Assembly: GCA_964572345.1 (NCBI GenBank)
Contig: CAZNFA010000006.1
Location: 89,437 to 153,436 of the forward strand
Reading direction: 5' to 3'
Source: an uncultured Planctomycetales bacterium
GTDB taxonomy: Bacteria > Planctomycetota > Phycisphaerae > UBA1845 > Fen-1342
Length of the DNA stretch: 64,000 nt
In this document: positions 1 through 64,000 of the stretch, in pieces
Position numbering within the stretch: position 1 is the first letter of the stretch
How the letters are laid out: the number at the start of each line of letters is the position of its first letter
Position numbers and translations under genes: made by a program
Notes under the pieces: model-generated
What the model saw: the letters and a program-made list of their open reading frames with translations, nothing else
Told to the model about the DNA's origin: nothing
Database searches by the model: none

Positions 1-955
1 GCCATAGATCTTCGTGGCCTTCCACACGCGTGAGGCGCGCTTTCGGCAAGCGGTCAATCGGTTCATTGTCTGCGAAGAATTCCATGACGTCGCCCCGGTC
101 GGCGACGTAAAGCCGGCGCCGCGGTTGCCCGCGCCGCGCTACCCAGAACGGCAGCTCCACACGGTCCGCACCGACATGCAGCGCCGGGGCGGGCCGATGG
201 ACGTTGCGCACACCATAGCGCTGCCGATAGGCGCGCTGGGCCTGGTTGTAGTGCGCGGCGAAGGCCGGCGCGCGCAGTGCCAAATGCGCGACAAGTGTGC
301 GGAACTCGGGCGTTGTGCAGAGTTGTGAGGCGCGCACGTCGCGCGTCCGGCCGAGGCCGAACGTCTTTTCCACCGCCGCGTGCGCAGCGATCATGCCGTC
401 GCAGAAACCCGGCTTAGGCTTGGCGCCTGCGAGCCAACCGTCCGCGAAGGTTTGCAGCAGCGAGTCGTCAGAGCCGCGCCACAGCGAGCGTACGCGGGCA
501 AAGAAACGCGCCCATTCTTGCGGGGCGACTTGGGGCTGCCACTCCGATGGCAAACGCGCATCACAGCCGGGAACGTCCACCAAGACGCGTCTGAGCTGAT
601 CGTTGTCCACCTGCGGGACCGCGAGTTGCCGCGACTTCGGCACGTCCGAATCGACCGTGAGGAATACGGTCAGGCCGCCCGCGCCGGCGGCCAGCGCGTC
701 GGCGGCGATCGTCTTCGCGAAGACCCCCGCGTGTCCGAACCCCGCCTGGTGGCCGGTCAGGATCACGGGGCCGGCCAGATCCAGCCGGCGCCGCAGCCGT
801 GCGCGCAGCGCGCCCAGCGTCGTATCCAGAATGGGGATGGCGTCGTATCCCGCCGCGGCATCCCGCGCCAGCCAGGCATGAATGCCCGCAGCGTCCGGCT
901 CGACCAAGACGCCGTAGTGCTCTCGCGGCACCACCAACCGCCGCGAGTCGATCAT
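1..955 (-). CDS. Hypothetical protein, partial. The N-terminus is in the window and the C-terminus runs off the window start. Its start is coupled to the upstream GT2 gene.
   Basis: Manual translation of the minus strand from ATG at 955-953 gives an open frame of more than 315 aa down to position 1 (MIDSRRLVVPREHYGVLVEPDAAGIHAWLARD...VILTGHQAGFGHAGVFAKTIAADALAAG...). GC3-rich codons. The ATG overlaps the TGA stop of the GT2 gene (ATGA at 955-952). It is absent from the ORF track only because it has no in-window stop. Family not recognised. Confidence 0.5.
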   Translation of the reverse strand, partial: MIDSRRLVVPREHYGVLVEPDAAGIHAWLARDAAAGYDAIPILDTTLGALRARLRRRLDLAGPVILTGHQAGFGHAGVFAKTIAADALAAGAGGLTVFLTVDSDVPKSRQLAVPQVDNDQLRRVLVDVPGCDARLPSEWQPQVAPQEWARFFARVRSLWRGSDDSLLQTFADGWLAGAKPKPGFCDGMIAAHAAVEKTFGLGRTRDVRASQLCTTPEFRTLVAHLALRAPAFAAHYNQAQRAYRQRYGVRNVHRPAPALHVGADRVELPFWVARRGQPRRRLYVADRGDVMEFFADNEPIDRLPKARLTRVEGHEDLW

Positions 956-1821
956 GCACTCCAGCTCCAGGTCCGGTACGGGGCCCGGACGCTACAACGG
1001 CATAAGGCGCGTGTCTGCTGGGCGTCCAGCGCGAGCGGCGCACGCCGGAGCTCGCGTGTGAACACGTCCAGGTAGTGTTGCAGGCGGGCCGCCGGGTCGT
1101 CCAGCGCACCGCCGAACGCGCGCTTCTCGTCGAGGTAAATGCGGCGGACGGGGATCTCGCAGACGCGCAGCCCGGCCCGCATACACTGCACCCAAAACTG
1201 CAACGGAAAGGCGTAGCCCGGCTCGTCCAGACGCAGCCGTTGCATGGCCGCCACCCGCTGCGCCTTGAACCCGCAGAAAGAGTCGGTCAAGCGCAGGCCG
1301 AGAATCTGCTTGATCAGTTCGCAGATCGTGCGGTTGATGCGGCGGCGCTGCTGAGGCGGCGGGTCGTCGTCGGGATGCGCGACCAGGTAGCGCGACCCGC
1401 TGATCACATCCGCCCGATCCCGCCGCGCTTCGGCGACGAACTCCGGGATCTGCCGCGGCTCGTGCTGTTCGTCGCAGTCGAGGGTGATGATCCAGTCATA
1501 GCCGCGTGCGGCGGCGAAGCCGAATGCGTTGATCAGGCTCTGGCCATAGCCGCGGTTGTGAGAGTGCGTAATGGTGTGCACGTGTGGATATGCGGCCAGC
1601 AGGCCCGCCGTCGCGTCGGTCGAGCCGTCGTTGACGACCAGGATGTGCTCGGCGTGGCGCGTCACGGCCGCCAGCACGCCGGGCAGGTAGCGCTCCTCGT
1701 TGTACACTGGAATCGCCACGAGGTACTTCAATGTCGCTCTCCGCGAAGCCGGCCCGCCTGCTTTCGAACGAACGGGGAACACCCGGCTGGTGATTTTTCT
1801 CCCTGCCGGGTGGTCTGTCAA
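952..1821 (-). CDS. Family 2 glycosyltransferase (dolichyl-phosphate mannose synthase-like)
   Basis: The 289-aa ORF carries the GT2 signature LKYLVAIPVYNEERYLPGVL...ILVVNDGSTDAT...ITLDCDEQHEP...ISGSRY. Its start codon at 1821 overlaps the stop of the upstream GT28-like gene (1818). Confidence 0.8.
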   Translation of the reverse strand: MTDHPAGRKITSRVFPVRSKAGGPASRRATLKYLVAIPVYNEERYLPGVLAAVTRHAEHILVVNDGSTDATAGLLAAYPHVHTITHSHNRGYGQSLINAFGFAAARGYDWIITLDCDEQHEPRQIPEFVAEARRDRADVISGSRYLVAHPDDDPPPQQRRRINRTICELIKQILGLRLTDSFCGFKAQRVAAMQRLRLDEPGYAFPLQFWVQCMRAGLRVCEIPVRRIYLDEKRAFGGALDDPAARLQHYLDVFTRELRRAPLALDAQQTRALCRCSVRAPYRTWSWSA

Positions 1822-2963
1822 ACGCGCCGGGCTTGCAGCAGGCTGAGCGCGTCGGTGGCGATGCGAGCCGCGGCACCCGGTTGAGCGACCGCCCGTGCTG
1901 CCTTGCGCAGCCGTCGCAAGCGGACTGGGTCAGCCAGCGCCTCGTTCACGCGATACCCGAGCATACGCATGTTGTTGACTCTGATCCCCGCGCCGTGCTC
2001 GAGCACGTAATCGCTATTACGCTCCTCCTGCCCGGGAATGGGGTTGACCACCACCATCGGTGCCCCGCACGCCAGCGCTTCGGCGACGGTCAGTCCGCCG
2101 GCCTTGCTCACGACCAGGTCTGCCGCTGCCATCCACTCGTGCATGAGGTCCGTGTAGCCGAGCACGTGGACCGGGCAGTCGGAATCCGAGGTCAGCCGTT
2201 CCAGGCGCCGCCGGAGCTTCTCGTTGCGACCGCTGATGACCACGATCTGCACGTCGGCGTCGATCGACATCAGCTCGCGCAGGGCCTGCTCGGTGGGACC
2301 CACGCCGAAACCGCCCGCCAGCAGCAACACCACCGGCCGCGCGCGATCAAGTTGGCAGCGCTGCCGAATCTTGCGACGATCAGCGGGCTGTTGGAAACCT
2401 GGGCGAAGGGGGATCCCAGTGACGAGCACCTGGTCGGGATCAACACCGCAGGTTGCCAGGTAGGCCTTCCCTTGCTCGCTGGCGGTGTAGTATCGTTCGG
2501 TCGGCGGATGCACCCAGATCCGATGCGTCTCGAAGTCCGTCGTGACAGTAACCTGAGGGCAGTCCAACCGTCGCGCACGGCGCAGGTACGCGACGATCTC
2601 GGCCGGCAGATAGTGCGTGTTCACAATCAACCGCGGCCGGCTGCGGACCAGGTAGCGCATCGTGCGGTGGGCGTTGAGATTCTGGAAACTGCGCCGCAGG
2701 GCGTCGCGCAGATGCCGATCGGGACGATCCATCGCGTCGTAGAGCATCCCCATCACGACCGGCGTATGGTTGACGATCGCGATATAGCCACCCGCGTACA
2801 GTGTGCGAAAGAGCGTGCTGGTGCTCTGAAGTACGTCGTGGACCTCAATCTGTGCATTCGGAGCCTGCGCACGGAAGGCCTCCCGCAGGGCACCGGCCGC
2901 CATCATGTGCCCGGCGCCGGTGGAGGCGTAGAGGATCAGGATGGGCCTCTGGTCCTCGTTCAT
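1818..2963 (-). CDS. GT28/MGDG-synthase-like glycosyltransferase (monogalactosyldiacylglycerol synthase / UgtP family)
   Basis: Sequence matches: ILILYASTGAGHMMAAGAL..., HTPVVMGMLYDAMD..., C-terminal GGFGVGP...VISGRNEKL...LGYTDLMHEWMAAADLVVSKAGGLTVAEALACGAPMVVVNPIPGQEERN. Start chosen at the internal ATG (MNEDQRP, 2963); the track ORF extends to a TTG at 3098. The ATG overlaps the rnpA stop (ATGA at 2963-2960). Confidence 0.75.
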   Translation of the reverse strand: MNEDQRPILILYASTGAGHMMAAGALREAFRAQAPNAQIEVHDVLQSTSTLFRTLYAGGYIAIVNHTPVVMGMLYDAMDRPDRHLRDALRRSFQNLNAHRTMRYLVRSRPRLIVNTHYLPAEIVAYLRRARRLDCPQVTVTTDFETHRIWVHPPTERYYTASEQGKAYLATCGVDPDQVLVTGIPLRPGFQQPADRRKIRQRCQLDRARPVVLLLAGGFGVGPTEQALRELMSIDADVQIVVISGRNEKLRRRLERLTSDSDCPVHVLGYTDLMHEWMAAADLVVSKAGGLTVAEALACGAPMVVVNPIPGQEERNSDYVLEHGAGIRVNNMRMLGYRVNEALADPVRLRRLRKAARAVAQPGAAARIATDALSLLQARRV

Positions 2964-3427
2964 GCCGACCCCGCCCGACCAGGCTCTTCCGCTTCCCGTT
3001 GCGGCCTGGCGAGCCGCCGCGACGCAAGCTCGGCCAGCCCAACGAGCGATTCTCGCGCAGCTTGCAGGCCGACGTCCGCCGCCACCCGCGGGGCACAAAC
3101 GAGGTCCAGCCCGACCGGCAGCCGAGCGCGCGCGAGGCGGAAGGCTTCGCGCAGGATGCGCTTGAGGCGGTTGCGGCGAACGGCAGCTCCGTGCTTGCGA
3201 CCCACGATCATCCCGAAGCGCGTGACCTCCAGCCGGTTGGGCAGGGCCCAGAGCGTCAAGCGCTGATCGCTGACGCGCACACCGGCGGACATCGTCCGAT
3301 CGAAGTCGCCGCGGCGACGCAGCCGGAACCGGGCCGAGAACTTGCAGCGTGCGCGCTGCCCGGCGGCGTCAAGCGCCCGATCAGTCGCCGGCGGGTCGGA
3401 AGAACGCGATGCTTGCCGTGTGACCAT
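2960..3427 (-). CDS. rnpA: Ribonuclease P protein component
   Basis: Conserved RnpA motifs: FRLRRRGDFDR near the N-terminus and GMIVGRKHGAAVRRNRLKRILREAFRL (the A..RNR.KR..RE motif). The start is uncertain. The ATG giving MVTRQ at 3427 would overlap the 3' end of the FIST gene (stop 3381), so an internal alternative start is possible. Confidence 0.7.
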   Translation of the reverse strand: MVTRQASRSSDPPATDRALDAAGQRARCKFSARFRLRRRGDFDRTMSAGVRVSDQRLTLWALPNRLEVTRFGMIVGRKHGAAVRRNRLKRILREAFRLARARLPVGLDLVCAPRVAADVGLQAARESLVGLAELASRRLARPQREAEEPGRAGSA

Positions 3428-4574
3428 GCAGGAAGTTCCGTCGCCCGATCGGGCCGACCTCGCCGGCACAGAAGAAGCCCGCCACCGGCAGCGAACCGCA
3501 GTGCTGAGCGATCGCGCGCGCGTCGTGGTGCGGACGGGAAAACAGCCGCGTGCCCCGGCCGCTACAGTCGAACAGCAGCGCGCCGGCGGCGGACGCGCTT
3601 TGGGTTACAGACAGCAGGGAAGCCAGGTCTTCGGACGCGGCCTCGCCGTCACGCACGTGAAACTGAATCGTCTGCCCGATGCGGACCAGGTCGTTCAGGG
3701 CCATCGCGCCGCTGTTCGTGTCAAAGCCGATCGGATTGCGGATCAGGAAGTCCCCGCGGGCGAACTTGTCCTGATACTCGTTGATCACGCGCCCGATCAG
3801 CAGGCCCCGTCTGCGGGCCAACTCGCGGTCCTGGACCGGCGAATCCGCCAACATCTCCGTCACCACGGCCAGCGGCGGCTTTCCGCCGAGCTGGTAGATG
3901 ACGTTTCGCTCCGCCTTGGTGATCACCAGGTGCCGGCCGATCGGGCGACAGCCCTGCGAGACCACCGTGTCCACCTGGACGTTGCCCCACAGCCCGACGC
4001 CGGTCAGCCCGTGGTGCAGTGTCTGGCCGTCGAAGACGAGCGCGTTTTGTCCGGGCTCTTCGGCCGCCGAGGCCATTCCACCGATGGCCGGCCGGCCAGG
4101 ATAGGCAACCTCCAGCAGCTCCAGCAGCTCCAGCACGTTGAAGCTGAACGGGTCGCCGAGCAGGATGAAGTGGGGGGCCACATCCGGGGTGAGAGCCAGG
4201 TGCTCCTGTAGCGCCTCGGGCGAGTCGAACCGCTCCAGGTCCTCCTGCGACAAGTGAAACGAGCGTAGCCGCGCGCCCGGCAGCGACGCCGCCCACAGCG
4301 CCAGCGCGGGCCGACTTTCGTACTCGCGGTCGCCGCGGATGACGGTCTCGGCGGTCGTGCCGATGAACGCCCGCGGTCGCAGCAGGTCCTGGAGCCGGAG
4401 CGCGATCTCCTCGATCTCGTCCTCGAAGTGCGCGCTGGCAAACAGCAGGCACAGATCGACGCATCGATCGGGAAGCGCCGCGCTGAGCTGGCCCGCCAGC
4501 TCGCGGGCCGTCTGCTCGCGCCCGACCTCCGTCGCCAGGGCCGTGGCCATCTTCATTGTCTCGGCGGCGCTCAT
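3381..4574 (-). CDS. FIST domain-containing sensory protein
   Basis: 397 aa. The C-terminal motif FDCSGRGTRLF...LPVAGFFCAGEVGP is typical of the FIST-C domain. The N-terminal half resembles FIST-N. The start could be 4574 or 4549. Confidence 0.55.
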   Translation of the reverse strand: MSAAETMKMATALATEVGREQTARELAGQLSAALPDRCVDLCLLFASAHFEDEIEEIALRLQDLLRPRAFIGTTAETVIRGDREYESRPALALWAASLPGARLRSFHLSQEDLERFDSPEALQEHLALTPDVAPHFILLGDPFSFNVLELLELLEVAYPGRPAIGGMASAAEEPGQNALVFDGQTLHHGLTGVGLWGNVQVDTVVSQGCRPIGRHLVITKAERNVIYQLGGKPPLAVVTEMLADSPVQDRELARRRGLLIGRVINEYQDKFARGDFLIRNPIGFDTNSGAMALNDLVRIGQTIQFHVRDGEAASEDLASLLSVTQSASAAGALLFDCSGRGTRLFSRPHHDARAIAQHCGSLPVAGFFCAGEVGPIGRRNFLHGHTASIAFFRPAGD

Positions 4575-4622
4575 ACACCTTATTGTAGGCGTACGAGCGG
4601 CCGCATCAAAGTGTGTGTTCGG

Positions 4623-5639
4623 CTAGGCGCGTGGTGAAATGCCGAGGCCGGGTTGCTCACCGAGCTCGATCACGCCGCCCTGGCGTGTAATGCCTTCGAA
4701 CGGGTCGTCGGCCAGCAGCAGGTGCCCGTCCAGATCGGCCAGATCGACCAGCGTCGCGATTTCCAAGGCCGGGGCGATCGCCAGGCTGCTGCAGACAAAG
4801 CACCCCAACATCACCTGCATGTCGAGCGCCCGGGCGATGGTGACCATCCGCAGGGCCTCGCGAATCCCGCCGCACTTGGTGAACTTGATATTGATCCCGT
4901 CCACATACCCGTGCAGCCGTACCACGTCGGCCGGGCGCTCGCAGCTTTCGTCGGCGAAGATGGGGACGAGGGCGAGTCGGCGGAGCTCGGCCATGGCCCG
5001 CCAGTCTTCCTTCCGCAGCGGCTGCTCAATCATCGTGGGCCGATAACGAACGAGTTCCTTGATCTTGCCGGGGGCCTCTCGCGGCTCCCAGGCCTGGTTG
5101 GCGTCGAGCAACAGCGGACCGTCAAAGGCTTCACGGATGATGGACAGCGTCTCGTGGTCGTGCTCGACGCCGACCTTGACCTTCAACGCGTCGAACCCGG
5201 CCGCGAGGGCCTCTTCCAGCTTCACGCGGATCTCGTCCAGCTCGGCCACGCCGATGGTGAAGGTGGTTTGCTTGCGTGGGCGGTCGAGTCCGAGCAGTCT
5301 CCAGACGGGGATGCCCAGGCGCTTGCCGGCCCAGTCGTGCAGGGCGGCGTCCACGCCGGCGATTGCCGCCCGCTGGCCGTCGAATCCTCCGATGAGGCGA
5401 TGGATGATCGCCTCAAGCGCGAAGGGATCATCACCAAGCAGCGCGGCCATGCCGTCGAGGGCGGACTCGGAGGATTCGAGCGACTGCCCGTAGAGCGCCG
5501 AGGGCACCACCTCCCCCAGCCCGACGACGCCGTCGTGCTCCAGCTCGATGACGATCGTTTCCTTCTCATCGACCGCCCATTGCGACGTAGCGAAGCGGTG
5601 TCGCGGGCGGATTCGCTGTCGGTGCCGGTCTAGCTTCAT
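4623..5639 (-). CDS. Dipeptide epimerase / enolase-superfamily enzyme (L-Ala-D/L-Glu epimerase-like)
   Basis: 338 aa with MR/MLE-family motifs: KVKVG, LLLDANQAW, IEQP, ADES, KFTKCGGI. It lies 5 nt downstream of a small hypothetical gene. Confidence 0.8.
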   Translation of the reverse strand: MKLDRHRQRIRPRHRFATSQWAVDEKETIVIELEHDGVVGLGEVVPSALYGQSLESSESALDGMAALLGDDPFALEAIIHRLIGGFDGQRAAIAGVDAALHDWAGKRLGIPVWRLLGLDRPRKQTTFTIGVAELDEIRVKLEEALAAGFDALKVKVGVEHDHETLSIIREAFDGPLLLDANQAWEPREAPGKIKELVRYRPTMIEQPLRKEDWRAMAELRRLALVPIFADESCERPADVVRLHGYVDGINIKFTKCGGIREALRMVTIARALDMQVMLGCFVCSSLAIAPALEIATLVDLADLDGHLLLADDPFEGITRQGGVIELGEQPGLGISPRA

Positions 5640-5644
5640 GCCGT

Positions 5645-5974
5645 TCAGTTTCCATCGTCGGGGGGTTCGTCGTCGGTGACCACATCGTCCAGGGCCGAGA
5701 TGCTGATGATCGCCTGCCGCTCGACGAATACGCGGCGGCGGTTCGTGCGGCGGACGCCCGTCGCCTCCAGTTCGTGGGCCTGGTTGACGTAGACCTCCTT
5801 GGTGCTGTGCCCATCGTTGCGGTCGTGCACGTCGGCATCGGTGAGCCAGTAGCCACGGTCGTCGTACGACTCCAGCCGGCCGATGTAGATCATCGGACCC
5901 GGCGTGTCGAGCACTACCCGCCGGTTCAGAAACGTGTCCAGGCTGTTTCCGCTCATTCGCTCCTGCCGCTGCAT
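5645..5974 (-). CDS. Hypothetical small protein
   Basis: Internal ATG (MQRQERMSGNSLDTFLNRRVVLDTPGPMIYIGRLESYDDRGYWLTDADVH...) within track ORF 5645..6079. GC3-rich. Apparently in an operon with the epimerase. No family recognised. Confidence 0.4.
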   Translation of the reverse strand: MQRQERMSGNSLDTFLNRRVVLDTPGPMIYIGRLESYDDRGYWLTDADVHDRNDGHSTKEVYVNQAHELEATGVRRTNRRRVFVERQAIISISALDDVVTDDEPPDDGN

Positions 5975-6077
5975 ACGCCCGGGCGAACGTGGTCCCGCCG
6001 CCGGGACCGGCGCGGTATTGTACCCCGACGACGGTGAAGGACGAACCCGACGCGGCCAGACTGCCCGGACAAACGCC

Positions 6078-6839
6078 ATGCCGATCCGCCCTGATCAGGC
6101 CATCGTGCTGCGATTGAGCGACTACTCCGAGTCGTCGCAGATCGTCTCGCTGTTCACGGCCGGCAGCGGGCTGGCGCGGCTGATCGCCAAGGGCGTGCGG
6201 CGCGGCACACGCCAGCGCTTCGCCGCCGGGCTGGACCTGCTCGAGTACGGGGAGGTGAGCTACGCCCCGCCGCGCGGCACTGCCGGGTTGGGCACGCTGA
6301 CCGAGTGGGTTCAGCGCGACGCGTTCGCGGGGCTACGCAGAAACCTGCTTTGCCTGTACGGCGGCCTCTACGCGGCCGAACTGGTGAGCGCGTTGACCGA
6401 GGAGTACGACGCACACCCCGGGCTGTTCGCCGCGCTGCTCGCAGCTCTGCGCGAGTTGTCGGCGGCGAAGCAGCCCGTCGCGACGATCGTCCGGTTTCAA
6501 CTCGAGCTGGCCGCCGCGATCGGCTATGCCCCGCAGCTCCACGAGTGTGTGGGCTGCGGGCGGCCGCGGGCCCGCGGCGCACCGGCGTATTTCAGCTCGA
6601 CCGCCGGAGGCTTGCTTTGTCGCGACTGCGAGATGCACCACGTCGAAAAACGGCGGGTCTCGCCGGCCATGATCGATCAGGGACCACAGGCCACCAACTC
6701 CGAGCAATGGTTCGACCTGCTCGACTACCACTTCAGCCACGTCGCCGGCAAGGCTTTCAAGACGGCCGACCGGCTGCGAGCGCTGCCGCTTGACGGACGG
6801 GCGCGGGGGCCCGGAAGCCGGGGCCGACCGCGAACATGA
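6078..6839 (+). CDS. recO: DNA repair protein RecO
   Basis: N-terminal OB-fold motif MPIRPDQAIVLRLSDYSESSQIVSLFTAGSGLARLIAKGVRR and a C-terminal zinc finger CVGCGRP...LLCRDC. Internal ATG at 6078 within track ORF 5904..6839. Confidence 0.8.
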   Translation: MPIRPDQAIVLRLSDYSESSQIVSLFTAGSGLARLIAKGVRRGTRQRFAAGLDLLEYGEVSYAPPRGTAGLGTLTEWVQRDAFAGLRRNLLCLYGGLYAAELVSALTEEYDAHPGLFAALLAALRELSAAKQPVATIVRFQLELAAAIGYAPQLHECVGCGRPRARGAPAYFSSTAGGLLCRDCEMHHVEKRRVSPAMIDQGPQATNSEQWFDLLDYHFSHVAGKAFKTADRLRALPLDGRARGPGSRGRPRT

Positions 6840-6864
6840 TGGTCTTCCCGGTGCGTGTCACGTT

Positions 6865-7569
6865 ATGATACAGGAGAAGGGAACGCGCGGCGTGAACGAC
6901 GAGTCGGAAAGTCTGCCGGAAGTCGTCCCGGTCTTCCCGCTCCCGGAGATCGTGCTGTTTCCGCGCGCCATGTTGCCGCTGCACGTGTTCGAGCCGCGTT
7001 ACCAGGCCATGACGGTTGACGCGTTAGCGGGGGACGGGGCGATTGCGGTGGCCCTGCTGCGCCCGGGGTTTGAACCGCTGTACTACACGCGGCACGCACC
7101 GATCCATCCGATCCTCGGGCTGGGGCGGATCGTCGCCTCGGAAGAGCTCGAGGAGGGCAAGTACAACATTCTGATCCGCGGCGAGGCCCGCGGGCGGGTG
7201 ATCGAGGAGCTGTCGGGACACCCCTACCGCCGAGCCCGCATCGAGCAGGTCCGCCCCTTCTGTCACCAGGCGGAGCCGGCGCTGCAAAAGCTGCGGCGAG
7301 CGCTGCACCACGCGGTCCGGGACAGTCCCTTCGGCGACACGGACATCCGCAAGCACTGGGCGAGCCTGCTGAAGATGCCGCTCGGATTGGGCGACGCGAC
7401 CGACCTGATCGTCAGCGGGCTGCCGATGGACGGCGAGTTGAAACAGTGCTTTCTCGCCGAGGCGGACGTGCCCGCACGGGCCGCAATGCTGCTGAACGAG
7501 ATTCGGACGTTGAGCGCGGTTACCCGTCAGCGCCGCCGCCTCGCCGACGACGAATGGAGGCTGAATTGA
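6865..7569 (+). CDS. LON N-terminal (substrate-binding) domain protein
   Basis: VPVFPLPEIVLFPRAMLPLHVFEPRYQAM...ILGLGRI matches the Lon N-domain (PUA-like). Start at the ATG (MIQEKG) followed by AGGAGAAGG. A GTG at 6891 is an alternative. Immediately downstream of recO. Confidence 0.65.
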   Translation: MIQEKGTRGVNDESESLPEVVPVFPLPEIVLFPRAMLPLHVFEPRYQAMTVDALAGDGAIAVALLRPGFEPLYYTRHAPIHPILGLGRIVASEELEEGKYNILIRGEARGRVIEELSGHPYRRARIEQVRPFCHQAEPALQKLRRALHHAVRDSPFGDTDIRKHWASLLKMPLGLGDATDLIVSGLPMDGELKQCFLAEADVPARAAMLLNEIRTLSAVTRQRRRLADDEWRLN

Positions 7570-7602
7570 GGCGTGAACGCTTCCGCGCGCGACGACGCGC
7601 TG

Positions 7603-9081
7603 CTACCCGAGGACTCTCCAGATTTGCAGCTCGCAGGCGGCCCACAGGCCGCTGGCTGCCGCCGTCAGCAAGATGGCCAGCTTGACGCGGTAGAGCGTGC
7701 GCTCGAAGCGTCTTGCCGCGGCCGGATCGTGGGCCAGCTTCTGCACGAAGCGCGAGCGCGACGAGATCGACGAGTGTCGCCAACTGCGCGCCCCGGGCGG
7801 GATCCCGTTCAGGAACGCGACCTCGTTCAACGTATCACCGAAGATGTGGGCGGCGGTGCTGCACAGGGTGGCCGGCGATTCGCTGTCGGCGGGATTGTCG
7901 TCTGTCGGATGGTGCAGCGCGCAGGGCATGTCGCAGGGGAGTCCGCTCAGCGCGAGTGTGCGCACGCCGAAGACGTCGGCCTGCCGCTCGAACCGCCGTG
8001 AAATCCAGCCGAACAGCACGCCCCACTTGAACACCAGCAGGCCCGCGCCCGCCACGGTGAGAAGCTGGTATGTCAAGCGATCCAGGTGCCGGGCACGCGC
8101 CGAGAGGATCGTCACCAGACAGCCGCTGATGAAGGCAAACAGCAGGAAGAACAGGATGTGGTGCCGTTTTACGTGGCCGGCTTCGTGACCGAAGACCGCC
8201 TCGATCTTCGCGTCGGGCAACTGTTCGATCATCGCGTCGGTAATCAGCACGTAACGCAGCGGCGCGACCAGGCCCATGACGGCGGCGTTTACAATCATGC
8301 CACCCGAACGCCACACCAGAATCTCGCGGCAACGCAAGCGCAGCTTGCGGCACAGGCTGGTGAGCCGGTCGCGCAGCGGCCCGTCCGGCAGGCGTTGGGT
8401 GACCCACACGTAGCGCAGGATCAGCGGGGCGATGATGGCCACCAAAGCTGCCGCGCTCCCGAGCAGCAGGTCGGAGACGTGGGCGTTCGGCCAGCGGGCA
8501 TCGATCTGCCGCTCATACAGGCCGATCACGTCGCGGGCCGCCAGAATCAGCACCATCGGGATGAGCACAAACAGCACCTGGTGCCGCAGGTTGAACAGAA
8601 GGTATTTGGGCAGCGGCCAGACCGGTTGGATCGGCCGGCCGCGGAACAGGTGGGTCTCCAGGGCGATGTGTCGCACGGCCCGGTCCGCCGGGTAGACCGC
8701 GATCCACACGAGCAGAATCGAGACCAGAAACGGCACAATCGCCAGCAGGCCGGACACCAGCGGCCAGCCGCCGACCACCGGGGTGCGCCCGCAGAACGGC
8801 ACCCAATCGGTCAGCAGAAACAGGGTCGCATGGCACACCGCCAGCAGGAACTGGGTCACCATCATTCCGCGGCCGAAGGCGTACTGGCCTCGCCCGGGGT
8901 GGTCGGGGTGCGCATCCAGCAGGACGACGGCGCGCCGGCCAACCAGCACGGCCACCAGGGGCGGCAGCAGCGTGGCCGCCGCCACCGCCAACATGACGTA
9001 CCCCGGGTCGCTCAGCCACCGGTAGGGCGGTGAGGGAAACGCCAGGACCAGGGAGAGCACGCCGATAACGATCAGAAACAT
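7603..9081 (-). CDS. Integral membrane M48-family zinc metallopeptidase
   Basis: 492 aa with multiple hydrophobic segments and an HExxH motif (VFGHEAGHVKRHHILFFLL) followed by downstream E/D residues. Confidence 0.65.
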   Translation of the reverse strand: MFLIVIGVLSLVLAFPSPPYRWLSDPGYVMLAVAAATLLPPLVAVLVGRRAVVLLDAHPDHPGRGQYAFGRGMMVTQFLLAVCHATLFLLTDWVPFCGRTPVVGGWPLVSGLLAIVPFLVSILLVWIAVYPADRAVRHIALETHLFRGRPIQPVWPLPKYLLFNLRHQVLFVLIPMVLILAARDVIGLYERQIDARWPNAHVSDLLLGSAAALVAIIAPLILRYVWVTQRLPDGPLRDRLTSLCRKLRLRCREILVWRSGGMIVNAAVMGLVAPLRYVLITDAMIEQLPDAKIEAVFGHEAGHVKRHHILFFLLFAFISGCLVTILSARARHLDRLTYQLLTVAGAGLLVFKWGVLFGWISRRFERQADVFGVRTLALSGLPCDMPCALHHPTDDNPADSESPATLCSTAAHIFGDTLNEVAFLNGIPPGARSWRHSSISSRSRFVQKLAHDPAAARRFERTLYRVKLAILLTAAASGLWAACELQIWRVLG

Positions 9082-9504
9082 CGCATCACATCATACGGGA
9101 AAGCGTGGTCGCCTTCAGCCGCTCGGTCGCCGGGCCGCCATACCGGTCAGCGGGCATCACCCCGACAAAACCCGGCATTCTCAACCTGCCGATACATAGC
9201 GCGGGTAGCCAACCGCGACACCCGACGGCGGAGCCCAGTGCAGTGGGAGACGAGGACCAGGACGTTTCGAATGCCGGCAGCGCCCCCGCGGCCCGAAGAC
9301 GTAGCAGGCCGCGGCCATACATCGGCATCCTGTTCGAGTGTTGCGGCGTATACGCTCGGGTCTATCGGCGGTCGGGCCGGACGGTGTATCTGGCGCGTTG
9401 CCCCCGTTGCCTGCGAACGGCCCGGGTGCGCGTAGGCAAGCACGGCACCGACGCGCGCTTGTTCAGAGCTTACTAGCTGGCGCTGAAGCCGGCCGGACGA
9501 ACGA

Positions 9505-11286
9505 TCAGCCTTCGCCCTCCGGCGGCTCTTGCTCGTCCTCCGGCGCCTCCTCTTCCTCCGGCTGCGCTTCGATGTCGAACTGGCCGCCTTGGGCCCTGAG
9601 GTGCTCACGCAAGCGGATCTGCATGGTGAGGTAGGGGAAGTCCTCGTTCGTGACGGCCTTCCGAATGCTCTCGACGGCTAGGCTCATCTGCTCGTCGGCC
9701 TGAGCAGGGCTCACGGCCAGGTTGGAGAGCATGTAGTGTGCGACGGCCAGCGAGGAGTGCGGGAGCCAGGCGCGCGGCCCCGCCGCCAACCGCTGGTAGA
9801 TTTGGATGCACTCGTTGAGCGTGCTGGCGGCTTGTTCGCGGGCGGTCTCAATGGCGGTTTGCAGCGGCTCCCGCTCAACGGTCTCGCCGGGACGAACCTG
9901 GGCATAGCGTTCCAGGGCGGTCAGATGAGCGGAAATGGCGTCCACGCGCTGGGCGTGAATGCGCGCGACCAGCATCTTCGCCGCCCCCTCCGCACCGGCC
10001 ACGAGCTGCTGAACGAACTTGTCGTTGACGATCATCTTGAGCCGCTCGTTCTTGCGCTCGGGGTCCTTGTCTCGCTGAAGTTTGCCCGCCGCGCTGACCC
10101 AGGCTTCGGTAGCGGAGCGCGAGTTCCCGAACGCCCGAACGGCTGCCTGGGCGGCCTGGAGAGCCTCCTCCTCGTTGGCATATGCGGCTTCGGCGAGTTC
10201 TGCAACTTTGGTCCGCGCCTCGTCCAGCTTGGGGCGTAGCTCGCTCAGCCGCGCCGCGTAGCGGGCTTGTTCGCCTTGCGCGGTTTGGCCCGACCGCTGC
10301 ACGAATTCGATCCGCTCGGCGAGGGTCTTCTGCGCGTCGATGAAGCGTTGGGCCTTTTCCTTGGCAACGGTGAGCTTCCGCTCGAGCTCTTCGAGCCCTT
10401 CGACGGTTTCGCCACCTCGGATTTCGGCCGTCTGCAGATCGTCACCGACCAACTCGCCACCGTGCGTCCCGCCCTTGGCCAGCAGTTGCTCCTGCTCTTG
10501 GAGGGTTCGCAGTTGGTCGGCGATTTCGCCGAACCGCTCGCGATAGGCGTTGAAGGAGGCATCGTCGCCGGCCTGGAAACCCTTTTCCTCCAGGCTCAGC
10601 AAGGCCGCCCGCCCGGCCTCAAGCCGCTCGCGCACCTGCGCGAGCTCTTGCTTCCGCTGGGCAACCGCGCGGGTCAGCGCGTCGGCCTGGGCGGCGGCCT
10701 CGTCCTTCCGGGTGGTCAGCTCCTCCGAATCCCGCTGAAGATCGGCCAGGATCTCGCTGACGTCGAGGCCGGCATAGTGATCCGTCTCGGCCTGGGTGAG
10801 CTTCCACGTCGCCGCCAGGTTTAGCAGCTCGGCTTGCTCGTCCCGTAGCCGCCTACGCAGGACGTGTGCGTCTTCCAGCAGCCGCGAAGCCCTCAGGAAC
10901 TCGGCCATGCCCTGGATGTGCGCGACGCCGAGCACATCGCGGCCGGTCTGCTGCGCCTCGCGGGCATGCCGCACGGCACGCTCAAACAGCGCTTGATGCT
11001 GATCGTACAACTGCTCGAAGCCCCGCAGCGCGGCGAGTGTTTCCTGCGGCCGCTCGACGAGCCCGTCCAAGTCCGCTTCCTTCAGGCTGTCGAGGTCCGC
11101 CTGGCGCTCGAGATGCGGCAGCGTATAGCTCTCCGCGTAGCGGTGCAGCTCGCGCCGGGCCAGCTCGGCCTGCTCGGTCGCCTGAGCCGCCTGTTTGCTG
11201 GCGGCGGTACGCAGCCTGGGTGCGAGGAAGCCGGCCGCCAGAATGACGATCACGATCACGACGCCGACGATGATTTGCGGCCTCAA
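9505..11286 (-). CDS. Membrane-anchored long coiled-coil protein with an acidic C-terminal tail
   Basis: N-terminal TM (IIVGVVIVIVILAAGFLA) followed by ~550 aa of heptad-like A/E/Q/R/L-rich sequence. It ends EEEEAPEDEQEPPEGEG. Start placed at a TTG preceded by GGAGCAG, because the longer track ORF (to 11673) would overlap the upstream gene. Confidence 0.5.
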   Translation of the reverse strand: MRPQIIVGVVIVIVILAAGFLAPRLRTAASKQAAQATEQAELARRELHRYAESYTLPHLERQADLDSLKEADLDGLVERPQETLAALRGFEQLYDQHQALFERAVRHAREAQQTGRDVLGVAHIQGMAEFLRASRLLEDAHVLRRRLRDEQAELLNLAATWKLTQAETDHYAGLDVSEILADLQRDSEELTTRKDEAAAQADALTRAVAQRKQELAQVRERLEAGRAALLSLEEKGFQAGDDASFNAYRERFGEIADQLRTLQEQEQLLAKGGTHGGELVGDDLQTAEIRGGETVEGLEELERKLTVAKEKAQRFIDAQKTLAERIEFVQRSGQTAQGEQARYAARLSELRPKLDEARTKVAELAEAAYANEEEALQAAQAAVRAFGNSRSATEAWVSAAGKLQRDKDPERKNERLKMIVNDKFVQQLVAGAEGAAKMLVARIHAQRVDAISAHLTALERYAQVRPGETVEREPLQTAIETAREQAASTLNECIQIYQRLAAGPRAWLPHSSLAVAHYMLSNLAVSPAQADEQMSLAVESIRKAVTNEDFPYLTMQIRLREHLRAQGGQFDIEAQPEEEEAPEDEQEPPEGEG

Positions 11287-11371
11287 CGTTCTGCTCCGAA
11301 TGGAAGAACCCCGTCCCCGGTCGCGACCGGGCGCCCGGAATAGGGCTGTGTACCGCCCGGCGGCGTGCGTG

Positions 11372-12487
11372 TCAATTCTCCAGGGCGTGGGCGGCCAACT
11401 GCTCCCAGGTCCGGTTGTCGCCGAACCCGACCAGCCGCCCGGCCTGATCCACGATGAAGACACCCGGAATCCGCCGGACGCCCCAGGTGCGGGCAAACTC
11501 GTTCGCCCAACCCAAACCGTCGTTGAACTGCGGCCAGTCGATTCCCAAGGCGTCACAGGCGGCCGACATCTGATCCCGGGTCGCATCCAGGTTGACGCCG
11601 ACCACCCGGACTTGCGGATGCGCTTGGCGGAACGCCTCCACGCTCGCTGCACACTCACGGGCGCTGGCGTCAAAACCTGCCCACACCACGATCAGCACCA
11701 CCCGCCCGGCATGCTCACGCGTGTCTACCCAATCGCCGTCCACGCCGCGGAACCTCAGCCAGAATGCGCCGCCGACCGCTTCCTCCCGACGCAACTGGGC
11801 CGCCAGCAGGGCTGTGACTGCATGATCCGGAAACGCTTCGGACAGGCGCTTGACCAAGCGGCGCATCGTCTGGCGGTCGCCGACCCGGCGGGCTTGCTCG
11901 AACAGGATCGTCGCCAGCCGCGGCGTGTACCGGCTGGCGGGGTAGCGCTCCACATACTGTCGGTACGCCACCAGCAGGGATGCGTCGGCGGCGGTGACCG
12001 GGACCGACGTCGGCTGGGTAGCGGTTGAGCGTATTAGCCGTTCGCAGAAGATCGCCCAATAGGCCGCTTCGTGCAGCACCCGCTCGCTCGGGGGATTGTG
12101 CAGGTACTCCCGGACCTGGGCGGCCAGCCGCTCGAACTCGCCGCCGCTGAGCGCGGCGATCTCGAAAAGCATGGTCAGCTCGAGTCGCACCGCCTCGTCC
12201 CGATGCGGCCCGCCGGGATAGAGCGTCAGGTAGAGGCGTACGCGTTCGAGCAGCGTCCGGCGTTGCGGCAGGGCGACGGCCGACGGGTCCGCGCCCGCTT
12301 GTCGCGCGACAAGCTGCTCATGCAGCGTCACGATTTGCTGCCACAGGGCTTCATCACGGGAGACGGGCTGTGAAGCGGCGGCGTCCGAGACTTGGCCGGC
12401 CTCGGCGACGGCAACGCCCGTTTGAGCCCACAACATGCCGGGGACCACGACCGTCAGCGACAACAGAACTGTAATGCTGGCCGCCAT
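11372..12487 (-). CDS. Secreted TlpA/redoxin-like thioredoxin-fold protein with an N-terminal helical domain
   Basis: Start at the internal ATG that gives a signal peptide (MAASITVLLSLTVVVPGMLWAQT). The C-terminal segment RVVLIVVWAGFDASARECAAS...RIPGVFIVDQAGRLV is redoxin-like but lacks a canonical CxxC (single Cys). Confidence 0.6.
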   Translation of the reverse strand: MAASITVLLSLTVVVPGMLWAQTGVAVAEAGQVSDAAASQPVSRDEALWQQIVTLHEQLVARQAGADPSAVALPQRRTLLERVRLYLTLYPGGPHRDEAVRLELTMLFEIAALSGGEFERLAAQVREYLHNPPSERVLHEAAYWAIFCERLIRSTATQPTSVPVTAADASLLVAYRQYVERYPASRYTPRLATILFEQARRVGDRQTMRRLVKRLSEAFPDHAVTALLAAQLRREEAVGGAFWLRFRGVDGDWVDTREHAGRVVLIVVWAGFDASARECAASVEAFRQAHPQVRVVGVNLDATRDQMSAACDALGIDWPQFNDGLGWANEFARTWGVRRIPGVFIVDQAGRLVGFGDNRTWEQLAAHALEN

Positions 12488-12492
12488 GCCTG

Positions 12493-13239
12493 CTACCAGA
12501 ACATCCAATCGTGGTACCCGACCACGTAGACGTACAGCACCAAGTTGGTGACGGCATGCGTGATGACCAAGCACGAAATGCTCTTCTTCCAACAGAACAG
12601 CGCGTTGTAGGCCATCCAGCAGAGGATGCTTACGCCCCAGTTGGCCGGGTGCTCGATGGTGGACAGCAGTGAGACGCCCACGAACGAGAACCACGTAAAC
12701 TGCCCCAGCGGAACCTTGTCGAAGTCGCGCCAGTTGACCAACGCACGCAGCAGGAAGGCCCGCCAGAAGATCTCCTCCACAATCGGTACCGCCGTGGTCG
12801 CCACCGCGATCCGCGTGACGACCGTGACCCAGAACAGACCGTCCGTCCCCAGCTTGTCCCGCGGGTCAACCAGCTCGAACTCACCGGCGAACAGCGGCAG
12901 CGGAAGCTGCTGCGGCAAGCCCAGGTCGTTGAAGAAGTGCTGTCCGGCCACCCAGCCCCAGGCGACGAGCACGCCCACCGGGACCGCAATCAGCCAATAG
13001 GGCTTGCCCCAGGGCGGGAAGTGTCGGCGAAACATCCAGACCACCAGGAGCGCCCCCACGCCTCGCAGGACCGACGCCGCCGCTCGCCATTCGTACGGGA
13101 AGATGTAATCGCGCGGAATCAGCAGCGCCAGATAGACCATGAACGGGCCCATGAGCACCCAGTCCAGCCTCGAGGCGGCCAAACGGTCAACCCAACCGCC
13201 CCCGCCGATCGGGCTCTGCGTGTCAAGCGCTGCGGACAT
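12493..13239 (-). CDS. CPBP-family intramembrane metalloprotease (CAAX protease-like)
   Basis: Multi-TM protein with the EExxxR motif (VEEIFWRAFLLRAL) and HxxxN (ITHAVTNLVLY), typical of the CPBP family. Start at ATG (MSAALDT). Confidence 0.75.
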   Translation of the reverse strand: MSAALDTQSPIGGGGWVDRLAASRLDWVLMGPFMVYLALLIPRDYIFPYEWRAAASVLRGVGALLVVWMFRRHFPPWGKPYWLIAVPVGVLVAWGWVAGQHFFNDLGLPQQLPLPLFAGEFELVDPRDKLGTDGLFWVTVVTRIAVATTAVPIVEEIFWRAFLLRALVNWRDFDKVPLGQFTWFSFVGVSLLSTIEHPANWGVSILCWMAYNALFCWKKSISCLVITHAVTNLVLYVYVVGYHDWMFW

Positions 13240-13511
13240 TCGGCGTTCCGTCGGTCGCGGGTGAGCGAGCAACCCCTCCGCGGGGCCGCACCGGCCCGGG
13301 ATTGAGGCCGGACACTATAGCACGCATCCGGCCCCGAATGAAACGCGGGCGTCCCCTCCGGCACGCCGTTCCCCCCGCCGGAGGTTCGAGTATCATGTCG
13401 GCGGTTGAATGCGAACTAACCGGCGGCGGGCGGACGTGTCCAGGCCCACAGCGGCTATCGTCGCGCGCCGCAGCGGACTAACCGGGTAGCGTTTCTACGG
13501 AGGATCAGCCC

Positions 13512-14831
13512 ATGCGAATTCAAGGTGCCCTCAGCATTGCTCTTCTGGCACTCCTGACCACGGCCGCGGCCAGCGCCCAGGAACTCCTGGACGAACAGAA
13601 GAAGCTACTGGCCAAGCGGGCCGCCGAGGCCGATGCTTATCGCAAACTGGCCGAGGCGGTCTACGGCGTGCAGATCAACTCGCGGACGTACGTTCAGGAT
13701 TTCGTGGCCGAATCGGACGAAATCCGCAGCGGGGTGGACACGTTCGTCCGCGGCATCCGGCTCGGCACGCCCATCTGGTACGAGGACGGAACCTGCGAGG
13801 TGCCCGCGGAGGTCACCGTCGCCAAGGTGGTCCAGACGCTGCGCAGCGTCCACAAGCGGCACTACAAAGGCGACAGCGTCAAGGCCGAAGATTTCGAATC
13901 GATCACCCGCCGCATCGAGAAGAAGGTGATCAAGGTCATCGGTATGGGCGCCCCGCGCGAGGAGTTGCCGCCGGACCTGCCCGAGGGGGTCGTCGAGGAG
14001 TTGGGGCCGCCGCCGGGTGCGGCAAGACCATCGATCCCCGACATCTGGCTACAGATCCCAAGCCAGGCGCGGTTGATGGCAAAGCGGGCGGCGGAAGTGG
14101 ACGCGCAGCGGCGACTGGCCGAGCGGATCAAGGGGGTGCGCTTGACGGCCCACACGCAGGTGCGCGACTTCGTGGCCGAGAGCGACGTCATCACGACCGA
14201 GCTGGACGCGTTTCTCCTCGGGGCGCGCGAGGTCGGCCGCCCCTATTACCACCATAACGAGCTGATCGTCGAGGTCAGGATGCTCATACCCACGGAACAG
14301 GTCATTACGGCCATTAAGCGGCTGCACAGCCGGCATTACAAAGGCGACGATATCAAAGGCTCGGACATCGAGAAGATCACCAGGACGGTCATCAAGAAGG
14401 ACTTCGAGGCCGTCGGCATGGGCGTGCCGCGGCCCAGCTATCTTCTCCAGTACGCGCGGACCACCGAGCCCGAGCTGCCGGACTGGACCATGGCCGCGAT
14501 CGAGGCCGAGGGCGAGGGGACGGACCCCGCCATGAATACGCCGCAGGGCAAACTGCGGGCGGCCCGGGCGGCCGAGCTGGACGCCCGCCGCAAGCTGGCC
14601 GAGCGTATCGCCGGCTTGCAGATCAGCGCGGAAACGATGGTGCGCGACTTCGCCGCTCAGCACGACCATATCAGTACGCTGGTGGATGCGATCATGGTGG
14701 ACGCGCTGGTGTCGCAGACGCGCTTCACCGAGCAGACGGCGATCGTCACGGTGCAGGTACCGGGCATGCGCGTCTGGAGCGTGGTCAACGACGAGCTGTA
14801 CCGGCAATCCCTGCGCGGGCCGGGCGAATAA
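13512..14831 (+). CDS. Secreted protein with three tandem LPP20-like lipoprotein repeats
   Basis: Signal peptide MRIQGALSIALLALLTTAAASAQE. Three ~120-aa repeats, each with A(K/R)RAAE.DA.R(K/R)LAE.I.G..I...T.V.DF.AE.D.I and ...HYKGD...D.E.ITR, resembling Pfam LPP20. Confidence 0.7.
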   Translation: MRIQGALSIALLALLTTAAASAQELLDEQKKLLAKRAAEADAYRKLAEAVYGVQINSRTYVQDFVAESDEIRSGVDTFVRGIRLGTPIWYEDGTCEVPAEVTVAKVVQTLRSVHKRHYKGDSVKAEDFESITRRIEKKVIKVIGMGAPREELPPDLPEGVVEELGPPPGAARPSIPDIWLQIPSQARLMAKRAAEVDAQRRLAERIKGVRLTAHTQVRDFVAESDVITTELDAFLLGAREVGRPYYHHNELIVEVRMLIPTEQVITAIKRLHSRHYKGDDIKGSDIEKITRTVIKKDFEAVGMGVPRPSYLLQYARTTEPELPDWTMAAIEAEGEGTDPAMNTPQGKLRAARAAELDARRKLAERIAGLQISAETMVRDFAAQHDHISTLVDAIMVDALVSQTRFTEQTAIVTVQVPGMRVWSVVNDELYRQSLRGPGE

Positions 14832-14853
14832 CCTGCACCACAAGGAGCTTGCT

Positions 14854-15018
14854 ATGCAAAGCCGGTTGTTTCGGACGCTGCTGGGTGCGTGCCTCGCTGT
14901 GGCGTTGACGTGGTTTGTCGGCTGCTCGAAGCACGAGCACCGCAAGGTCCAGGTCCACGAAGAGCAACACGAGGGCGAGGTCGTCGAGGAGCAACCCGGC
15001 GAGATGGTGGTCGAATAG
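14854..15018 (+). CDS. Small lipoprotein (54 aa)
   Basis: ATG preceded by AAGGAGC 7 nt upstream. Signal peptide with lipobox (LTWFVGCS). Acidic C-terminus HEEQHEGEVVEEQPGEMVVE. Confidence 0.5.
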   Translation: MQSRLFRTLLGACLAVALTWFVGCSKHEHRKVQVHEEQHEGEVVEEQPGEMVVE

Positions 15019-15077
15019 CGCGACGGTCGCCGGGAATGTCCGCCCGCCTGGATGCGTCGCTCTCGTCGGATCGCACG

Positions 15078-16385
15078 ATGGTGAGTTGCCGATACCGTCC
15101 GCCTGCCAAGTTCGGCTGGCTGCTGCTCGTGCTCGCAGCCACGGCGCAGGCGCAGCCACTCACCGGTCCGACACCGCAAGAGCGCGCGTTTCTCGAACGC
15201 CTGGCGTTGGCCCGGGCGCGGGCCCGGATGCTGGACCAGGTCTGGGCGCTGCCATTGAAGACAAACCTGACGGTGGGTAACTGCGTTTCGCGCGACGTCA
15301 GCGCGGACCGCGCGCTGCGGCTGTGGTGCCGCTCGCTACCGCGCTACGCCCCTGCCCGCTTTTACGCCGACGGCACCTGCGACATGGACGTCCGCTTGAG
15401 CCCGGCCACGCTGCGGCAGCAACTGGCCACGCTGCTGCTGCGCTATCCCGCGCTGGCCGAGGGACGCGTCGGCGAGAGAGACCTGACGGGGGGTGAGAAG
15501 GATTGGCCGGTGCTGTGGAGCACGGGCAGCGCGGCGCTGTCCGAGCGCAGCGAGACGCGTCAGCCCGACGGCTGGGGAGACGTTACGTATGAGGGGATCC
15601 AGGTGACGCGTCGGGCGGCGGCGGCCGACGCCCGCTACGCCCTGTTCGAGCAGGCCGGTCGGTTGAAGCTGACAGCGGCCCGTCACCTGCGCGAGTTCCT
15701 GGAATCCGACGATACCGTCGCCGAGGCGGTGCACGAGGCGCTCCAACGTGTGGCAACCGTCACGGTCGAGTGCGGGTTGGACCAGGTGGCCGTGGCCGAG
15801 GCGCGCATCGGCCTGACCGATTTGATCCGCATCCTGACCGAGGTGCACCAGCAGCACTACAGCGGAGACGTGTTCCACGCCGCCGACTTCCGGGAAATGG
15901 CGCTGTTGGCTGACCGGGCCGAACTGAAGACAACGGGACTGGCGGTGCCGCCCAGCCGCTACCTGACCGAGCCAGAATACCAGCTCATCGAGCTGGACAC
16001 ACCGGGGTGGGCCGCCCAGACGCTCAGGGCGTCCGGGCGCTACGAGCCGGCCGACGAGGATGACTTTGCTCAGGTCGTCCGCCTTGGCATCGCCCGCTTC
16101 GATGGCATGGACCACCTGCGCCGGAAGATCGAGGCGTTGGTGATTCAGCAAGGGGTCACGGTCGAGGAGTTCATTGGTCATCACCGCGAATTGAAGGACG
16201 AGATCGTCACGTTTCTAAGCGGGACGCGCATCGTCGGGCGCCCGCAGGCGCTGCCGGGCGACGGCGTCCAGGTCCGGGTCGAGCTCCCCCTCCGCCGCCT
16301 CTGGCTGATCGTCCGCACAGCAATGCAGCGCGTTGAAGTCGATCCGCCCGCAGAGCCCCAACCATCCACAGAGGAAACCCCATGA
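15078..16385 (+). CDS. Secreted LPP20-related protein
   Basis: Signal peptide MVSCRYRPPAKFGWLLLVLAATAQAQP; an alternative ATG lies at 15036. The internal segment LTEVHQQHYSGDVFHAADFREM...LAVPPSRYL parallels LRSVHKRHYKGDSVKAEDFESI...MGAPREEL of the preceding gene, and RRAAAADARYALFEQAGRL matches the LPP20-like motif. Confidence 0.6.
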   Translation: MVSCRYRPPAKFGWLLLVLAATAQAQPLTGPTPQERAFLERLALARARARMLDQVWALPLKTNLTVGNCVSRDVSADRALRLWCRSLPRYAPARFYADGTCDMDVRLSPATLRQQLATLLLRYPALAEGRVGERDLTGGEKDWPVLWSTGSAALSERSETRQPDGWGDVTYEGIQVTRRAAAADARYALFEQAGRLKLTAARHLREFLESDDTVAEAVHEALQRVATVTVECGLDQVAVAEARIGLTDLIRILTEVHQQHYSGDVFHAADFREMALLADRAELKTTGLAVPPSRYLTEPEYQLIELDTPGWAAQTLRASGRYEPADEDDFAQVVRLGIARFDGMDHLRRKIEALVIQQGVTVEEFIGHHRELKDEIVTFLSGTRIVGRPQALPGDGVQVRVELPLRRLWLIVRTAMQRVEVDPPAEPQPSTEETP

Positions 16386-17566
16386 GAACCGTCAGCCTGG
16401 TTGTGTTGCTGGCGAGCGCGTCGTTGGTCCGGGCGCAAGAGCCCGCCGCCCGGAACCGGCCGCAGGACGAGGCCAAGACCGTCCGCGTCACCGCCGAGGG
16501 CTATGACCACGACGACGCGCTCAAGCAAGCCCTACGCCAGGCGCTCGAGCAGGGGGCCGGCGTGCAGCTCGCCGGCTATTCACAGGTCGAGAACTTCGCC
16601 CTGGCGCGCGACACGATCTACAGCCGAGCGGCCGGCATCGTCAGCGACTACCGCATCCTGGAGGAGAAGGAGGGTGCGGGCGGCACGGTAATCATGACGA
16701 TCGAAGCCGTCGTGCGGCCCAGTGCCGTCGCCGAAGCCTGGGGCGAGGTGCAAAACGTGCTCGATCAGATCGGTCGGCCGAAGATCATGGTCTGGATCGA
16801 CGAGCACATCGACAATCGGCTTCAGCGGGATTCGATCGTCGAAAGCCGCATCCAACAGATGTTCGTCAAGGCGGGTTTCGATCTGGTGGAGCGCAACGCG
16901 ATCGCGGACATCACCCGCCGCGAGGCCGCCGACGCAGCCGACGAGAAGAACGCCGCCAAGCTGGCGCGCCTCGCCAAGGATGCCGGCGCCCACATCCTGA
17001 TCCGCGGCTCGGCCAACGCAAATCGGGCGGGGCTGGAGGACCTGTACGGCGTGCCGGCGACGTTCTACAACTGCGACGTGCAGGCCAAGGTGTATTACAC
17101 CGACACCGGGCGGTTGCTGGCCAGCGAATCGTTGCCGGTCACGCGAGCGGGGGCCCGCTCCCGCCGCGAGTTCAGTCCCCAGGCCGCTCGGGCCGCCCTG
17201 GTGCGGGCCACTTTCCCGCCCGAAGGCGACACGTCACGTCGCACGCCCGCTCTGGCAATCAAGCTGTTTGAAACGGTCATGGAGCAGTGGTCCACGCAGA
17301 TCACCGCCGGCGGCGACATCGAGCTGGAGATCGCGGGCCTCGACTTCAAGGCCTACGTCAAGATCAAAAAGGCCCTGGCCGAGATCAAACGCGTCCAGCG
17401 TGTGGACGGGGACTTCACCAAAGGCGCCGCCAAGTTCCGCATCAAGGCCCAGATCTCCGCCGAAACGCTGGCTGAGCAGTTGACCGAGAAGCCCTTCGAC
17501 GACTGGCTCGAGGTGGTGGACCTCAAGCCCAACCGCGTCCAGGCCAAGGCGGTCACCAAACCCTAG
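16382..17566 (+). CDS. Secreted hypothetical protein with an LPP20-like N-terminal region
   Basis: Signal peptide MRTVSLVVLLASASLVRAQE. AKTVRVTAEGYDHDDALKQALRQALEQGAGVQLAGYSQVEN...TVIMTIEAVV resembles the LPP20 fold pattern. The start overlaps the stop of the previous gene (ATGA). Confidence 0.55.
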   Translation: MRTVSLVVLLASASLVRAQEPAARNRPQDEAKTVRVTAEGYDHDDALKQALRQALEQGAGVQLAGYSQVENFALARDTIYSRAAGIVSDYRILEEKEGAGGTVIMTIEAVVRPSAVAEAWGEVQNVLDQIGRPKIMVWIDEHIDNRLQRDSIVESRIQQMFVKAGFDLVERNAIADITRREAADAADEKNAAKLARLAKDAGAHILIRGSANANRAGLEDLYGVPATFYNCDVQAKVYYTDTGRLLASESLPVTRAGARSRREFSPQAARAALVRATFPPEGDTSRRTPALAIKLFETVMEQWSTQITAGGDIELEIAGLDFKAYVKIKKALAEIKRVQRVDGDFTKGAAKFRIKAQISAETLAEQLTEKPFDDWLEVVDLKPNRVQAKAVTKP

Positions 17567-17774
17567 CCGCGAAGCAGAGGGCCGCTCGAGCGTGGCGACG
17601 CCCGCCGCGGCCGCTACCACCGCCGGCTCGGCCCCGCCAGCGCAAGAACTGACCGGTTCACGTGCAACCCCCGCCTTCCAGGCACTTTGGGTATTCCCGG
17701 CCCGGTGTGTGCGTCGATAGTCCCACACGGGGATGTTGCGCCCGGACGCCGTATAGCCGAACAGGAGGTGAGGC

Positions 17775-20700
17775 ATGAAACGGTGCAGTTCTCGCCGATT
17801 GAGCCTGGTGGTGATAGGGATGCTTGCCCTGGGGTGGCTCGGTTCGCAACCGGCGGCCGACCTGAACTCACCACACGCCGCCGCCGCGGCCGCAGCCTGG
17901 CCACTTTGCGACCCGCCCGTGATCATCACGCACCCGGAGAGCGTGACGCTCTGCGAGGGGCTGGCGGCGGAGTTCAGCGTCGAGGCCACCGGGACCGAAC
18001 CGCTGGGGTACCAATGGCGCAAGGACGGTGTCGAGCTTGCAGACGACGACCGAGTCAGCGGTTCACTGACCGACACCCTGACGATCGACCCGGTCACGCC
18101 CGGCGACGCCGGTGACTATGACGTTTTCGTCCAGAACGCCTGTGGCGACGCGACCAGCGACCCGGCGACGCTGACGGTGGATGCGCTCCCGGTGATCATT
18201 GAGCAGCCGACCGACGAAAACGTCTGTGCGGGTGACGCGGTCATGCTCACCGTCATAGCCGAGGGGGCCGAGCCGCTGAGCTACCAGTGGCGCAAAGACG
18301 GGGTCGAGATAGATGGGGCGACCGAAAGCTCGTACGCGATCGACCCGGTGACGGTCGATGACGCCGGCGATTACGACGTGGTGGTGTCGAACGAGTGCGA
18401 CACGACCACCAGTGACGCCGCGACCCTATTCGTCGGGCTGCCAGAGATCACCGAGCACCCGGCAAGTCAGTCCGTCTGCAACGGCGCGCGGGTCACACTG
18501 GCGGTCAACGCGCTCGGCGGCGACACGGTTATCACGGAGGACACCATTGGCTCGACGGAGGACCCCAGCCATGGAGCCCGCATCCGCGGGAACGCTTACG
18601 CGGTAACAACGCCCGCGCTGCTCACGCGGATCGAGCACTATCTGGACATCACGACGCCGGGAACGATCATCTTCTTTGTCTATGAGGCAAACGATAGCGA
18701 GGCGCCATACACGCTCATCCTGGAGGAGACGGTCGCCGACGCGGGCCCGGGCGAGGGTTTCTACGCGTCCAATCCGGTGTACGTGCCGTTGCGGGCGGGC
18801 CGGTACTACATCATCGGGGCCGCCTGGCCGGGCGATCACAGGTACTATTGGGGCGGGTCACACCCGCAGCCGACCTCTTTCGGCCAAACCATCAGCGGCT
18901 ACGCGGTGCCGTACGAGTACCCGCTCCCGGACGACCCGTCACCGACTTCGAACAATGTCCCCCGTCAACGCTTGACCACCACCGCGACCTCCCTGCTGTT
19001 CCAGTGGCGTAAGGACGATGAGGACATCCCCGGAGCGACGGACCAGGTGTACGTGTTGGAGTCGGCACTGCCGGCTGACACGGGCGACTACGAGGCAGTG
19101 GTCACCAACGACTGCGGCTCGACGATCAGCGATGCCGCCGCGGTAATCGTCGCCGAGGCGCAGCCGACCATTGTGCAGCAGCCGGCCGATCAGGCAGCCT
19201 GCGTCGGCGAGCCGGTCACGTTCACCGTCGTCGCCGAGGGCGGCGGGCTGAGTTACCAGTGGCGGAAGAACAGTGCGGAGATCGAGGGGGCGACGGAGTC
19301 GGTCTACACGATCGATCAAGTCAGCGGCGCTGACCAAGGCCAATACGACGTACTGGTGAGCAATGGCTGCGGCTCGATTACCAGCGCGGCCGCGACGTTG
19401 TCCGTAGCAAGCGCCGCTCCGTCGATCACCCGGCAGCCGACCGACCAGGCCGCCTGCGACGGGGGTAGCGCGACGTTTACAGTGGTGGCCGCGGGCAACT
19501 GGCTGGGCTATCAGTGGTGGAAGGACAACGAGGAAATCCCCGGGGCGACTGAGTCCTGGTACACGATCGACCCGGTGTCGTCGCTCGACGAAGGCTACTA
19601 CGAAGTGGTGGTGAGCAACGCGTGCGGCTCGGTAGCGAGCGATGTCGCCGTCCTGACCGTCGTGGAGCTCGGCCCGACGATCACGCAGCAACCCAGCGAC
19701 GTGGACGCCTGTGAGGGCGGGTCGGCGACGTTCACCGTCGCGGCCGACGGTGAAGAGCTCAGCTACCAATGGCGCAAGGGCGCCCAGGACATCCCTGGGG
19801 CCACCGAGTCCTCTTACACGATCGACCCACTCTCCGAGGCAGACGAGGGCACGTATGACGTGGTCCTGACCAACCCGTGCGAATCGGTCACCAGCGATTC
19901 GGCGGAGCTGACAGTAGACTCTGGGCCGACGATCACCGAACACCCCGTCGGACAAACCGGCTGCGAGGGCAACCAGGTCACGTTCACGGTAACCGCCGAG
20001 GGGGAGGTCATCGGCTATCAGTGGCGGAAGGACGATGAGGAGATTCCTGGGGCGACCGGTCCGTCGTACACGATTGATCCGGTGTACCCCTCGGATGCCG
20101 GCGATTATGACGTACTGGTCAGCAATGACTGCGGGACGATCGCCAGCGACACCGCGACGCTGGTCGTCGTCAGCGGCGAACCGGCCATAATAGAGCAGCC
20201 GCTTAGTCAAACGGTCTGTGAGGGCGTTGAAGTCACCTTCAGTGTCACGGCGGAGGGTGACCTCCTCAGCTATCAGTGGCGGAAGGACGGCGACGAGATT
20301 CCCGGGGCGAACGACTCCACGTACGTGATCGGCGCCGTGTCAACCGACGATGACGCGTCTTACGACGTGGTGGTGAGCAACGCGTGCGGCACCGCAACCA
20401 GCGACGCAGCCACGCTGACCGTCCAGACCTGGCCGTCGATTACCGAGCACCCGGCCGACCAACACAAGTGCACGGACGAATCGGTTACGTTCCACGTGAC
20501 GGCCGAGGGGACGGAGCCGCTGAGCCACCAGTGGCGCAAGGATGGCCAGGACATCCCCGGTGCCACGAGCGATACCTACACGATCGACCCGCTGAGCTAC
20601 GAAGACGCCGGCAGTTACGACGTTATGGTAACGAACACGTGCGGGTCGGTGCTGAGCAACGCGGCGGTGTTGACGGTGTCCGCCGGGGCGCAAATCGACG

Positions 20701-22088
20701 TGCAGCCGTGCGACCAGGCGGCTTGCGCGGGGGAGATGGTGCAGTTCGAGGTAGAGGCTTCTGAGGCTGGGGGCTCCGGCGTCGTGAACACCATCGGCTC
20801 GGCGGGCAGCTCGGGCACCGGCGCGTTCGTACGCGGCAACTACTACTCCGTCAGCTCGACGACCACGCTGACCCGCATCGAGCACTACCTGAACATCACC
20901 GTGACCGGGTCGCTCGTGTTCTTTGTGTATGAGGCCCCAGTAGACCAGCAGAACCAGTACACGTTGATCGCCGAGGACCGCGTGGCCGATTCGGGTACCG
21001 GAGAAGGGTTCTACGCCTCCGGCCCGTTGAACGTGACGCTGGAGGCGGGCAAGTACTACATCATCGGCACGGGCTGGCCGAGTTCGCACAGGTACTACTG
21101 GGGCGGCTCACACCCGCAAACGACCGCGTTCGGTCAGTCGCTCTACGGCTATGCCGGGCAGTACCAGGACCCCCTGCCGCAGATCGCGCCGTACAACACG
21201 TCCACCGTCGTGCACCACCAGCGCTTGACGACCAGCAACGCGACACTGTCGTACCAGTGGCGTAAGGACGGTGAGGATATCTTGGACGCCACCGAGCCGG
21301 TGTACACGATCGACCCGGTCACAACGGATGATGCCGGCTCGTACGATGTGCTGGTGAGCACCGACTGTGGCTCGGTGACCAGCGATCCGGCCGCGCTCAC
21401 GGTGGAGAGCCCGCCGGCGATCACACAGCAGCCGACCGACCAGGCCGCGTGCATCGACGGCCCGGTCACGTTCCAGGTCACCGCCGTCGGCAGCACGCCA
21501 CTGACCTACCAGTGGCGGAAAGACGGCGAGGACATCGACGGCGCGACGCAGAGCTCGTACACGATTGACGCGGTTTCCACCGAGGATGCCGGCGAGTACG
21601 ACGTGGTGGTCAGCAACCCGTGCGGTTCGCAGACCAGCGAGCCGGCGACGCTGACGGTCACCGACGTGGGGCCGTCGATCACCGAGCACCCCGCGGACCA
21701 GATCGTCTGCGAAGGCGACGCCGTGATCTTCACCGTGGTCGCCGAGGGCGACGGCCTCAGCTACCAGTGGCGCAAGGACGATGAGGAGATCCCCGGGGCG
21801 ACGGAGTCATCGTACACAATCGACTCAGTTTCGCTCGCCGATACGGGTAACTACGACGTGGTCGTCACCAATCCGTGCGGGTCGGAAACCAGCGAGGCGG
21901 CGACGCTGGGCGTGGCCGAGCGGCCCGCCGGCGACCTCGACCTCGACGGCGACGTGGACCACGCCGATCTGGGGATTCTCCTGGCAAGTTGGGGAATCGA
22001 CGACGGCGGCGACCTCGATGGCGACGGCGACACCGACCACGCCGACCTCGGCATCTTCCTAGCCAACTGGGGCCGCACCTGCCTCTGA
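17775..22088 (+). CDS. Giant secreted Ig-like-repeat protein with C-terminal dockerin-like repeats
   Basis: 1437 aa with a signal peptide. There are ~12 repeats of ~90 aa with the conserved pattern P.IT.QP.DQ..C.G..VTF.V.AEG..LSYQWRKDG..IPGAT.S.YTID.V...D.G.YDVVV.N.CGS.TSD.A.L.V. Two copies of an inserted ~140-aa domain (...GNAYAVTTPALLTRIEHYLDIT...RYYWGGSHPQ...). C-terminal DLDLDGDVDHADLGILLASWG / DLDGDGDTDHADLGIFLANWG is dockerin-like. RBS AGGAGGTGAGGC before the ATG. Confidence 0.85.
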   Translation: MKRCSSRRLSLVVIGMLALGWLGSQPAADLNSPHAAAAAAAWPLCDPPVIITHPESVTLCEGLAAEFSVEATGTEPLGYQWRKDGVELADDDRVSGSLTDTLTIDPVTPGDAGDYDVFVQNACGDATSDPATLTVDALPVIIEQPTDENVCAGDAVMLTVIAEGAEPLSYQWRKDGVEIDGATESSYAIDPVTVDDAGDYDVVVSNECDTTTSDAATLFVGLPEITEHPASQSVCNGARVTLAVNALGGDTVITEDTIGSTEDPSHGARIRGNAYAVTTPALLTRIEHYLDITTPGTIIFFVYEANDSEAPYTLILEETVADAGPGEGFYASNPVYVPLRAGRYYIIGAAWPGDHRYYWGGSHPQPTSFGQTISGYAVPYEYPLPDDPSPTSNNVPRQRLTTTATSLLFQWRKDDEDIPGATDQVYVLESALPADTGDYEAVVTNDCGSTISDAAAVIVAEAQPTIVQQPADQAACVGEPVTFTVVAEGGGLSYQWRKNSAEIEGATESVYTIDQVSGADQGQYDVLVSNGCGSITSAAATLSVASAAPSITRQPTDQAACDGGSATFTVVAAGNWLGYQWWKDNEEIPGATESWYTIDPVSSLDEGYYEVVVSNACGSVASDVAVLTVVELGPTITQQPSDVDACEGGSATFTVAADGEELSYQWRKGAQDIPGATESSYTIDPLSEADEGTYDVVLTNPCESVTSDSAELTVDSGPTITEHPVGQTGCEGNQVTFTVTAEGEVIGYQWRKDDEEIPGATGPSYTIDPVYPSDAGDYDVLVSNDCGTIASDTATLVVVSGEPAIIEQPLSQTVCEGVEVTFSVTAEGDLLSYQWRKDGDEIPGANDSTYVIGAVSTDDDASYDVVVSNACGTATSDAATLTVQTWPSITEHPADQHKCTDESVTFHVTAEGTEPLSHQWRKDGQDIPGATSDTYTIDPLSYEDAGSYDVMVTNTCGSVLSNAAVLTVSAGAQIDVQPCDQAACAGEMVQFEVEASEAGGSGVVNTIGSAGSSGTGAFVRGNYYSVSSTTTLTRIEHYLNITVTGSLVFFVYEAPVDQQNQYTLIAEDRVADSGTGEGFYASGPLNVTLEAGKYYIIGTGWPSSHRYYWGGSHPQTTAFGQSLYGYAGQYQDPLPQIAPYNTSTVVHHQRLTTSNATLSYQWRKDGEDILDATEPVYTIDPVTTDDAGSYDVLVSTDCGSVTSDPAALTVESPPAITQQPTDQAACIDGPVTFQVTAVGSTPLTYQWRKDGEDIDGATQSSYTIDAVSTEDAGEYDVVVSNPCGSQTSEPATLTVTDVGPSITEHPADQIVCEGDAVIFTVVAEGDGLSYQWRKDDEEIPGATESSYTIDSVSLADTGNYDVVVTNPCGSETSEAATLGVAERPAGDLDLDGDVDHADLGILLASWGIDDGGDLDGDGDTDHADLGIFLANWGRTCL

Positions 22089-22102
22089 CAGTGCCGCGGG
22101 CC

Positions 22103-23434
22103 TCACTCGTCCCGATGCTCGAAGGGCGGCTTGGCGATCAGCATCGGCCGGCGCTGGGCGACGTTGACCAGCAAGCCTAGCGCCAGGAAATTCGCCCACA
22201 GACTGCTGCCGCCGTAACTGACGAACGGCAGTGTCATCCCCGTGATCGGGGCCAGGGCGAGGGTCATGCCGATGTTGATCAGAGCTTGGGCGACGATCAT
22301 GATGACGACGCCCACGGCAAGGAGCCGACCGAACGGGTCGTTGGTAACAGTGGCCACCTCGATGCCGCAGATCACGATCACGCCGTAAGCCACCAGGATC
22401 AGCAGGCAGCCGACGAAGCCCCATTGGTGGCCGATGACGGCGTAGATGACATCGTTGTGTTTGTCGGGCAGGAGATCGTAGCGGACGAAGACTCCCTGGC
22501 CGTAGCCCTGTCCGGTTACCCCACCGGTCCCCAGCGCGATTTTGGACTGGCGTAGCTGGTAGCCGGGCCCCCGGTGCCAGAGTTCGTCGTCCACGTTCTG
22601 TTTGAACACGGCCTGAACACGCTTCTTCTGGTACTCCTCCATGCCATAGTAGTAGACAGCCGGCAGCGTCGCCACACCCAGCAGCACAATGGTCACCAGG
22701 TGCCGCAGCCGAGCCCCGGCCACAAACAGCATGGCAAACAGAACGGGCAGCAGCATCAGCACCGTGCCGAGGTCGGGCTCGACCAGGATCAGCGCCATCG
22801 GCAATACCGTCAGCAGGAACGGGGCGGGCAGCCCGCGCCAACGCCGGTACGACTTGCGGAAGCGCAGATAGCGTGCCAGCGCGAGGATCAGGGCGAGCTT
22901 CATGAACTCCGATGGCTGAAGGGACAGCGGGCCCAATGCGATCCAACGCCAGGCGTTGCGGCGCTCCGGTATGAACGGCAGATCAAATCCAAGCCGCCTG
23001 CCGAACTTGTCGAGCACCAGCAACACCAGCAGCGCAACGACGAGCCAATAGAGCAGATAGGCGTAACGGCCGATTTTCTGGTAGCTGGGCCGCTGGACGA
23101 TGAACAGCAGGCCAATGCCGGTGAGAGCATACAAGGCTTGTCGCGCCGTGCGCGCCCCGACCGCTCCGTAGGCGCGCCGGAACCAGCTCATCTCAGCCGC
23201 CGCCGGCTGGCCGGGTGTGCCAATCTCAACGGTCTTGGCAATGCTGCGGTCGGTGGCGTGGATAGTCGCGAGGCCGGTGAGTGTCAGGAACAGCACCGGA
23301 ACGGCCAGCCCCCAGCCCAATCTGGTCAGGTTAAGCACCCGCCGCTGGTCCACGAGCCTTAAGGTAAGCGCCAAACCGGACCAGGTCGCGCCCCGATCGC
23401 TCACCTGTCGCCCGATGCCGTCGGCCGCTCGCAT
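22103..23434 (-). CDS. rodA: SEDS-family peptidoglycan glycosyltransferase RodA
   Basis: Multi-TM protein. The C-terminal signature GMTLPFVSYGGSSLWANFLALGLLVNV is typical of FtsW/RodA. It lies immediately downstream of PBP2, with start and stop overlapping. Confidence 0.85.
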   Translation of the reverse strand: MRAADGIGRQVSDRGATWSGLALTLRLVDQRRVLNLTRLGWGLAVPVLFLTLTGLATIHATDRSIAKTVEIGTPGQPAAAEMSWFRRAYGAVGARTARQALYALTGIGLLFIVQRPSYQKIGRYAYLLYWLVVALLVLLVLDKFGRRLGFDLPFIPERRNAWRWIALGPLSLQPSEFMKLALILALARYLRFRKSYRRWRGLPAPFLLTVLPMALILVEPDLGTVLMLLPVLFAMLFVAGARLRHLVTIVLLGVATLPAVYYYGMEEYQKKRVQAVFKQNVDDELWHRGPGYQLRQSKIALGTGGVTGQGYGQGVFVRYDLLPDKHNDVIYAVIGHQWGFVGCLLILVAYGVIVICGIEVATVTNDPFGRLLAVGVVIMIVAQALINIGMTLALAPITGMTLPFVSYGGSSLWANFLALGLLVNVAQRRPMLIAKPPFEHRDE

Positions 23435-25599
23435 TACAGATCCTCGCGCTCCAGCAGGCTTTCGGCGATGCGTTGCGCCACCGGGCCGGCCACGCGGCCG
23501 CCGCTACCGCCGAACTCGACGATCACACTGAACGCATACACCCGTCCGCGCGGGGCGGCACCGCGTGTGGTCTCCGCCGGCTGCGTGTAGCCGACGAACC
23601 AGGCGTGGGAAGGGTCCTCCGCGTCGGCCGGCGGAAAGAGCTCGTGGATCGAATCGGCGATGACCTCCGGCTTGGGCTCGCCGAAGCGGGACAGGGCGTC
23701 GCGCTTCGAGACCGCGGTAACCTCCTCGGTGCGGCCGTCGGGCCAGCGCAGGACGTACTTCTTGCGGATCACGCGGCGGGAGGCCTGGGCCGAACCGGTT
23801 TTGCCACACATCTCGAAGTCGCTGAGCCGGAGCTTGGTCCGCCAGGCCGTCCCCCCACGCTCGTTCACCACCCGCCACATGCCGACGCGCAGCGGGTGCA
23901 GGACGCGTTCGTCGAACTGCACGGCGGGCGGGGGCGGCGGGCCCACCCGGCTGCCCGCTTCGTCACGAACCAGCACCACCGGTTCCCAACGACCGGCCGC
24001 GACGGTCGCCGCGACATTGGCGGCCTGTAAAGGCGTCGCCGATACCTCGCCCTGCCCGATCGAGAAGTTCCACGCGTCGGCCGGGCGAACGTGCGGATCG
24101 CGCCCGCGGTGTTCGACGATCCACTGCGAGGTCGGCACGATGCCGACGCTTTCCTCGATCAGCCCGGTGCCCTGCGTACGCCCCAGACCGAAACGCGCGA
24201 ACCACGCGCAGATCCGATCAACCCCCAGCCGGCCGCCGACGGTGTAGAAGTAGATGTTGCAGGAGTTGCGGATGGCGTCCTCGGCGTTCTGACCGGCAGG
24301 ATTGTACGCATCGTGCGTCGTCTGGAACTGGTTATAGATCCAGCAGCGAAACTTGTTGGGTTGATTGGGCAGCAGGTGCCCGCGGCAGTGGATACGCTCC
24401 TGCTCCGTGACCACGCCGTCGCCCAGCGCCCCGACCAGTGTAATGGCCTTGCAGGTGGAGCCCGGCGGGTAATGCTCCGCGACCGGCCGAAAACGCAGCG
24501 GCATCCAGCGAGTGTCCCGCCGCAGCCGGTCGTAGTCCGCCGAGAAAGTGTCGTAGCGGTAGGCGGGATAGCTGACCAGCGCGAGCACCTCGCGCGTCGC
24601 CACGTCGATCACCACCGCCGCGCAACCCGCCGGAAACGGACGCCGGTCTTCCTCTCCCGGCGGCACGTAGCCCTGCTCGAACATCTCGTAGATCTGACTT
24701 TGCAGGTCGGCGTCGATGGTCAGGTACACATCGCGGCCGCGGATGGCGTCGGTGTGCTCGAGCTCCCGTTGGTCGAAATCCTCGACGATACGGCCGCGTG
24801 TGCCGCGCAGGATCGGCTCTGCCAGCCGCTCGACGCCGCTGACGCCGCACATGTCGCCCGATCGCAGCCGCCGCAACTCGTCATCGCTCAGCGAATCTTC
24901 CTCGATCCGCTCGGAACTGGCCGCCCCCACGCGACCCAACACGTGAACGACCGGCTCAGCTTCGTACGCAACCCGATTAGTGCTTGGCACCACCCGGAGC
25001 AACGGATACTTCATCCACGGCGATGATTCGAGTTCCAGACGCACCGCCAGTGCCACCGCGTCGTCCGCCCCCTCGATCAATGGGTGCAGCCAGCCCTCTT
25101 CCTTGACCGGCTCGAGAACGCCCGTTCGCCGGGCGTGATGCGCCCGAATACGCTCGACCCGGGCCTGGATGCGGTCTTTGCGCTCGACGAGCTCGTACAG
25201 CGGGCGGCCGGTTAGCTCAGACAGGCGTTGCCACATGCGGACGATGTCCACGCGGCGCAGTTCGTCGGCAATCTCGCGGATGGTGTTGTCCTTGTCCGCG
25301 TCGCCACGTTTTTGCAGTTCGCGAGCCACCAGGTCCAGGTAATGCGGCCGCCCGGTAAGCACGCCGTAGTGCATGCAAATGTCAGCAGCAGGCAGGTCGG
25401 CCACGAGCGGCCTACCTTGACGGTCTCGAATCGTCCCGCGTGGCGCCGGTAGAAGGCGGACGGTTTCTGTCATCAGCCGCGTCGCTAGGGCCTCATACTC
25501 GTCGGCGTGCAAGAGTTGGACGTCCACCAGCCGCACGACGATGCCGACCACGAGTGCGGCTAGTACGGTGAGGAGAACCTTGAGGCGACGCTCAAACAC
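23434..25599 (-). CDS. mrdA: Penicillin-binding protein 2 (peptidoglycan D,D-transpeptidase)
   Basis: PBP dimerisation and transpeptidase domains with an SxxK motif (PPGSTCKAITLVGAL). Start placed at a GTG (VFERRLKVLLTVL) preceded by AGGGAGG. The track ORF extends to a GTG at 25767. Confidence 0.8.
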   Translation of the reverse strand: MFERRLKVLLTVLAALVVGIVVRLVDVQLLHADEYEALATRLMTETVRLLPAPRGTIRDRQGRPLVADLPAADICMHYGVLTGRPHYLDLVARELQKRGDADKDNTIREIADELRRVDIVRMWQRLSELTGRPLYELVERKDRIQARVERIRAHHARRTGVLEPVKEEGWLHPLIEGADDAVALAVRLELESSPWMKYPLLRVVPSTNRVAYEAEPVVHVLGRVGAASSERIEEDSLSDDELRRLRSGDMCGVSGVERLAEPILRGTRGRIVEDFDQRELEHTDAIRGRDVYLTIDADLQSQIYEMFEQGYVPPGEEDRRPFPAGCAAVVIDVATREVLALVSYPAYRYDTFSADYDRLRRDTRWMPLRFRPVAEHYPPGSTCKAITLVGALGDGVVTEQERIHCRGHLLPNQPNKFRCWIYNQFQTTHDAYNPAGQNAEDAIRNSCNIYFYTVGGRLGVDRICAWFARFGLGRTQGTGLIEESVGIVPTSQWIVEHRGRDPHVRPADAWNFSIGQGEVSATPLQAANVAATVAAGRWEPVVLVRDEAGSRVGPPPPPAVQFDERVLHPLRVGMWRVVNERGGTAWRTKLRLSDFEMCGKTGSAQASRRVIRKKYVLRWPDGRTEEVTAVSKRDALSRFGEPKPEVIADSIHELFPPADAEDPSHAWFVGYTQPAETTRGAAPRGRVYAFSVIVEFGGSGGRVAGPVAQRIAESLLEREDL

Positions 25600-25840
25600 G
25601 ACGAGCCTCCCTGCCCGACGGGGACCGAACCGGCATCTCCCAGCACCTGCTATCGTCTCCGGTTCAGCTTGGGGTGTCCAGCGATTGACCCGGCCACGCG
25701 GCAATGGCCACTTCCGCTTGGCAGAGCTAGCGCTGTGTAGTATCCTGTGTACGCTGCTGGAAAGCACGGCGGCGCCGTAGGCCCAGCGCCGGCCACCAGG
25801 GAAGCGCAGGTCTTCTCTCGAGAAGCGGAGGGTCTATGTT

Positions 25841-28714
25841 ATGCATCGTACCTACAGGCAATCGCATGCCAGTTCCGGCCTCGGATGTCATCGCAGCACT
25901 CGCGTAGCTGTCGGAGTACTGTTTCCGCTCGCTGCCGTGCTGGTGACCTCCGGCTGTACCGCGAGCGGCCTGTGCCGGCGGGCCGACCAGTACCTTGCCC
26001 AGGGCGAACTCGAAAAGGCAATTGCGACCTGTACGCGGGCGATCCAGTGGTATCCGCGCCACGCGCCGGCACACGACCGCCGCGGCGTCGCTCGGCACCG
26101 TCTCGGCGAAGCCCAGCGCGCCCTCTCGGATTTCAGTCAGGCCATTGAACTCGATCCCGAGCTACCATCCCCCTACCGTCACCGCGCGTCCGTACGCTTG
26201 GAGCTAGACGATTGGGATGGTGCCATCGCCGACTGCTCTCAGGCGATTGCGCTCGCGCCGGACGACGCGAGCAGCTACACGACGCGGGGGGCCGCATGGG
26301 AAAAGAAGGGCCTTCCGGAAGATGCGTTGGCGGATTACAGCCGGGCCGTCGCGGTGAAGCCCGATCACGCGCCGGCTTACTTCAACCGCGGACGTCTCCA
26401 CAGGATCGCCGGGCGCCGCGCTGAAGCGATCGCGGATCTCGACCGCGCTATTAAGGCTGACGCCACTCTCGCAGCAGCCTTCGGCACACGCGGACAGTGC
26501 TGGCTCGACCAAGAGGACCACGACAGGGCGCTGGACGACCTGGACCGCGCCATTGAGCTGGCCCCGAAGAAGGCCTGGCTGCACTTGCTCCGGGGCCTGG
26601 CCTGGAAGCACAAGGGCGACCTGGACCGCGCCGCGGGTAACTATCGAGCGGCCATTGAAATCTCTCCGAACTATGCCACTGCGCACAACAGCCTGGGCAA
26701 TGTGTACCTGGCCAAAGGCCAGCTCAAGCAAGCCCGGGAGGCGTACGACCGGGCGATAGAGGCCGACCCACAACTCGCACTGCCCCATTACAACCACGGC
26801 GAAGTATCGCGCCGCCAGGAAAACTGGGAACGGGCAATCGAGGAGTATACCCGGGCGATTGAACTCGACCCGGATTACTGGAAGGCGCCCTTCTACCGTG
26901 GCATCTGCCGGCGGGAGCTGCACCGGTACCGAGAATCGCTCGAGGATTTCACGCGCTGCCTCGAACTCCACCCCGACGACGCGGAGACTTATTGCAGCCG
27001 CGCGTCGACCTATATTCACAAGGGCGACTACGGCAGCGCCCTGGATGACATAGGTCGTTCCATCGAACTGAACCCCGGCTCCGCGCGGCCGTACAACCTA
27101 CGCGGCTACGTCTATCGCAAAATGTCTGAACGCCGTCTGTACTGGCCGCACGCGGAGAACGAACACGACGCAGATGGGTCCAAGTGGATCATTTGGCACC
27201 ATAGCCGGCTGGCAGAGAAGGCTCTGGCCGACTTCAACAAAGCGGTCGAGCTGAACCCCGACCACTGCGGCGCGCGTTTCAATCGTGGTTATCTTCTGGC
27301 AGAGCGCGATGAGTACGACAAAGCGCTCGCCGATTACGCCGCAGCAACCGCGATCGGAAAAAACCCGGAGAAATCGTATACGGGACGCGGGCGCACCCAT
27401 TACCTCATGGGGGACTACCAGGGCGCTCTGGCGGACTTGAACGAGGCGCTGCGCCTGAACCCGCGACACGTGAAGGCCTACCGTTATCGCGCGAAAGTAC
27501 GCTGCGAACTGGGTGAGTATGAGCATGCCATCGCCGACTACAACAAGTGCATCGAGCTCGACCAGCGCTACTGGTTCGAGTACCACCACTACCGCGGTCG
27601 CGTCCGGCTGAAGCAGGGCGACTACGCGGGCGCCTGCGAAGATTTCACCAGCGCGATCGAGAACGGCTTTCGCTTCGCCTCCGCATACTTCTGGCGTGGG
27701 TACGCGTTCGAGAAGCGCAAGCTATTCGATGACGCCTTGCGGGACCTGACCCGCAGTCTTGAAATCGATCCTACTTACTACGATGCCTACCATCACCGCT
27801 CTTTCGTCTGGGGCAAGAAGGGGGAGTACGACCGCGCCATCGCCGACTCAAGCCGCTGCATCGAGCTGAAACCCTCCCGGGCGGCCATCAATTACGCCCG
27901 ACGCGCTTACGCCTGGGCGCGCAAAGAGCAATACCAGCAAGCAATCGCCGATTTTGACCGGGCACTGGCCTTGGCGCCGGATCGCGCCGAGACATGGTTC
28001 TGGCGCGGTAGAACCTGGGCATGGGCCGGGGAACCGCAGAAGGCCATCGCCGACTACGGACGGGCGCTTGAGCGCAAGCCCAAGTACGTCAGGGCACTCT
28101 ATCGCCGCGGGTGTGCCTGGGGAACGCTACAAGAATTCGACCGGGCGCTGACGGACCTTGGGCGCGCGATCGCGCTCGATCCTGAACACGCGGACGCCTA
28201 CATGCAGCGTGGCTGGACACAAACGCAAATCGGCAAGTTCGAGGCAGCGATCGCGGACTACGAGAAGGCCAGCGCGCTGCGGCCGGAATGGGCGTCGCCG
28301 TTCAAAGGCCGCGCGGCCGCCTGGGACGAAATCGGCGAGTACGAGCGCGCTGTGCTCGATATCAACCAGGCGATCGAACTCGACGCCGAGGACCCGGAGA
28401 GCTTTCGCATTCGCGGCGATATCCGTGTGAACCGTGGGGAGTATCAACTGGCGCTGGAAGACTACGATCACGCGCTGAACCTGGAGCCCAAGGCCGATTT
28501 CCGCGTCTACCGAGGTCGCGCGAAGGCGTGGTTCTACCTCAACGACTATGAGCGGGCCCGGAAAGATGTCCGACGGGTTCAAGAACTTGGCGAAGAGCTA
28601 GAGGGCGAGTTCCTGGAAGCCTTACAGAAAGCCACCAGCCAACCCTCACCGCCTGACCGGCAGCCGCAGGCCAGCCAGCCGACCGCGCCTCCGACCAGCG
28701 GGCCAACGGAGTAA
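25841..28714 (+). CDS. Tetratricopeptide-repeat lipoprotein (about 24 TPR units)
   Basis: 957 aa. The N-terminal VLVTSGCTASGLC looks like a lipobox. The protein then reiterates the 34-aa TPR pattern (A..Y..RG.....G....A..D...AIELDP). Confidence 0.8.
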   Translation: MHRTYRQSHASSGLGCHRSTRVAVGVLFPLAAVLVTSGCTASGLCRRADQYLAQGELEKAIATCTRAIQWYPRHAPAHDRRGVARHRLGEAQRALSDFSQAIELDPELPSPYRHRASVRLELDDWDGAIADCSQAIALAPDDASSYTTRGAAWEKKGLPEDALADYSRAVAVKPDHAPAYFNRGRLHRIAGRRAEAIADLDRAIKADATLAAAFGTRGQCWLDQEDHDRALDDLDRAIELAPKKAWLHLLRGLAWKHKGDLDRAAGNYRAAIEISPNYATAHNSLGNVYLAKGQLKQAREAYDRAIEADPQLALPHYNHGEVSRRQENWERAIEEYTRAIELDPDYWKAPFYRGICRRELHRYRESLEDFTRCLELHPDDAETYCSRASTYIHKGDYGSALDDIGRSIELNPGSARPYNLRGYVYRKMSERRLYWPHAENEHDADGSKWIIWHHSRLAEKALADFNKAVELNPDHCGARFNRGYLLAERDEYDKALADYAAATAIGKNPEKSYTGRGRTHYLMGDYQGALADLNEALRLNPRHVKAYRYRAKVRCELGEYEHAIADYNKCIELDQRYWFEYHHYRGRVRLKQGDYAGACEDFTSAIENGFRFASAYFWRGYAFEKRKLFDDALRDLTRSLEIDPTYYDAYHHRSFVWGKKGEYDRAIADSSRCIELKPSRAAINYARRAYAWARKEQYQQAIADFDRALALAPDRAETWFWRGRTWAWAGEPQKAIADYGRALERKPKYVRALYRRGCAWGTLQEFDRALTDLGRAIALDPEHADAYMQRGWTQTQIGKFEAAIADYEKASALRPEWASPFKGRAAAWDEIGEYERAVLDINQAIELDAEDPESFRIRGDIRVNRGEYQLALEDYDHALNLEPKADFRVYRGRAKAWFYLNDYERARKDVRRVQELGEELEGEFLEALQKATSQPSPPDRQPQASQPTAPPTSGPTE

Positions 28715-28749
28715 CATCGGCGCCGTATGGCTGGAGGCAGCGCAGGCCG

Positions 28750-29691
28750 TCAGTTGAACCGCTCGGGGGCGCGGGTGAGGGCCCCGTACCGGCGCTGCCG
28801 ACTCAGGATCAGCCCCTGCGTTTGCTGCTGACAGTAAGCTCGGAACTGCTGCTCGAGCGCTTCGAGAGGTTTCGCGGACGCGCACTCGAACGAGGGGATG
28901 GCCGACAACGCCTCTGGCTGGATTCCGTTGAAAGCGCGCCTGACCGTGTCCCAGGGGCGCGGATTCTGGGTCCGGTCGTCCCAAAGGAATTGCAGAAACA
29001 CTGCGGCCTGATGACCAAGGCGCCAGTAGGCCTCTGAGTCGATGTCGGTGGCCTCAACGCCGAGCATTGTGCGTAGGGAAAACGGGAGACCACCCGTTGC
29101 CCAGTCGCTCACACCGGCCTCGATATCAGCGACCGCGAACCCCCGCGGTGCTACCTGCTCTGCCACGAAGCCCGCGGCGCCCTCGTCGATCCACGGCAGC
29201 GTAGGTTCCCCGCCTCGCGCGTGATGCCCGAAGGCATGGCATATCTCATGTGCGACTGTGTACCGGAAGTGGGGGTGGCGCGCGTCCCCGGCGACGAGCA
29301 CGACATCGTCGGGCACGAAGTAGCCGGATTGCGGCGGTGGCTCGGTCGATGTCTCGGGCTGCGCCAGCTTGAAGAGGTCAACCATTTCTGTCGGCGTGCC
29401 GCAAAACACAAACACGCGTCGGGGGCCGGGTGCCAGCACCTGGAACTGGTCCCGCAGAATGCCCTGGACCCTGCGATAGGTATCGTCGATGAGTTGGCGA
29501 AAGGAGTCGCGGTCCGGGGCGGGGGAGCCCATCCAGCAGGCCCGCCAGTCCTCGCCGCGAACCACAAAGCCTTGGTCGGTCCACCCGCAGATCCTGAGGG
29601 TAACCCGCCGCCAGACCTTGCGGAACAGGCGTCGCAGGCTCCGCACGACTCGCCCCGAGCCTCGTCTGTGTCTTGCGGGCATCGTCGGCAT
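28750..29691 (-). CDS. Putative zinc metallopeptidase-like protein (HExxH)
   Basis: 313 aa containing HEICHAFGHH. No further family recognised. Confidence 0.45.
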   Translation of the reverse strand: MPTMPARHRRGSGRVVRSLRRLFRKVWRRVTLRICGWTDQGFVVRGEDWRACWMGSPAPDRDSFRQLIDDTYRRVQGILRDQFQVLAPGPRRVFVFCGTPTEMVDLFKLAQPETSTEPPPQSGYFVPDDVVLVAGDARHPHFRYTVAHEICHAFGHHARGGEPTLPWIDEGAAGFVAEQVAPRGFAVADIEAGVSDWATGGLPFSLRTMLGVEATDIDSEAYWRLGHQAAVFLQFLWDDRTQNPRPWDTVRRAFNGIQPEALSAIPSFECASAKPLEALEQQFRAYCQQQTQGLILSRQRRYGALTRAPERFN

Positions 29692-29714
29692 TACGGTTCG
29701 TCCGCTCGAAGAGA

Positions 29715-30275
29715 AAGCGGCAGAGCAGGCCTGTAAGCCGGATTCTGTACCCGCCGCGATTGCGGCGGGCGGCGGCCATTCGTCTGGGCCCGCCGTTGCC
29801 GACGGGCTCGAGCGCCCTACCCGGGGCTGGCTAGCGAGCCGGGCCGGCTCATCGCCCCCTACTTGGGCTTGCTGGCGGTGGGGTTTGCCCTGCCGTCCCG
29901 ATCACTCGGGACGCGGTGCGCTCTTACCGCACCATTTCACCCTTGCCTGTGCGGGGTGACAAGGTGACAACGTCACAAGGTGACAGATGAGTGCCCGGCA
30001 GCCTTTGCTAGCCGGTGCGAGCGACGCCGAGGGTCACCAAGCCTTTGTCACTTTGGCACGTTGTCACCTTGTCACTCCCGCCATCGGCGGTGTGGTTTCT
30101 GTGGCACTTTCCCTAGGATCGCTCCCGGTGGCCGTTAACCATCACCGTGCCCTGTCCAGTCCGGACTTTCCTCCCTTGACACGCCGCCGCGGGCTCCGCC
30201 CGTCGCTGCAACGCAGCGAGCCGCGCGAAGCGCGGGGCGGCGTGTCAAGGGCGACCGCCCGGCCCACTCTGCCGT
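29715..30275 (-). ncRNA. rnpB: RNase P RNA (bacterial type A) with a large inserted hairpin
   Basis: Minus-strand matches to universally conserved RNase P RNA blocks: GGAAAGUCCGGAC (P4 5' strand, plus ~30160), AGGGUGAAAUGGUGCGGUAAGAGCGCACC (P10-P12, plus ~29920-29948), ACAGAAUCCGGCUUA (P4 3' strand, plus ~29740). A putative P1 forms between GGCAGAGUGGGCC (plus 30261-30273) and GGCCUGCUCUGCC (plus 29719-29731). Boundaries are approximate, to roughly 10 nt. Confidence 0.85.
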
Positions 30276-30560
30276 CAGCTAGTATACCCCATCCGGCGTA
30301 CCGCGCCCCGAATTACCACCACGCCAGGGGGCAAGCCGTGCTCGACCAGCGTGCCCTCGCGTGGCAGTGGAATTGCCGTCCAGTACCCCCCGGGCCGACG
30401 ACGACCGGTTCTATCGGCGATTGGCACCGCGATTATGAAATATTGCCTGAATTGCAATAGGCGCTTCCCGTAGAAGTGGTAGCCTTAGCATGTAGTCGGT
30501 CCTAGTCGCGCTGTGGCTATGGTATTGCGGCCCGGGTTTGCGGCCGGCGGAGGTCGAGAC

Positions 30561-31310
30561 ATGTTCGAAGCGACCACGATGACATTGGCGCTCAACCTAA
30601 CCGCCCTGACGACGGTGTACTGGGTGTGTCTGATCGTCGGCGGCGGGCTGTTGCTGATTTCGACGCTTCTCGGCAGCCATGCCGACGCGGACATCGACGC
30701 CGGCGACGCGCTCGACGCCATCCACGGCGCGCATATGGACGCCGATTTTGACGCTGACATCCACGCCGATTTCGACGCGGACATCAGCGCGGATGTCCAC
30801 GCGGATGTCGGGGCCGACACGGATCTGGCCACTCACGCCGGTCATGCCGACGCGGCCCACGGCGCCTTGGCGGGACTGTCCACCTGGTTCTCGATCCGCT
30901 TTCTGATCTTCGCCATCGCGGTTTTCGGGGCCCTCGGTGTGATCCTGACCCACATGACCGACCTGGCCGACACGAGAGCCACACTTGTCTTAGCGATCGC
31001 GCTGGCTGGGGGACTGGCGGTCGGCCAGCTCGTGCATCAACTTCTGCGTATGGTGCGGCGCACCTCGGGCGACAGCACTCCGCAGCCGTGGGACTACGTA
31101 AACAAGCTCGCCCGGGTGACGATCGCCATCAACCCACCCAAAAAGGGCCAGATCGCTCTCCTAGTGGGCCAAACGCGGCGCTACGTGGCCGCGGTCGCCC
31201 ACCGGTCCCGCGCAGATTTTAACGTCGGCGACGAGGTCGTCGTCGTCGCTTACCGGGCGGGGATCGCCGAGGTGATCTCCCGCAGCGAACATGAGGCTCT
31301 TACCGACTGA
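30561..31310 (+). CDS. NfeD-family membrane protein with a His/Asp-rich repeat segment
   Basis: ATG preceded by GGAGGT. N-terminal TM helices. Low-complexity segment HADADIDAGDALDAIHGAHMDADFDADIHADFDADISADVHADVGADTD. C-terminal OB-fold-like region (ARVTIAINPPKKGQIALLVGQTRRYVAAV...GDEVVVVAYRAGIAEV). It directly precedes a flotillin gene, the classic NfeD-SPFH pairing. Confidence 0.7.
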   Translation: MFEATTMTLALNLTALTTVYWVCLIVGGGLLLISTLLGSHADADIDAGDALDAIHGAHMDADFDADIHADFDADISADVHADVGADTDLATHAGHADAAHGALAGLSTWFSIRFLIFAIAVFGALGVILTHMTDLADTRATLVLAIALAGGLAVGQLVHQLLRMVRRTSGDSTPQPWDYVNKLARVTIAINPPKKGQIALLVGQTRRYVAAVAHRSRADFNVGDEVVVVAYRAGIAEVISRSEHEALTD

Positions 31311-31327
31311 CCCGAAGGAGGTGCTCC

Positions 31328-32674
31328 ATGAATACCGTTCTGCTCGCACAGGCCACCGTGGGAATCACCATCGGCATATTGGCCCTGTTTATCGTGCTGG
31401 CGATCATCATCGTGATCGCCAAGCTGGTCGTCGTCGGCCATCCGAACGAGATGCTGATCATCACCGGCGGACGAGGACGCGACGGCCTGGGCTATCGCAC
31501 CGTGATCGGCGGCCGCAAGATCGTGATCCCCGTGATCAACAAGGTCACCCGCCTCAACTTGCGAAACATGCAGGTCGCTCTCGAGGTCAAGGCCCAGTCC
31601 GGCGGCGGGAAGATGATGCCGGTCATCGTCACCGGTGTGGCCAACGTGAAGGTTTCGTCCGATCCGGCGGAACGCGGGGCGGCGATCGAGCGCTTCCTCG
31701 GCCAGCCGGTGCAGGAATTGCAGCGTGTCGCCCGCGAAACCCTCGAAGGCGGGCTGCGGGCGGTGATCGGCAAGATGACGCCCGAGGAGATCGTCGAAGA
31801 CCGCGACAAGTTCGTGGCCACTGTGATGCAGGAGGTCTCGGACGACTTCCGCAAGCTGGGCTTGCTCATCGACAGCGTGAACATCCAGAACGTGCACGAC
31901 GAGGAGCAGTACCTCGAGTCGATCGCCCGCAAGGCTCGCGCCGAAGTGATCTCCGCCGCCCGCAAGGCCGAGGCGTCCCGGGCCGCTGAGGCAGTCATCA
32001 AGGAGGCCGAGGCCAACGCCGACGCCCGCAAGGCCAAGGCCAACCGCGATGCCGAGGCCAAGACCATCGAGGCCGAATCTCTTCAGAAAGCCGAGCAGGC
32101 GCGCTATTCGGCCGAGACCGCGATTGCCGAGTCGGAGAACCTGCTCCGTATCCGCAAGGCCGAGCTGGCCCGCGAGGCGGCCCTCAAGGAGGCCGAGCAG
32201 CAGAAGGCCGCCGCCCAGGCCGAACAGGAGCGTCTCAGGGCGACTGAGGTCGCCAAAGCCCTTGCCGACCGCGACGTGGCCAAGGCCAAGGCCGAGGGCG
32301 ACGCCGCCTCCGTGTTCGAAGAAGGCAAATCCCGGGGCGCGGCGATCGAGCAGATCGGCAAGGCCATCCAGGCCAACCCGGACGCCCTCAAGGTCATGCT
32401 GGTCGAGATGATGCCGAACGTCGTCCGCTACCTGGCCGCCACCCTCAAGGAGGTCGACCTCGGCAACGTCACCGTGATCGACGGCGGCGACGGACGGGCC
32501 ATGGCCGGGGCGGCAATGGGCCGGGCCAGGATGCTCTCCGAATCGCTGGCCACGCTGGAGACCGTGCTGGGCGTCGATCTGCGCCAGCTCTCCCAGAACA
32601 TCGCCGGCAACATCGCGGCTAGGCCCGCCGAGGCCGAGCCAGCACCCACGAAAGGCCCCCCGCCGCCCCGGTAG
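31328..32674 (+). CDS. Flotillin / SPFH (band-7) domain protein
   Basis: AAGGAGGTG RBS. N-terminal TM. SPFH core (NEMLIITGGRG...IVIPVINKVTRLNLRNMQV...VTGVANVKV). A long Ala/Glu/Lys-rich coiled-coil and C-terminal flotillin-like region. Confidence 0.85.
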   Translation: MNTVLLAQATVGITIGILALFIVLAIIIVIAKLVVVGHPNEMLIITGGRGRDGLGYRTVIGGRKIVIPVINKVTRLNLRNMQVALEVKAQSGGGKMMPVIVTGVANVKVSSDPAERGAAIERFLGQPVQELQRVARETLEGGLRAVIGKMTPEEIVEDRDKFVATVMQEVSDDFRKLGLLIDSVNIQNVHDEEQYLESIARKARAEVISAARKAEASRAAEAVIKEAEANADARKAKANRDAEAKTIEAESLQKAEQARYSAETAIAESENLLRIRKAELAREAALKEAEQQKAAAQAEQERLRATEVAKALADRDVAKAKAEGDAASVFEEGKSRGAAIEQIGKAIQANPDALKVMLVEMMPNVVRYLAATLKEVDLGNVTVIDGGDGRAMAGAAMGRARMLSESLATLETVLGVDLRQLSQNIAGNIAARPAEAEPAPTKGPPPPR

Positions 32675-32800
32675 GGCCGCGTCGATTTGTCATTCCGAGC
32701 GCAGCGAGGAATCTAGCGGCGTGCCCCACTCCCCAACGCACACGGGGGTGGGGCACGGGTTTAGCTGTTCGCCATTCTGAATTCGCCGTTCTTTCCCGCG

Positions 32801-33334
32801 CTACTCGGGTACGCTCCGCAGCGCCTCTTTGATGGCCGGCTCGAGCCTCCTGCCGCGCACGTTGTCCGAAACGACTTTCCCGTCTTTGCCCACCAGGTAC
32901 ATCGCCGGGATTGCGCGGACACCATAACGCGCTGCCAACCTGCCTCCGCCATCGAAGATGTGGTGCCAGTTCATCTTCTCCCGCTTGACGAAGCGCTCGC
33001 AGTCTACCTGGCTCCGGTCGAGCGAGATGCTGATGATCTCGAAGCCCTGGTCATGGTACTTGTCGTAGAGCATCTTGACGTTGGGAATCTCCACGACACA
33101 CGGCGCGCACCAGGTAGCCCAGAAGTCGATCAGCACCACCTTGCCGCGAAACTGCTTCAGCGCGATGTTCTCGCCGGTGAGCAGATCCACTCCCTCAAGA
33201 TCCGAAAACGGCTGCCCGACGCTGACCGGTTGACCCCCGGGGTCGCAGCCGCTCAACAAAGCGCCGACGAAGAGACTGACGACCGCCCATATCCTTGTCT
33301 GCCCGTACGTGTCCGCTCTCCAGGAATGCTTCAG
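32801..33334 (-). CDS. TlpA-family thiol:disulfide oxidoreductase (thioredoxin fold, lipoprotein)
   Basis: WCAPC active site (VVLIDFWATWCAPCVVEIPN). Putative lipoprotein signal IWAVVSLFVGALLSGC. The start is ambiguous: no ATG precedes the signal peptide in frame, and CTG/other alternative starts near 33290-33340 are possible. Confidence 0.7.
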   Translation of the reverse strand: MKHSWRADTYGQTRIWAVVSLFVGALLSGCDPGGQPVSVGQPFSDLEGVDLLTGENIALKQFRGKVVLIDFWATWCAPCVVEIPNVKMLYDKYHDQGFEIISISLDRSQVDCERFVKREKMNWHHIFDGGGRLAARYGVRAIPAMYLVGKDGKVVSDNVRGRRLEPAIKEALRSVPE

Positions 33335-33464
33335 ATACCGGCGTCGCTCGATTGGCACCAATGGCACAGCCAAACCCCTCTGCAAACGTGTCGGCCCACC
33401 ATCACCATTGTGGCACACCGGTCGAGCAAAGCAAGCGAGAACCGGGTCGCGGCGGGGGGCTGGA

Positions 33465-34577
33465 TCACGGACTCGCCGGTTTGGTTTCGGCGGCGGCGCT
33501 GCGATTGTTCTCGGCAAACCAGCGCTGCAAGAGCTGCTGGGCCGGCTTGTTCTTGGGCGTGTAGTTGTAGTCTGCGGGGCCGCCGGGCGCCCCGGTCCAT
33601 TCCCACCAGACGACGCCGGCCAGCCCGGGCGTGCCGTCCCACACCTTCAGGAAGGCCTCGTAGAGGCGCCGCTGCTCTTCGTGTCCGGCCGGCGTGGCTT
33701 TCATGTTCTGGTAGTAATTCCACGGCGCCATCGCCGCCCCCTCCTGACTGCACCACCCCACCTCGGTCAGCAGAAGGGGCTTGCCCACGCGCCGTTGCCA
33801 AGCCGTCACCTCCCGGTGGATCGGCCGCCAATAGGCAACGATCTCGTCAACCGTCGGGTTCTTCTTGTCGGCCAGCTTGTAGTATGTCGTCATCCCGATG
33901 AAGTCGAGCTTGTCCCAGAAATTGACCGGCTTGTAATGGTCCCAGTTCGCCGAGTAGCCCAGCTTGCCTCCCGGGAAGTGAGCGCGCACCTTCTCGATGG
34001 TGCGCACCCACTGGTCGGTGTATTTCTCGGTGCTGACCAGCTCGGAACCGACGATCATCACCTCCGCCCCGCCGTCACGGGCGATATTGGCGATATAAAC
34101 GACGAACTCACGGTACTGCTCCCACCATTCGTCCCAATCAGGCGGCTTGATCACGCCGCGCCACTCGCTGCCCCGCGGATGGGTCAGCAGCACGATCGGC
34201 ATGACGATCACCCGCAGGCCGTGTTCGCGCGCCCGGCGGATGAGCGTCTCGAACTCCTCGGCCGAGGGCGTCTTGCGGGCCTCGATGAAGATCTTTTGAG
34301 ACTCGGCGTGCTCCATGAAACCGGGCGTGCTGAACAGCACCGTGTTTGCGCCCTGCTCGGCGACCTCGTGCAACAAGGGCGTGAAGGTCTCCACCGGCTT
34401 GTAGCCGGACTGGATCGGGATTGCCAACCCACGGTATTCAACACCGGTCGGCGCAGACGTCGGCGGAGGCGGCGTCGCTGGTCCGCGCGCGTCGGCCGAT
34501 TCGCGCCAACCCGCCCAGATCAGCGCTGCCACGACGGCTGCCCCTACGCCGATAGCTGCCACCGCCTTCGCAATCAT
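33465..34577 (-). CDS. Secreted TIM-barrel glycoside hydrolase-like protein (GH5/GH113-like)
   Basis: Signal anchor MIAKAVAAIGVGAAVVAALIWAGW. Motifs VIVMPIVLL, LLTEVGW, VVWWEW resemble a clan GH-A catalytic architecture. Exact family not determined. Confidence 0.5.
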   Translation of the reverse strand: MIAKAVAAIGVGAAVVAALIWAGWRESADARGPATPPPPTSAPTGVEYRGLAIPIQSGYKPVETFTPLLHEVAEQGANTVLFSTPGFMEHAESQKIFIEARKTPSAEEFETLIRRAREHGLRVIVMPIVLLTHPRGSEWRGVIKPPDWDEWWEQYREFVVYIANIARDGGAEVMIVGSELVSTEKYTDQWVRTIEKVRAHFPGGKLGYSANWDHYKPVNFWDKLDFIGMTTYYKLADKKNPTVDEIVAYWRPIHREVTAWQRRVGKPLLLTEVGWCSQEGAAMAPWNYYQNMKATPAGHEEQRRLYEAFLKVWDGTPGLAGVVWWEWTGAPGGPADYNYTPKNKPAQQLLQRWFAENNRSAAAETKPASP

Positions 34578-36223
34578 GGCTTGCCTTCATTCCCGCCACT
34601 GCTCGGCAGCGGCAGCGGGCTGAACAGCGGCACCCCTTCCAGGGTATCGTCTTCCGGCAAATCGCAACCCAAGAGCCTCATAAGCGTCGGCACCACGTCT
34701 ACCGCCCGGGCCAGTTCGATTGTCCCGCCGGGCTCGATCCCGGGCCCGGCGAACATCAGGGGAATACATACTTCCTGGCGATGGATTCCGCCATGCCCGC
34801 TCTTCTCGTACCCGAAGCTATACCCGTGGGCGGCAAACAACATTACCTCGCCCACCCTGGGAGAGCGCGATAGGGGGACGAGATGCGGGACCACGTCGGG
34901 ATAGGTGTGATCCGCGGTGGCATGCAGCCACGCGCGCGAATCGTGGAAACCGGACGCGACAAACGCCGCCAACTCAGGATCAGCCAGGTAGCCGAGGACA
35001 TCGTCGGGGACCGGGACATAACGGTATTCTAAGCCGCCTTCGCTCTCTCGTTCCTCGATGTGCCCCGAGCCGCGTGGCGAGCGGAGCGCCACCTCCCGGT
35101 CCGACACCGCATAGGCCACCAGGTCTATGCCGGGCAGGTCCCAGAGGCGTTGGCCTTCGGGCGGGGCCTCGAGAATGCTCTGCACCGTTTCGGGATCAGC
35201 CCGCGAATCCCAGCCCGCCGAACCCGCAAAGTGAATCGTCGCCCAGCGCATCGCGCTCTTGACGTAGACCGTGTCGAAGCGGTCGAAATAGCGCTGCCGA
35301 TGGCCGAACGGGCCGTCTTGCAGCGGCCGATCGGTAACGTCTCGGCCCAGCGTCTCGCGGATGTAGGTCATCAGATCGATGATCCCGTCCGTGTGCACCG
35401 GAACCATCCCGTGATCGCTGACCAACACGAGGTAGGTCGTCTCCAGCAGGCCCTGCGATCCCAGCCAGTCGCAGACCCGCCCGATCTGGTAGTCAAGATG
35501 CTTGATCGCGCGACGATAGCGGGGTGAGTCTACGCCGAACTCGTGTGCGATCGAATCTGCTCCGGGGAAGTAGCAGGTCAGCAACGCCGGCCAGCGCCGC
35601 TGCCCATTGGCCCAGCGCGCCACCCACTCGATCGTCGTCGCGGTCAGCTTGTCCACCGCAGTGTATTCGTGGAAGAACCACATCGTCCCGGAAACCGCCC
35701 AGTTGGCAAAGTTCTGCGTCAGGCCACGCTTGATAGGGCTCTGAATGCTGGCCGAGGCGGCCGGCTTAATCAGCTCGTAGATCGTCGGCACCGCGAAATC
35801 CTGATTCACGCTGCGGTAGGTCTTGATGGTGGCGTAGTCGCGGTAGAGCCGCGTTCGCCGGTCGAACCAGTGGTTCCCGATGATCCCGTGGCGTGCAGGG
35901 CTCACGCCGGTCGCATAGGTCGTCAGAATCCCGTACGTGATAGTGGGGAACTCGGTGGCGGCATGTCGGACCTGCGTTCCGCCTTCGACGAAGCGCTTTT
36001 GGATGTTTGGTAGCCAGCCTTCGCGGCATCCCTGGCGAACCAAGTCAACTGACATTCCGTCACACAGGAACAACACCACGCCCGGCTGCGGCCGCTCCAC
36101 GTCCGGCCGCAAGCGCACGCCTAAGGGCCCTCCCGGCCCGCAGCCGCTGGCCACCAGCAACAACAGCAGTCCCACGAGCGCGTGCCGCCATGCGGCCTGA
36201 GCAGTGCAGTACACCTCTCGCAT
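34574..36223 (-). CDS. Alkaline-phosphatase-superfamily nucleotide pyrophosphatase/phosphodiesterase (ENPP-like) lipoprotein
   Basis: Start at ATG (MREVYCTA...LLLLLVASGCG). Motifs FLCDGMSVDLV, TEFPTITYGILTTYATGVSPARHGIIGNHWFDR, VLVSDHGMVPV are typical of the type I phosphodiesterase / nucleotide pyrophosphatase family. The stop overlaps the start of the downstream glycoside-hydrolase-like gene. Confidence 0.75.
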   Translation of the reverse strand: MREVYCTAQAAWRHALVGLLLLLVASGCGPGGPLGVRLRPDVERPQPGVVLFLCDGMSVDLVRQGCREGWLPNIQKRFVEGGTQVRHAATEFPTITYGILTTYATGVSPARHGIIGNHWFDRRTRLYRDYATIKTYRSVNQDFAVPTIYELIKPAASASIQSPIKRGLTQNFANWAVSGTMWFFHEYTAVDKLTATTIEWVARWANGQRRWPALLTCYFPGADSIAHEFGVDSPRYRRAIKHLDYQIGRVCDWLGSQGLLETTYLVLVSDHGMVPVHTDGIIDLMTYIRETLGRDVTDRPLQDGPFGHRQRYFDRFDTVYVKSAMRWATIHFAGSAGWDSRADPETVQSILEAPPEGQRLWDLPGIDLVAYAVSDREVALRSPRGSGHIEERESEGGLEYRYVPVPDDVLGYLADPELAAFVASGFHDSRAWLHATADHTYPDVVPHLVPLSRSPRVGEVMLFAAHGYSFGYEKSGHGGIHRQEVCIPLMFAGPGIEPGGTIELARAVDVVPTLMRLLGCDLPEDDTLEGVPLFSPLPLPSSGGNEGKP

Positions 36224-36551
36224 AGGTACGCTTCCCCGAATTCGCGGCGTTTTCGGCGGGCCGGAGCACAACCATCGGCTCCGCGATCGAGCATTATCCG
36301 CATTCACGGGCGTGGTTCAACCCGCGGGCCGGCGCTACCGACCAGCGCGACGAACTCGCGGTGCCCGTGGAGCATCGCTTAGAGAAACGCCATCTCGCAC
36401 AGGCAGGTCTTGCCGCTGGTGCGCGGTCGTGTCGGCGGCCCCACTCGCAGACCTGAGTTGCGCCGCCGCGGATCGTACGCTGCGGGTGCCACCTGTTGAC
36501 TTGCTGCCGGATGCGCCCGAGCTCTGCCAGCGTAGCGGGTACATCCGCTGC

Positions 36552-37850
36552 TTATGTGCTCGGATCGAGCACGCGCCCCACGAACAGAATCGTCTTGGTC
36601 TCGATATCGCGGATGACGAAGATGAACGGCCGGTCAATCGTCACGTTCAGCTCAGACGGGGGGGCCGCGGTGAGCCCGACGATCACTGCCGTGGCCGCGG
36701 CGGCCTCCGTGCCCTCTTCGTCCACGGCCACGAACGCCTTGTGCAGGACGCCTTGGATGAACAGGTCCTGGCTGCCATTCATCCCGGAGAAGTCCGCCCC
36801 GCCCGTGAAGGCGATCGGCATCCCCATTGCCGACAGTACCTCGACCAGACTGAAATCGCGCGTGAAGCTGAAGCGCGGCATCGTCAGCGCCAGGTCTCGC
36901 GGGGCCGGCGCCTGTGCGATCGTATCCACGCAGGCCACATCCAGTGCCGCTTCAAACTCAGCGAACCGCGCCGCGTCCGGCAGAAAGATGACCATCGACA
37001 GCTCGCCGCCCTCATAGGGTAGCTCAATGGCTTGATAACCGTCGCCGGCCGCGTACCCGAAGCTGGCGTTCTGCCGCATCATCGGGACGGTGACCTGACT
37101 ACCGTCCAACCGATGGAAGGAACCGTCTTGCGTCAGCGCCTCGTCGAACGGCTCTTCCCACGCCGCCTTGAAGTAGACCGCGTTGGTGAGCACCAGCCGG
37201 GTCAGAGCCGTGATCGCCCCGGGCGCGATCAGGTCCTTGATTCGGTCTCGCGTCTGGTCTGCTACCCAGTCGTTGATCGCGACACGCGACTGCTCTGTTG
37301 CGTTGACGAAATCGAGCAGATTCAGCCCGGCTCCGTAGTTCTCCGCCAGGACATCGAGATAGCTCGCCAGAAACGAGTAGTCAACTTGGCCCCAGATGCG
37401 GTTGACGACGTGCAGCTCGAACTCGTCGCTGCTTGCGCCGCGGCTGGCCAAGGCTTGGTCAAGCACGTTGAACGCGGGGTGCAGACGGTCCTGCGGCAGC
37501 GTGAAGCGCAGGGCGTCGGCCATCTGCTGTTCGGTCTCGCCGCGTGCCCCGGCGTACGTCATCGCCAGCGCGATCGAGACGCTGTAGGGCGAGTAGAACA
37601 GGTTGCCATCCTGGTCGCCGACCTGCTGGTACAGATCGAAGGCGAAGGCAGTGTTGGCGGCGACGAGTTCCGCGAGGTCGCCGGCCGGCAATTCCGGGGA
37701 TGTGATCCGCGCCTTCTCGGACTTTACGAGTTGACCTGGCGCCGGCTCCAGTTGGTCCCCTTCAATCCACGGGCAGCCGGCGGACACCAAAATCACCGCC
37801 ACACACAGAATGCTAGCCAAGCTGGACCACCTGAGGCTTGTTGACGACAT
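36552..37850 (-). CDS. Serpin-family serine protease inhibitor (secreted/lipoprotein)
   Basis: Signal peptide MSSTSLRWSSLASILCVAVILVSAGC. Serpin hallmarks NTAFAFDLYQ..., FYSPYSVSIALAMTYAGARGET, and a C-terminal FIFVIRDIETKTILFVGRVLDP. Confidence 0.8.
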   Translation of the reverse strand: MSSTSLRWSSLASILCVAVILVSAGCPWIEGDQLEPAPGQLVKSEKARITSPELPAGDLAELVAANTAFAFDLYQQVGDQDGNLFYSPYSVSIALAMTYAGARGETEQQMADALRFTLPQDRLHPAFNVLDQALASRGASSDEFELHVVNRIWGQVDYSFLASYLDVLAENYGAGLNLLDFVNATEQSRVAINDWVADQTRDRIKDLIAPGAITALTRLVLTNAVYFKAAWEEPFDEALTQDGSFHRLDGSQVTVPMMRQNASFGYAAGDGYQAIELPYEGGELSMVIFLPDAARFAEFEAALDVACVDTIAQAPAPRDLALTMPRFSFTRDFSLVEVLSAMGMPIAFTGGADFSGMNGSQDLFIQGVLHKAFVAVDEEGTEAAAATAVIVGLTAAPPSELNVTIDRPFIFVIRDIETKTILFVGRVLDPST

Positions 37851-38459
37851 CGCTGAATCTCCCTGCCCCCCAGTCTTGTACCCGTTTGCCGTTTTTTCGT
37901 CCGCGCGAATTGTACGTTGCTCGCAAGTGTCCGGCAAAGGAGACTCGCGCTAGACGCGCATGGGCCGGCGGCTATGCCACAGGCGGGGTCCCCGGTGATC
38001 GGGCCGCACCGCAGGCCCGTGTTCTGCGGCCGGGCAGACCAGGCAGCCTTGCCCGCGGGCGCAGTGCCCCGGCGTGAGCAGTGCGTACGCGGGCCGGTAC
38101 GGCTTGTTCGTACACGCGCACGTTGTAGTCTCACGTCGAGGCGTCGCTCTGGTGCAAATTGATCACGCGATATTGCCGCCCCGGCCGGCTCCCGGACGAG
38201 GATCCTCGGCATTTTCCGCGTAGCCCCATGCAGATCGATTGGCCCCGCACGCACGCCTCATCCTCACCCTGGCGACGGCAGCGGCGGCGCGCCGGGCGAC
38301 TGTGTCTTTTGCAAGGGGTAGACTGCCCGTTTGGGAAATTTTAGCTTGAACCCGCGCAAGCGGCGCGGTACTCTGCGGCAGTCAATTCCCATAAAGCAAG
38401 ATGACGGAGGCGTCACGCGACCACGTGGCTCTCAGCACGCCGCATGGAAGGAGAAGAAA

Positions 38460-39095
38460 ATGAGCAAGATTCTAGCACTGGCTGCGGCGTTCGCGCTATG
38501 TTCCGCAGCCTACGCCGACATCGAGACCTACCTGGACTGCTTCTATCAGCCCGATCTCACGCCGGGTTCCGACCCGTACGTCCCCGATTTCAACGACGGG
38601 ACTTATTTCACGGTGGACCTTCGGGTGGAGCTGATCAACGGTGACGACTGGACCACGACAGAGGCGACCGCCACGATCGACGGCGGCGAGTTCTTCGATC
38701 ACCCGTTTAACGACGAGACGCCCCCGTGGATCATGCACCAGTGGCTCTACCGGGCCCTGGAGTTCGACTCCTTCTACTGCTCCACCGAGGCAGACCTGTA
38801 CAACAACCCGCCCTACGCGGACCCAGAGTTCGCCGTGGAGCATCACGAGGCGCAGTACCGGTACGCTGTGTGGTTTGACGTGCCCCCCAACGGGGGCCAG
38901 GGCGCGTTCCTCATCGCGCGCTACACGATTCACGCGCCGCCGGAAGAACTGCCAGTGACGTTCCACGTACAAGGTAGCAACACGACGTTCGACGGCGGCG
39001 GGACGCCGTATCCGTTCGAGTTCACGTGCGTCATTCCCGAGCCGCGGTCGCTGGCGCTACTGGGTCTGGGTCTGGCTCTGATTCGTCGGCGCTAG
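38460..39095 (+). CDS. PEP-CTERM sorting-domain protein (putative exosortase substrate)
   Basis: GGAAGGAG RBS. Signal peptide MSKILALAAAFALCSAAYA. C-terminal VIPEPRSLALLGLGLALIRRR (PEP motif, TM helix, basic tail). Confidence 0.8.
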   Translation: MSKILALAAAFALCSAAYADIETYLDCFYQPDLTPGSDPYVPDFNDGTYFTVDLRVELINGDDWTTTEATATIDGGEFFDHPFNDETPPWIMHQWLYRALEFDSFYCSTEADLYNNPPYADPEFAVEHHEAQYRYAVWFDVPPNGGQGAFLIARYTIHAPPEELPVTFHVQGSNTTFDGGGTPYPFEFTCVIPEPRSLALLGLGLALIRRR

Positions 39096-39151
39096 TTCGC
39101 GCTACCGGCCGCGCCGCCGGACGGGTCGCGTTGTCGTGTCAGCTCTGAGCG

Positions 39152-40690
39152 TCACCACCCACCGTCGCGCGTGAACGGATTAGGCGACCCGGTGGCGCCG
39201 TTGATCGTTCCGCTGGCGCGGAGCGTGCGCGCCAGCTCAATGCCCATCGCGCAGACGTCCGGGGCGTCGTCGTGGCGGGCCTTGGGGAAGTGCAGAAACT
39301 GCGACTCGATCTCCGGGGCCAGGGCCGCCGGCAAACGAAACGTCCCATTCTCGTAGAAGGGCGACGAGCCCTCGATCCGGGCGCGCTTGTTCGCCGTCGT
39401 CCGGATCGACACGATTGGCATATAGAGCTGTCGGCGGCGACTGTGCTCGTCGAGGATGTCCTTGAGCGCCACCTGGTAAGCGACCGTCTCGATGCCGATC
39501 CTGACCGGTTTCCATTGCTCGAACGCGGTCGTGATGGTCTTGACCTGATCGACGACGCCGATGCGTTCCAGCTTCAGCGCGCGGGTGTAGATGACACCGG
39601 TGTGGCGCTCGACGCTTCCGACCCAGAGGGCGAAGTAGTCTCCGCCGCTGACCCCGGTCGCCGGATCGACCGCCATGAGCGTGATGAGCTCCTTTCCGGC
39701 CAGTTCGTCGGAGTGGTAGCGTTGCAGCCACTCGGGGCGGAAGACGCGGATCGAGTCGTCGATCGGGTTGGCCAGGTACTCCTGCTCGAAGGCCAGCGTG
39801 CCGACACGTTCGCGTTCCTCCTGTAGCCGCTCGACCGGCCAGCGATCGGGCCAGAGAGCCTTGAGGTAGTACTGGTCGTCCTCGGCGAGTTCGGCCTCGA
39901 GCGCCCGATAGACCTTGTAGTCCCAGCGCGGGAAGCGCGTTTTGTCACGCAGATTCGCCAGCAACGAGTCGTAGTGGATCAGCGAGCCGAGCACGATCAA
40001 CTGTCCATCGGGGGTCAGGGCCGGCATCACCACCTGGCGTAGCCAGTGTTCCAGCTTCCGCCGACCCTCGGGCGAGGCCACCTGCTCATCCTTTTCGATG
40101 TCGTCGCAGATGATCAGATCGGGCCGGCGTGGTCCCACCCGGGCTCCGCGGATGCCCGCCCCGGTCCCCTTGGCCTGAACGGTGATGCCGGCCGCGGTCG
40201 TGAAGAACGACTCGGTCCATTTCGACCGGCTGGGCCGTTTAGTCTTCTTCTTCTTCTCCCCGTCCTTCTTTTTCTTCACCCTACGTGCCTTCGTGCCTGC
40301 GTGCCTACATGCCTTCTTCTTGGCCCCTTCTTCCACACATAGATCGCCGTACTTCTCGATGATCCGCTCATTGGTCTCCAGCTCGTTGCGGATGTCGCGC
40401 ACGAACTGGGTGGCGAGTGAGGCCTCGTGCGTGATGATGACGATGTTCCCTCGGCGGCGCTGGCAGATGCACCACAACGGGTAAGCCAGGGCGGCACAGG
40501 TGCTCTTGGCGTGCCCGCGGGGCGCGACGCGGGCGATCAGACGGCTTCGGGGGTTCTGTAGATCCGCCATCAGCTCGGCATGGAACGGGGCCGGCTCGTT
40601 GCTGAAGTATTCCGGCAGATACTTCCGGGCCCAGCGCAACGAAGCGGGGTGATTGGGGTGCTGGTTGCGCGTGGGCTGCCGGGTGCTCAT
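39152..40690 (-). CDS. Phage terminase large-subunit-like protein (orphan)
   Basis: Walker A-like APRGHAKSTCAAL. DLIICDD Walker B/catalytic motif. C-terminal RNaseH-like nuclease region typical of Terminase_6-type large subunits. An unusual Lys-rich insertion (KKKACRHAGTKARRVKKKKDGEKKKKTKRPSRSKW) is encoded by low-complexity CTTCTT/GTGCCT DNA. Confidence 0.7.
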   Translation of the reverse strand: MSTRQPTRNQHPNHPASLRWARKYLPEYFSNEPAPFHAELMADLQNPRSRLIARVAPRGHAKSTCAALAYPLWCICQRRRGNIVIITHEASLATQFVRDIRNELETNERIIEKYGDLCVEEGAKKKACRHAGTKARRVKKKKDGEKKKKTKRPSRSKWTESFFTTAAGITVQAKGTGAGIRGARVGPRRPDLIICDDIEKDEQVASPEGRRKLEHWLRQVVMPALTPDGQLIVLGSLIHYDSLLANLRDKTRFPRWDYKVYRALEAELAEDDQYYLKALWPDRWPVERLQEERERVGTLAFEQEYLANPIDDSIRVFRPEWLQRYHSDELAGKELITLMAVDPATGVSGGDYFALWVGSVERHTGVIYTRALKLERIGVVDQVKTITTAFEQWKPVRIGIETVAYQVALKDILDEHSRRRQLYMPIVSIRTTANKRARIEGSSPFYENGTFRLPAALAPEIESQFLHFPKARHDDAPDVCAMGIELARTLRASGTINGATGSPNPFTRDGGW

Positions 40691-40870
40691 CTTGGCGCGA
40701 GGGAGTATAGGGGCGGTGTTCTAGCATCTCTAGAATACAGTGCGTGCTGCGCGGAATTGGCCGGTTTCTGCGGGGCCCTAACGCCTTCTGTGAGCGAGCC
40801 AACTCACGCCCCACCCCACGCCGTGCGCAGATCGCGTCGCCACCACTGAAGTAATGGGGCACCGCGGACG

Positions 40871-41755
40871 TCAGATCTGCCGATCGAGCTGTTTGCGGGC
40901 GGCTTCGACCGTGTTGCGCAGGAGCGTGGCGACCGTCAGCGGGCCGACCCCGCCGGGAACGGGCGAAATCGCCGCCGCCACCGGCAAAACCGCCTCGAAA
41001 TCGACATCACCCACGGTGCGCCGAACCTCTTTGCCGTCGGCATCGCGCTCGGCGACGGAGTTGATGCCCACGTCGATGACCACCGCCCCGGGTTTGACGT
41101 ATTCGGCCCCGATCGCCCGCGGCTTGCCGATCGCGACTACCAGAATGTCCGCCGACCGCGTGTGCGCCTCCAGGTCGCGCGTCTCGATATGGCATGCGGT
41201 CACCGTGGCCATCTGCGTCGTCAGGAACATCGTGATCGGGCGGCCGGCAATGCGGCTCTGACCAACCACCACCGCCCGGGCGCCCCGCACAGTCGCGCCG
41301 CTGCGCCGAATCAGCTCGTTCACCGCCAGCGCCGTACATGGCGCGATGATCGGCACGCCATAGAACAGCATCCCGATGTTGGCCGGGTTAACACCCTCCA
41401 CGTCCTTGTATGGGTCGATGCGGTACTGGGCGGCGGCCGGGTCGATGTGCTCAGGTAACGGCAGTTGCAGAATGATGCCGGTCACCTCGGGCTCGGCGTT
41501 GAGCCGATCGATCTCGGCCAGCAGCTCGGTCTGTGTGGTCGTTTCCGGCAATTCGACGAGCTCGTAATGCACGCCGGTCTGCACACAGCGCTTCCGCTGC
41601 CAGCGGGCGTACAGTCGGCCCGCCTCGTCGCTGCCGACCAGGACCGCGCATAGGCGAATCGGCCCGTGGTGGGTCGTGAAGTGGGCCACCTGGCGGTGAA
41701 CCTCATTGCGAATCTCGGCCGCGTAGGCCTTCCCGTCGAGAATCTTCGCCGGCAT
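40871..41755 (-). CDS. folD: Bifunctional methylenetetrahydrofolate dehydrogenase/cyclohydrolase
   Basis: 294 aa with an unambiguous FolD sequence (KILDGKAYAAEIR..., GIILQLPLP, YRIDPYKDVEGVNPANIG, GVGPLTVATLLRNTVEAA). Confidence 0.9.
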   Translation of the reverse strand: MPAKILDGKAYAAEIRNEVHRQVAHFTTHHGPIRLCAVLVGSDEAGRLYARWQRKRCVQTGVHYELVELPETTTQTELLAEIDRLNAEPEVTGIILQLPLPEHIDPAAAQYRIDPYKDVEGVNPANIGMLFYGVPIIAPCTALAVNELIRRSGATVRGARAVVVGQSRIAGRPITMFLTTQMATVTACHIETRDLEAHTRSADILVVAIGKPRAIGAEYVKPGAVVIDVGINSVAERDADGKEVRRTVGDVDFEAVLPVAAAISPVPGGVGPLTVATLLRNTVEAARKQLDRQI

Positions 41756-41899
41756 CCAATACCCTCACCGCGTCGGCGGATCATCGCTCCGCCGCCGGTC
41801 ACTTTCAAGTGCGCCGAGTGCCGGCGCGTGGGAGAGTGAATCGATTGGCGGGCGATGCCTACCCTGCATTCGCATCCACTAAGAGCGGGACTAGCGGTT

Positions 41900-42976
41900 C
41901 TACCGCCGGCTGTTGACGTGCCTGATCCAGGAGTGCGTGAGTTGGTCGCAAGTCGCTTTGTCGAAGTACTTGTCTGTGATGGCGCGTGTGTTCATGCCGT
42001 CATCTTTCGCCAGATCGCAGATGTAGTTCTGCACGCGCTCGCGCCCGTCGGCGTGTTCCAGCAGCAGGTGCACAAGTGTGTACGCCTCGGCGTAGTAGAG
42101 TGTCTTGCGATGCACACCGAGATAGCCGTCCACGTGGATCGGCGTCTCGTCGTAGAACGTCGCTCGGCTGGCCGTCACGATGCGCTGGAGTGGAATCGCC
42201 TCCGGCGTCGGGATGACCTTGCGGAGGATGTCCCAAAAGTTCTTGCGCGTATTGATGAAGCGTATGCCACTACGGCCCGGCCGCGCCCCCTCGTAATAGA
42301 CCGCCAGCCCTTCGTTGAGCCACATCGGCGGGTCCTTCACGTACCGGCACATGAACTGGTGAAACGCCTCGTGAAACAGCACGCTATAGGTATCGTCGGC
42401 GTCCGGCCGATCCAGAATCAGCAGCACACCGAGCGCACCCAGGTACATGCCGCCGGAGTTTTCTGTTCCGCCGGGGATGAACTCCCGGCCGAACTCGCGG
42501 TATTCGCGGCCGGTGGCAAAGACGATCACCGGGAAGCGCTCGTCCTCGCCGCGATCCAGGATGCTGGCAGCTTTCGGCTTCTGCTGCTTGCGATCGTCGC
42601 TTGCTTCCTTCTGGGCGGCTCGTTTACTCCGGCGGCTGCCGGCCGTGCTCCGTCGTCCGCGCTGTCCCTTCTTCCTGGACGCGGCCTTGCTCTTTTTCTC
42701 CTCCTCCTCGAACAGCTTGCGGAAGCCCTGAGCGTATTCGCCGTAGATCCATTCCAGCGCGCGGCCGTATTCCTCCAGACGAGCGTCATTGACGGTTCCG
42801 GCCAGGGCGTAGTGCTCGGTGACGTGGCGGACGTTCAACTCGCCGAGCTTCTCGGCCAGGTTGCTGCGCTGGGCCGCCGCCGGCACCGCACACGCCAATG
42901 CGACGACGGCCACGGCCACCAGGCGACACTGGTTCAGCACTTGGGACGCGCTCGGACTACCGGCATGCCGGTACAT
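41900..42976 (-). CDS. Secreted DUF1570-like protein with an HExxH motif and a Lys/Arg-rich insert
   Basis: Signal peptide. HEAFHQF motif, and overall resemblance to the planctomycete-enriched DUF1570 putative peptidase family. Basic low-complexity segment KKSKAASRKKGQRGRRSTAGSRRSKRAAQKEASDDRKQQKPK. Confidence 0.55.
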   Translation of the reverse strand: MYRHAGSPSASQVLNQCRLVAVAVVALACAVPAAAQRSNLAEKLGELNVRHVTEHYALAGTVNDARLEEYGRALEWIYGEYAQGFRKLFEEEEKKSKAASRKKGQRGRRSTAGSRRSKRAAQKEASDDRKQQKPKAASILDRGEDERFPVIVFATGREYREFGREFIPGGTENSGGMYLGALGVLLILDRPDADDTYSVLFHEAFHQFMCRYVKDPPMWLNEGLAVYYEGARPGRSGIRFINTRKNFWDILRKVIPTPEAIPLQRIVTASRATFYDETPIHVDGYLGVHRKTLYYAEAYTLVHLLLEHADGRERVQNYICDLAKDDGMNTRAITDKYFDKATCDQLTHSWIRHVNSRR

Positions 42977-43127
42977 CTCATCTCCTCCGACAGAAATGTG
43001 TCACCACCAGCATAACGGCCGGGACGGTGCTGACAAGGCCGTGGGCCAGCGTCGGGCAACGCTCGGCCGTGCTCACAACCTGAGCAACGACCTGACTCCA
43101 TCATACCACAGCGCGCCGTCAAATGTC

Positions 43128-44294
43128 CTACGTGCTCGATTGAGCTTCAACGACATCTATGATGCGCCGAGCCACGTAGACCTTGTACCGCTCCCTACCC
43201 GTGACCTCCGTGAGAATGTCGGCATTGACCATCTTCTCGATATTCAGCGCCGCCGAACGCTGCGTAATCCCCAGGCGCTCCGCCGCTCGCGGAATCGTCA
43301 CGACGGGATAGAAGAACAAGTCGTCCACCAGGCGCAGCAACAGCGCGGACGATCGGGCCGCGACGAACTGGCCCCTGTATTCGTCCCACAAGTCGAGCAG
43401 CCGCTTGGCCCGTGCTACCGCGTCATGCGATTGCTCGGCCACCCCGCGCAAAAAGAACAAAATCCACGGCAGCCACGCCCCTCTGCGGCTCACATCGAGC
43501 AGCAGGCCGTAGTACTGATCGCGGTGGCGCTCAAAGAAGGCGCTCAGATGCAGCAGCGGCTGCGGCAGCAGTCCCTCCGAACAGAGCAAGAGCGAGATCA
43601 ACAGGCGCCCGATCCGACCGTTCCCGTCGAGAAAGGGGTGAATGGCCTCGAACTGATAATGGATTAGCGCCAGTTGCACGAGCGGCGGAAGCGGTGACTT
43701 AGCGTGAAGGTATGCTTCGAAGCCTCCGAGCGCATCCTCCATTTCGGGAACCGGCGGAGGCACGTACGATGCCTCCATCAACGTGCAGCCGGGTGGCCCA
43801 ATCCAGTTCTGGCTGCGCCGAAACTCCCCCGGTGCCTGGCGCTCTCCACGTACGCCCTCCATGAGCTTGGCATGAAGCTCGCGGATCAGGCGCAGGCTCA
43901 CCGGTAGCTCGGTGAGACGCCCCAAGCCGTACTCCATGGCCCGGACGTAGTTCATCACCTCGTGCACGTCGGGGGCCTGTGGACGATCCGGGGCCGGTCC
44001 GTTGGCGGCTTCGAAGAAGAAAAGGTCGGACAATGATGCCAGCGTCCCCTCGATACGGCTGGACAAGACCGCCTCACGGCGGACAAAGGGCCCGATAAGC
44101 AGGTGTGGGTTCGGCAGGTTCGTGGCCGTTCCGGCCAGCAGGCCCAGCGCCCGGTCCGCCTCCGATACCTGGTCCGCCAGCTCCCAGCCCGGCTCCAGGG
44201 TGGGCGGCAGAGGATTCGGTACGAACGCCCAATAACCCTCGGCTGCTCTCGTAAGCTCGCCCCACCTATCTTCCGTAAAATCAGTGGGTTGCAT
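43128..44294 (-). CDS. Fic/DOC family protein (putative AMPylase)
   Basis: Canonical Fic motif HPFLDGNGRIGRLL. N-terminal Fic-N region. C-terminal winged-helix-like segment. Confidence 0.85.
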   Translation of the reverse strand: MQPTDFTEDRWGELTRAAEGYWAFVPNPLPPTLEPGWELADQVSEADRALGLLAGTATNLPNPHLLIGPFVRREAVLSSRIEGTLASLSDLFFFEAANGPAPDRPQAPDVHEVMNYVRAMEYGLGRLTELPVSLRLIRELHAKLMEGVRGERQAPGEFRRSQNWIGPPGCTLMEASYVPPPVPEMEDALGGFEAYLHAKSPLPPLVQLALIHYQFEAIHPFLDGNGRIGRLLISLLLCSEGLLPQPLLHLSAFFERHRDQYYGLLLDVSRRGAWLPWILFFLRGVAEQSHDAVARAKRLLDLWDEYRGQFVAARSSALLLRLVDDLFFYPVVTIPRAAERLGITQRSAALNIEKMVNADILTEVTGRERYKVYVARRIIDVVEAQSST

Positions 44295-44295
44295 C

Positions 44296-44530
44296 GCAAT
44301 GATACTTTGCTACGTCACCGCCGCCGCTAATGATACCTTTGGCCGGAAAGGTATCATTAGCCGAGGCAGCCGTCAAGCACCTACGAGGCACGGTCAACGG
44401 CTGCCGGGGGCCCGCTCACGCACTAACACACGGCCTGACGCCGTCAGACCGTGCTATCCGGCGGGGAACGCTACTTCGCTACGGTAATAGCCCGGCTGAT
44501 GATACTTTGCGGCTCAAAGGTATCGTTAGC
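44296..44530. promoter_or_regulatory. Putative operator region upstream of fic: three ATGATAC(C)TTTG-containing sites, two of them inverted repeats
   Basis: Perfect 15-6-15 palindrome GCTAATGATACCTTTggccggAAAGGTATCATTAGC (44326-44361). An imperfect copy CTGATGATACTTTGCggctcAAAGGTATCGTTAGC (44496-44530). A half-site AATGATACTTTGCTACG (44297-44314) abuts the fic start codon. Confidence 0.4.
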
Positions 44531-45139
44531 TACGCAGGTCGGGTCATCGACCCGACACTTCCGTCCGCAGCCCCAACGGGGCGACCGACCGTAGCCCAGG
44601 ACGCAAGTCCTGGGTAACCAACCCACCCCAAATCCCCACAGCCCCGCACGGGGCGACAGAACACACCCCGGCAGACGACAGGCGGCCAGAGCTACCGGCG
44701 TTGCTCGGGCTGAACGTGGTTGGCGAAGCGGAGGGCGGCGTAGAGGTCGTTGTCCGAGCGGTCGTGCATGCGGGCTCCGGCGGGCGGCACGTTTGGTGTT
44801 CAAATCCGTCCCCCACCGCTGAAGCGATGGGGCACCCTGCGGAGGCGCGCAGCGGACGCAGCGCCTGTCTAGGAATTATAGGCAGGGAACAGGGATCAAG
44901 GGATCGAGGGATCAAGGGAACGAGGGATGGCGGGGAATTGGTGGTTTTTGGCGGGTTATTGGCGGGGTTTGATACAGCAGAGCTCGGCTCGGAAGATTGA
45001 CCACGGAGCACACGGAGATCGCAGAAAGGCGGGTGCCCCAGCCTTTCAAGGCTGGGGGACGGACCTCGCGGGAGAGAAGACGATGATCGAAAGCGGTGGC
45101 ACCCGGCCCGGCGGTTACGCCTCGTGGTCGATGCCGGGG

Positions 45140-46051
45140 TTAGGCCCTGTAAACCTCGCTTGTCACAAAGTGCTTTGCGATGTGTGTGAGGTGGCGGTTC
45201 TTGGCCTCCAGTTGTTTGCGACGCTTCAGAAGGTCGTCGAACACGTCTACGTAATCAACGTAGGCGCCTTTTTCGTCCATCGCAACCACCGCTAACCCGA
45301 CCAGATCGCCCCCCGCTGCTTTGAAGCGATCTAAGATGGACGTCAGTACTGCTTCCCAATCCGCGATGTCTTGCTTCATGCGTTCGCGGACGATCGCATG
45401 TACCGCACCGATCGAGGCCACGTACTCGCGGATGAGCGGTTTGATGTCCACTCTATCGCCAATGGCCTGAAGCTCCTTAAGGACAGACTTCTTGAACTTC
45501 GGATCCTCCGCCAGCGATGCGACCTTGAGCCAGGGAGTCACTGTATTCTTGAACAGGGAATCCGGCGACCTGTGCAGACGCTCCGAATGCTGTGTGACAC
45601 CGCTCACCGGGAGGCCGCGGTGCTGGACGTGATTGCGCAAGGCGTCCATGACCCTGTAGCCCAGATGGGAATTGTATTCCTCGGATTTCTTGTCTTCGAG
45701 CGATTGCGCTTCGGGAGAACCGCCTCCGTAAACCTCGCGCACGTGGTGTGCCACTTGGTCCAAGTACAGGCGGCAAGCCGTCAGCAAATTGACTATTCGC
45801 CTGCTGATCGTGTGAACCCCAGCCACAGCCTTTGACCAGCTGACGTCTGAGAAGAGCATGTTGTGAAGGGCAGCGTCCAACAGCTGGCGTTCGACCTCAG
45901 AGAAGTTGCCGAGGACGTAGTCCAGCTTCTCCTCGATGGAGAGCGCGTGCATCAGCTTGGTCTTTGCGGCCTTGGCTTCCCGGAACTCCGCCTCCGTGAC
46001 ATCCACGGACCTCTTTTCGCCAAGAACGCGCCGTGTGATTGCGTATCTCAT
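45140..46051 (-). CDS. Hypothetical protein (lower-GC, likely horizontally acquired)
   Basis: ATG at 46051 (MRYAITRRVLGEKRSVDVTEAEF...). GC is visibly lower (~55-58%) than surrounding DNA. No family recognised. Confidence 0.45.
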   Translation of the reverse strand: MRYAITRRVLGEKRSVDVTEAEFREAKAAKTKLMHALSIEEKLDYVLGNFSEVERQLLDAALHNMLFSDVSWSKAVAGVHTISRRIVNLLTACRLYLDQVAHHVREVYGGGSPEAQSLEDKKSEEYNSHLGYRVMDALRNHVQHRGLPVSGVTQHSERLHRSPDSLFKNTVTPWLKVASLAEDPKFKKSVLKELQAIGDRVDIKPLIREYVASIGAVHAIVRERMKQDIADWEAVLTSILDRFKAAGGDLVGLAVVAMDEKGAYVDYVDVFDDLLKRRKQLEAKNRHLTHIAKHFVTSEVYRA

Positions 46052-46115
46052 GGTTTTTCCTATGTGGGGGCGGTGACACTGTCGCGAGTCCGCGTCATCG
46101 TGTGGCATCTCCGCG

Positions 46116-47279
46116 TCACGAGGCTTCCTTGCGAACGGCTCCATCTGCAACAAACAAGAGATAGTCGATCATCGCCACGACCTGGAGCACGCGTTCTGGC
46201 TGCAGATTCTCTACGAGGCGATGGTGCACTTGGTTCCTGATGAACCCGAATACACCCCGGAAAAGAAGATGAGCAGCTTCCTGCTCGGCAGCGACCTCGC
46301 TCACGGTCAAGCGCGGGGCAGAACCGCCAAAACAGTACTTGGCTAGTTCGAGACCGATACATGTCGCGGCTGCCCCGGACAGCCGTCGAAGGCGATTTTC
46401 CAACACCCTAGTCGCATCGGTGACCACCGTGTCGAGCCGGTCGTGCTGCCCGTCTTCTTTGAAGGCTGCGAGAAGGTCGAGGCAGCGCTTTCGTAGGTCC
46501 GCGTCGAGGATCTCGATGGTATCGATCACCACGGGCTTAGGAGCCCGGACTTGGCTAAACGATTCGGCAAGGTCTCGCTTGGGGCTGTCCGGTTGGCCAT
46601 CGGTGATCACGACGTCCTCGACCATCAAGGGCCACGGGGAGGCCTGTCGAAACACGCCGAGCCCGGTCTTCTCTTCAAAGTGGCCGATCCGTTGGTCGAC
46701 TGCGTGCAGGGCGTGCTTGGAAACGTTGGCCCGCGATGCCAGGACGTTTCGACGCTGCCGGAGATGTGCCAAGTAGAGCCCGCAGACGGACTTGATGAAT
46801 CGCACCCATCCATGGCTGATATTGACATCGTAGTCCGACGCGTCCGCGCCGCCCTTACTGATTTGCCCCTCCATCCAGGTTCGCACTCGTTGGGCCCGTC
46901 GCGTTTCCCGGTCGATCTCGAACGTGCTGCGCTGGCGCTCGCCCAGAATCAGCTTTAGATCAGCATCTTGTTCGATGGCCTCCATGTCGGCCGTAAGCAG
47001 GGAGTCGTAGAACTTGACCGCGGCGAGGTAGAACTCAAAAGTGTCCCGATTGAAGGACACCCAATGGTACTCGTGGTGATCGGGTGGCTCGGCTCGCTCT
47101 TCGGACACGTCTTCGTCCTCTTTCCTGTCGACTAACGGTCGGTTGCACTGCTGGCGGTCCGCGTCCTCGTGTGCTACTGCTCTCGAGCGGTGTCCTGCGG
47201 GGGGAACGCACAAGTACCGCCCGGTGTATCGCCTGGCCGGGTGCCATCGTGTCTTCCGGAACTCGCGTCGGTGCGGCAA
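46116..47279 (-). CDS. Hypothetical protein, possibly with an Abi/Ymh-like C-terminal domain (candidate defence gene)
   Basis: The C-terminal part (...LELAKYCFGGSAPRLTVSEVAAEQEAAHLLFRGVFGFIRNQVHHRLVENLQ...MIDYLLFV) is reminiscent of the TIGR02391/Hypoth_Ymh domain found fused to abortive-infection proteins. This is a low-confidence recollection. Lower GC than its surroundings. The start is uncertain; the track ORF maximum is 47279. Confidence 0.4.
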   Translation of the reverse strand: MPHRREFRKTRWHPARRYTGRYLCVPPAGHRSRAVAHEDADRQQCNRPLVDRKEDEDVSEERAEPPDHHEYHWVSFNRDTFEFYLAAVKFYDSLLTADMEAIEQDADLKLILGERQRSTFEIDRETRRAQRVRTWMEGQISKGGADASDYDVNISHGWVRFIKSVCGLYLAHLRQRRNVLASRANVSKHALHAVDQRIGHFEEKTGLGVFRQASPWPLMVEDVVITDGQPDSPKRDLAESFSQVRAPKPVVIDTIEILDADLRKRCLDLLAAFKEDGQHDRLDTVVTDATRVLENRLRRLSGAAATCIGLELAKYCFGGSAPRLTVSEVAAEQEAAHLLFRGVFGFIRNQVHHRLVENLQPERVLQVVAMIDYLLFVADGAVRKEAS

Positions 47280-47439
47280 GGCCCGTCGCGCCGTCTCCGG
47301 GCGTCCTATCTGGTTTCCGCATCATGTGGCGGCCCGCGGTGCCACTGGCGGCCTGTGCGCCGATGCCCGCTGTACGCACGTATGATACTGGATCACCGAA
47401 AATAGGTCAAAGATCGACACAAGCGCGGGCGGGGCTACG

Positions 47440-47800
47440 GGCGGGCGGTATATTGACCGGTCGGAGACCGGTGGCACAGAAGACGGCCGGTACGGGGAGT
47501 GGACGGGGCATTGACCGGTCAGAGACCGGTCCCACAGGAGACGGCCGGCACGGAGACCGGCCGCTACATTAACCCTCGCTGGCGCTTCGGGCTCGGATTG
47601 GCCGCTTCCCCATAGTCTGGGTGCGAGAAAGGATTCTCGCACCAGACACCCGGTACATTAACCCTTGCTGGCGCGTCGGGCTCTGTTTGGCACGGCCGAG
47701 ACGGAACTCGGCCGCTACGTTCACCGGCCGGAGGCCGGTGCCACACATTGACCGGTCGGAGACCGGTCCCACAGAAGACGGCCGGCCGGGGCGCCGGGCG
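47440..47800. repeat. Noncoding repeat array: three ~45-nt direct repeats plus a second 2-3-copy repeat family and a hairpin
   Basis: Family 1: (T/C)ATTGACCGGTC(G/A)GAGACCGGT(C/G)(C/G)CACAG(A/G)AGACGGCCGG at ~47449-47493, ~47510-47552, ~47744-47787. Family 2: GCTACATTAACCCT(C/T)GCTGGCGC(T/G)TCGGGCTC at ~47559-47602 and ~47650-47692, with a partial copy at ~47710. Hairpin GTGCGAGAAaggATTCTCGCAC at ~47621-47642. Irregular spacing. Confidence 0.6.
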
Positions 47801-50572
<2,772 letters not shown>

Positions 50573-50651
50573 GGTCTATTCACTCCAACTCCGCTAACCA
50601 TAGATCAGGTCTACGGACCCGACCTGCCGACTACAGTCCTGCCCCGCACCG

Positions 50652-51635
50652 CTAGCCCACCGGGCGCGGCACGTTGAATATAACCGACTTGTCGTCGCTG
50701 GGCTGCGACTTGAGCCAGCTTGTCCACGAGAGCCGGCCGAGCATCCCCTGCTCGCCCAGCGGTGTTTCCGGCACCTCGTCGCCGCGCAGCGTCACCTGAA
50801 CGTCGAAATCCAGCGGGTCGTCGCAGTAGAAGGTGACGAGCTCGCGGAGCTCGGCGGCCTCGTCGCCGGGCGGCAGGAAGCGCAGGTAGTGCTCGAAGCC
50901 GACCGGCCCGATCTTCACGCGGAACTTGCCGCTGCGGTCGTACACGCGCTCGCCCAGCAGGAAGTCTTCGCCCAGGGAGCATTTGCCGAAGCCGAGTCGG
51001 TTCTGGTCGCTGAGCTGGATGGTCAGCCAGCGTCCGACGCACGCGTCCAGGTCGAAATCGACATTCTTGAAGAAGTCGCGCAACAGACCGCTGAGGCCGG
51101 TTGCCGACCGCGGCCGCTGCATGAGCAGCCCCGTGTAGCGGAACATCCGCACCGCCGGGACCTGCAGGGCCTCATCCAGGTGTGCGGTGGCGATGCCGAG
51201 GAACCCGCGGACGACTTGGGAGATCGGGTCGCGGCCGTCCGCGCGGAACTCGACGTAGTAGCGGTATTTCTTCCAAACCCGATACAGCAGCGAGTAGACC
51301 CGATGGTGGAACAGATCGAGGAACTCGCGCACCATCTGGTCGTCTTCCTGCTCGGGCAGCAGTTGCTCGGTGAAGTGCGTGGCCAGCGGCGAATCGCTGC
51401 CATACAGCCCCAGGAAGGTCGTGGTCAACTGCAGGCGCCCCTCTCCGTCGCCGATGCCGTCGCGCCAGGCGGCGCTGTCGAGGTCGGCGGCGGGGAACCC
51501 GAGGCTGAGGGCCGGGCGGACCCGAATCCGCTCCGCGTGGGCCGGGCCGAGCTGCCCGATGAGCGGGGCGTCGCGCTCGATCCGCTCGACCAGGTGCAGG
51601 AGCTGGAAGAACTCGAACGAGCGTGGTCCGCCCAT
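50652..51635 (-). CDS. tssG: Type VI secretion baseplate subunit TssG
   Basis: N-terminal FEFFQLLHLVE...LGFPAADL... pattern typical of TssG (ImpH/VasB). Start at the internal ATG (MGGPRSFEFFQ) to avoid a 37-nt overlap with tssF. ~330 aa. Confidence 0.7.
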   Translation of the reverse strand: MGGPRSFEFFQLLHLVERIERDAPLIGQLGPAHAERIRVRPALSLGFPAADLDSAAWRDGIGDGEGRLQLTTTFLGLYGSDSPLATHFTEQLLPEQEDDQMVREFLDLFHHRVYSLLYRVWKKYRYYVEFRADGRDPISQVVRGFLGIATAHLDEALQVPAVRMFRYTGLLMQRPRSATGLSGLLRDFFKNVDFDLDACVGRWLTIQLSDQNRLGFGKCSLGEDFLLGERVYDRSGKFRVKIGPVGFEHYLRFLPPGDEAAELRELVTFYCDDPLDFDVQVTLRGDEVPETPLGEQGMLGRLSWTSWLKSQPSDDKSVIFNVPRPVG

Positions 51636-51646
51636 CACCCAGCGGA

Positions 51647-53410
51647 CTAGAGGATGCTCTGCTGTCCAAGACGGGGCGTCCACCGATAGACCTCACCGAA
51701 TTTCGTTCCCCGAACGGTCAATTCCGTGAATGCGTTGATCGAGGCGTACAGCGCGAGAAACTCATTGAGCACGGTGGCGAAGACGTACATGTCGCCTTCG
51801 CCGGCGAAGCTCGCCTCGTTCATGTCCAGGCGGAGGGCCGTGCCGCGGATCGGCGCCCCGTGAATCAGGCGCTCGGCCGGCTTGGCCTCCAGCGCGACCA
51901 GGCCCTCGAGCCGCAGCACGTTTTCGCGGGCCGCCTGGCGGTCGTAAAGGGCCTGGTAGTTGTAGAGCTCCAAAACGCCGCGCAACGCCTCGACCGACGT
52001 GAGCGACAGGTAATTCAGCGACAAGTGCGAGATCAAGCGCCAGTGCAAACCGCGGCCCAGCGGCGGGCGCAGCGAGCGACTGATCGGCGTAATGTTGCGA
52101 AACTTGGCGAACTCCGGCGAGTCGGTAGTGGGCACGCTCACGTCGCCGGCCTTCAGCCGCGACGCCAGGTTGCGGTTGGAGACGCTCAGGTCAACGGAGA
52201 TGCTCTCGGTGGGCGGGACGACGTGCTTCTGATCGGCCGAGACGAACGAGACGTACGTATCGGTCCCCTCGCCCACGACCGCGTCGTACAGGCGCGTCTG
52301 GTAGTAGATTGCGTCGTTGCCGGCCCCACCGCCCACGTGTTGGAAGGCGTGCAGCGGCGGGTATTCGCGTCGCGCGGCCTCGCCCTGCACCAGTCCGACC
52401 ACCCGGTCAACCGAGTAGATCTCGTAGTGGTCGGGCGGGGTGCCGCCGGTCGTGCTGGGCCGGAGGCGGTACTGCGTTCGGCTATGATCGACGCGGACGC
52501 CGTCCGCCGAGTGCTTGAACAGGTTAACAATCGGCGTGCAGAACAACCGGAGCGAAGCAGTCTCGACGCGCAGGTCGTCTTCGGGCCGGCGGGAGAACGG
52601 CACCAGGATCTCGAAATTCTTGCCGGGCTCGAGCGCCGCCAGTTTCTCCAGACCCTCGAAGTCGATGAAGTAGAACTTGGCCGGGCAGGTGAAGTACTCC
52701 TGGAGGAAGCGGTAGCCGGCGAAGGAGTGCTCGGGGTAGGGCAGCACGGCCTCCTGGCGCGCAAACCCACCGGCCTTGATGTTGCGCGCCGGCAGGCGGA
52801 GACTCCGACCGCTGGTCGGGTCGCGGACCTCAACGTGCCGCGCGTAGCGCATCAGCCAAAGGTAGAGCGTCGAAGCGCGAACCACCTCATCCGCCAGGAA
52901 GAACCGCAGCCGGCGCAACTTCATCTGAGCCAGGGGGACCTTCCCGGTCGCCTGCAACGTGATGCGCAGTTGGGCGTCGGCGGCCATGGGCCTATCGAGC
53001 GTGGCGGCGGCGACGCCCAAGGGGGCCAGCTCGACGTCGCAGCAGGTCTGGAAGTGGCAGGCCGTCCCGTCCACCGGGACCGATTCCACGCTCGTGCCGC
53101 GTGGCACGGTGATGACGTCGGTGAGCTGCTGGGCCAAGGGCTGGAAGGCCAGGATCCCGGTCGAAGGCACGGGCCGCAGGTAGTGGGGCCACAGCAGCGA
53201 CATCATCGACTGGAAAAGCTCGGGGATTTCGTCGTCCAGCTTTTGGCGCAGCCGGCCGGTCAGGAACGCCACGCCCTCCAGCAGCCGCTCGACGTCCGGG
53301 TCGGCACCGGCGGCCTCCAGCATGTGGGCCACGGTGGGGTGGGCGACGGCGAACTCGCGCCCCATCTCGCGGAGAAACGCCAGCTCTTCCTGATAGTAAA
53401 TGTTGTACAT
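51647..53410 (-). CDS. tssF: Type VI secretion baseplate subunit TssF
   Basis: N-terminus MYNIYYQEELAFLREMGREFAVAHPTVAHMLEAAGADPDVERLLEGVAFLTGRLRQKLDDEIPELFQSMMSLLWPHYLRPVPS matches the TssF (ImpG/VasA) consensus. ~588 aa. Confidence 0.8.
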   Translation of the reverse strand: MYNIYYQEELAFLREMGREFAVAHPTVAHMLEAAGADPDVERLLEGVAFLTGRLRQKLDDEIPELFQSMMSLLWPHYLRPVPSTGILAFQPLAQQLTDVITVPRGTSVESVPVDGTACHFQTCCDVELAPLGVAAATLDRPMAADAQLRITLQATGKVPLAQMKLRRLRFFLADEVVRASTLYLWLMRYARHVEVRDPTSGRSLRLPARNIKAGGFARQEAVLPYPEHSFAGYRFLQEYFTCPAKFYFIDFEGLEKLAALEPGKNFEILVPFSRRPEDDLRVETASLRLFCTPIVNLFKHSADGVRVDHSRTQYRLRPSTTGGTPPDHYEIYSVDRVVGLVQGEAARREYPPLHAFQHVGGGAGNDAIYYQTRLYDAVVGEGTDTYVSFVSADQKHVVPPTESISVDLSVSNRNLASRLKAGDVSVPTTDSPEFAKFRNITPISRSLRPPLGRGLHWRLISHLSLNYLSLTSVEALRGVLELYNYQALYDRQAARENVLRLEGLVALEAKPAERLIHGAPIRGTALRLDMNEASFAGEGDMYVFATVLNEFLALYASINAFTELTVRGTKFGEVYRWTPRLGQQSIL

Positions 53411-53553
53411 GTCGACCTTCGACTTGGCCCTCAAAAAGTCGCCCGCTGATGCGGCAACTAATGTAGCGTTCCGCGACCCGCTTGGCTAGCCGCGGGACGG
53501 GCGTCACCGGCGCAGGTCCTCCGGCTGTCTACGGCCCGCCTCGCCGCCGACCG

Positions 53554-53964
53554 CTACCGGACAACCAGGCGACCCTCCTGGCCCACGTAGGTTTCGAACC
53601 GCACGGCGGTACGCTCTTCCTCATCCACGATCAGCCCGGAGATCTCGAAGCGCAATTCGAGCCCGTCGGTGTGCGGGGCGTGCCGGACGGTGACATTCCT
53701 CAAACGCGGCTCGTAGCGCTCGATGGTGCTGCGGATGGCGGCGGCAAAGCTGCCAATCGAGTCCGGCATGGTCCCGCGTACCTCGGTCATGTGCGGCAGG
53801 CCGTAGCGTGGGTCCGTCAAGCAGTTGCCGTGGCAGGTGTTCAGCAGGTTCTGCAAGTTGCGCAGGATCGAGTCGAACACCTCGCGGCTGGAGACGCGCA
53901 GGCGCCGCTCGCCTGTGGGGCCGGGGTTCCGCAGCCGTTCGAGTAAGGTTCGTTGAATCGCCAT
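53554..53964 (-). CDS. tssE: Type VI secretion baseplate subunit TssE (gp25-like)
   Basis: LLERL...SREVFDSILRNLQNLLNT...YGLP pattern typical of TssE / GPW-gp25 family. ~137 aa from the internal ATG. The track ORF begins at 53988. Confidence 0.7.
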   Translation of the reverse strand: MAIQRTLLERLRNPGPTGERRLRVSSREVFDSILRNLQNLLNTCHGNCLTDPRYGLPHMTEVRGTMPDSIGSFAAAIRSTIERYEPRLRNVTVRHAPHTDGLELRFEISGLIVDEEERTAVRFETYVGQEGRLVVR

Positions 53965-54129
53965 GTGGCTTTCTGTCGCGTTACGCACCTTCGGGTCCGG
54001 GACGCTGTGGGATCACCAGCGGCAGTATCGCGGTCCACGGCCGGCGCGTAAAGGGACTGTTGGCGCGGTGCCGCTCCCGGGCCACACTCCACAGGGGGTA
54101 CACCGATTCTGTCTGCGAGGAGGAGGGCG

Positions 54130-54321
54130 ATGCGCAGATTCGTAACATGCCTGGTGCTGCTGGCGTGTCTGTGGGCCGGTCCGATCGTGCAAGCAGACGT
54201 GGAGTACGATCTGCTTTTGCAGGAGTTCGAGCAAGCGCAGCAGCAATGGTTCCAGCAGCTTCGTGAGGCAGAGGTCTCTAACAGTCCGGTGCAAAAACGC
54301 TCGACGGCGCGAGTCCCGTAG
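54130..54321 (+). CDS. Small secreted protein (63 aa), hypothetical
   Basis: GAGGAGGG RBS before the ATG. Signal peptide MRRFVTCLVLLACLWAGPIVQA, then a helical Q/E-rich stretch. Opposite strand to the flanking T6SS genes. Confidence 0.4.
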   Translation: MRRFVTCLVLLACLWAGPIVQADVEYDLLLQEFEQAQQQWFQQLREAEVSNSPVQKRSTARVP

Positions 54322-54409
54322 CGTCGGACCTCCCAGTCCGACGTCTCGACGCCATGAACGCGGGCGCGCCGGACTCGGAGGTCCGGCGCTACAGTTTTGC
54401 ACCGGACTG

Positions 54410-55120
54410 CTAGGGCAGCTCTATCCCGCCGCGCGAGCCAACGGCGTGCCCCACGATGGTGTCTGCCAGGTGGGTCAACAGACCGTGCCAGGCCTGGCAC
54501 AGCGGCGGCATTTCGTAGTGCAGCAGGTCGGCCAGCAGCACCATGTCGCGGGCCTCGAACGCGTCGCGGAGTTCCCGCAGCTTCTCGGCCAACTCGCTGA
54601 AGTGTTCGCGTATGGGACGTTCGCCATATTCGACCGCCGTCAGGTCTTCGCCCAGCAAGGCGCAGCACCGCACGACGACTTGCTGGCCCGCCTGCCAAAC
54701 GCCGACCAACTCACCGACACGCTCCAGGGCCTCGGTGACCTGACCGGCGTTGAGCTGGTCCGCGACTTCCTGCTGGGCCTGGCCTGCCGCCGTGAGCTGC
54801 TCCGCGGCTTGGCGCAGGGCGTCGGCGACGATGGCGCGCGGGTCACCCGACTCCAGATCAACCCGGTCCTGCGGCGCAGGTGGCTGCGACAAACGCGCGT
54901 CGAGATCTTCCGGGAGCAGAAGCTGGCCGTTTACGGCGACGGAGACGACCAGCCGATCAGGCAGGTGTTCCGCGCGAACCCGGTCAATGAGCGCTTGCAG
55001 CGTGTCCGCGGAAGTGAAGTCTGCCTCCATGCGTTGGCCGTCGAGCGTTACGATCACAGGTCGCTCTCCGTTTTCGGTGATATCGGACCGTCGGCACCGG
55101 GCGGCTGAGCGCCCGGGCAA
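54410..55120 (-). CDS. Hypothetical protein upstream of tssE (unassigned)
   Basis: 236-aa ORF, GC3-rich. The N-terminal PVIVTLDGQRMEADF...VVSVAVNGQLL suggests a small beta-grasp-like segment followed by a helical region. No T6SS core family recognised. Start uncertain. Confidence 0.4.
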   Translation of the reverse strand: MPGRSAARCRRSDITENGERPVIVTLDGQRMEADFTSADTLQALIDRVRAEHLPDRLVVSVAVNGQLLLPEDLDARLSQPPAPQDRVDLESGDPRAIVADALRQAAEQLTAAGQAQQEVADQLNAGQVTEALERVGELVGVWQAGQQVVVRCCALLGEDLTAVEYGERPIREHFSELAEKLRELRDAFEARDMVLLADLLHYEMPPLCQAWHGLLTHLADTIVGHAVGSRGGIELP

Positions 55121-55146
55121 TTCTTGCCGAGGTTGCCGGCCCCGCT

Positions 55147-55467
55147 ATGATCCCAACCGTGATGAAACGCCGCCCCCGCTGGCTCGAAAACTGGCTCCAA
55201 CGGCACCAAAGCCCGCTGTCGTTCTGGCTGCACCTGGTCGGAATCCCGCTCACCATCGCCGCTATCGTACTGGCCGGCTACCAGCTCCATCTGTCGCGTT
55301 GGGACCTGTGGTACCGGCCGGTGCTGCTGCTGGCGGCGGGTTACCTGCTGCAATTCGTGGGCCATCTCCACGAGGGGAACGACATGGGCGAGGTAATCCT
55401 CGTCAAACGGCTGCTCAGGCGGCCCTTCACCGCCGTCTCGACCCGCTATGCGCGGGAAAAGCAGTAA
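55147..55467 (+). CDS. DUF962 / Mpo1-like membrane protein
   Basis: 106 aa with 2-3 TM segments and an HLHEGN motif, characteristic of the YGL010w/Mpo1-like family. Confidence 0.55.
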   Translation: MIPTVMKRRPRWLENWLQRHQSPLSFWLHLVGIPLTIAAIVLAGYQLHLSRWDLWYRPVLLLAAGYLLQFVGHLHEGNDMGEVILVKRLLRRPFTAVSTRYAREKQ

Positions 55468-55483
55468 CGGGCCGGGCCGGGAC

Positions 55484-55981
55484 CTACTCGAGCTGCCGGC
55501 GGAGGAGTTCCGCAATGGGGGCGAAGACGGCTCGATTCTCTTCGTCGATCGCGGCCAATTCCTCGTGCGCTCGCGCCATTATTTCGAGCGTGTCCCGGTC
55601 GGGGCGGTCGCTGCCGCCGCACGGAACCGGCCGTACGTGCTCCGGCGGCTGGGCGGCGGCAAACTCGAACAAGGCCGCGATGCGCATTTTCTCGAACGAG
55701 GCCTGGCAACGCGGCGAGCAGCCGACCAAGCATAGCTTGCCGCCGGCTGTCCGCTTCAGACACTTCCGTAACCCGATGAGCCAGCCGGCGAAGGTGCTAT
55801 CCACCCAGTCGCAGCCCGTCAGATCAAGCGTGACGCTGGGCTCGGTCTTGTGCGCCGCGAGGTAATCGGAGACCAGCCGGTCGGCCGTCGAACAGACCCG
55901 CTGCGTGGCCCGCTCGTTCACCGCCAGGTAGAGCCCGCCCGCGGCGCTGCCGACCCCGATCGCGGGTGCTTGATCGCTCAT
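55484..55981 (-). CDS. STAS-domain protein (anti-sigma-factor-antagonist-like)
   Basis: Internal ATG (MSDQAPAIG...). LDLTGCDWVDSTFAGWLIGLRKCLKRTAGGKLCLVGCSPRCQASFEKMRIAALFEF fits the STAS fold pattern, with an extra C-terminal extension. Confidence 0.55.
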   Translation of the reverse strand: MSDQAPAIGVGSAAGGLYLAVNERATQRVCSTADRLVSDYLAAHKTEPSVTLDLTGCDWVDSTFAGWLIGLRKCLKRTAGGKLCLVGCSPRCQASFEKMRIAALFEFAAAQPPEHVRPVPCGGSDRPDRDTLEIMARAHEELAAIDEENRAVFAPIAELLRRQLE

Positions 55982-56269
55982 GGCACGAATCGCAGTGAAT
56001 GGTCCATGTCTTCGGCGACGAGTATACCACAAGCAGCGGCGCGGTGGTCGGGTGCATCGGGAACGGCGCGCCGTCAGGCAGCGTCGGCCTTCGTCGGACC
56101 TGACGGCAAGCAGTTGGTCGGCCCTTGCCCGGCGTCCGACGGCCCGGCTATGATGAAACAAGGCGTGGCCACGTCCGGCGTAGGCGGGCAGTGTTGCTCA
56201 CCAAGCAGACACCGCGGCCCGGCCTCACTGGACGCTGCCGCCGGTCGGAACGATACGGAGGGATGTCAG

Positions 56270-56650
56270 GTGGAAAAGAAGACCGTTGCCATCGTGGGGG
56301 CCTCGGCCGATCGGTCGAAATACGGCAACAAGTCCGTCCGGGCCCACCTCAAGCAGGGCTGGGAGGTCTACCCGGTCAATCCCAAGGGCGGCGAGATCGA
56401 AGGGCTCAAGGTCTACACTTCGCTGGCGGAAATCCCCGTCAAGCTCGATCGCGTGACGCTCTATCTGCCGCCGGCGATCGGCCTGAAGACGCTCCCGGCC
56501 ATCGTGGCAGCAAATCCGGGCGAACTCTTCGTCAACCCCGGGGCCGAGAGCGACGAGCTGGTCGCCGAAGCCCAACGGCTCGACCTGGACCCGATCCTGG
56601 CGTGCAGCATTATGGACCTGGGCACCATGCCGGCCGAGTTCGCTGACTAA
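56270..56650 (+). CDS. CoA-binding domain protein (YccU-like)
   Basis: GTG start preceded by GGAGGG. KTVAIVGASADRSKYGNKSVRAHLKQGWEVYPVNPKGGEIEGLKVYTSLAEIP is typical of the CoA_binding_2 family. Confidence 0.65.
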   Translation: MEKKTVAIVGASADRSKYGNKSVRAHLKQGWEVYPVNPKGGEIEGLKVYTSLAEIPVKLDRVTLYLPPAIGLKTLPAIVAANPGELFVNPGAESDELVAEAQRLDLDPILACSIMDLGTMPAEFAD

Positions 56651-56765
56651 CGCTTTCCAGGGTGCCACGGACAGGCTTGTCTGCCCGTGCGTAACTCATA
56701 TTGGCAGGGCGGCTTTCACCCGCCGATGCCATATGGCGGGCAAAGCGCTCGCTACCCGCCCGACC

Positions 56766-58691
56766 CTACGGGGCCTTGACCAACTTGCAGGTCAAGGTGG
56801 CCGCGCCGTCGGTTGACCCGTCATAGGCCAACTCGACCTCGTACAAGCCTGGCTTGGCGAAGTCGATCGGCTTCGTGGTCGGCCATTCGTGCTGCGCGTG
56901 CCGGAGCGTAAACCAGTAGCACTTGCTGGGGACACTGCTGATCGTGAATCGGCCATCATCATCCGTCTTGACAGAGGCGAGGGCGCTGCTCGAGGGCGGC
57001 AGCTCGTCGCCCTCTAGCGAGACGTACTTCGCCGGAACCGGCCGACCGGTCTCATCCACGAGGCGACGCTTCACGACCGCAGCAGGCACCATCACGAAAT
57101 CCAGGCGGTACGGCTCCTTTGGGACTAGCACACCGGCTGTCGTCGGGCCCCAGGTGGCCCCTCTGTCGCGCGAATCATCCGCCATCAGTAAACCGCCCTG
57201 GCGGCACAGGTTTGCTTCGTAGTATCCGTGCTTATGGGCAAAGATTGTCGCCGCCTGTACGCCCGCGTGCCATTCCTCTTTCTGCTCGTCCCAATAATGT
57301 ATGCCCGGCATGGGGCGCAACGTGTAGCGGCCGTCGGGTCCGGTGATCGCCACGTCGGTCCTGCGGAGGGTCCCGTGCCCGCAGTGCGCTGAGATCTCAA
57401 CGCGCGGCATCGGGTTGCCGGCGTTATCTGTGACCCGGCCGGTGACGCACCACGGCCAGCGCCGCCAGACTTCCACTTCGTCAAGGAAGACCGGCTGCAG
57501 CGTGAGATCGAACTGGTTCTTCTGGCCCGGCCCGACCGGTACGCGAACGCGGTCCGTCGTGAGATAATCCGCCGGCCGATGCCCGCGAACGGTCTTCTTC
57601 GCCTGCAACCAGTACTCCCCCGGTGCCAGGTGCGCGTAGCGGGCGACGCCGTCAGCATCGCTCGAGTACTCGGCGCCCAGCGGGAAGCCATCAGCGCGCA
57701 TCAGCAGGACGCGAGCACCATCCAGCGCCTCGCCGGTGGCGGCATCGGTGAGCTTGACGCGCAGCGCGGCCCCGTCATCCAGACGAACCGTCACCGTGGC
57801 CCTCGGTCGCCTTTCATCCAGCCGGATGATCTCGCTGACGCCCATCGGCGTGGGGTCCGGGTCCGGATCGCGCAGCGCCCTGACAGCGGTCACGCGGTAT
57901 TCGCCCGATCCCAGGTTCTCGAACACCGTCTCGGGTTGATCCATGTGGTCAACGTTTATGCCGTAGTTGTCCCCGCAGGGTTCCCACGTCCGCTCAGTAG
58001 CCGGGTCGTGCCACACGGTTCCCAGGGCTCGCGGATTGTTCCCATGGGCGCGGAACGCGCCGAGGCACTGCTTCTCGTCGGCGCGGATGGCCCGCCAGAG
58101 GCGAATATATCCCGCTTGGGCAGACTCTCCCCGGTCGTCCACGACCTGCACACTCAGGGAGAGGTTTCCCTTCCCGCGCGTAACCGGAGACGTGCGGCGG
58201 AGTCCGACAGTGATGGCCGCCGTGTCCGGTGCCCGCTCAAGGGCCACCACAAACCGGGCCGCCTTCGAGACCGCCTCCCACGGCTCAAGCCGCAACCACA
58301 AGTCGCCCTCGACGGACACGCGGGAAAGGCGCATGAACTTCTCCGTGGCGAAGACCCCGTCTGGACGCCCGAGTTTCTGGCCGTCCGTGTCCAGGAGCTC
58401 CACACTCACGCGCCATTTGGCGGCGGCCACCATTTTCTTGACCAAGCGTACGGCGGCCCGCAGGCTGTCCCCGACCTTCTCGAAGCGGATCGAGCGAGCT
58501 TGCACCACGTTGGCTTCCTCGGCAATGCCCAGGCGGATATCGATCGGGACGGCTTGGCCGAGCGCGAACTCCCCTTCGAAACAGGCGGTTTCGTGTGCAG
58601 TCTCCTGCGGTTGGGAGGTTTGCGCAACGCCGACCGGTCCCGCACCCAGGCACGATACGATGGAGATCACAGCCAAAGAAAACCTACTCAT
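56766..58691 (-). CDS. Secreted protein with carboxypeptidase-regulatory-like (transthyretin-like) beta-sandwich domains
   Basis: Signal peptide MSRFSLAVISIVSCLGAGPVGVAQ. Several segments of the form ...TGRVTDNAGNPMPRVEIS... / ...RVLLMRADGFPLGAEYSSDADGVARYAHLAPGEYWL. ~640 aa. Confidence 0.5.
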   Translation of the reverse strand: MSRFSLAVISIVSCLGAGPVGVAQTSQPQETAHETACFEGEFALGQAVPIDIRLGIAEEANVVQARSIRFEKVGDSLRAAVRLVKKMVAAAKWRVSVELLDTDGQKLGRPDGVFATEKFMRLSRVSVEGDLWLRLEPWEAVSKAARFVVALERAPDTAAITVGLRRTSPVTRGKGNLSLSVQVVDDRGESAQAGYIRLWRAIRADEKQCLGAFRAHGNNPRALGTVWHDPATERTWEPCGDNYGINVDHMDQPETVFENLGSGEYRVTAVRALRDPDPDPTPMGVSEIIRLDERRPRATVTVRLDDGAALRVKLTDAATGEALDGARVLLMRADGFPLGAEYSSDADGVARYAHLAPGEYWLQAKKTVRGHRPADYLTTDRVRVPVGPGQKNQFDLTLQPVFLDEVEVWRRWPWCVTGRVTDNAGNPMPRVEISAHCGHGTLRRTDVAITGPDGRYTLRPMPGIHYWDEQKEEWHAGVQAATIFAHKHGYYEANLCRQGGLLMADDSRDRGATWGPTTAGVLVPKEPYRLDFVMVPAAVVKRRLVDETGRPVPAKYVSLEGDELPPSSSALASVKTDDDGRFTISSVPSKCYWFTLRHAQHEWPTTKPIDFAKPGLYEVELAYDGSTDGAATLTCKLVKAP

Positions 58692-58923
58692 CTTGCAGCC
58701 TCCGGTGTAACCCATCACGCTTCCGAGCAAGCAACTATGGGCAGGCGCCCTCATAGTAAGACGCCCTAACCGTCCCGGAGTTCCCCGTCCGGCGATCCCC
58801 GGACACCGTGTTATACGCACCCGGCTTCATATAGTGACATGTCATGCCGCCCACGCCCTTCAGAACGGGTATCCAACCGGGTCTCGCCAGCGCAGAATTC
58901 ACCAAGATTCTGGGAGCGATGCG

Positions 58924-61900
58924 ATGCGACGAACTCTACTCGCGGGGCTGATCGTCTTCGGCTGGGGTACCCTCGGAAGCCCGGCTGGGGAGTATTCGCC
59001 GGGGAAGCTCGTGATCGTGCCTCCGGCGGATGCCGATCCGCTGGTCACGCTGGCGGCGTCCGAGCTACGTCACTACGCGTATCTGCGGACGGGGATGCTG
59101 CCACCCGTCAGGGGCATGATCCCGGCCCACGAGCCCTCGATCACTCTGCTGAACGGGCCCGGTGAGAACCTCCCCGTCGGCGGGCCGGATCCGAATCAGA
59201 ACCACGCCATCTACGTCGCGTCGCGCTCGCCGTTGAAGATCGTGGTGCACGGCGCGAGCCCGGCGGCCACACTCTGGGCAGCGTATGCGCTCATCGAGAG
59301 CTGGGGCTTGGGCTTCTACCTGGGCGGTGACGCGGTGCCCAAACGCGATCCCAATTTCACCGTCGAGCCGATCCAAGCGACGTACGCCCCCGTGCTCGCC
59401 ATCCGCGGCAACCTGCCGTGGTTCAACTTCCTCAACAGCCCGACCACCTGGAACCCGCAGGACTACAAGACGTTCTTCAGCCAGATGGCCAAGCAGAAGG
59501 CCAACTTCATCGGCTTTCATGCCTACGATCACGAGCCCTTCGGCGGCTACAACATCACGCGCGCCAAAGCGAAGATGGGCGGGCCGCTGATGACGACCAT
59601 TTCGGCGCACCGCTGGTGGTCGCCGCACGCCATGTCCACCAAGGACTTCCTGTTCGGCACCGACCTGTTTTTCGATCGCGGCGAATGGGGCTGCGAGGTC
59701 GGCATCGAGGACGCCTGGACATTCGCCCCCGGGCGGACAGTCCGGCTGCAACAGCAGATGATGGCCGACGCGCTGGCGTACGCACGACGCCGCGCGATCA
59801 GAACGTGTCTCGGCTGGGAGGTGCGCGGCAACCCGGAAGACCCGAACGTGCGGGCCGCGTTCCGCCAGCGCCTGAGGCACACGCTCGCCACGTACCCGCT
59901 GGACTACGTCTGGATCTGGCAGAGTGAGGGGCGCGGCACCGGCGGCCGGCCGGAAGGCACCGGCGTGGACCCCGACATCGCCCAGGCGTTCGCCTACCTG
60001 GGACCCAAACGCGATCTCTCCGAGGCCGCGCGCATCACCAAGTTCGTCCGGCTCGCACACGAAACGCTGCACGAGCTCGCGCCACAGGTGCGGCTGATCG
60101 TCAGCGGCTGGGGCGGCGACCAGTGGATGCGCTTCACCACCCTCTACGAAGGGCTCGATCAGGTCGTGCCGCCGGATGTAATCTTCGCCGCCCTGGACAA
60201 CATCGACCCGCGCCTGGCGGACCAGGTTTCCGAAGTGTACGCCAAAGTAAGCCCACAGCGCGAGCGCTGGCCGATCCCGTGGTTCGAGTCGGACGGCGGG
60301 CACACGCGCGTCGATCAGACCGGACCGCAAACGAACGTCACCGCGTTCGAGCCGCTGCTGCAGGACATCGTGCGGAAAGGCTGCCAGGGTGCGCTGGGCA
60401 TCCACTGGCGGACGCGCAACGTCGAGGACGTGGCGGGGTATCTCTACCGCTTCGGCTGGAACCCGGATCTAACGGCGGCGGAGTTTTTCCGCCGATACGC
60501 CGAGGATCACTACAGCCCGAAGGATGCCGAGCACATGGCGCAGGTCCATCTGCGGTTGGAGGAATTGGGTCCGCAGTATGTCGGGGCGGCCGGGTGTATC
60601 GAATGCTCGACGCCGTTCACGTGGTTTTTCGAGCCGCGCGGGCCGCACGCGGGTCACAAGCCGAACGTGGCGGGGCATCTGCCGGATGCGGAGCGCGTCC
60701 CCGAACTGAGGGCACTGGCGAAGGACTTGCTTGAGCGAAGCGAGCGGGCGGCGGCCGACGGGCGTCACCATGAGGCGAAGCAATACCGCGATCTGGCACA
60801 GACGATCCGCTGGCTCCTGGCCCGGGCACGCGTGGGGTGGGAGATCTGGAACAGCGCCGCGCCGCTGGAACAGCGACTTCGCGACGCTGAGCGGCTGGTC
60901 GAACCGGGCCGGGTGGACCAGGCGCGGGCGGCAGCGCGCCGCCTTTTGGCCGATCTTGAAGCGCTCGACTTTCGCGAAGGGTTGGAGGCACTCGCGAGCA
61001 CGTGTCGCACGCGCGGTGAGTTAGGCATGTTGGCCACGGCCAACTCGCGCTACGGGCGGTTCTACGCGACGTTCGTGCAGCGCGTCGCACAGATCCTGGG
61101 CGAGCCGCTGCCGCAGGCGCGCGGGGCCGGGCGCTGGACAGGGCCCGAAGTGCTAACGGTCTTTCCGGTGCCGAACCGGGTAGCGGCTAACGAGACGGTT
61201 CATTTTGACGCGGTGCTGCTGCCGGCGGATCGCGCAACGGCGTTTCACGTGAAACTCGTCGGCCTGACGCCCAGCGCGCCAGACGTCTCTCTGCTGCTCG
61301 CGCGTCTCGGCGGTGCATACTATCGGGTGGTGTTTCATCCGCCGGGAGAAGGTGTGTGGGCGTGGTCTCTAACGCCAAATGGCGCCTATCAGCGCCCGTC
61401 TGGCGCGATTCCGCTCCCCGAAGGCATGTTGACGATCGGTCCGCCAGTCGGCCCAGTCGAGCCGAGCTATCGTCCGCCGCCGCGCCGCGTCCAGCAGGAG
61501 CCGGTGTTGAAGATCGATTTCGACCAGCCGCTGCGCGAGTACGGCGACGTGGTGGGGAACGCGAAGAGGACGGCCGGCGTGCGCGGGCAGGCGCTGGATA
61601 CGCGCGCGGGCGGTTTCCTGCGGCTGACCGACGCGAGCGCAGCGGTCGCGTTCGGCGGTCCATTCTCGATCGTGTTTTTCGCCCGGCCGGAGCCCTGGGA
61701 CGCAGACCCCCAAATGCCGGTGCTGCTGTCGAAGGGGACCTGGATGGGCGACGGGTATTTCATCCAGCTCTACCGGGGGAAGGTGCGGGTCGGTCTTGGA
61801 GAGCAGCGTTCCCTCGATGCGGCGACGCTGGAGCCGGGACGCTGGACGCACGTCGCGGTTGCCTACGACGGTGCGGAAGCGCGGTTGTACCTGGACGCTG

Positions 61901-62079
61901 AGCCGGCGGGCGATCGCGCACTGGACGGGCTGCTACCGAGCGAGTTGCCGCTGCGGATCGGGGCATACCGCGAGCCGGGCCAGCCGGAGCACTTTCCGTT
62001 TCGCGGGTGTCTGGACGAGCTGGCGTTTTACAACCGCGCGCTGCGGCTGGAGGAGATCCAGTCGCTGGCGGGAAAGTAA
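58924..62079 (+). CDS. Large secreted protein: glycoside-hydrolase-like N-terminal region plus C-terminal LamG (concanavalin A-like) domain
   Basis: Signal peptide MRRTLLAGLIVFGWGTLGSPAG. C-terminal FSIVFFARPEPWDADPQMPVLLSKGTWMGDGYFIQLYRGKVRVGLGEQRSLDAATLEPGRWTHVAVAYDGAEARLYLDAEPAG is LamG-like. The N-terminal ~600 aa has a TIM-barrel-like hydrolase flavour, but the family is not determined. Confidence 0.6.
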   Translation: MRRTLLAGLIVFGWGTLGSPAGEYSPGKLVIVPPADADPLVTLAASELRHYAYLRTGMLPPVRGMIPAHEPSITLLNGPGENLPVGGPDPNQNHAIYVASRSPLKIVVHGASPAATLWAAYALIESWGLGFYLGGDAVPKRDPNFTVEPIQATYAPVLAIRGNLPWFNFLNSPTTWNPQDYKTFFSQMAKQKANFIGFHAYDHEPFGGYNITRAKAKMGGPLMTTISAHRWWSPHAMSTKDFLFGTDLFFDRGEWGCEVGIEDAWTFAPGRTVRLQQQMMADALAYARRRAIRTCLGWEVRGNPEDPNVRAAFRQRLRHTLATYPLDYVWIWQSEGRGTGGRPEGTGVDPDIAQAFAYLGPKRDLSEAARITKFVRLAHETLHELAPQVRLIVSGWGGDQWMRFTTLYEGLDQVVPPDVIFAALDNIDPRLADQVSEVYAKVSPQRERWPIPWFESDGGHTRVDQTGPQTNVTAFEPLLQDIVRKGCQGALGIHWRTRNVEDVAGYLYRFGWNPDLTAAEFFRRYAEDHYSPKDAEHMAQVHLRLEELGPQYVGAAGCIECSTPFTWFFEPRGPHAGHKPNVAGHLPDAERVPELRALAKDLLERSERAAADGRHHEAKQYRDLAQTIRWLLARARVGWEIWNSAAPLEQRLRDAERLVEPGRVDQARAAARRLLADLEALDFREGLEALASTCRTRGELGMLATANSRYGRFYATFVQRVAQILGEPLPQARGAGRWTGPEVLTVFPVPNRVAANETVHFDAVLLPADRATAFHVKLVGLTPSAPDVSLLLARLGGAYYRVVFHPPGEGVWAWSLTPNGAYQRPSGAIPLPEGMLTIGPPVGPVEPSYRPPPRRVQQEPVLKIDFDQPLREYGDVVGNAKRTAGVRGQALDTRAGGFLRLTDASAAVAFGGPFSIVFFARPEPWDADPQMPVLLSKGTWMGDGYFIQLYRGKVRVGLGEQRSLDAATLEPGRWTHVAVAYDGAEARLYLDAEPAGDRALDGLLPSELPLRIGAYREPGQPEHFPFRGCLDELAFYNRALRLEEIQSLAGK

Positions 62080-62176
62080 ACGAAACCGGTTTCCAGAGCG
62101 AACAGGGCGCCGGCGGGACCGTTATCATACGCCCAGCCCGCTCCAAGCCGGGGCGACATGAGGATATGAAACGCCC

Positions 62177-64000
62177 GTGACACGTCGGCAACGGCAAGCG
62201 AACCTGTCCGCCCTGCTGGTCGGTCTGATCGCGACCGGCGTGGTCTTGCTGACATACGGGCTAGGGGGACTCGACTGGCTGGAGCTCACGACGCTGGATC
62301 TACGGTTCATCTACGCGAACTCGATCCGCGCGCATCCGGACATCGTTCACATCGACATCGATGATCGAACGCTGGAGCTGGTCGGGCGCTGGCCCTGGCC
62401 GCGCGACAAGCAGGCGGCGCTCGTATCGATTCCGCTCGAGGTGGGTGTCAAAGCACTGCTGGTTGACTTGACCTGGGTCGAACAAGAGCCGTGGCGGACC
62501 GTCGCGCCGCCCGGCGGTGGGATTCTGTGGGATCCGCTGGAGTTGGCGGTGCAGCAGAATCCGGAGATTGCGTTCCCGGATTACGAGCTCCGGGCGGCGA
62601 TGGCGCGAGCCGAGAACGTTTATGTCGCGTGCCACTACCCGGAACACGACCTGGAGCGCAGCCCGGGGTTCGAGGCAATCGTGGACGCGTTACTGGACGG
62701 CGATCAGCAGGAGGCGCGCCGCCGGGCGCTGCAGCTTGAAACCGAACGCGCGCGGCACATCAAGGACGACCGAGAAAAGCGGAAGGATCCGCTCGCGCGG
62801 GCGCGCATCGTCGCCGCCCTACAGGCGGCGCCCGGACTGAACGCAGCCGCCACCGCGGAGCAGTTGGGCCTGCCGCGCGCTTCCGTGGTCGAGGCCTTCG
62901 AACGCTGCCGACAAGCGGCCTTCCGGCGCGCCATCCGAATCTGGCTGGACGAGCAGCCCGACCGCTGGCAACGTGACCCGTGGAACCTGGTCCGTGGGCT
63001 GCACACGCACTTGGCCGGCCCCGGCCAATCGTTCGCGGACGACACGGAAGTGAAAGCAGTGTTGGCTGTGGCGCTGCACGAGGTGCTGGGCTATGAGGCG
63101 ACGACCCGGGCCCAACTAGTCCCGCTCGAGCGGGTAACGAGCGTCGCCGAGCCACTCGAGGCGATCGTTCCGGTGAACTACCTGCTGGCGCGTGCGGCCA
63201 AACGCTGCGGCTTCGTCACGTTCAAGCCCGACCACGACGGCATCATGCGCCGCGAGGCGCTCTTCGCCCGCCATGGCGATCGCGTCCTGACCCAACTCGC
63301 CTTCGGGCTGGCCTGCGACCTGCTCGGCGTGACGGCGGCCGACATCGTGGTGAAACCCAACCGGCTGGTACTTCGCCCGCACGGGACCGAGACCGCTCCA
63401 CTTGTCATCCAACTCGATGACCACGGGCGCACGCTGGTGCCTTGGGTGCCGCCTGGCGGCGAGTCCGACGGCGCGGCAGCACAATCGCAGACCAGCGTGG
63501 AGCACCGGTCCGCCCGTATCCCGGCGGCGATGATCTGGCAGGTACATGACCGGCGCCGGCTGATCGCCGAGAATAAACGCGCGATTCGTGACACGCTCGA
63601 ACGAGTGTTATCGAGTGACTACTTCGGCGATGCTGAGGAATATGCGCGACAACTCCACGAGATGAAACTGCTCCAAGCTGAGCTACGCAATGCGCGGTAT
63701 CACGGCTTGGCGGGGGCGATCGCGGAACTCGAGCCCCGGCTGGCGGCCCTGGAGCGCACCGTCGCCGAACGCGAACAACACCAGTCGGCCCGCGTGCGGA
63801 GCGAGCACGCGCGGCTGAGTGAAGTCCCGCCCGAACAGCTCTCGCCCGAGGAGAACCGCACTTTCGACATTGTCGAGCTTCTGGTCAGCGAACTCCGGAA
63901 GATCGAGCGGCCACAGCACGCCAACACGAGCCTGCAAGCCGAGATCGAAGACACGCTGAGCTGGTTGCGAGAGAGAATTGCCGGGAAGATCTGTTTGATC
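62177..64000 (+). CDS. CHASE2 sensor-domain membrane protein, partial (continues beyond window end)
   Basis: Manual translation from GTG (VTRRQRQANLSALLVGLIATGVVLLTYGL...). Hallmark CHASE2 motif DIVHIDIDDRTLELVGRWPWPRDKQAALVSIPLEVGVKALLVDLTW. No stop before 64000, hence it is absent from the ORF track. Confidence 0.65.
   Translation, partial: MTRRQRQANLSALLVGLIATGVVLLTYGLGGLDWLELTTLDLRFIYANSIRAHPDIVHIDIDDRTLELVGRWPWPRDKQAALVSIPLEVGVKALLVDLTWVEQEPWRTVAPPGGGILWDPLELAVQQNPEIAFPDYELRAAMARAENVYVACHYPEHDLERSPGFEAIVDALLDGDQQEARRRALQLETERARHIKDDREKRKDPLARARIVAALQAAPGLNAAATAEQLGLPRASVVEAFERCRQAAFRRAIRIWLDEQPDRWQRDPWNLVRGLHTHLAGPGQSFADDTEVKAVLAVALHEVLGYEATTRAQLVPLERVTSVAEPLEAIVPVNYLLARAAKRCGFVTFKPDHDGIMRREALFARHGDRVLTQLAFGLACDLLGVTAADIVVKPNRLVLRPHGTETAPLVIQLDDHGRTLVPWVPPGGESDGAAAQSQTSVEHRSARIPAAMIWQVHDRRRLIAENKRAIRDTLERVLSSDYFGDAEEYARQLHEMKLLQAELRNARYHGLAGAIAELEPRLAALERTVAEREQHQSARVRSEHARLSEVPPEQLSPEENRTFDIVELLVSELRKIERPQHANTSLQAEIEDTLSWLRERIAGKICLI

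Follow-up and report, generated by a model that had tools for sequence, protein, structure and literature searches.

An over-long type A RNase P RNA gene with a P12 helix built of mirrored octamer repeats in an uncultured planctomycete-related bacterium

Long paired extensions at the tips of peripheral helices, variable between close relatives, are familiar from the intervening sequences of 23S rRNA and from rRNA expansion segments. In heterocyst-forming cyanobacteria, the STRR repeats reportedly lie in the P12 helix of RNase P RNA and differ between close strains, and Vioque is said to have described them in 1997 as recent, independent invasions. P12 is dispensable in the RNase P RNA that carries STRR, according to a citing paper (PMC2858038). 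A large extension of the P12 tip that leaves the core of a type A RNA intact has been described in Thermodesulfatator indicus (PMC9945441). As a rule, P3 and P12 are handled as variable helices that defy alignment (PMC4264200), and template switching has been documented as a source of RNA hairpins and of multi-base compensated changes (PMC8794818).

Here we analyze an RNase P RNA gene (rnpB) in a 64-kb stretch of DNA, hereafter the window. We consider it probable that this locus is the type A RNase P RNA gene of an uncultured Planctomycetota/Phycisphaerae-related bacterium and that its extra length consists of P12 and P3 extensions inherited within its clade. As in the cyanobacterial P12 with STRR, tandem repeats of 7-8 nt lie inside a type A P12 and lengthen the helix, and an unrelated sequence can occupy the same site in a close relative, in this case the genome L291. 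The cyanobacterial units, however, are heptamers in another phylum, whereas the unit in the window is the octamer GUGNNAAN; the arrays studied here are inherited by several species and covary, with only L291 differing and having no repeats; and STRR-type repeats are expected at many further loci of their genome, whereas the 64 kb searched here contain the unit nowhere else. The T. indicus expansion shares with the window a type A RNA, an intact core and a large extension of the P12 tip, but it measures ~70-87 nt against ~110 nt in the window, and it has A/U-rich cleavage sites and a demonstrated excision, whereas the window's segment is 62% G+C and repeat-built, and its excision is hypothetical. 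As a long, well-paired tip extension on a peripheral helix of an essential structural RNA, the P12 of the window also recalls the 23S rRNA intervening sequences and expansion segments, although the RNA is a different one and excision by RNase III is conjectural here. Lastly, near-perfect inverted repeats in a structural RNA with multi-base compensated changes are what template-switch hairpins look like (PMC8794818), although for the window the mechanism is one that we infer and the tandem arms add slippage as a second process.

The identity of the gene was established with cmscan against Rfam. The match to the bacterial class A model RF00010 (RNaseP_bact_a) scores 254.9 bits (E = 7e-82; the gathering score is 100 bits), covers model positions 1-367 end to end and is not truncated. 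An earlier sequence-only reading of this DNA had called a type A rnpB of ~560 nt on the minus strand, and both the class and the size are borne out: the gene measures 553 nt, or ~557 nt when P1 is extended to 30274. In the inverted-repeat analysis 29718-29731 pairs with 30261-30274 to form P1, which suggests a 5' end near 30274. In the covariance-model (CM) alignment the core blocks checked are intact (both P4 strands, J11/12, J12/13, L13, L14 and L18), and the type A peripheral elements P13/P14, P15-P17 and P18 are all aligned. The loops read GUAAGAG in L13, GUGA in L14 and GCAA in L18. The J11/12 block, CACAGAAA, contains ACAGAAA, and J12/13 contains GGUGAAA. The sequence also has a GGU inside GGGUAGG, which we take to be L15. 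The gene thus differs from a standard class A RNA not in its conserved blocks but in its length, 553 nt for 367 model positions, with the surplus in P3 and P12 plus an optional P19 hairpin (Table 1). P19 has been reported for members of the PVC group (PMC9945441). Based on the covariance-model match, the product is predicted to be the catalytic RNA of RNase P. Upstream of the gene, a scan with the sigma-70 consensus found no full promoter, and a terminator scan was likewise without a usable match. A gene caller had placed a spurious 157-aa ORF across rnpB.

Table 1. Features of the rnpB locus, in window coordinates (feature, position, strand, basis)
rnpB, bacterial type A RNase P RNA	29718..30270	minus	RF00010 match
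-10-like hexamer TATACT, 7 nt before the putative 5' end 30274; weak, sequence-only	30281..30286	minus	read from sequence
P3 hairpin, extended to 79 nt; perfect base stem of 16 bp, CCCUUGACACGCCGCC/GGCGGCGUGUCAAGGG	30173..30251	minus	CM alignment, fold
P4 5' strand GAGGAAAGUCCGG, catalytic core	30161..30173	minus	CM alignment
P9 short hairpin GGGAGCGAUCCU, normal	30126-30115	minus	CM alignment
J11/12 conserved block CACAGAAACCACA, 5' boundary of P12	30091..30103	minus	CM alignment
Whole P12, 146 nt	29945..30090	minus	CM placement, fold, covariation
P12 5' arm, four tandem octamers GUGACAAG GUGACAAC GUGCCAAA GUGACAAA	30042..30075	minus	period 8, ~4 copies
P12 apex, 56 nt, two small hairpins predicted	29986..30041	minus	fold
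P12 3' arm, complementary octamers UGUCACCU UGUGACGU UGUCACCU UGUCAC	29956..29985	minus	tandem-repeat analysis
J12/13 block AAGGGUGAAA, 3' boundary of P12	29935..29944	minus	CM structure line between P12 and P13
P13 (loop GUAAGAG) and P14 (loop GUGA) hairpins	29893..29934	minus	CM alignment
P18 hairpin with GCAA loop	29787..29809	minus	CM alignment
P19 hairpin CCCGCCGC-AAUC-GCGGCGGG, optional, flanked by the 3' strands of P2 and P4	29750..29769	minus	insert at model 319-345
P4 3' strand ACAGAAUCCGGCUUA	29734..29748	minus	CM alignment

The same reading had set a single insertion of ~130 nt at P9 and had taken AGGGUGAAA for P10. The CM alignment instead places the large insertion within the P12 hairpin (model 126-152, between J11/12 and J12/13), identifies AGGGUGAAA as J12/13 at the junction of P12 and P13, and leaves P9 as an ordinary GGGAGCGAUCCU hairpin. 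A large insertion is real: the stretch from J11/12 to J12/13 spans 151 nt against ~32 nt in the Rfam consensus, or ~110-120 nt extra. It is not the only one, as a second insertion, in P3, had been missed, with 59 nt in place of the 4 of the model loop and ~55 nt extra.

The P12 extension is a long, regular duplex. Its inverted arms (29953-29985 and 30046-30078) are 33 nt long and 88% complementary, and they consist of mirrored tandem arrays of the octamer GUGNNAAN, with a period of 8 and ~3.9 units per arm. The clean palindrome with at least 18 perfect base pairs and ~34-nt arms that had been described from the letters is thus there, as is the construction of the arms from a reiterated octamer, then given as GTGACAAG. 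A 145-nt P12 segment folds to -85.8 kcal/mol (z = -9.2), none of 200 shuffled sequences folds as well, and the fold contains an uninterrupted 18-bp stem that forms the perfect core of a long stem of ~33 bp. The 17-mer GTGACAAGGTGACAACG occurs exactly twice in the 64-kb window, in inverted orientation, against an expectation of 0.1. The P12 sequence is 62% G+C and contains no U-tract or A/U-rich stretch. At its base (CCGCCGAUGG ... CACAGGC), P12 appears to us to resemble the sequence of E. coli M1 RNA, and the expansion presumably begins where the distal stem of the E. coli RNA would begin. In structure models of bacterial RNase P the base of P12 contacts L13, and the extension would therefore point away from the tRNA-binding face.

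We compared the window with its closest relatives to ask how old this helix is. Homologues of the flotillin-like protein encoded next to rnpB are labelled as Planctomycetota or Phycisphaerae metagenome-assembled genomes. Two relatives are syntenic at this locus: the sister species L007 (JGI 3300057034), with an rnpB of 499 nt, and L291 (GCA_030616465.1), with an rnpB of 466 nt and a near-identical core. Window, L007 and L291 are about equidistant, with flotillin amino acid identities of 89-92% and third-codon identities of 0.70-0.77. Flotillin homologues at 83% identity or less (L010-L017, L289, L290, L292) are non-syntenic or without rnpB. The P12 region of L007 has the window's length of 151 nt and only 10 differences from it, and the octamer architecture is found in L008 as well. 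Between the window and L007 the flotillin third-codon identity is 0.71, that is, a silent-site divergence of 29%. Under that rate, the conservation of P12 is far from expected: 0 of 36 nt differ in the 18-bp core (P = 4e-6), 2 of 64 nt in the two octamer arrays (P = 1e-7) and 7 of 56 nt in the apex (P = 0.003), which is the fastest-evolving part of P12 and holds 7 of the 10 differences. L291 departs from this pattern: the distal part of its P12 has another sequence, free of repeats, in a P12 region of 119 nt that again forms a long hairpin (-74.6 kcal/mol). Since a close relative has an unrelated P12 without repeats, the octamer stem is replaceable.

More distant lineages extend the record. 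Two loci from the P12-length census, L051 and L043, share 85% rnpB core identity with the window, and mirrored octamer arrays occupy the corresponding part of their P12 (GGUGAUAA/UUAUCACC and CGUGGGAA/CGUUCCCA); the shared repeat unit is GUGNNAAN, and the octamer form of P12 is common to lineages at 85-91% core identity. In a covariation alignment of four sequences from three lineages, standard pairs fill 93% of the P12 cells, and both sides have changed in 14 of 50 pairs, a number reached by none of 500 shuffles. As a control, sliding the partner strand by 1-3 columns left 1-3 double-changed pairs and 35-49% pairing. In the long helix alone, 9 of 33 pairs are compensated, and changes in the variable NN of each octamer are matched across the helix on the other arm (AC/GU, AU/AU, GG/CC). 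From this covariation in the relatives, together with the unchanged 18-bp core in L007, it follows that the P12 helix is old and maintained rather than recent. On these comparisons we regard the arrays of the window, L007, L051 and L043 as homologous and old, evolving in concert with their pairing kept. Repair of hairpins at the DNA level, rather than selection on the RNA, could also make the arms of a DNA palindrome covary. That the duplex is so strictly conserved agrees with a role in processing or folding, and would be no proof of one.

The P3 extension tells a similar story. The hairpin folds to -66 kcal/mol, and a homologous long P3 is present in L043 (CUCUUGGCACGCCGCC...GGCGGCGUGCCAAGG) with one compensated change from A-U to G-C, while L051 has an intermediate form. 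L007, L291 and L105 have a short P3, with P4 reached 38-41 nt after the 5' end. We had considered the long P3 as a recent insertion specific to the window, given the short forms in L007 and L291, and dropped this idea on account of the homologous helix in L043; by the same comparison, the long P3 shared with L043 is old as well. We also rejected a likeness between the base of P3 (CUUGACAC) and the P12 unit (CUUGUCAC), which agree at 8 of 9 nt, as by a hand estimate ~2 such matches would be expected by chance.

Taken module by module, the three syntenic genes do not sort cleanly. The window combines a long P3, the octamer P12 and a P14 like that of L051; L007 combines a short P3, the octamer P12 and a P14 like that of L105; and L291 combines a short P3, the different P12 and, again, an L105-like P14. 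In the P14 stem, four compensated pairs differ between the window and L007 as read from the alignment. Flotillin and NfeD place the window slightly closer to L291. A blastn-short search against all census loci found no donor for the P12 of L291 or for the P12 apex or P19 of the window. Judged from the sequences, simple vertical descent would give no clean explanation for the distribution of P3, P12, P14 and P19 among the window, L007 and L291; it may reflect either losses and replacements on separate branches or the exchange of rnpB modules by recombination across the conserved core.

A plausible course for the inherited P12 extension can be outlined. The extension sits on the end of an otherwise normal P12 base. 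Its octamer arrays probably lengthen and shrink by replication slippage, while intrastrand template switching, with selection for pairing, would make the arms complementary again. Together these processes would give the concerted evolution of units on both arms. The extension is predicted to project away from the substrate-binding face and would be tolerated; it could be kept as a protruding helix or, by analogy with T. indicus, be clipped out after transcription.

Several other explanations for this locus deserve consideration. A palindrome made by the assembler has practically no chance of being the answer. Contigs do tend to break here: those of L002, L003 and L005 end inside rnpB at window position 29787 and that of L006 at 29918, and the contig of L004 stops inside P12, where it runs into a Nextera adapter. 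Yet L001 contains the full 553-nt gene with a cmscan score equal to that of the window, the partial copies in L002, L003, L005 and L006 have a 151-nt P12 region that matches the window's in length, composition and fold, and these five assemblies come from different samples and pipelines; the same P12 architecture is moreover found in L007, L008, L051 and L043. The sequence-only reading had favored a recent insertion, perhaps of a MITE-like or repeat element, and the idea of a recent MITE- or REP-like mobile insertion is now largely refuted and very improbable. Palindromic arms can look like terminal inverted repeats, and L291 has unrelated sequence at the same site, but typical terminal inverted repeats lack the internal tandem repetition of these arms, and a search of the 64-kb window for further copies found the 17-mer, at up to three mismatches, only inside rnpB. 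In the alignment with L291 there is no direct repeat at the borders (GAUGG/CGGGAG ... CACCCCG/CACAGG) of the kind expected from a target-site duplication. The element is present and conserved in L007, with its core unchanged, and homologous covarying arrays occur in L051 and L043. Every relative compared has an expanded P12 and the site is never empty, which leaves neither the presence/absence polymorphism nor the young age of a mobile insertion. The proposed comparison with rnpB of related planctomycetes, which gave the same octamer hairpin in L007, homologous arrays in L051 and L043 and a different helix in L291, supports the alternative that the reading had itself allowed, a lineage-specific expansion of the helix.

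An older origin of the arms from outside is harder to dismiss, though we still think it distinctly unlikely: a genome-wide family of short tandem repeats, comparable to the STRR of heterocystous cyanobacteria, may have seeded P12 long ago and then become fixed. The cyanobacterial case, reported by Vioque 1997 (NAR 25:3471), is a precedent, and the unrelated P12 of L291 would suit such a history. In a metagenome scan for three tandem units, (GGTGACAA)n arrays were found in at least 120 unrelated contigs (GC 0.31-0.72), about a dozen of them inverted, and the window has other 8-nt arrays of unrelated units at 44884-44971 and 40280-40314. However, all of the listed metagenome arrays lie outside an rnpB P12 (0 of 120 within one), there is no second GTGACAA array in the 64-kb window, and the differences between the units of the relatives track rnpB divergence, which fits evolution in place. 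Viral contigs gave the unit 18 matches against 0, 8 and 6 for composition-matched control octamers, a modest enrichment. As the control octamers also match in viral contigs, such arrays are mostly generic octamer microsatellites, and we claim no special repeat family. No contig with the window's own P12 sequence was found among the listed matches of the P12 census or of the metagenome scan. A further proposal, unlikely in our view, is that RNase III acting on the long duplex, or else RNase E, removes the distal P12 from the transcript, so that the RNase P RNA consists of two fragments held together by the core. RNase III needs a duplex of a length close to that of the P12 stem, and the window offers an 18-bp perfect core within ~33 bp of pairing; the strict conservation of the stem would fit a processing signal. 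In T. indicus, the P12 expansion is removed both in vivo and in E. coli, and complementation was impaired when a short P12 took its place (PMC9945441). Cleavage there, however, falls in an A/U-rich stretch, and the G+C-rich P12 of the window is without one. The proposal bears on what becomes of the extension and does not conflict with its being inherited.

An extension inherited within the clade, which we prefer, also agrees with how widespread long P12 helices are. We searched one genome per GTDB species for the pattern CACAGARA, a gap of 130-160 nt and AAGGGTGAAANGGNNNNGTAAGAG, and found a P12 region of 130-160 nt in at least 119 species. Many of the listed matches are Acidobacteriota, and Verrucomicrobiae, Alphaproteobacteria, Bacteroidota, Abditibacteriota and others are also represented. 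Fifteen listed matches are Planctomycetota, 8 of them Phycisphaerae or subgroups thereof by their NCBI labels. All 15 of these loci are RF00010 genes, and the whole-model matches measure 483-638 nt, a range that does not count three partial or truncated matches. An rnpB of 553 nt is unremarkable within Planctomycetota. Ordinary P12/P13 length variation of the clade, which the sequence-only reading had named as the outcome that would speak against it, is largely what we find. Uninterrupted stems of 18 bp or more are present in many of the listed long P12 helices and reach 50 bp in L092, and among them the 18-bp stem of the window does not stand out. With Tandem Repeats Finder, arrays of period 7 or 8 were detected in 18 of the 119 listed P12 regions, on both arms in 10 of them, and 8 of the 15 listed Planctomycetota have 7- or 8-nt arrays in P12. 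A second clade-specific family is built on the heptamer GARACUA (L096, L111 and L131), with compensated changes at 8 of 33 pairs. Together these counts suggest that repeat-built P12 arms are common in Planctomycetota and present in other phyla. In the searchable literature we found no description of a repeat-built P12 outside heterocystous cyanobacteria, although an earlier planctomycete description may exist.

A broader interpretation of these counts, which we put forward as a doubtful one, is that P12 is a recurrent site at which long duplexes form by the growth of mirrored microsatellites with units of 7 or 8 nt, and that these duplexes are long inherited, evolve in concert on both arms and are kept by selection because the duplex does something. 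The clades that come into question are that of the window (GUGNNAAN), Phycisphaerales (GARACUA), Gemmataceae, Verrucomicrobiae, Abditibacteriota and others. If this interpretation were true, the duplex might, for example, signal processing by RNase III into an RNase P RNA of two pieces, assist folding or give a protein an arm to dock on.

As judged from the sequence comparisons, the P12 of the window is an ordinary feature of its clade, a tidy variant and not a recent insertion, and it gives no sign of a novel type of molecule or of a novel mechanism. Annotators should treat the locus as a genuine but over-long rnpB, ~50% beyond the Rfam model, within which assemblers tend to break. What remains of interest is the clarity of the concerted, compensated evolution in the repeat-built arms and the apparent breadth of the phenomenon. 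The gene shows cleanly how, in an essential ribozyme, a peripheral helix was enlarged by mirrored tandem repeats and then long kept, and its matching changes of whole units on the two arms are suited to tests of helix growth by slippage and template switching. Repeat-built P12 helices in Planctomycetota and other phyla would extend to these bacteria a phenomenon known from cyanobacteria.

Short tandem arrays are not confined to rnpB, the type A RNase P RNA gene of the window. Two further array sites were found in the window (see table), both built from units unrelated to the P12 octamer of rnpB. The larger of these is apparently intergenic and lies about 270 nt from a match to the Acido-Lenti-1 sRNA, which is itself sited in an intergenic region and scores above the RF01687 gathering threshold of 37. 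Beyond the window, tandem (GGTGACAA)n arrays of the P12 octamer occur in at least 120 unrelated metagenome contigs (L137-L256; for example, L159, L160, L177 and L211) whose GC content spans 0.31-0.72. Among these contigs, part of the arrays are inverted and form long hairpins, and part adjoin arrays of different octamers such as CCCCTGAC; of those checked, none lies in a known RNA. Relative to control octamers, the enrichment of GGTGACAA arrays is only modest. Elsewhere in Planctomycetota, a survey of long P12 helices uncovered rnpB genes more extreme than that of the window (L092, L133 and L111).

Features of the window, and rnpB genes of other Planctomycetota
Feature	Position	Strand	Description
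L092 rnpB	L092:6594-7079		P12 stem of 50 bp, uninterrupted
L133 rnpB (Gemmataceae)	L133:2137-2650		P12 consists of four perfect heptamer arrays
L111 rnpB	L111:811-1448		638 nt
Two-array block	window 44884-44971		octamer AGGGAWCR (about 6 copies), then 11-mer TGGCGGG-rich array
CCTACGTG array	window 40280-40314		4.4 copies, inside ORF 39152-40690
Acido-Lenti-1 sRNA (RF01687)	window 44569-44614	-	Rfam match, 46.4 bits
313-aa ORF	window 28750-29691	-	between TPR gene and rnpB
157-aa ORF	window 29987-30460 = L003:201-674	+	gene call in JGI record

We also examined the genes called around rnpB. The 157-aa ORF runs antisense across the 5' half of rnpB and has no Pfam match; it is almost certainly a spurious gene call. 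The 313-aa ORF likewise lacks a Pfam match, is missing at the syntenic locus of the sister lineage L007, and found no tblastn match in L007 or in a second sister lineage, L291. It is either a lineage-specific insert or an ORFan. In the more distant relative L105 (L105:1414-4115), a gene for a PBP (transpeptidase; 52% amino-acid identity) directly adjoins rnpB; in the window, two anciently linked genes are thus separated by the TPR gene (957 aa) and the 313-aa ORF.

Across assemblies that carry the same locus, rnpB is a breakpoint, with contigs ending at three window positions. Three independent assemblies (L002, L003 and L005) end exactly at 29787, the end of P18, while L006 ends at 29918 and L004 at about 29998, inside P12, where it is joined to a Nextera adapter (CTGTCTCTTATACACATCT). 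These breaks may result from strain-level differences in the variable modules of the RNA or in the downstream ORF. Among the three sister lineages, the rnpB cores are nearly identical, and the variants of P3, P12, P14 and P19 are distributed as a mosaic across the window gene, L007:3580-4078 and L291:402-867. An exchange of helix modules by recombination would fit this pattern.

Follow-up and report, generated by a model that had tools for sequence, protein, structure and literature searches.

REP elements are short G+C-rich stem-loops preceded on the 5' side by an unpaired GT[AG]G, and they are common in the intergenic DNA of many bacteria. In Escherichia coli they stabilise the 3' ends of mRNAs, and REPs near stop codons have been studied. 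REP-RAYT systems serve as a model for domesticated transposases, and how RAYTs last so long as single-copy genes is an open question. According to a survey of GTAG-tagged REP families (Di Nocera, De Gregorio & Rocco 2013, PMC3733652), such families occur, among others, in Rhodopirellula baltica and Opitutus terrae, that is, in Planctomycetes and Verrucomicrobia. In that survey, GTGG is a documented variant of the tag and sub-families differ by complementary changes in the stem; the units lie mostly downstream of genes, where GTAG heads supply TAG stop codons; clusters of units are reiterated together with their flanking DNA, and copies occasionally stand in frame within genes. Head-to-tail dimers are given there as rare, inverted pairs (REPINs) being the usual mobile unit (PMC3733652).

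Here we examine an array of repeats that lies just after the stop codon of clpV within a stretch of 64,000 nucleotides (the window, which means this whole stretch). We consider it very probable that the array is a cluster of GT[AG]G-tagged REP elements arranged as a BIME-like mosaic. Like the GTAG-tagged REPs of that survey (PMC3733652), its elements have a stem of 6-9 bp, a loop of 2-5 nt and, on one side, a terminal unpaired GT[AG]G. The family to which they belong also matches the REP traits given there, namely complementary sub-families, location at the 3' ends of genes, use of TAG stops, reiterated clusters and in-frame copies.

The clpV gene occupies 47801-50572 on the minus strand, with its stop codon at 47801-47803, and the repeats fill the first 380 nt (in minus-strand direction) of the non-coding gap of 692 nt that follows this stop; the next minus-strand gene past the gap, at 46116-47108, carries the Pfam domain Hypoth_Ymh. 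GC content is 64-70% in the T6SS genes and drops to 56-61% past the junction. The preliminary description was right to place the repeats where T6SS genes meet lower-GC defence-like genes, a placement reinforced by a relative (L091, see below) that has a different gene beyond the junction. When up to three mismatches were allowed, the 21-mer ATTGACCGGTCRGAGACCGGT matched at 47452, 47510 and 47747 and had no fourth copy elsewhere in the 64-kb window, with no match in shuffled sequence and none expected by chance. In a 59-nt register the three copies span 47451-47509, 47509-47567 and 47746-47804 and are 78-86% identical, which bears out the earlier report of three near-identical repeats. The same is true of the interleaved second repeat family that had been reported, which consists of two 42-nt copies at 47561-47602 and 47650-47691 with 88% identity. 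The units lie 58 and 237 nt apart, with repeats also making up the DNA in between; because the spacing is irregular, Tandem Repeats Finder called no array in the window.

There are eight occurrences of the octamer GACCGGTC in the window where 2.8 would be expected, five of them inside the repeat stretch. The palindromes recorded in the preliminary description are present as octamers but not as independent palindromic sites: in each unit the two octamers pair as the arms of a single 8-bp hairpin whose loop is 3 nt long. On the minus strand, every GACCGGTC-type hairpin has an unpaired GTGG on its 5' side. Two features had been overlooked. Each unit also closes with a second hairpin followed by CTAC, which on the minus strand reads GTAG plus CGGCCGG-N8-CCGGCCG, and there is a fourth copy of the first hairpin type at 47722-47740, with both arms changed (CACCGGCC-GGA-GGCCGGTG). 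Altogether about eight tagged hairpins of two kinds, A and C, follow the clpV stop within 380 nt, five of them perfect (47513-47772) and three decayed, in a single orientation with all heads on the minus strand. The consensus of type A is GTGG-GACCGGTC-TCY-GACCGGTC (stem 8 bp, loop 3 nt), and that of type C is GTAG-CGGCCGG-N8-CCGGCCG (stem 7-8 bp, loop 6-8 nt). The two types alternate head to tail in units of 58-59 nt and are interleaved with motif B and hairpin D; the stop codon of clpV is the TAG of the last GTAG head. Following the transcription of clpV, the elements are:

47778-47804, minus strand: REP type C, copy 3; a GTAG head with an imperfect hairpin, GTAGCGCCCGGCGCCCCGGCCGGCCGT, that aligns with the other type-C copies
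47750-47772, minus strand: REP type A, copy 3; GTGG plus GACCGGTC-TCC-GACCGGTC, stem of 8 bp and loop of 3 nt
47722-47744, minus strand: REP type A variant, copy 4; GTGG plus CACCGGCC-TCC-GGCCGGTG, both bases altered in two of the stem pairs
47693-47718, minus strand: REP type C, copy 2; GTAG plus CGGCCGAG-TTCCGT-CTCGGCCG
47656-47690, plus strand: motif B, copy 2; CATTAACCCTTGCTGGCGCGTCGGGCTCTGTTTGG, the second dispersed repeat
47616-47646, no strand assigned: hairpin D; TCTGGGTGCGAGAAAGGATTCTCGCACCAGA
47567-47601, plus strand: motif B, copy 1; from the repeat comparison
47542-47567, minus strand: REP type C, copy 1; GTAG plus CGGCCGG-TCTCCGTG-CCGGCCG
47513-47535, minus strand: REP type A, copy 2; GTGG plus GACCGGTC-TCT-GACCGGTC, identical to the hairpins that flank the RAYT of locus L018
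47483-47509, minus strand: decayed REP type C; head and palindrome lost, 74% identity to the reference copy
47455-47477, minus strand: REP type A, copy 1; slightly decayed, with the head GTGC and one stem-base mismatch
47382-47410, minus strand: promoter-like TTGACC-17-TATCAT; faces the Hypoth_Ymh gene, lies outside the repeats and is kept in L091

Several of these elements have counterparts at other loci. The hairpin of type A copy 3 is found unchanged on many contigs, including L044, and elements nearly identical to type C copy 2 occur in L080 and L079. Hairpin D, which had been announced as a hairpin with a 9-bp stem, is present as a bulged stem of 5+8 pairs with one bulge (TCTGG-G-TGCGAGAA/TTCTCGCA-CCAGA); its sequence GGTGCGAGAAGGGATTCTCGCACC adjoins REPs in L118 and is also present in L091. 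The core of motif B, CCCTCGCTGGCGCTTCGGGCTC, recurs in L037, twice in L108 and three times in L091. Since motif B and hairpin D occur at unrelated loci, the entire spacer is a mosaic built from dispersed repeats. As a side observation, motif B (core CCCTCGCTGGCGCTTCGGGCTCGGAT) accompanies GTAG hairpins in the window, in L037 and in L108; no hairpin or tag of its own is obvious in it, and no convincing function for it was found. The REP model does not account for motif B and hairpin D.

The array thus shares with the BIMEs of E. coli a mosaic of REP types (A and C) and other short conserved motifs (B and D), set in an intergenic position at the 3' end of an operon. It differs from them in orientation, which alternates among the REPs of E. 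coli BIMEs and is uniform for all hairpins of the cluster (47455-47804). It also departs from typical GTAG-tagged REPs as the survey describes them (PMC3733652), since the units of the array all stand head to tail. Neither the stem found here nor the peptides that it would encode appear in the text and supplements of Di Nocera et al. (2013); the stem may still be that of one of its 24 families (PMC3733652).

Our results indicate that the family is widely dispersed. The preliminary description had proposed to search the rest of the genome for copies; copies exist on other contigs and in MAGs; it had also allowed for the opposite outcome of no further copies and a coding sequence in relatives, and the stretch proved to be non-coding in the relative. 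When one genome per species was scanned for the exact pattern, the hairpin with a TT prefix turned up mainly in Planctomycetales MAGs. One of these, CAZXUI01, carries it at nine distinct sites within 32 kb, among them head-to-tail arrays that have a period of 27-28 nt and no spacers. At least 119 metagenome contigs contain the exact hairpin followed by CC, and a single metagenome, Ga0214473, has the hairpin on seven contigs. Among the matches listed, the hairpin is followed by the bases CTAC in 59 cases, CCCC in 44 and CCAC in 37, which correspond to GTAG, GGGG and GTGG on the opposite strand. With a simple gene caller based on GC3, a context was assigned to 95 clusters among the matches listed: 44 lie between genes of the same direction, 20 between convergent and 4 between divergent genes, and 27 (~28% of those classifiable, with this crude caller) lie inside called ORFs, some of which are real in-frame insertions and some probably over-called ORFs. 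The distance to the upstream stop codon has a median of 46 nt and is at most 5 nt for a quarter of the clusters. This distribution is the pattern that has been published for REPs in the survey cited above (PMC3733652).

Other forms of such clusters in relatives are recorded here in their own right. In L007, eleven head-to-tail REP units of 27 nt (1737-2030) lie in frame and encode DRSETGPPC x 11 within an ORF of 471 aa with a His-rich loop and membrane segments; this ORF looks like a metal transporter and has no Pfam match. In L012, at least 13 tandem units with a period of 27-28 nt and without spacers (6677-7149, with a run of N inside) directly follow a gene whose product has a dockerin-like C-terminus, and in L134 similar 30-nt tandem REP arrays flank a free-standing RAYT on both sides. 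The window itself contains a gene at 17775-22088 (plus strand) for a 1437-aa protein with many Ig-like repeats and a dockerin-like DxDGDGDVD end, the DNA of which is 72-86% similar to gene ends in two Planctomycetales MAG loci (L011 and L012) and two metagenome contigs (L100 and L118). A Pfam DUF1570 match at threshold, the dockerin-like C-termini in common with Planctomycetales MAG loci and the REP family itself place the source organism roughly in Planctomycetota. The in-frame copies in relatives, that is, the eleven nine-residue repeats of the L007 transporter-like ORF and the PurH linkers described below, resemble Rickettsia palindromic elements (RPEs) and intragenic REPs in being tolerated within coding sequence; unlike Rickettsia palindromic elements, the copies in the window are all non-coding.

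How fast such a cluster changes can be seen at the same locus in a relative. Three metagenome contigs match the window at 100% identity and hence offer nothing for comparison. L091 (Ga0307379_10003571) is 95% identical over tssG and clpV. Its post-clpV spacer combines REPs of both types with motif B and hairpin D, in other number and order. Its clpV stop codon likewise lies within a GTAG head, but a different hairpin is attached to that head. About 80 nt containing the promoter-like TTGACC-17-TATCAT are conserved, and the gene behind them is unrelated to that of the window (L091:4460-4821, after the REP cluster, against window 46116-47108). Judged from these sequences, this suggests that the downstream gene was replaced at the junction in the manner of a cassette. 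The reshuffled modules and the different downstream gene, both found where the preliminary description had proposed to look for an insertion in relatives, imply that the cluster turns over fast and forms the border of a variable segment, which beyond the junction includes a strong SoFic match.

Other readings of the array have been considered. Each GACCGGTC octamer is a perfect palindrome, the two octamers of a unit lie 11 bp apart, which is a spacing of one helical turn, and the promoter-like site ~45 nt from the array faces the Hypoth_Ymh gene, so that the octamers could be taken for operator sites of a dimeric regulator of the downstream gene or of the T6SS operon. However, the octamers change jointly and keep the complementarity of the arms (GACAGGTC/GACCTGTC, CACCGGCC/GGCCGGTG and GTCCGGTC/GACCGGAC), and these joint changes abolish the palindromy of the individual octamers. 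In a set of 42 distinct 19-mers with at most four substitutions from the consensus and a REP-like tail, 93.5% of the cells form standard pairs, and compensatory changes affect six of the eight stem pairs, with 26 cells altered on both sides; none of 500 shuffles reached this signal, and sliding the partners destroyed it. The conserved object is therefore the hairpin, which counts against operator sites in duplex DNA. Moreover, the unrelated contexts that contain the element number over 100 and are most often the 3' ends of genes, sometimes sites in frame within them, and gaps between divergent genes, where operators are expected, account for only 4 of the 95 clusters. We thus regard regulator-binding sites, one of the options in the preliminary description, as very improbable. 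A further option, in which every unit would be an independent small-RNA gene or structured cis-regulatory RNA, accords with the position of the units in a non-coding stretch of ~690 nt and with folding that is far better than that of shuffled sequences on both strands (z = -4.6 and -4.1), but any palindrome folds well on both strands. Stem mismatches show no strand bias (4 G-T versus 10 A-C), which lends no support to selection at the RNA level. Rfam gave nothing for the array, either when the region was scanned permissively or when the entire window was scanned at gathering thresholds, the best score being 22.8 bits for Atu_Ti1 against a threshold of 55. Promoter and terminator patterns are absent from the individual units, each of which opens with a TTGACC that has no matching -10, and the units are reshuffled in the 95%-identical L091, unlike conserved sRNA genes. 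An array of small RNAs accordingly seems very unlikely.

The preliminary description had also named MITE- or REP-like elements, and here the two parts fare differently. The REP part is sustained by the tagged hairpins, their dispersal and extragenic bias, the compensatory stems, and the cognate RAYT in relatives. MITEs with terminal inverted repeats moved by a DDE transposase, or remnants of insertion sequences, would likewise be repeated, non-coding and situated at a variable junction. Yet there are no terminal inverted repeats or target duplications, a search for inverted repeats returned hairpin arms only, and what is conserved amounts to 19 nt of hairpin plus a tetranucleotide tag. There is no transposase ORF nearby, and the enzyme found beside identical hairpins in relatives is a Y1 transposase (RAYT), not a DDE one, which makes this reading extremely improbable. 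A decayed or atypical CRISPR array might be suspected from the short, partly palindromic repeats and the defence-rich surroundings (SoFic at 43128-44294). The preliminary description had set it aside on account of the irregular spacing, rightly so, because the supposed spacers are themselves repeats; the anatomy had already refuted such an array. In addition, units in relatives abut head to tail in REP arrays with a period of 27-28 nt and no spacer at all, and the hairpin had no match among viral contigs, phage records and plasmid records. We give a CRISPR array practically no credence.

In relatives a transposase is found beside the very hairpins of the window, inside purH. A phmmer search with E. 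coli RayT found no homologue among all ORFs of ~130 loci. The RAYT of L018 was recognised from the translation adjoining three type-A hairpins, which reads as the C-terminus of a RAYT; the segment scores 81.5 bits with NCBIfam NF047646 ('REP-associated tyrosine transposase', cut-off 80) and 24.3 bits with Pfam Y1_Tnp (cut-off 23), and phmmer with this RAYT found no second copy among the fetched loci. On its flanks lies GTGGGACCGGTCTCYGACCGGTC, in inverted orientation and identical to window copies 2 and 3. The RAYTs of L140 and L141 are flanked by GTGGCACCGGCCTCCGGCCGGTG, which is identical at 23 of 23 positions to window copy 4, and the assembly of L140 (WBZO01) also contains L044, a dispersed cluster of the GACCGGTC type. 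Free-standing RAYT homologues with 48-52% identity each lie between GTAG or GTGG hairpins of their own, as expected of REP-RAYT units.

The L018 RAYT has neither a start nor a stop codon of its own and lies in frame within purH (L018:4514-7012, minus strand). When its 752-residue product was used as the query of a protein search, its own database entry (100%) was recovered along with more than 90 proteins of 740-920 residues that are 50-67% identical over ~99-100% of the query length. In JGI annotation these proteins bear the name "PurH/REP element-mobilizing transposase RayT", and NCBI gives Planctomycetota, Phycisphaerae or Phycisphaerales MAGs as their sources (loci L018, L137, L138, L139, L140 and L141; proteins P0121-P0220). 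The 91 sequences that were aligned have the insert at a single position in the AICAR transformylase part of PurH, which makes at least 91 proteins with the fusion. Neither histidine of the HUH motif varies among these sequences, and at least 90% of them retain the catalytic tyrosine. Ordinary PurH proteins (553-574 residues) are without the insert. One protein, P0231, contains the hairpin-encoded peptides and no RAYT, which, from its sequence, looks like a scar of insert loss. Four fusion loci have the gene upstream of purH in common, and the hairpins at fusion loci differ from one another by compensatory changes (GACCGGTC, GACCGGTT/AACCGGTC and CACCGGTT/AACCGGTG). The linkers around the RAYT in PurH are encoded by the REP hairpins. 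In an AlphaFold model (mean pLDDT 85.5) the insert forms a confident separate beta-alpha domain at residues ~310-450, and the low-confidence linkers coincide exactly with the hairpin-encoded peptides.

A literature search found no paper mentioning RAYT together with purH, and in the work of Quentin et al. (2018) unexpectedly long proteins were discarded as fusions or annotation errors (PMC6006769). The conserved PurH::RAYT fusion thus appears to be undescribed. The arrangement resembles that of REPIN-RAYT systems (Bertels & Rainey 2011, PMC3116915; Nunvar et al. 2010, PMC2817692; Ton-Hoang et al. 2012, PMC3333891): hairpins of one kind stand inverted on either side of a single RAYT, and more of them are scattered over the rest of the genome. 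Two differences from these systems are that the cluster in the window is without inverted doublets, and that the RAYT of the relatives is an in-frame insert of purH and not a free-standing gene. In the relatives the fusion is directly tied to the exact hairpins of the window. Neither a RAYT nor a purH lies in the 64-kb window, so for the source genome we infer the fusion from its relatives. We put at roughly even chances the fuller proposal that the repeats in the window are dispersed offspring of a RAYT that, in this planctomycete lineage, is permanently inserted in frame in the essential purine enzyme PurH and joined to it by REP-encoded linkers, such that the transposase would be made only within PurH, inherited vertically and hard to lose.

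Further elements elsewhere in the window deserve mention. The available 64 kb hold one type A cluster, and in all the type A/C cluster and a second pair of GTAG hairpins at 54318-54392. The latter two are inverted and lie within a longer palindrome at 54280-54415, a REPIN-like element among T6SS genes (GTAGCGTCGGACCTCCCAGTCCGACG and its partner) that is 78% similar to a stretch of L062. This element has the form of a REPIN, that is, two inverted REPs in one long hairpin, which the array does not. At 44569-44614 (minus strand), between the SoFic gene and the next gene, Rfam recognises Acido-Lenti-1 RNA (46.4 bits, cut-off 37), and the plus strand of the same bases reads as a GTAG-tagged hairpin, GTAGCCCAGGACGCAAGTCCTGGG; for this reason the Acido-Lenti-1 'RNA family' may overlap with REP-like elements. 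The match to bacterial RNase P RNA class A at 29718-30270 (minus strand) measures 553 nt against a model of 367 positions, which implies sizeable insertions. As for the defence-like genes, the Fic-domain gene at 43128-44294 (minus strand) is a strong PADLOC SoFic match (E = 3.5e-116), the Hypoth_Ymh gene at 46116-47108 (minus strand) is a weak match to PD-Lambda-3_B (E = 1e-4), and both have a lower GC content than the T6SS genes.

We propose the following course of events for the REP cluster. On the basis of established REP biology, RAYT, a Y1 HUH enzyme, would recognise the single-stranded hairpin together with the tetranucleotide of REPs, which are non-autonomous, and clusters would then enlarge and become reshuffled through local duplication and recombination. 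In the source genome, mobilisation would have been carried out by the same RAYT as in the relatives. Lying where the clpV transcript ends, the hairpins would probably serve as 3'-end structures of the RNA that hinder exonucleases, and they would probably also insulate the T6SS operon in part from the acquired genes downstream. The lack of strand bias among stem mismatches speaks against such a role of the RNA.

As a REP cluster the array is itself ordinary: it is selfish or structural intergenic DNA and not a defence or regulatory device, and it marks where the T6SS operon borders on swapped-in defence-like genes, a boundary that changes fast. If the proposal of a RAYT held within PurH is true, it would represent a route of transposase domestication that has been undescribed so far, in which the spread of REPs is tied to the expression of purH. 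The PurH-embedded RAYT, with its catalytic residues intact in at least 91 sequences, offers a concrete case for the persistence of RAYTs.
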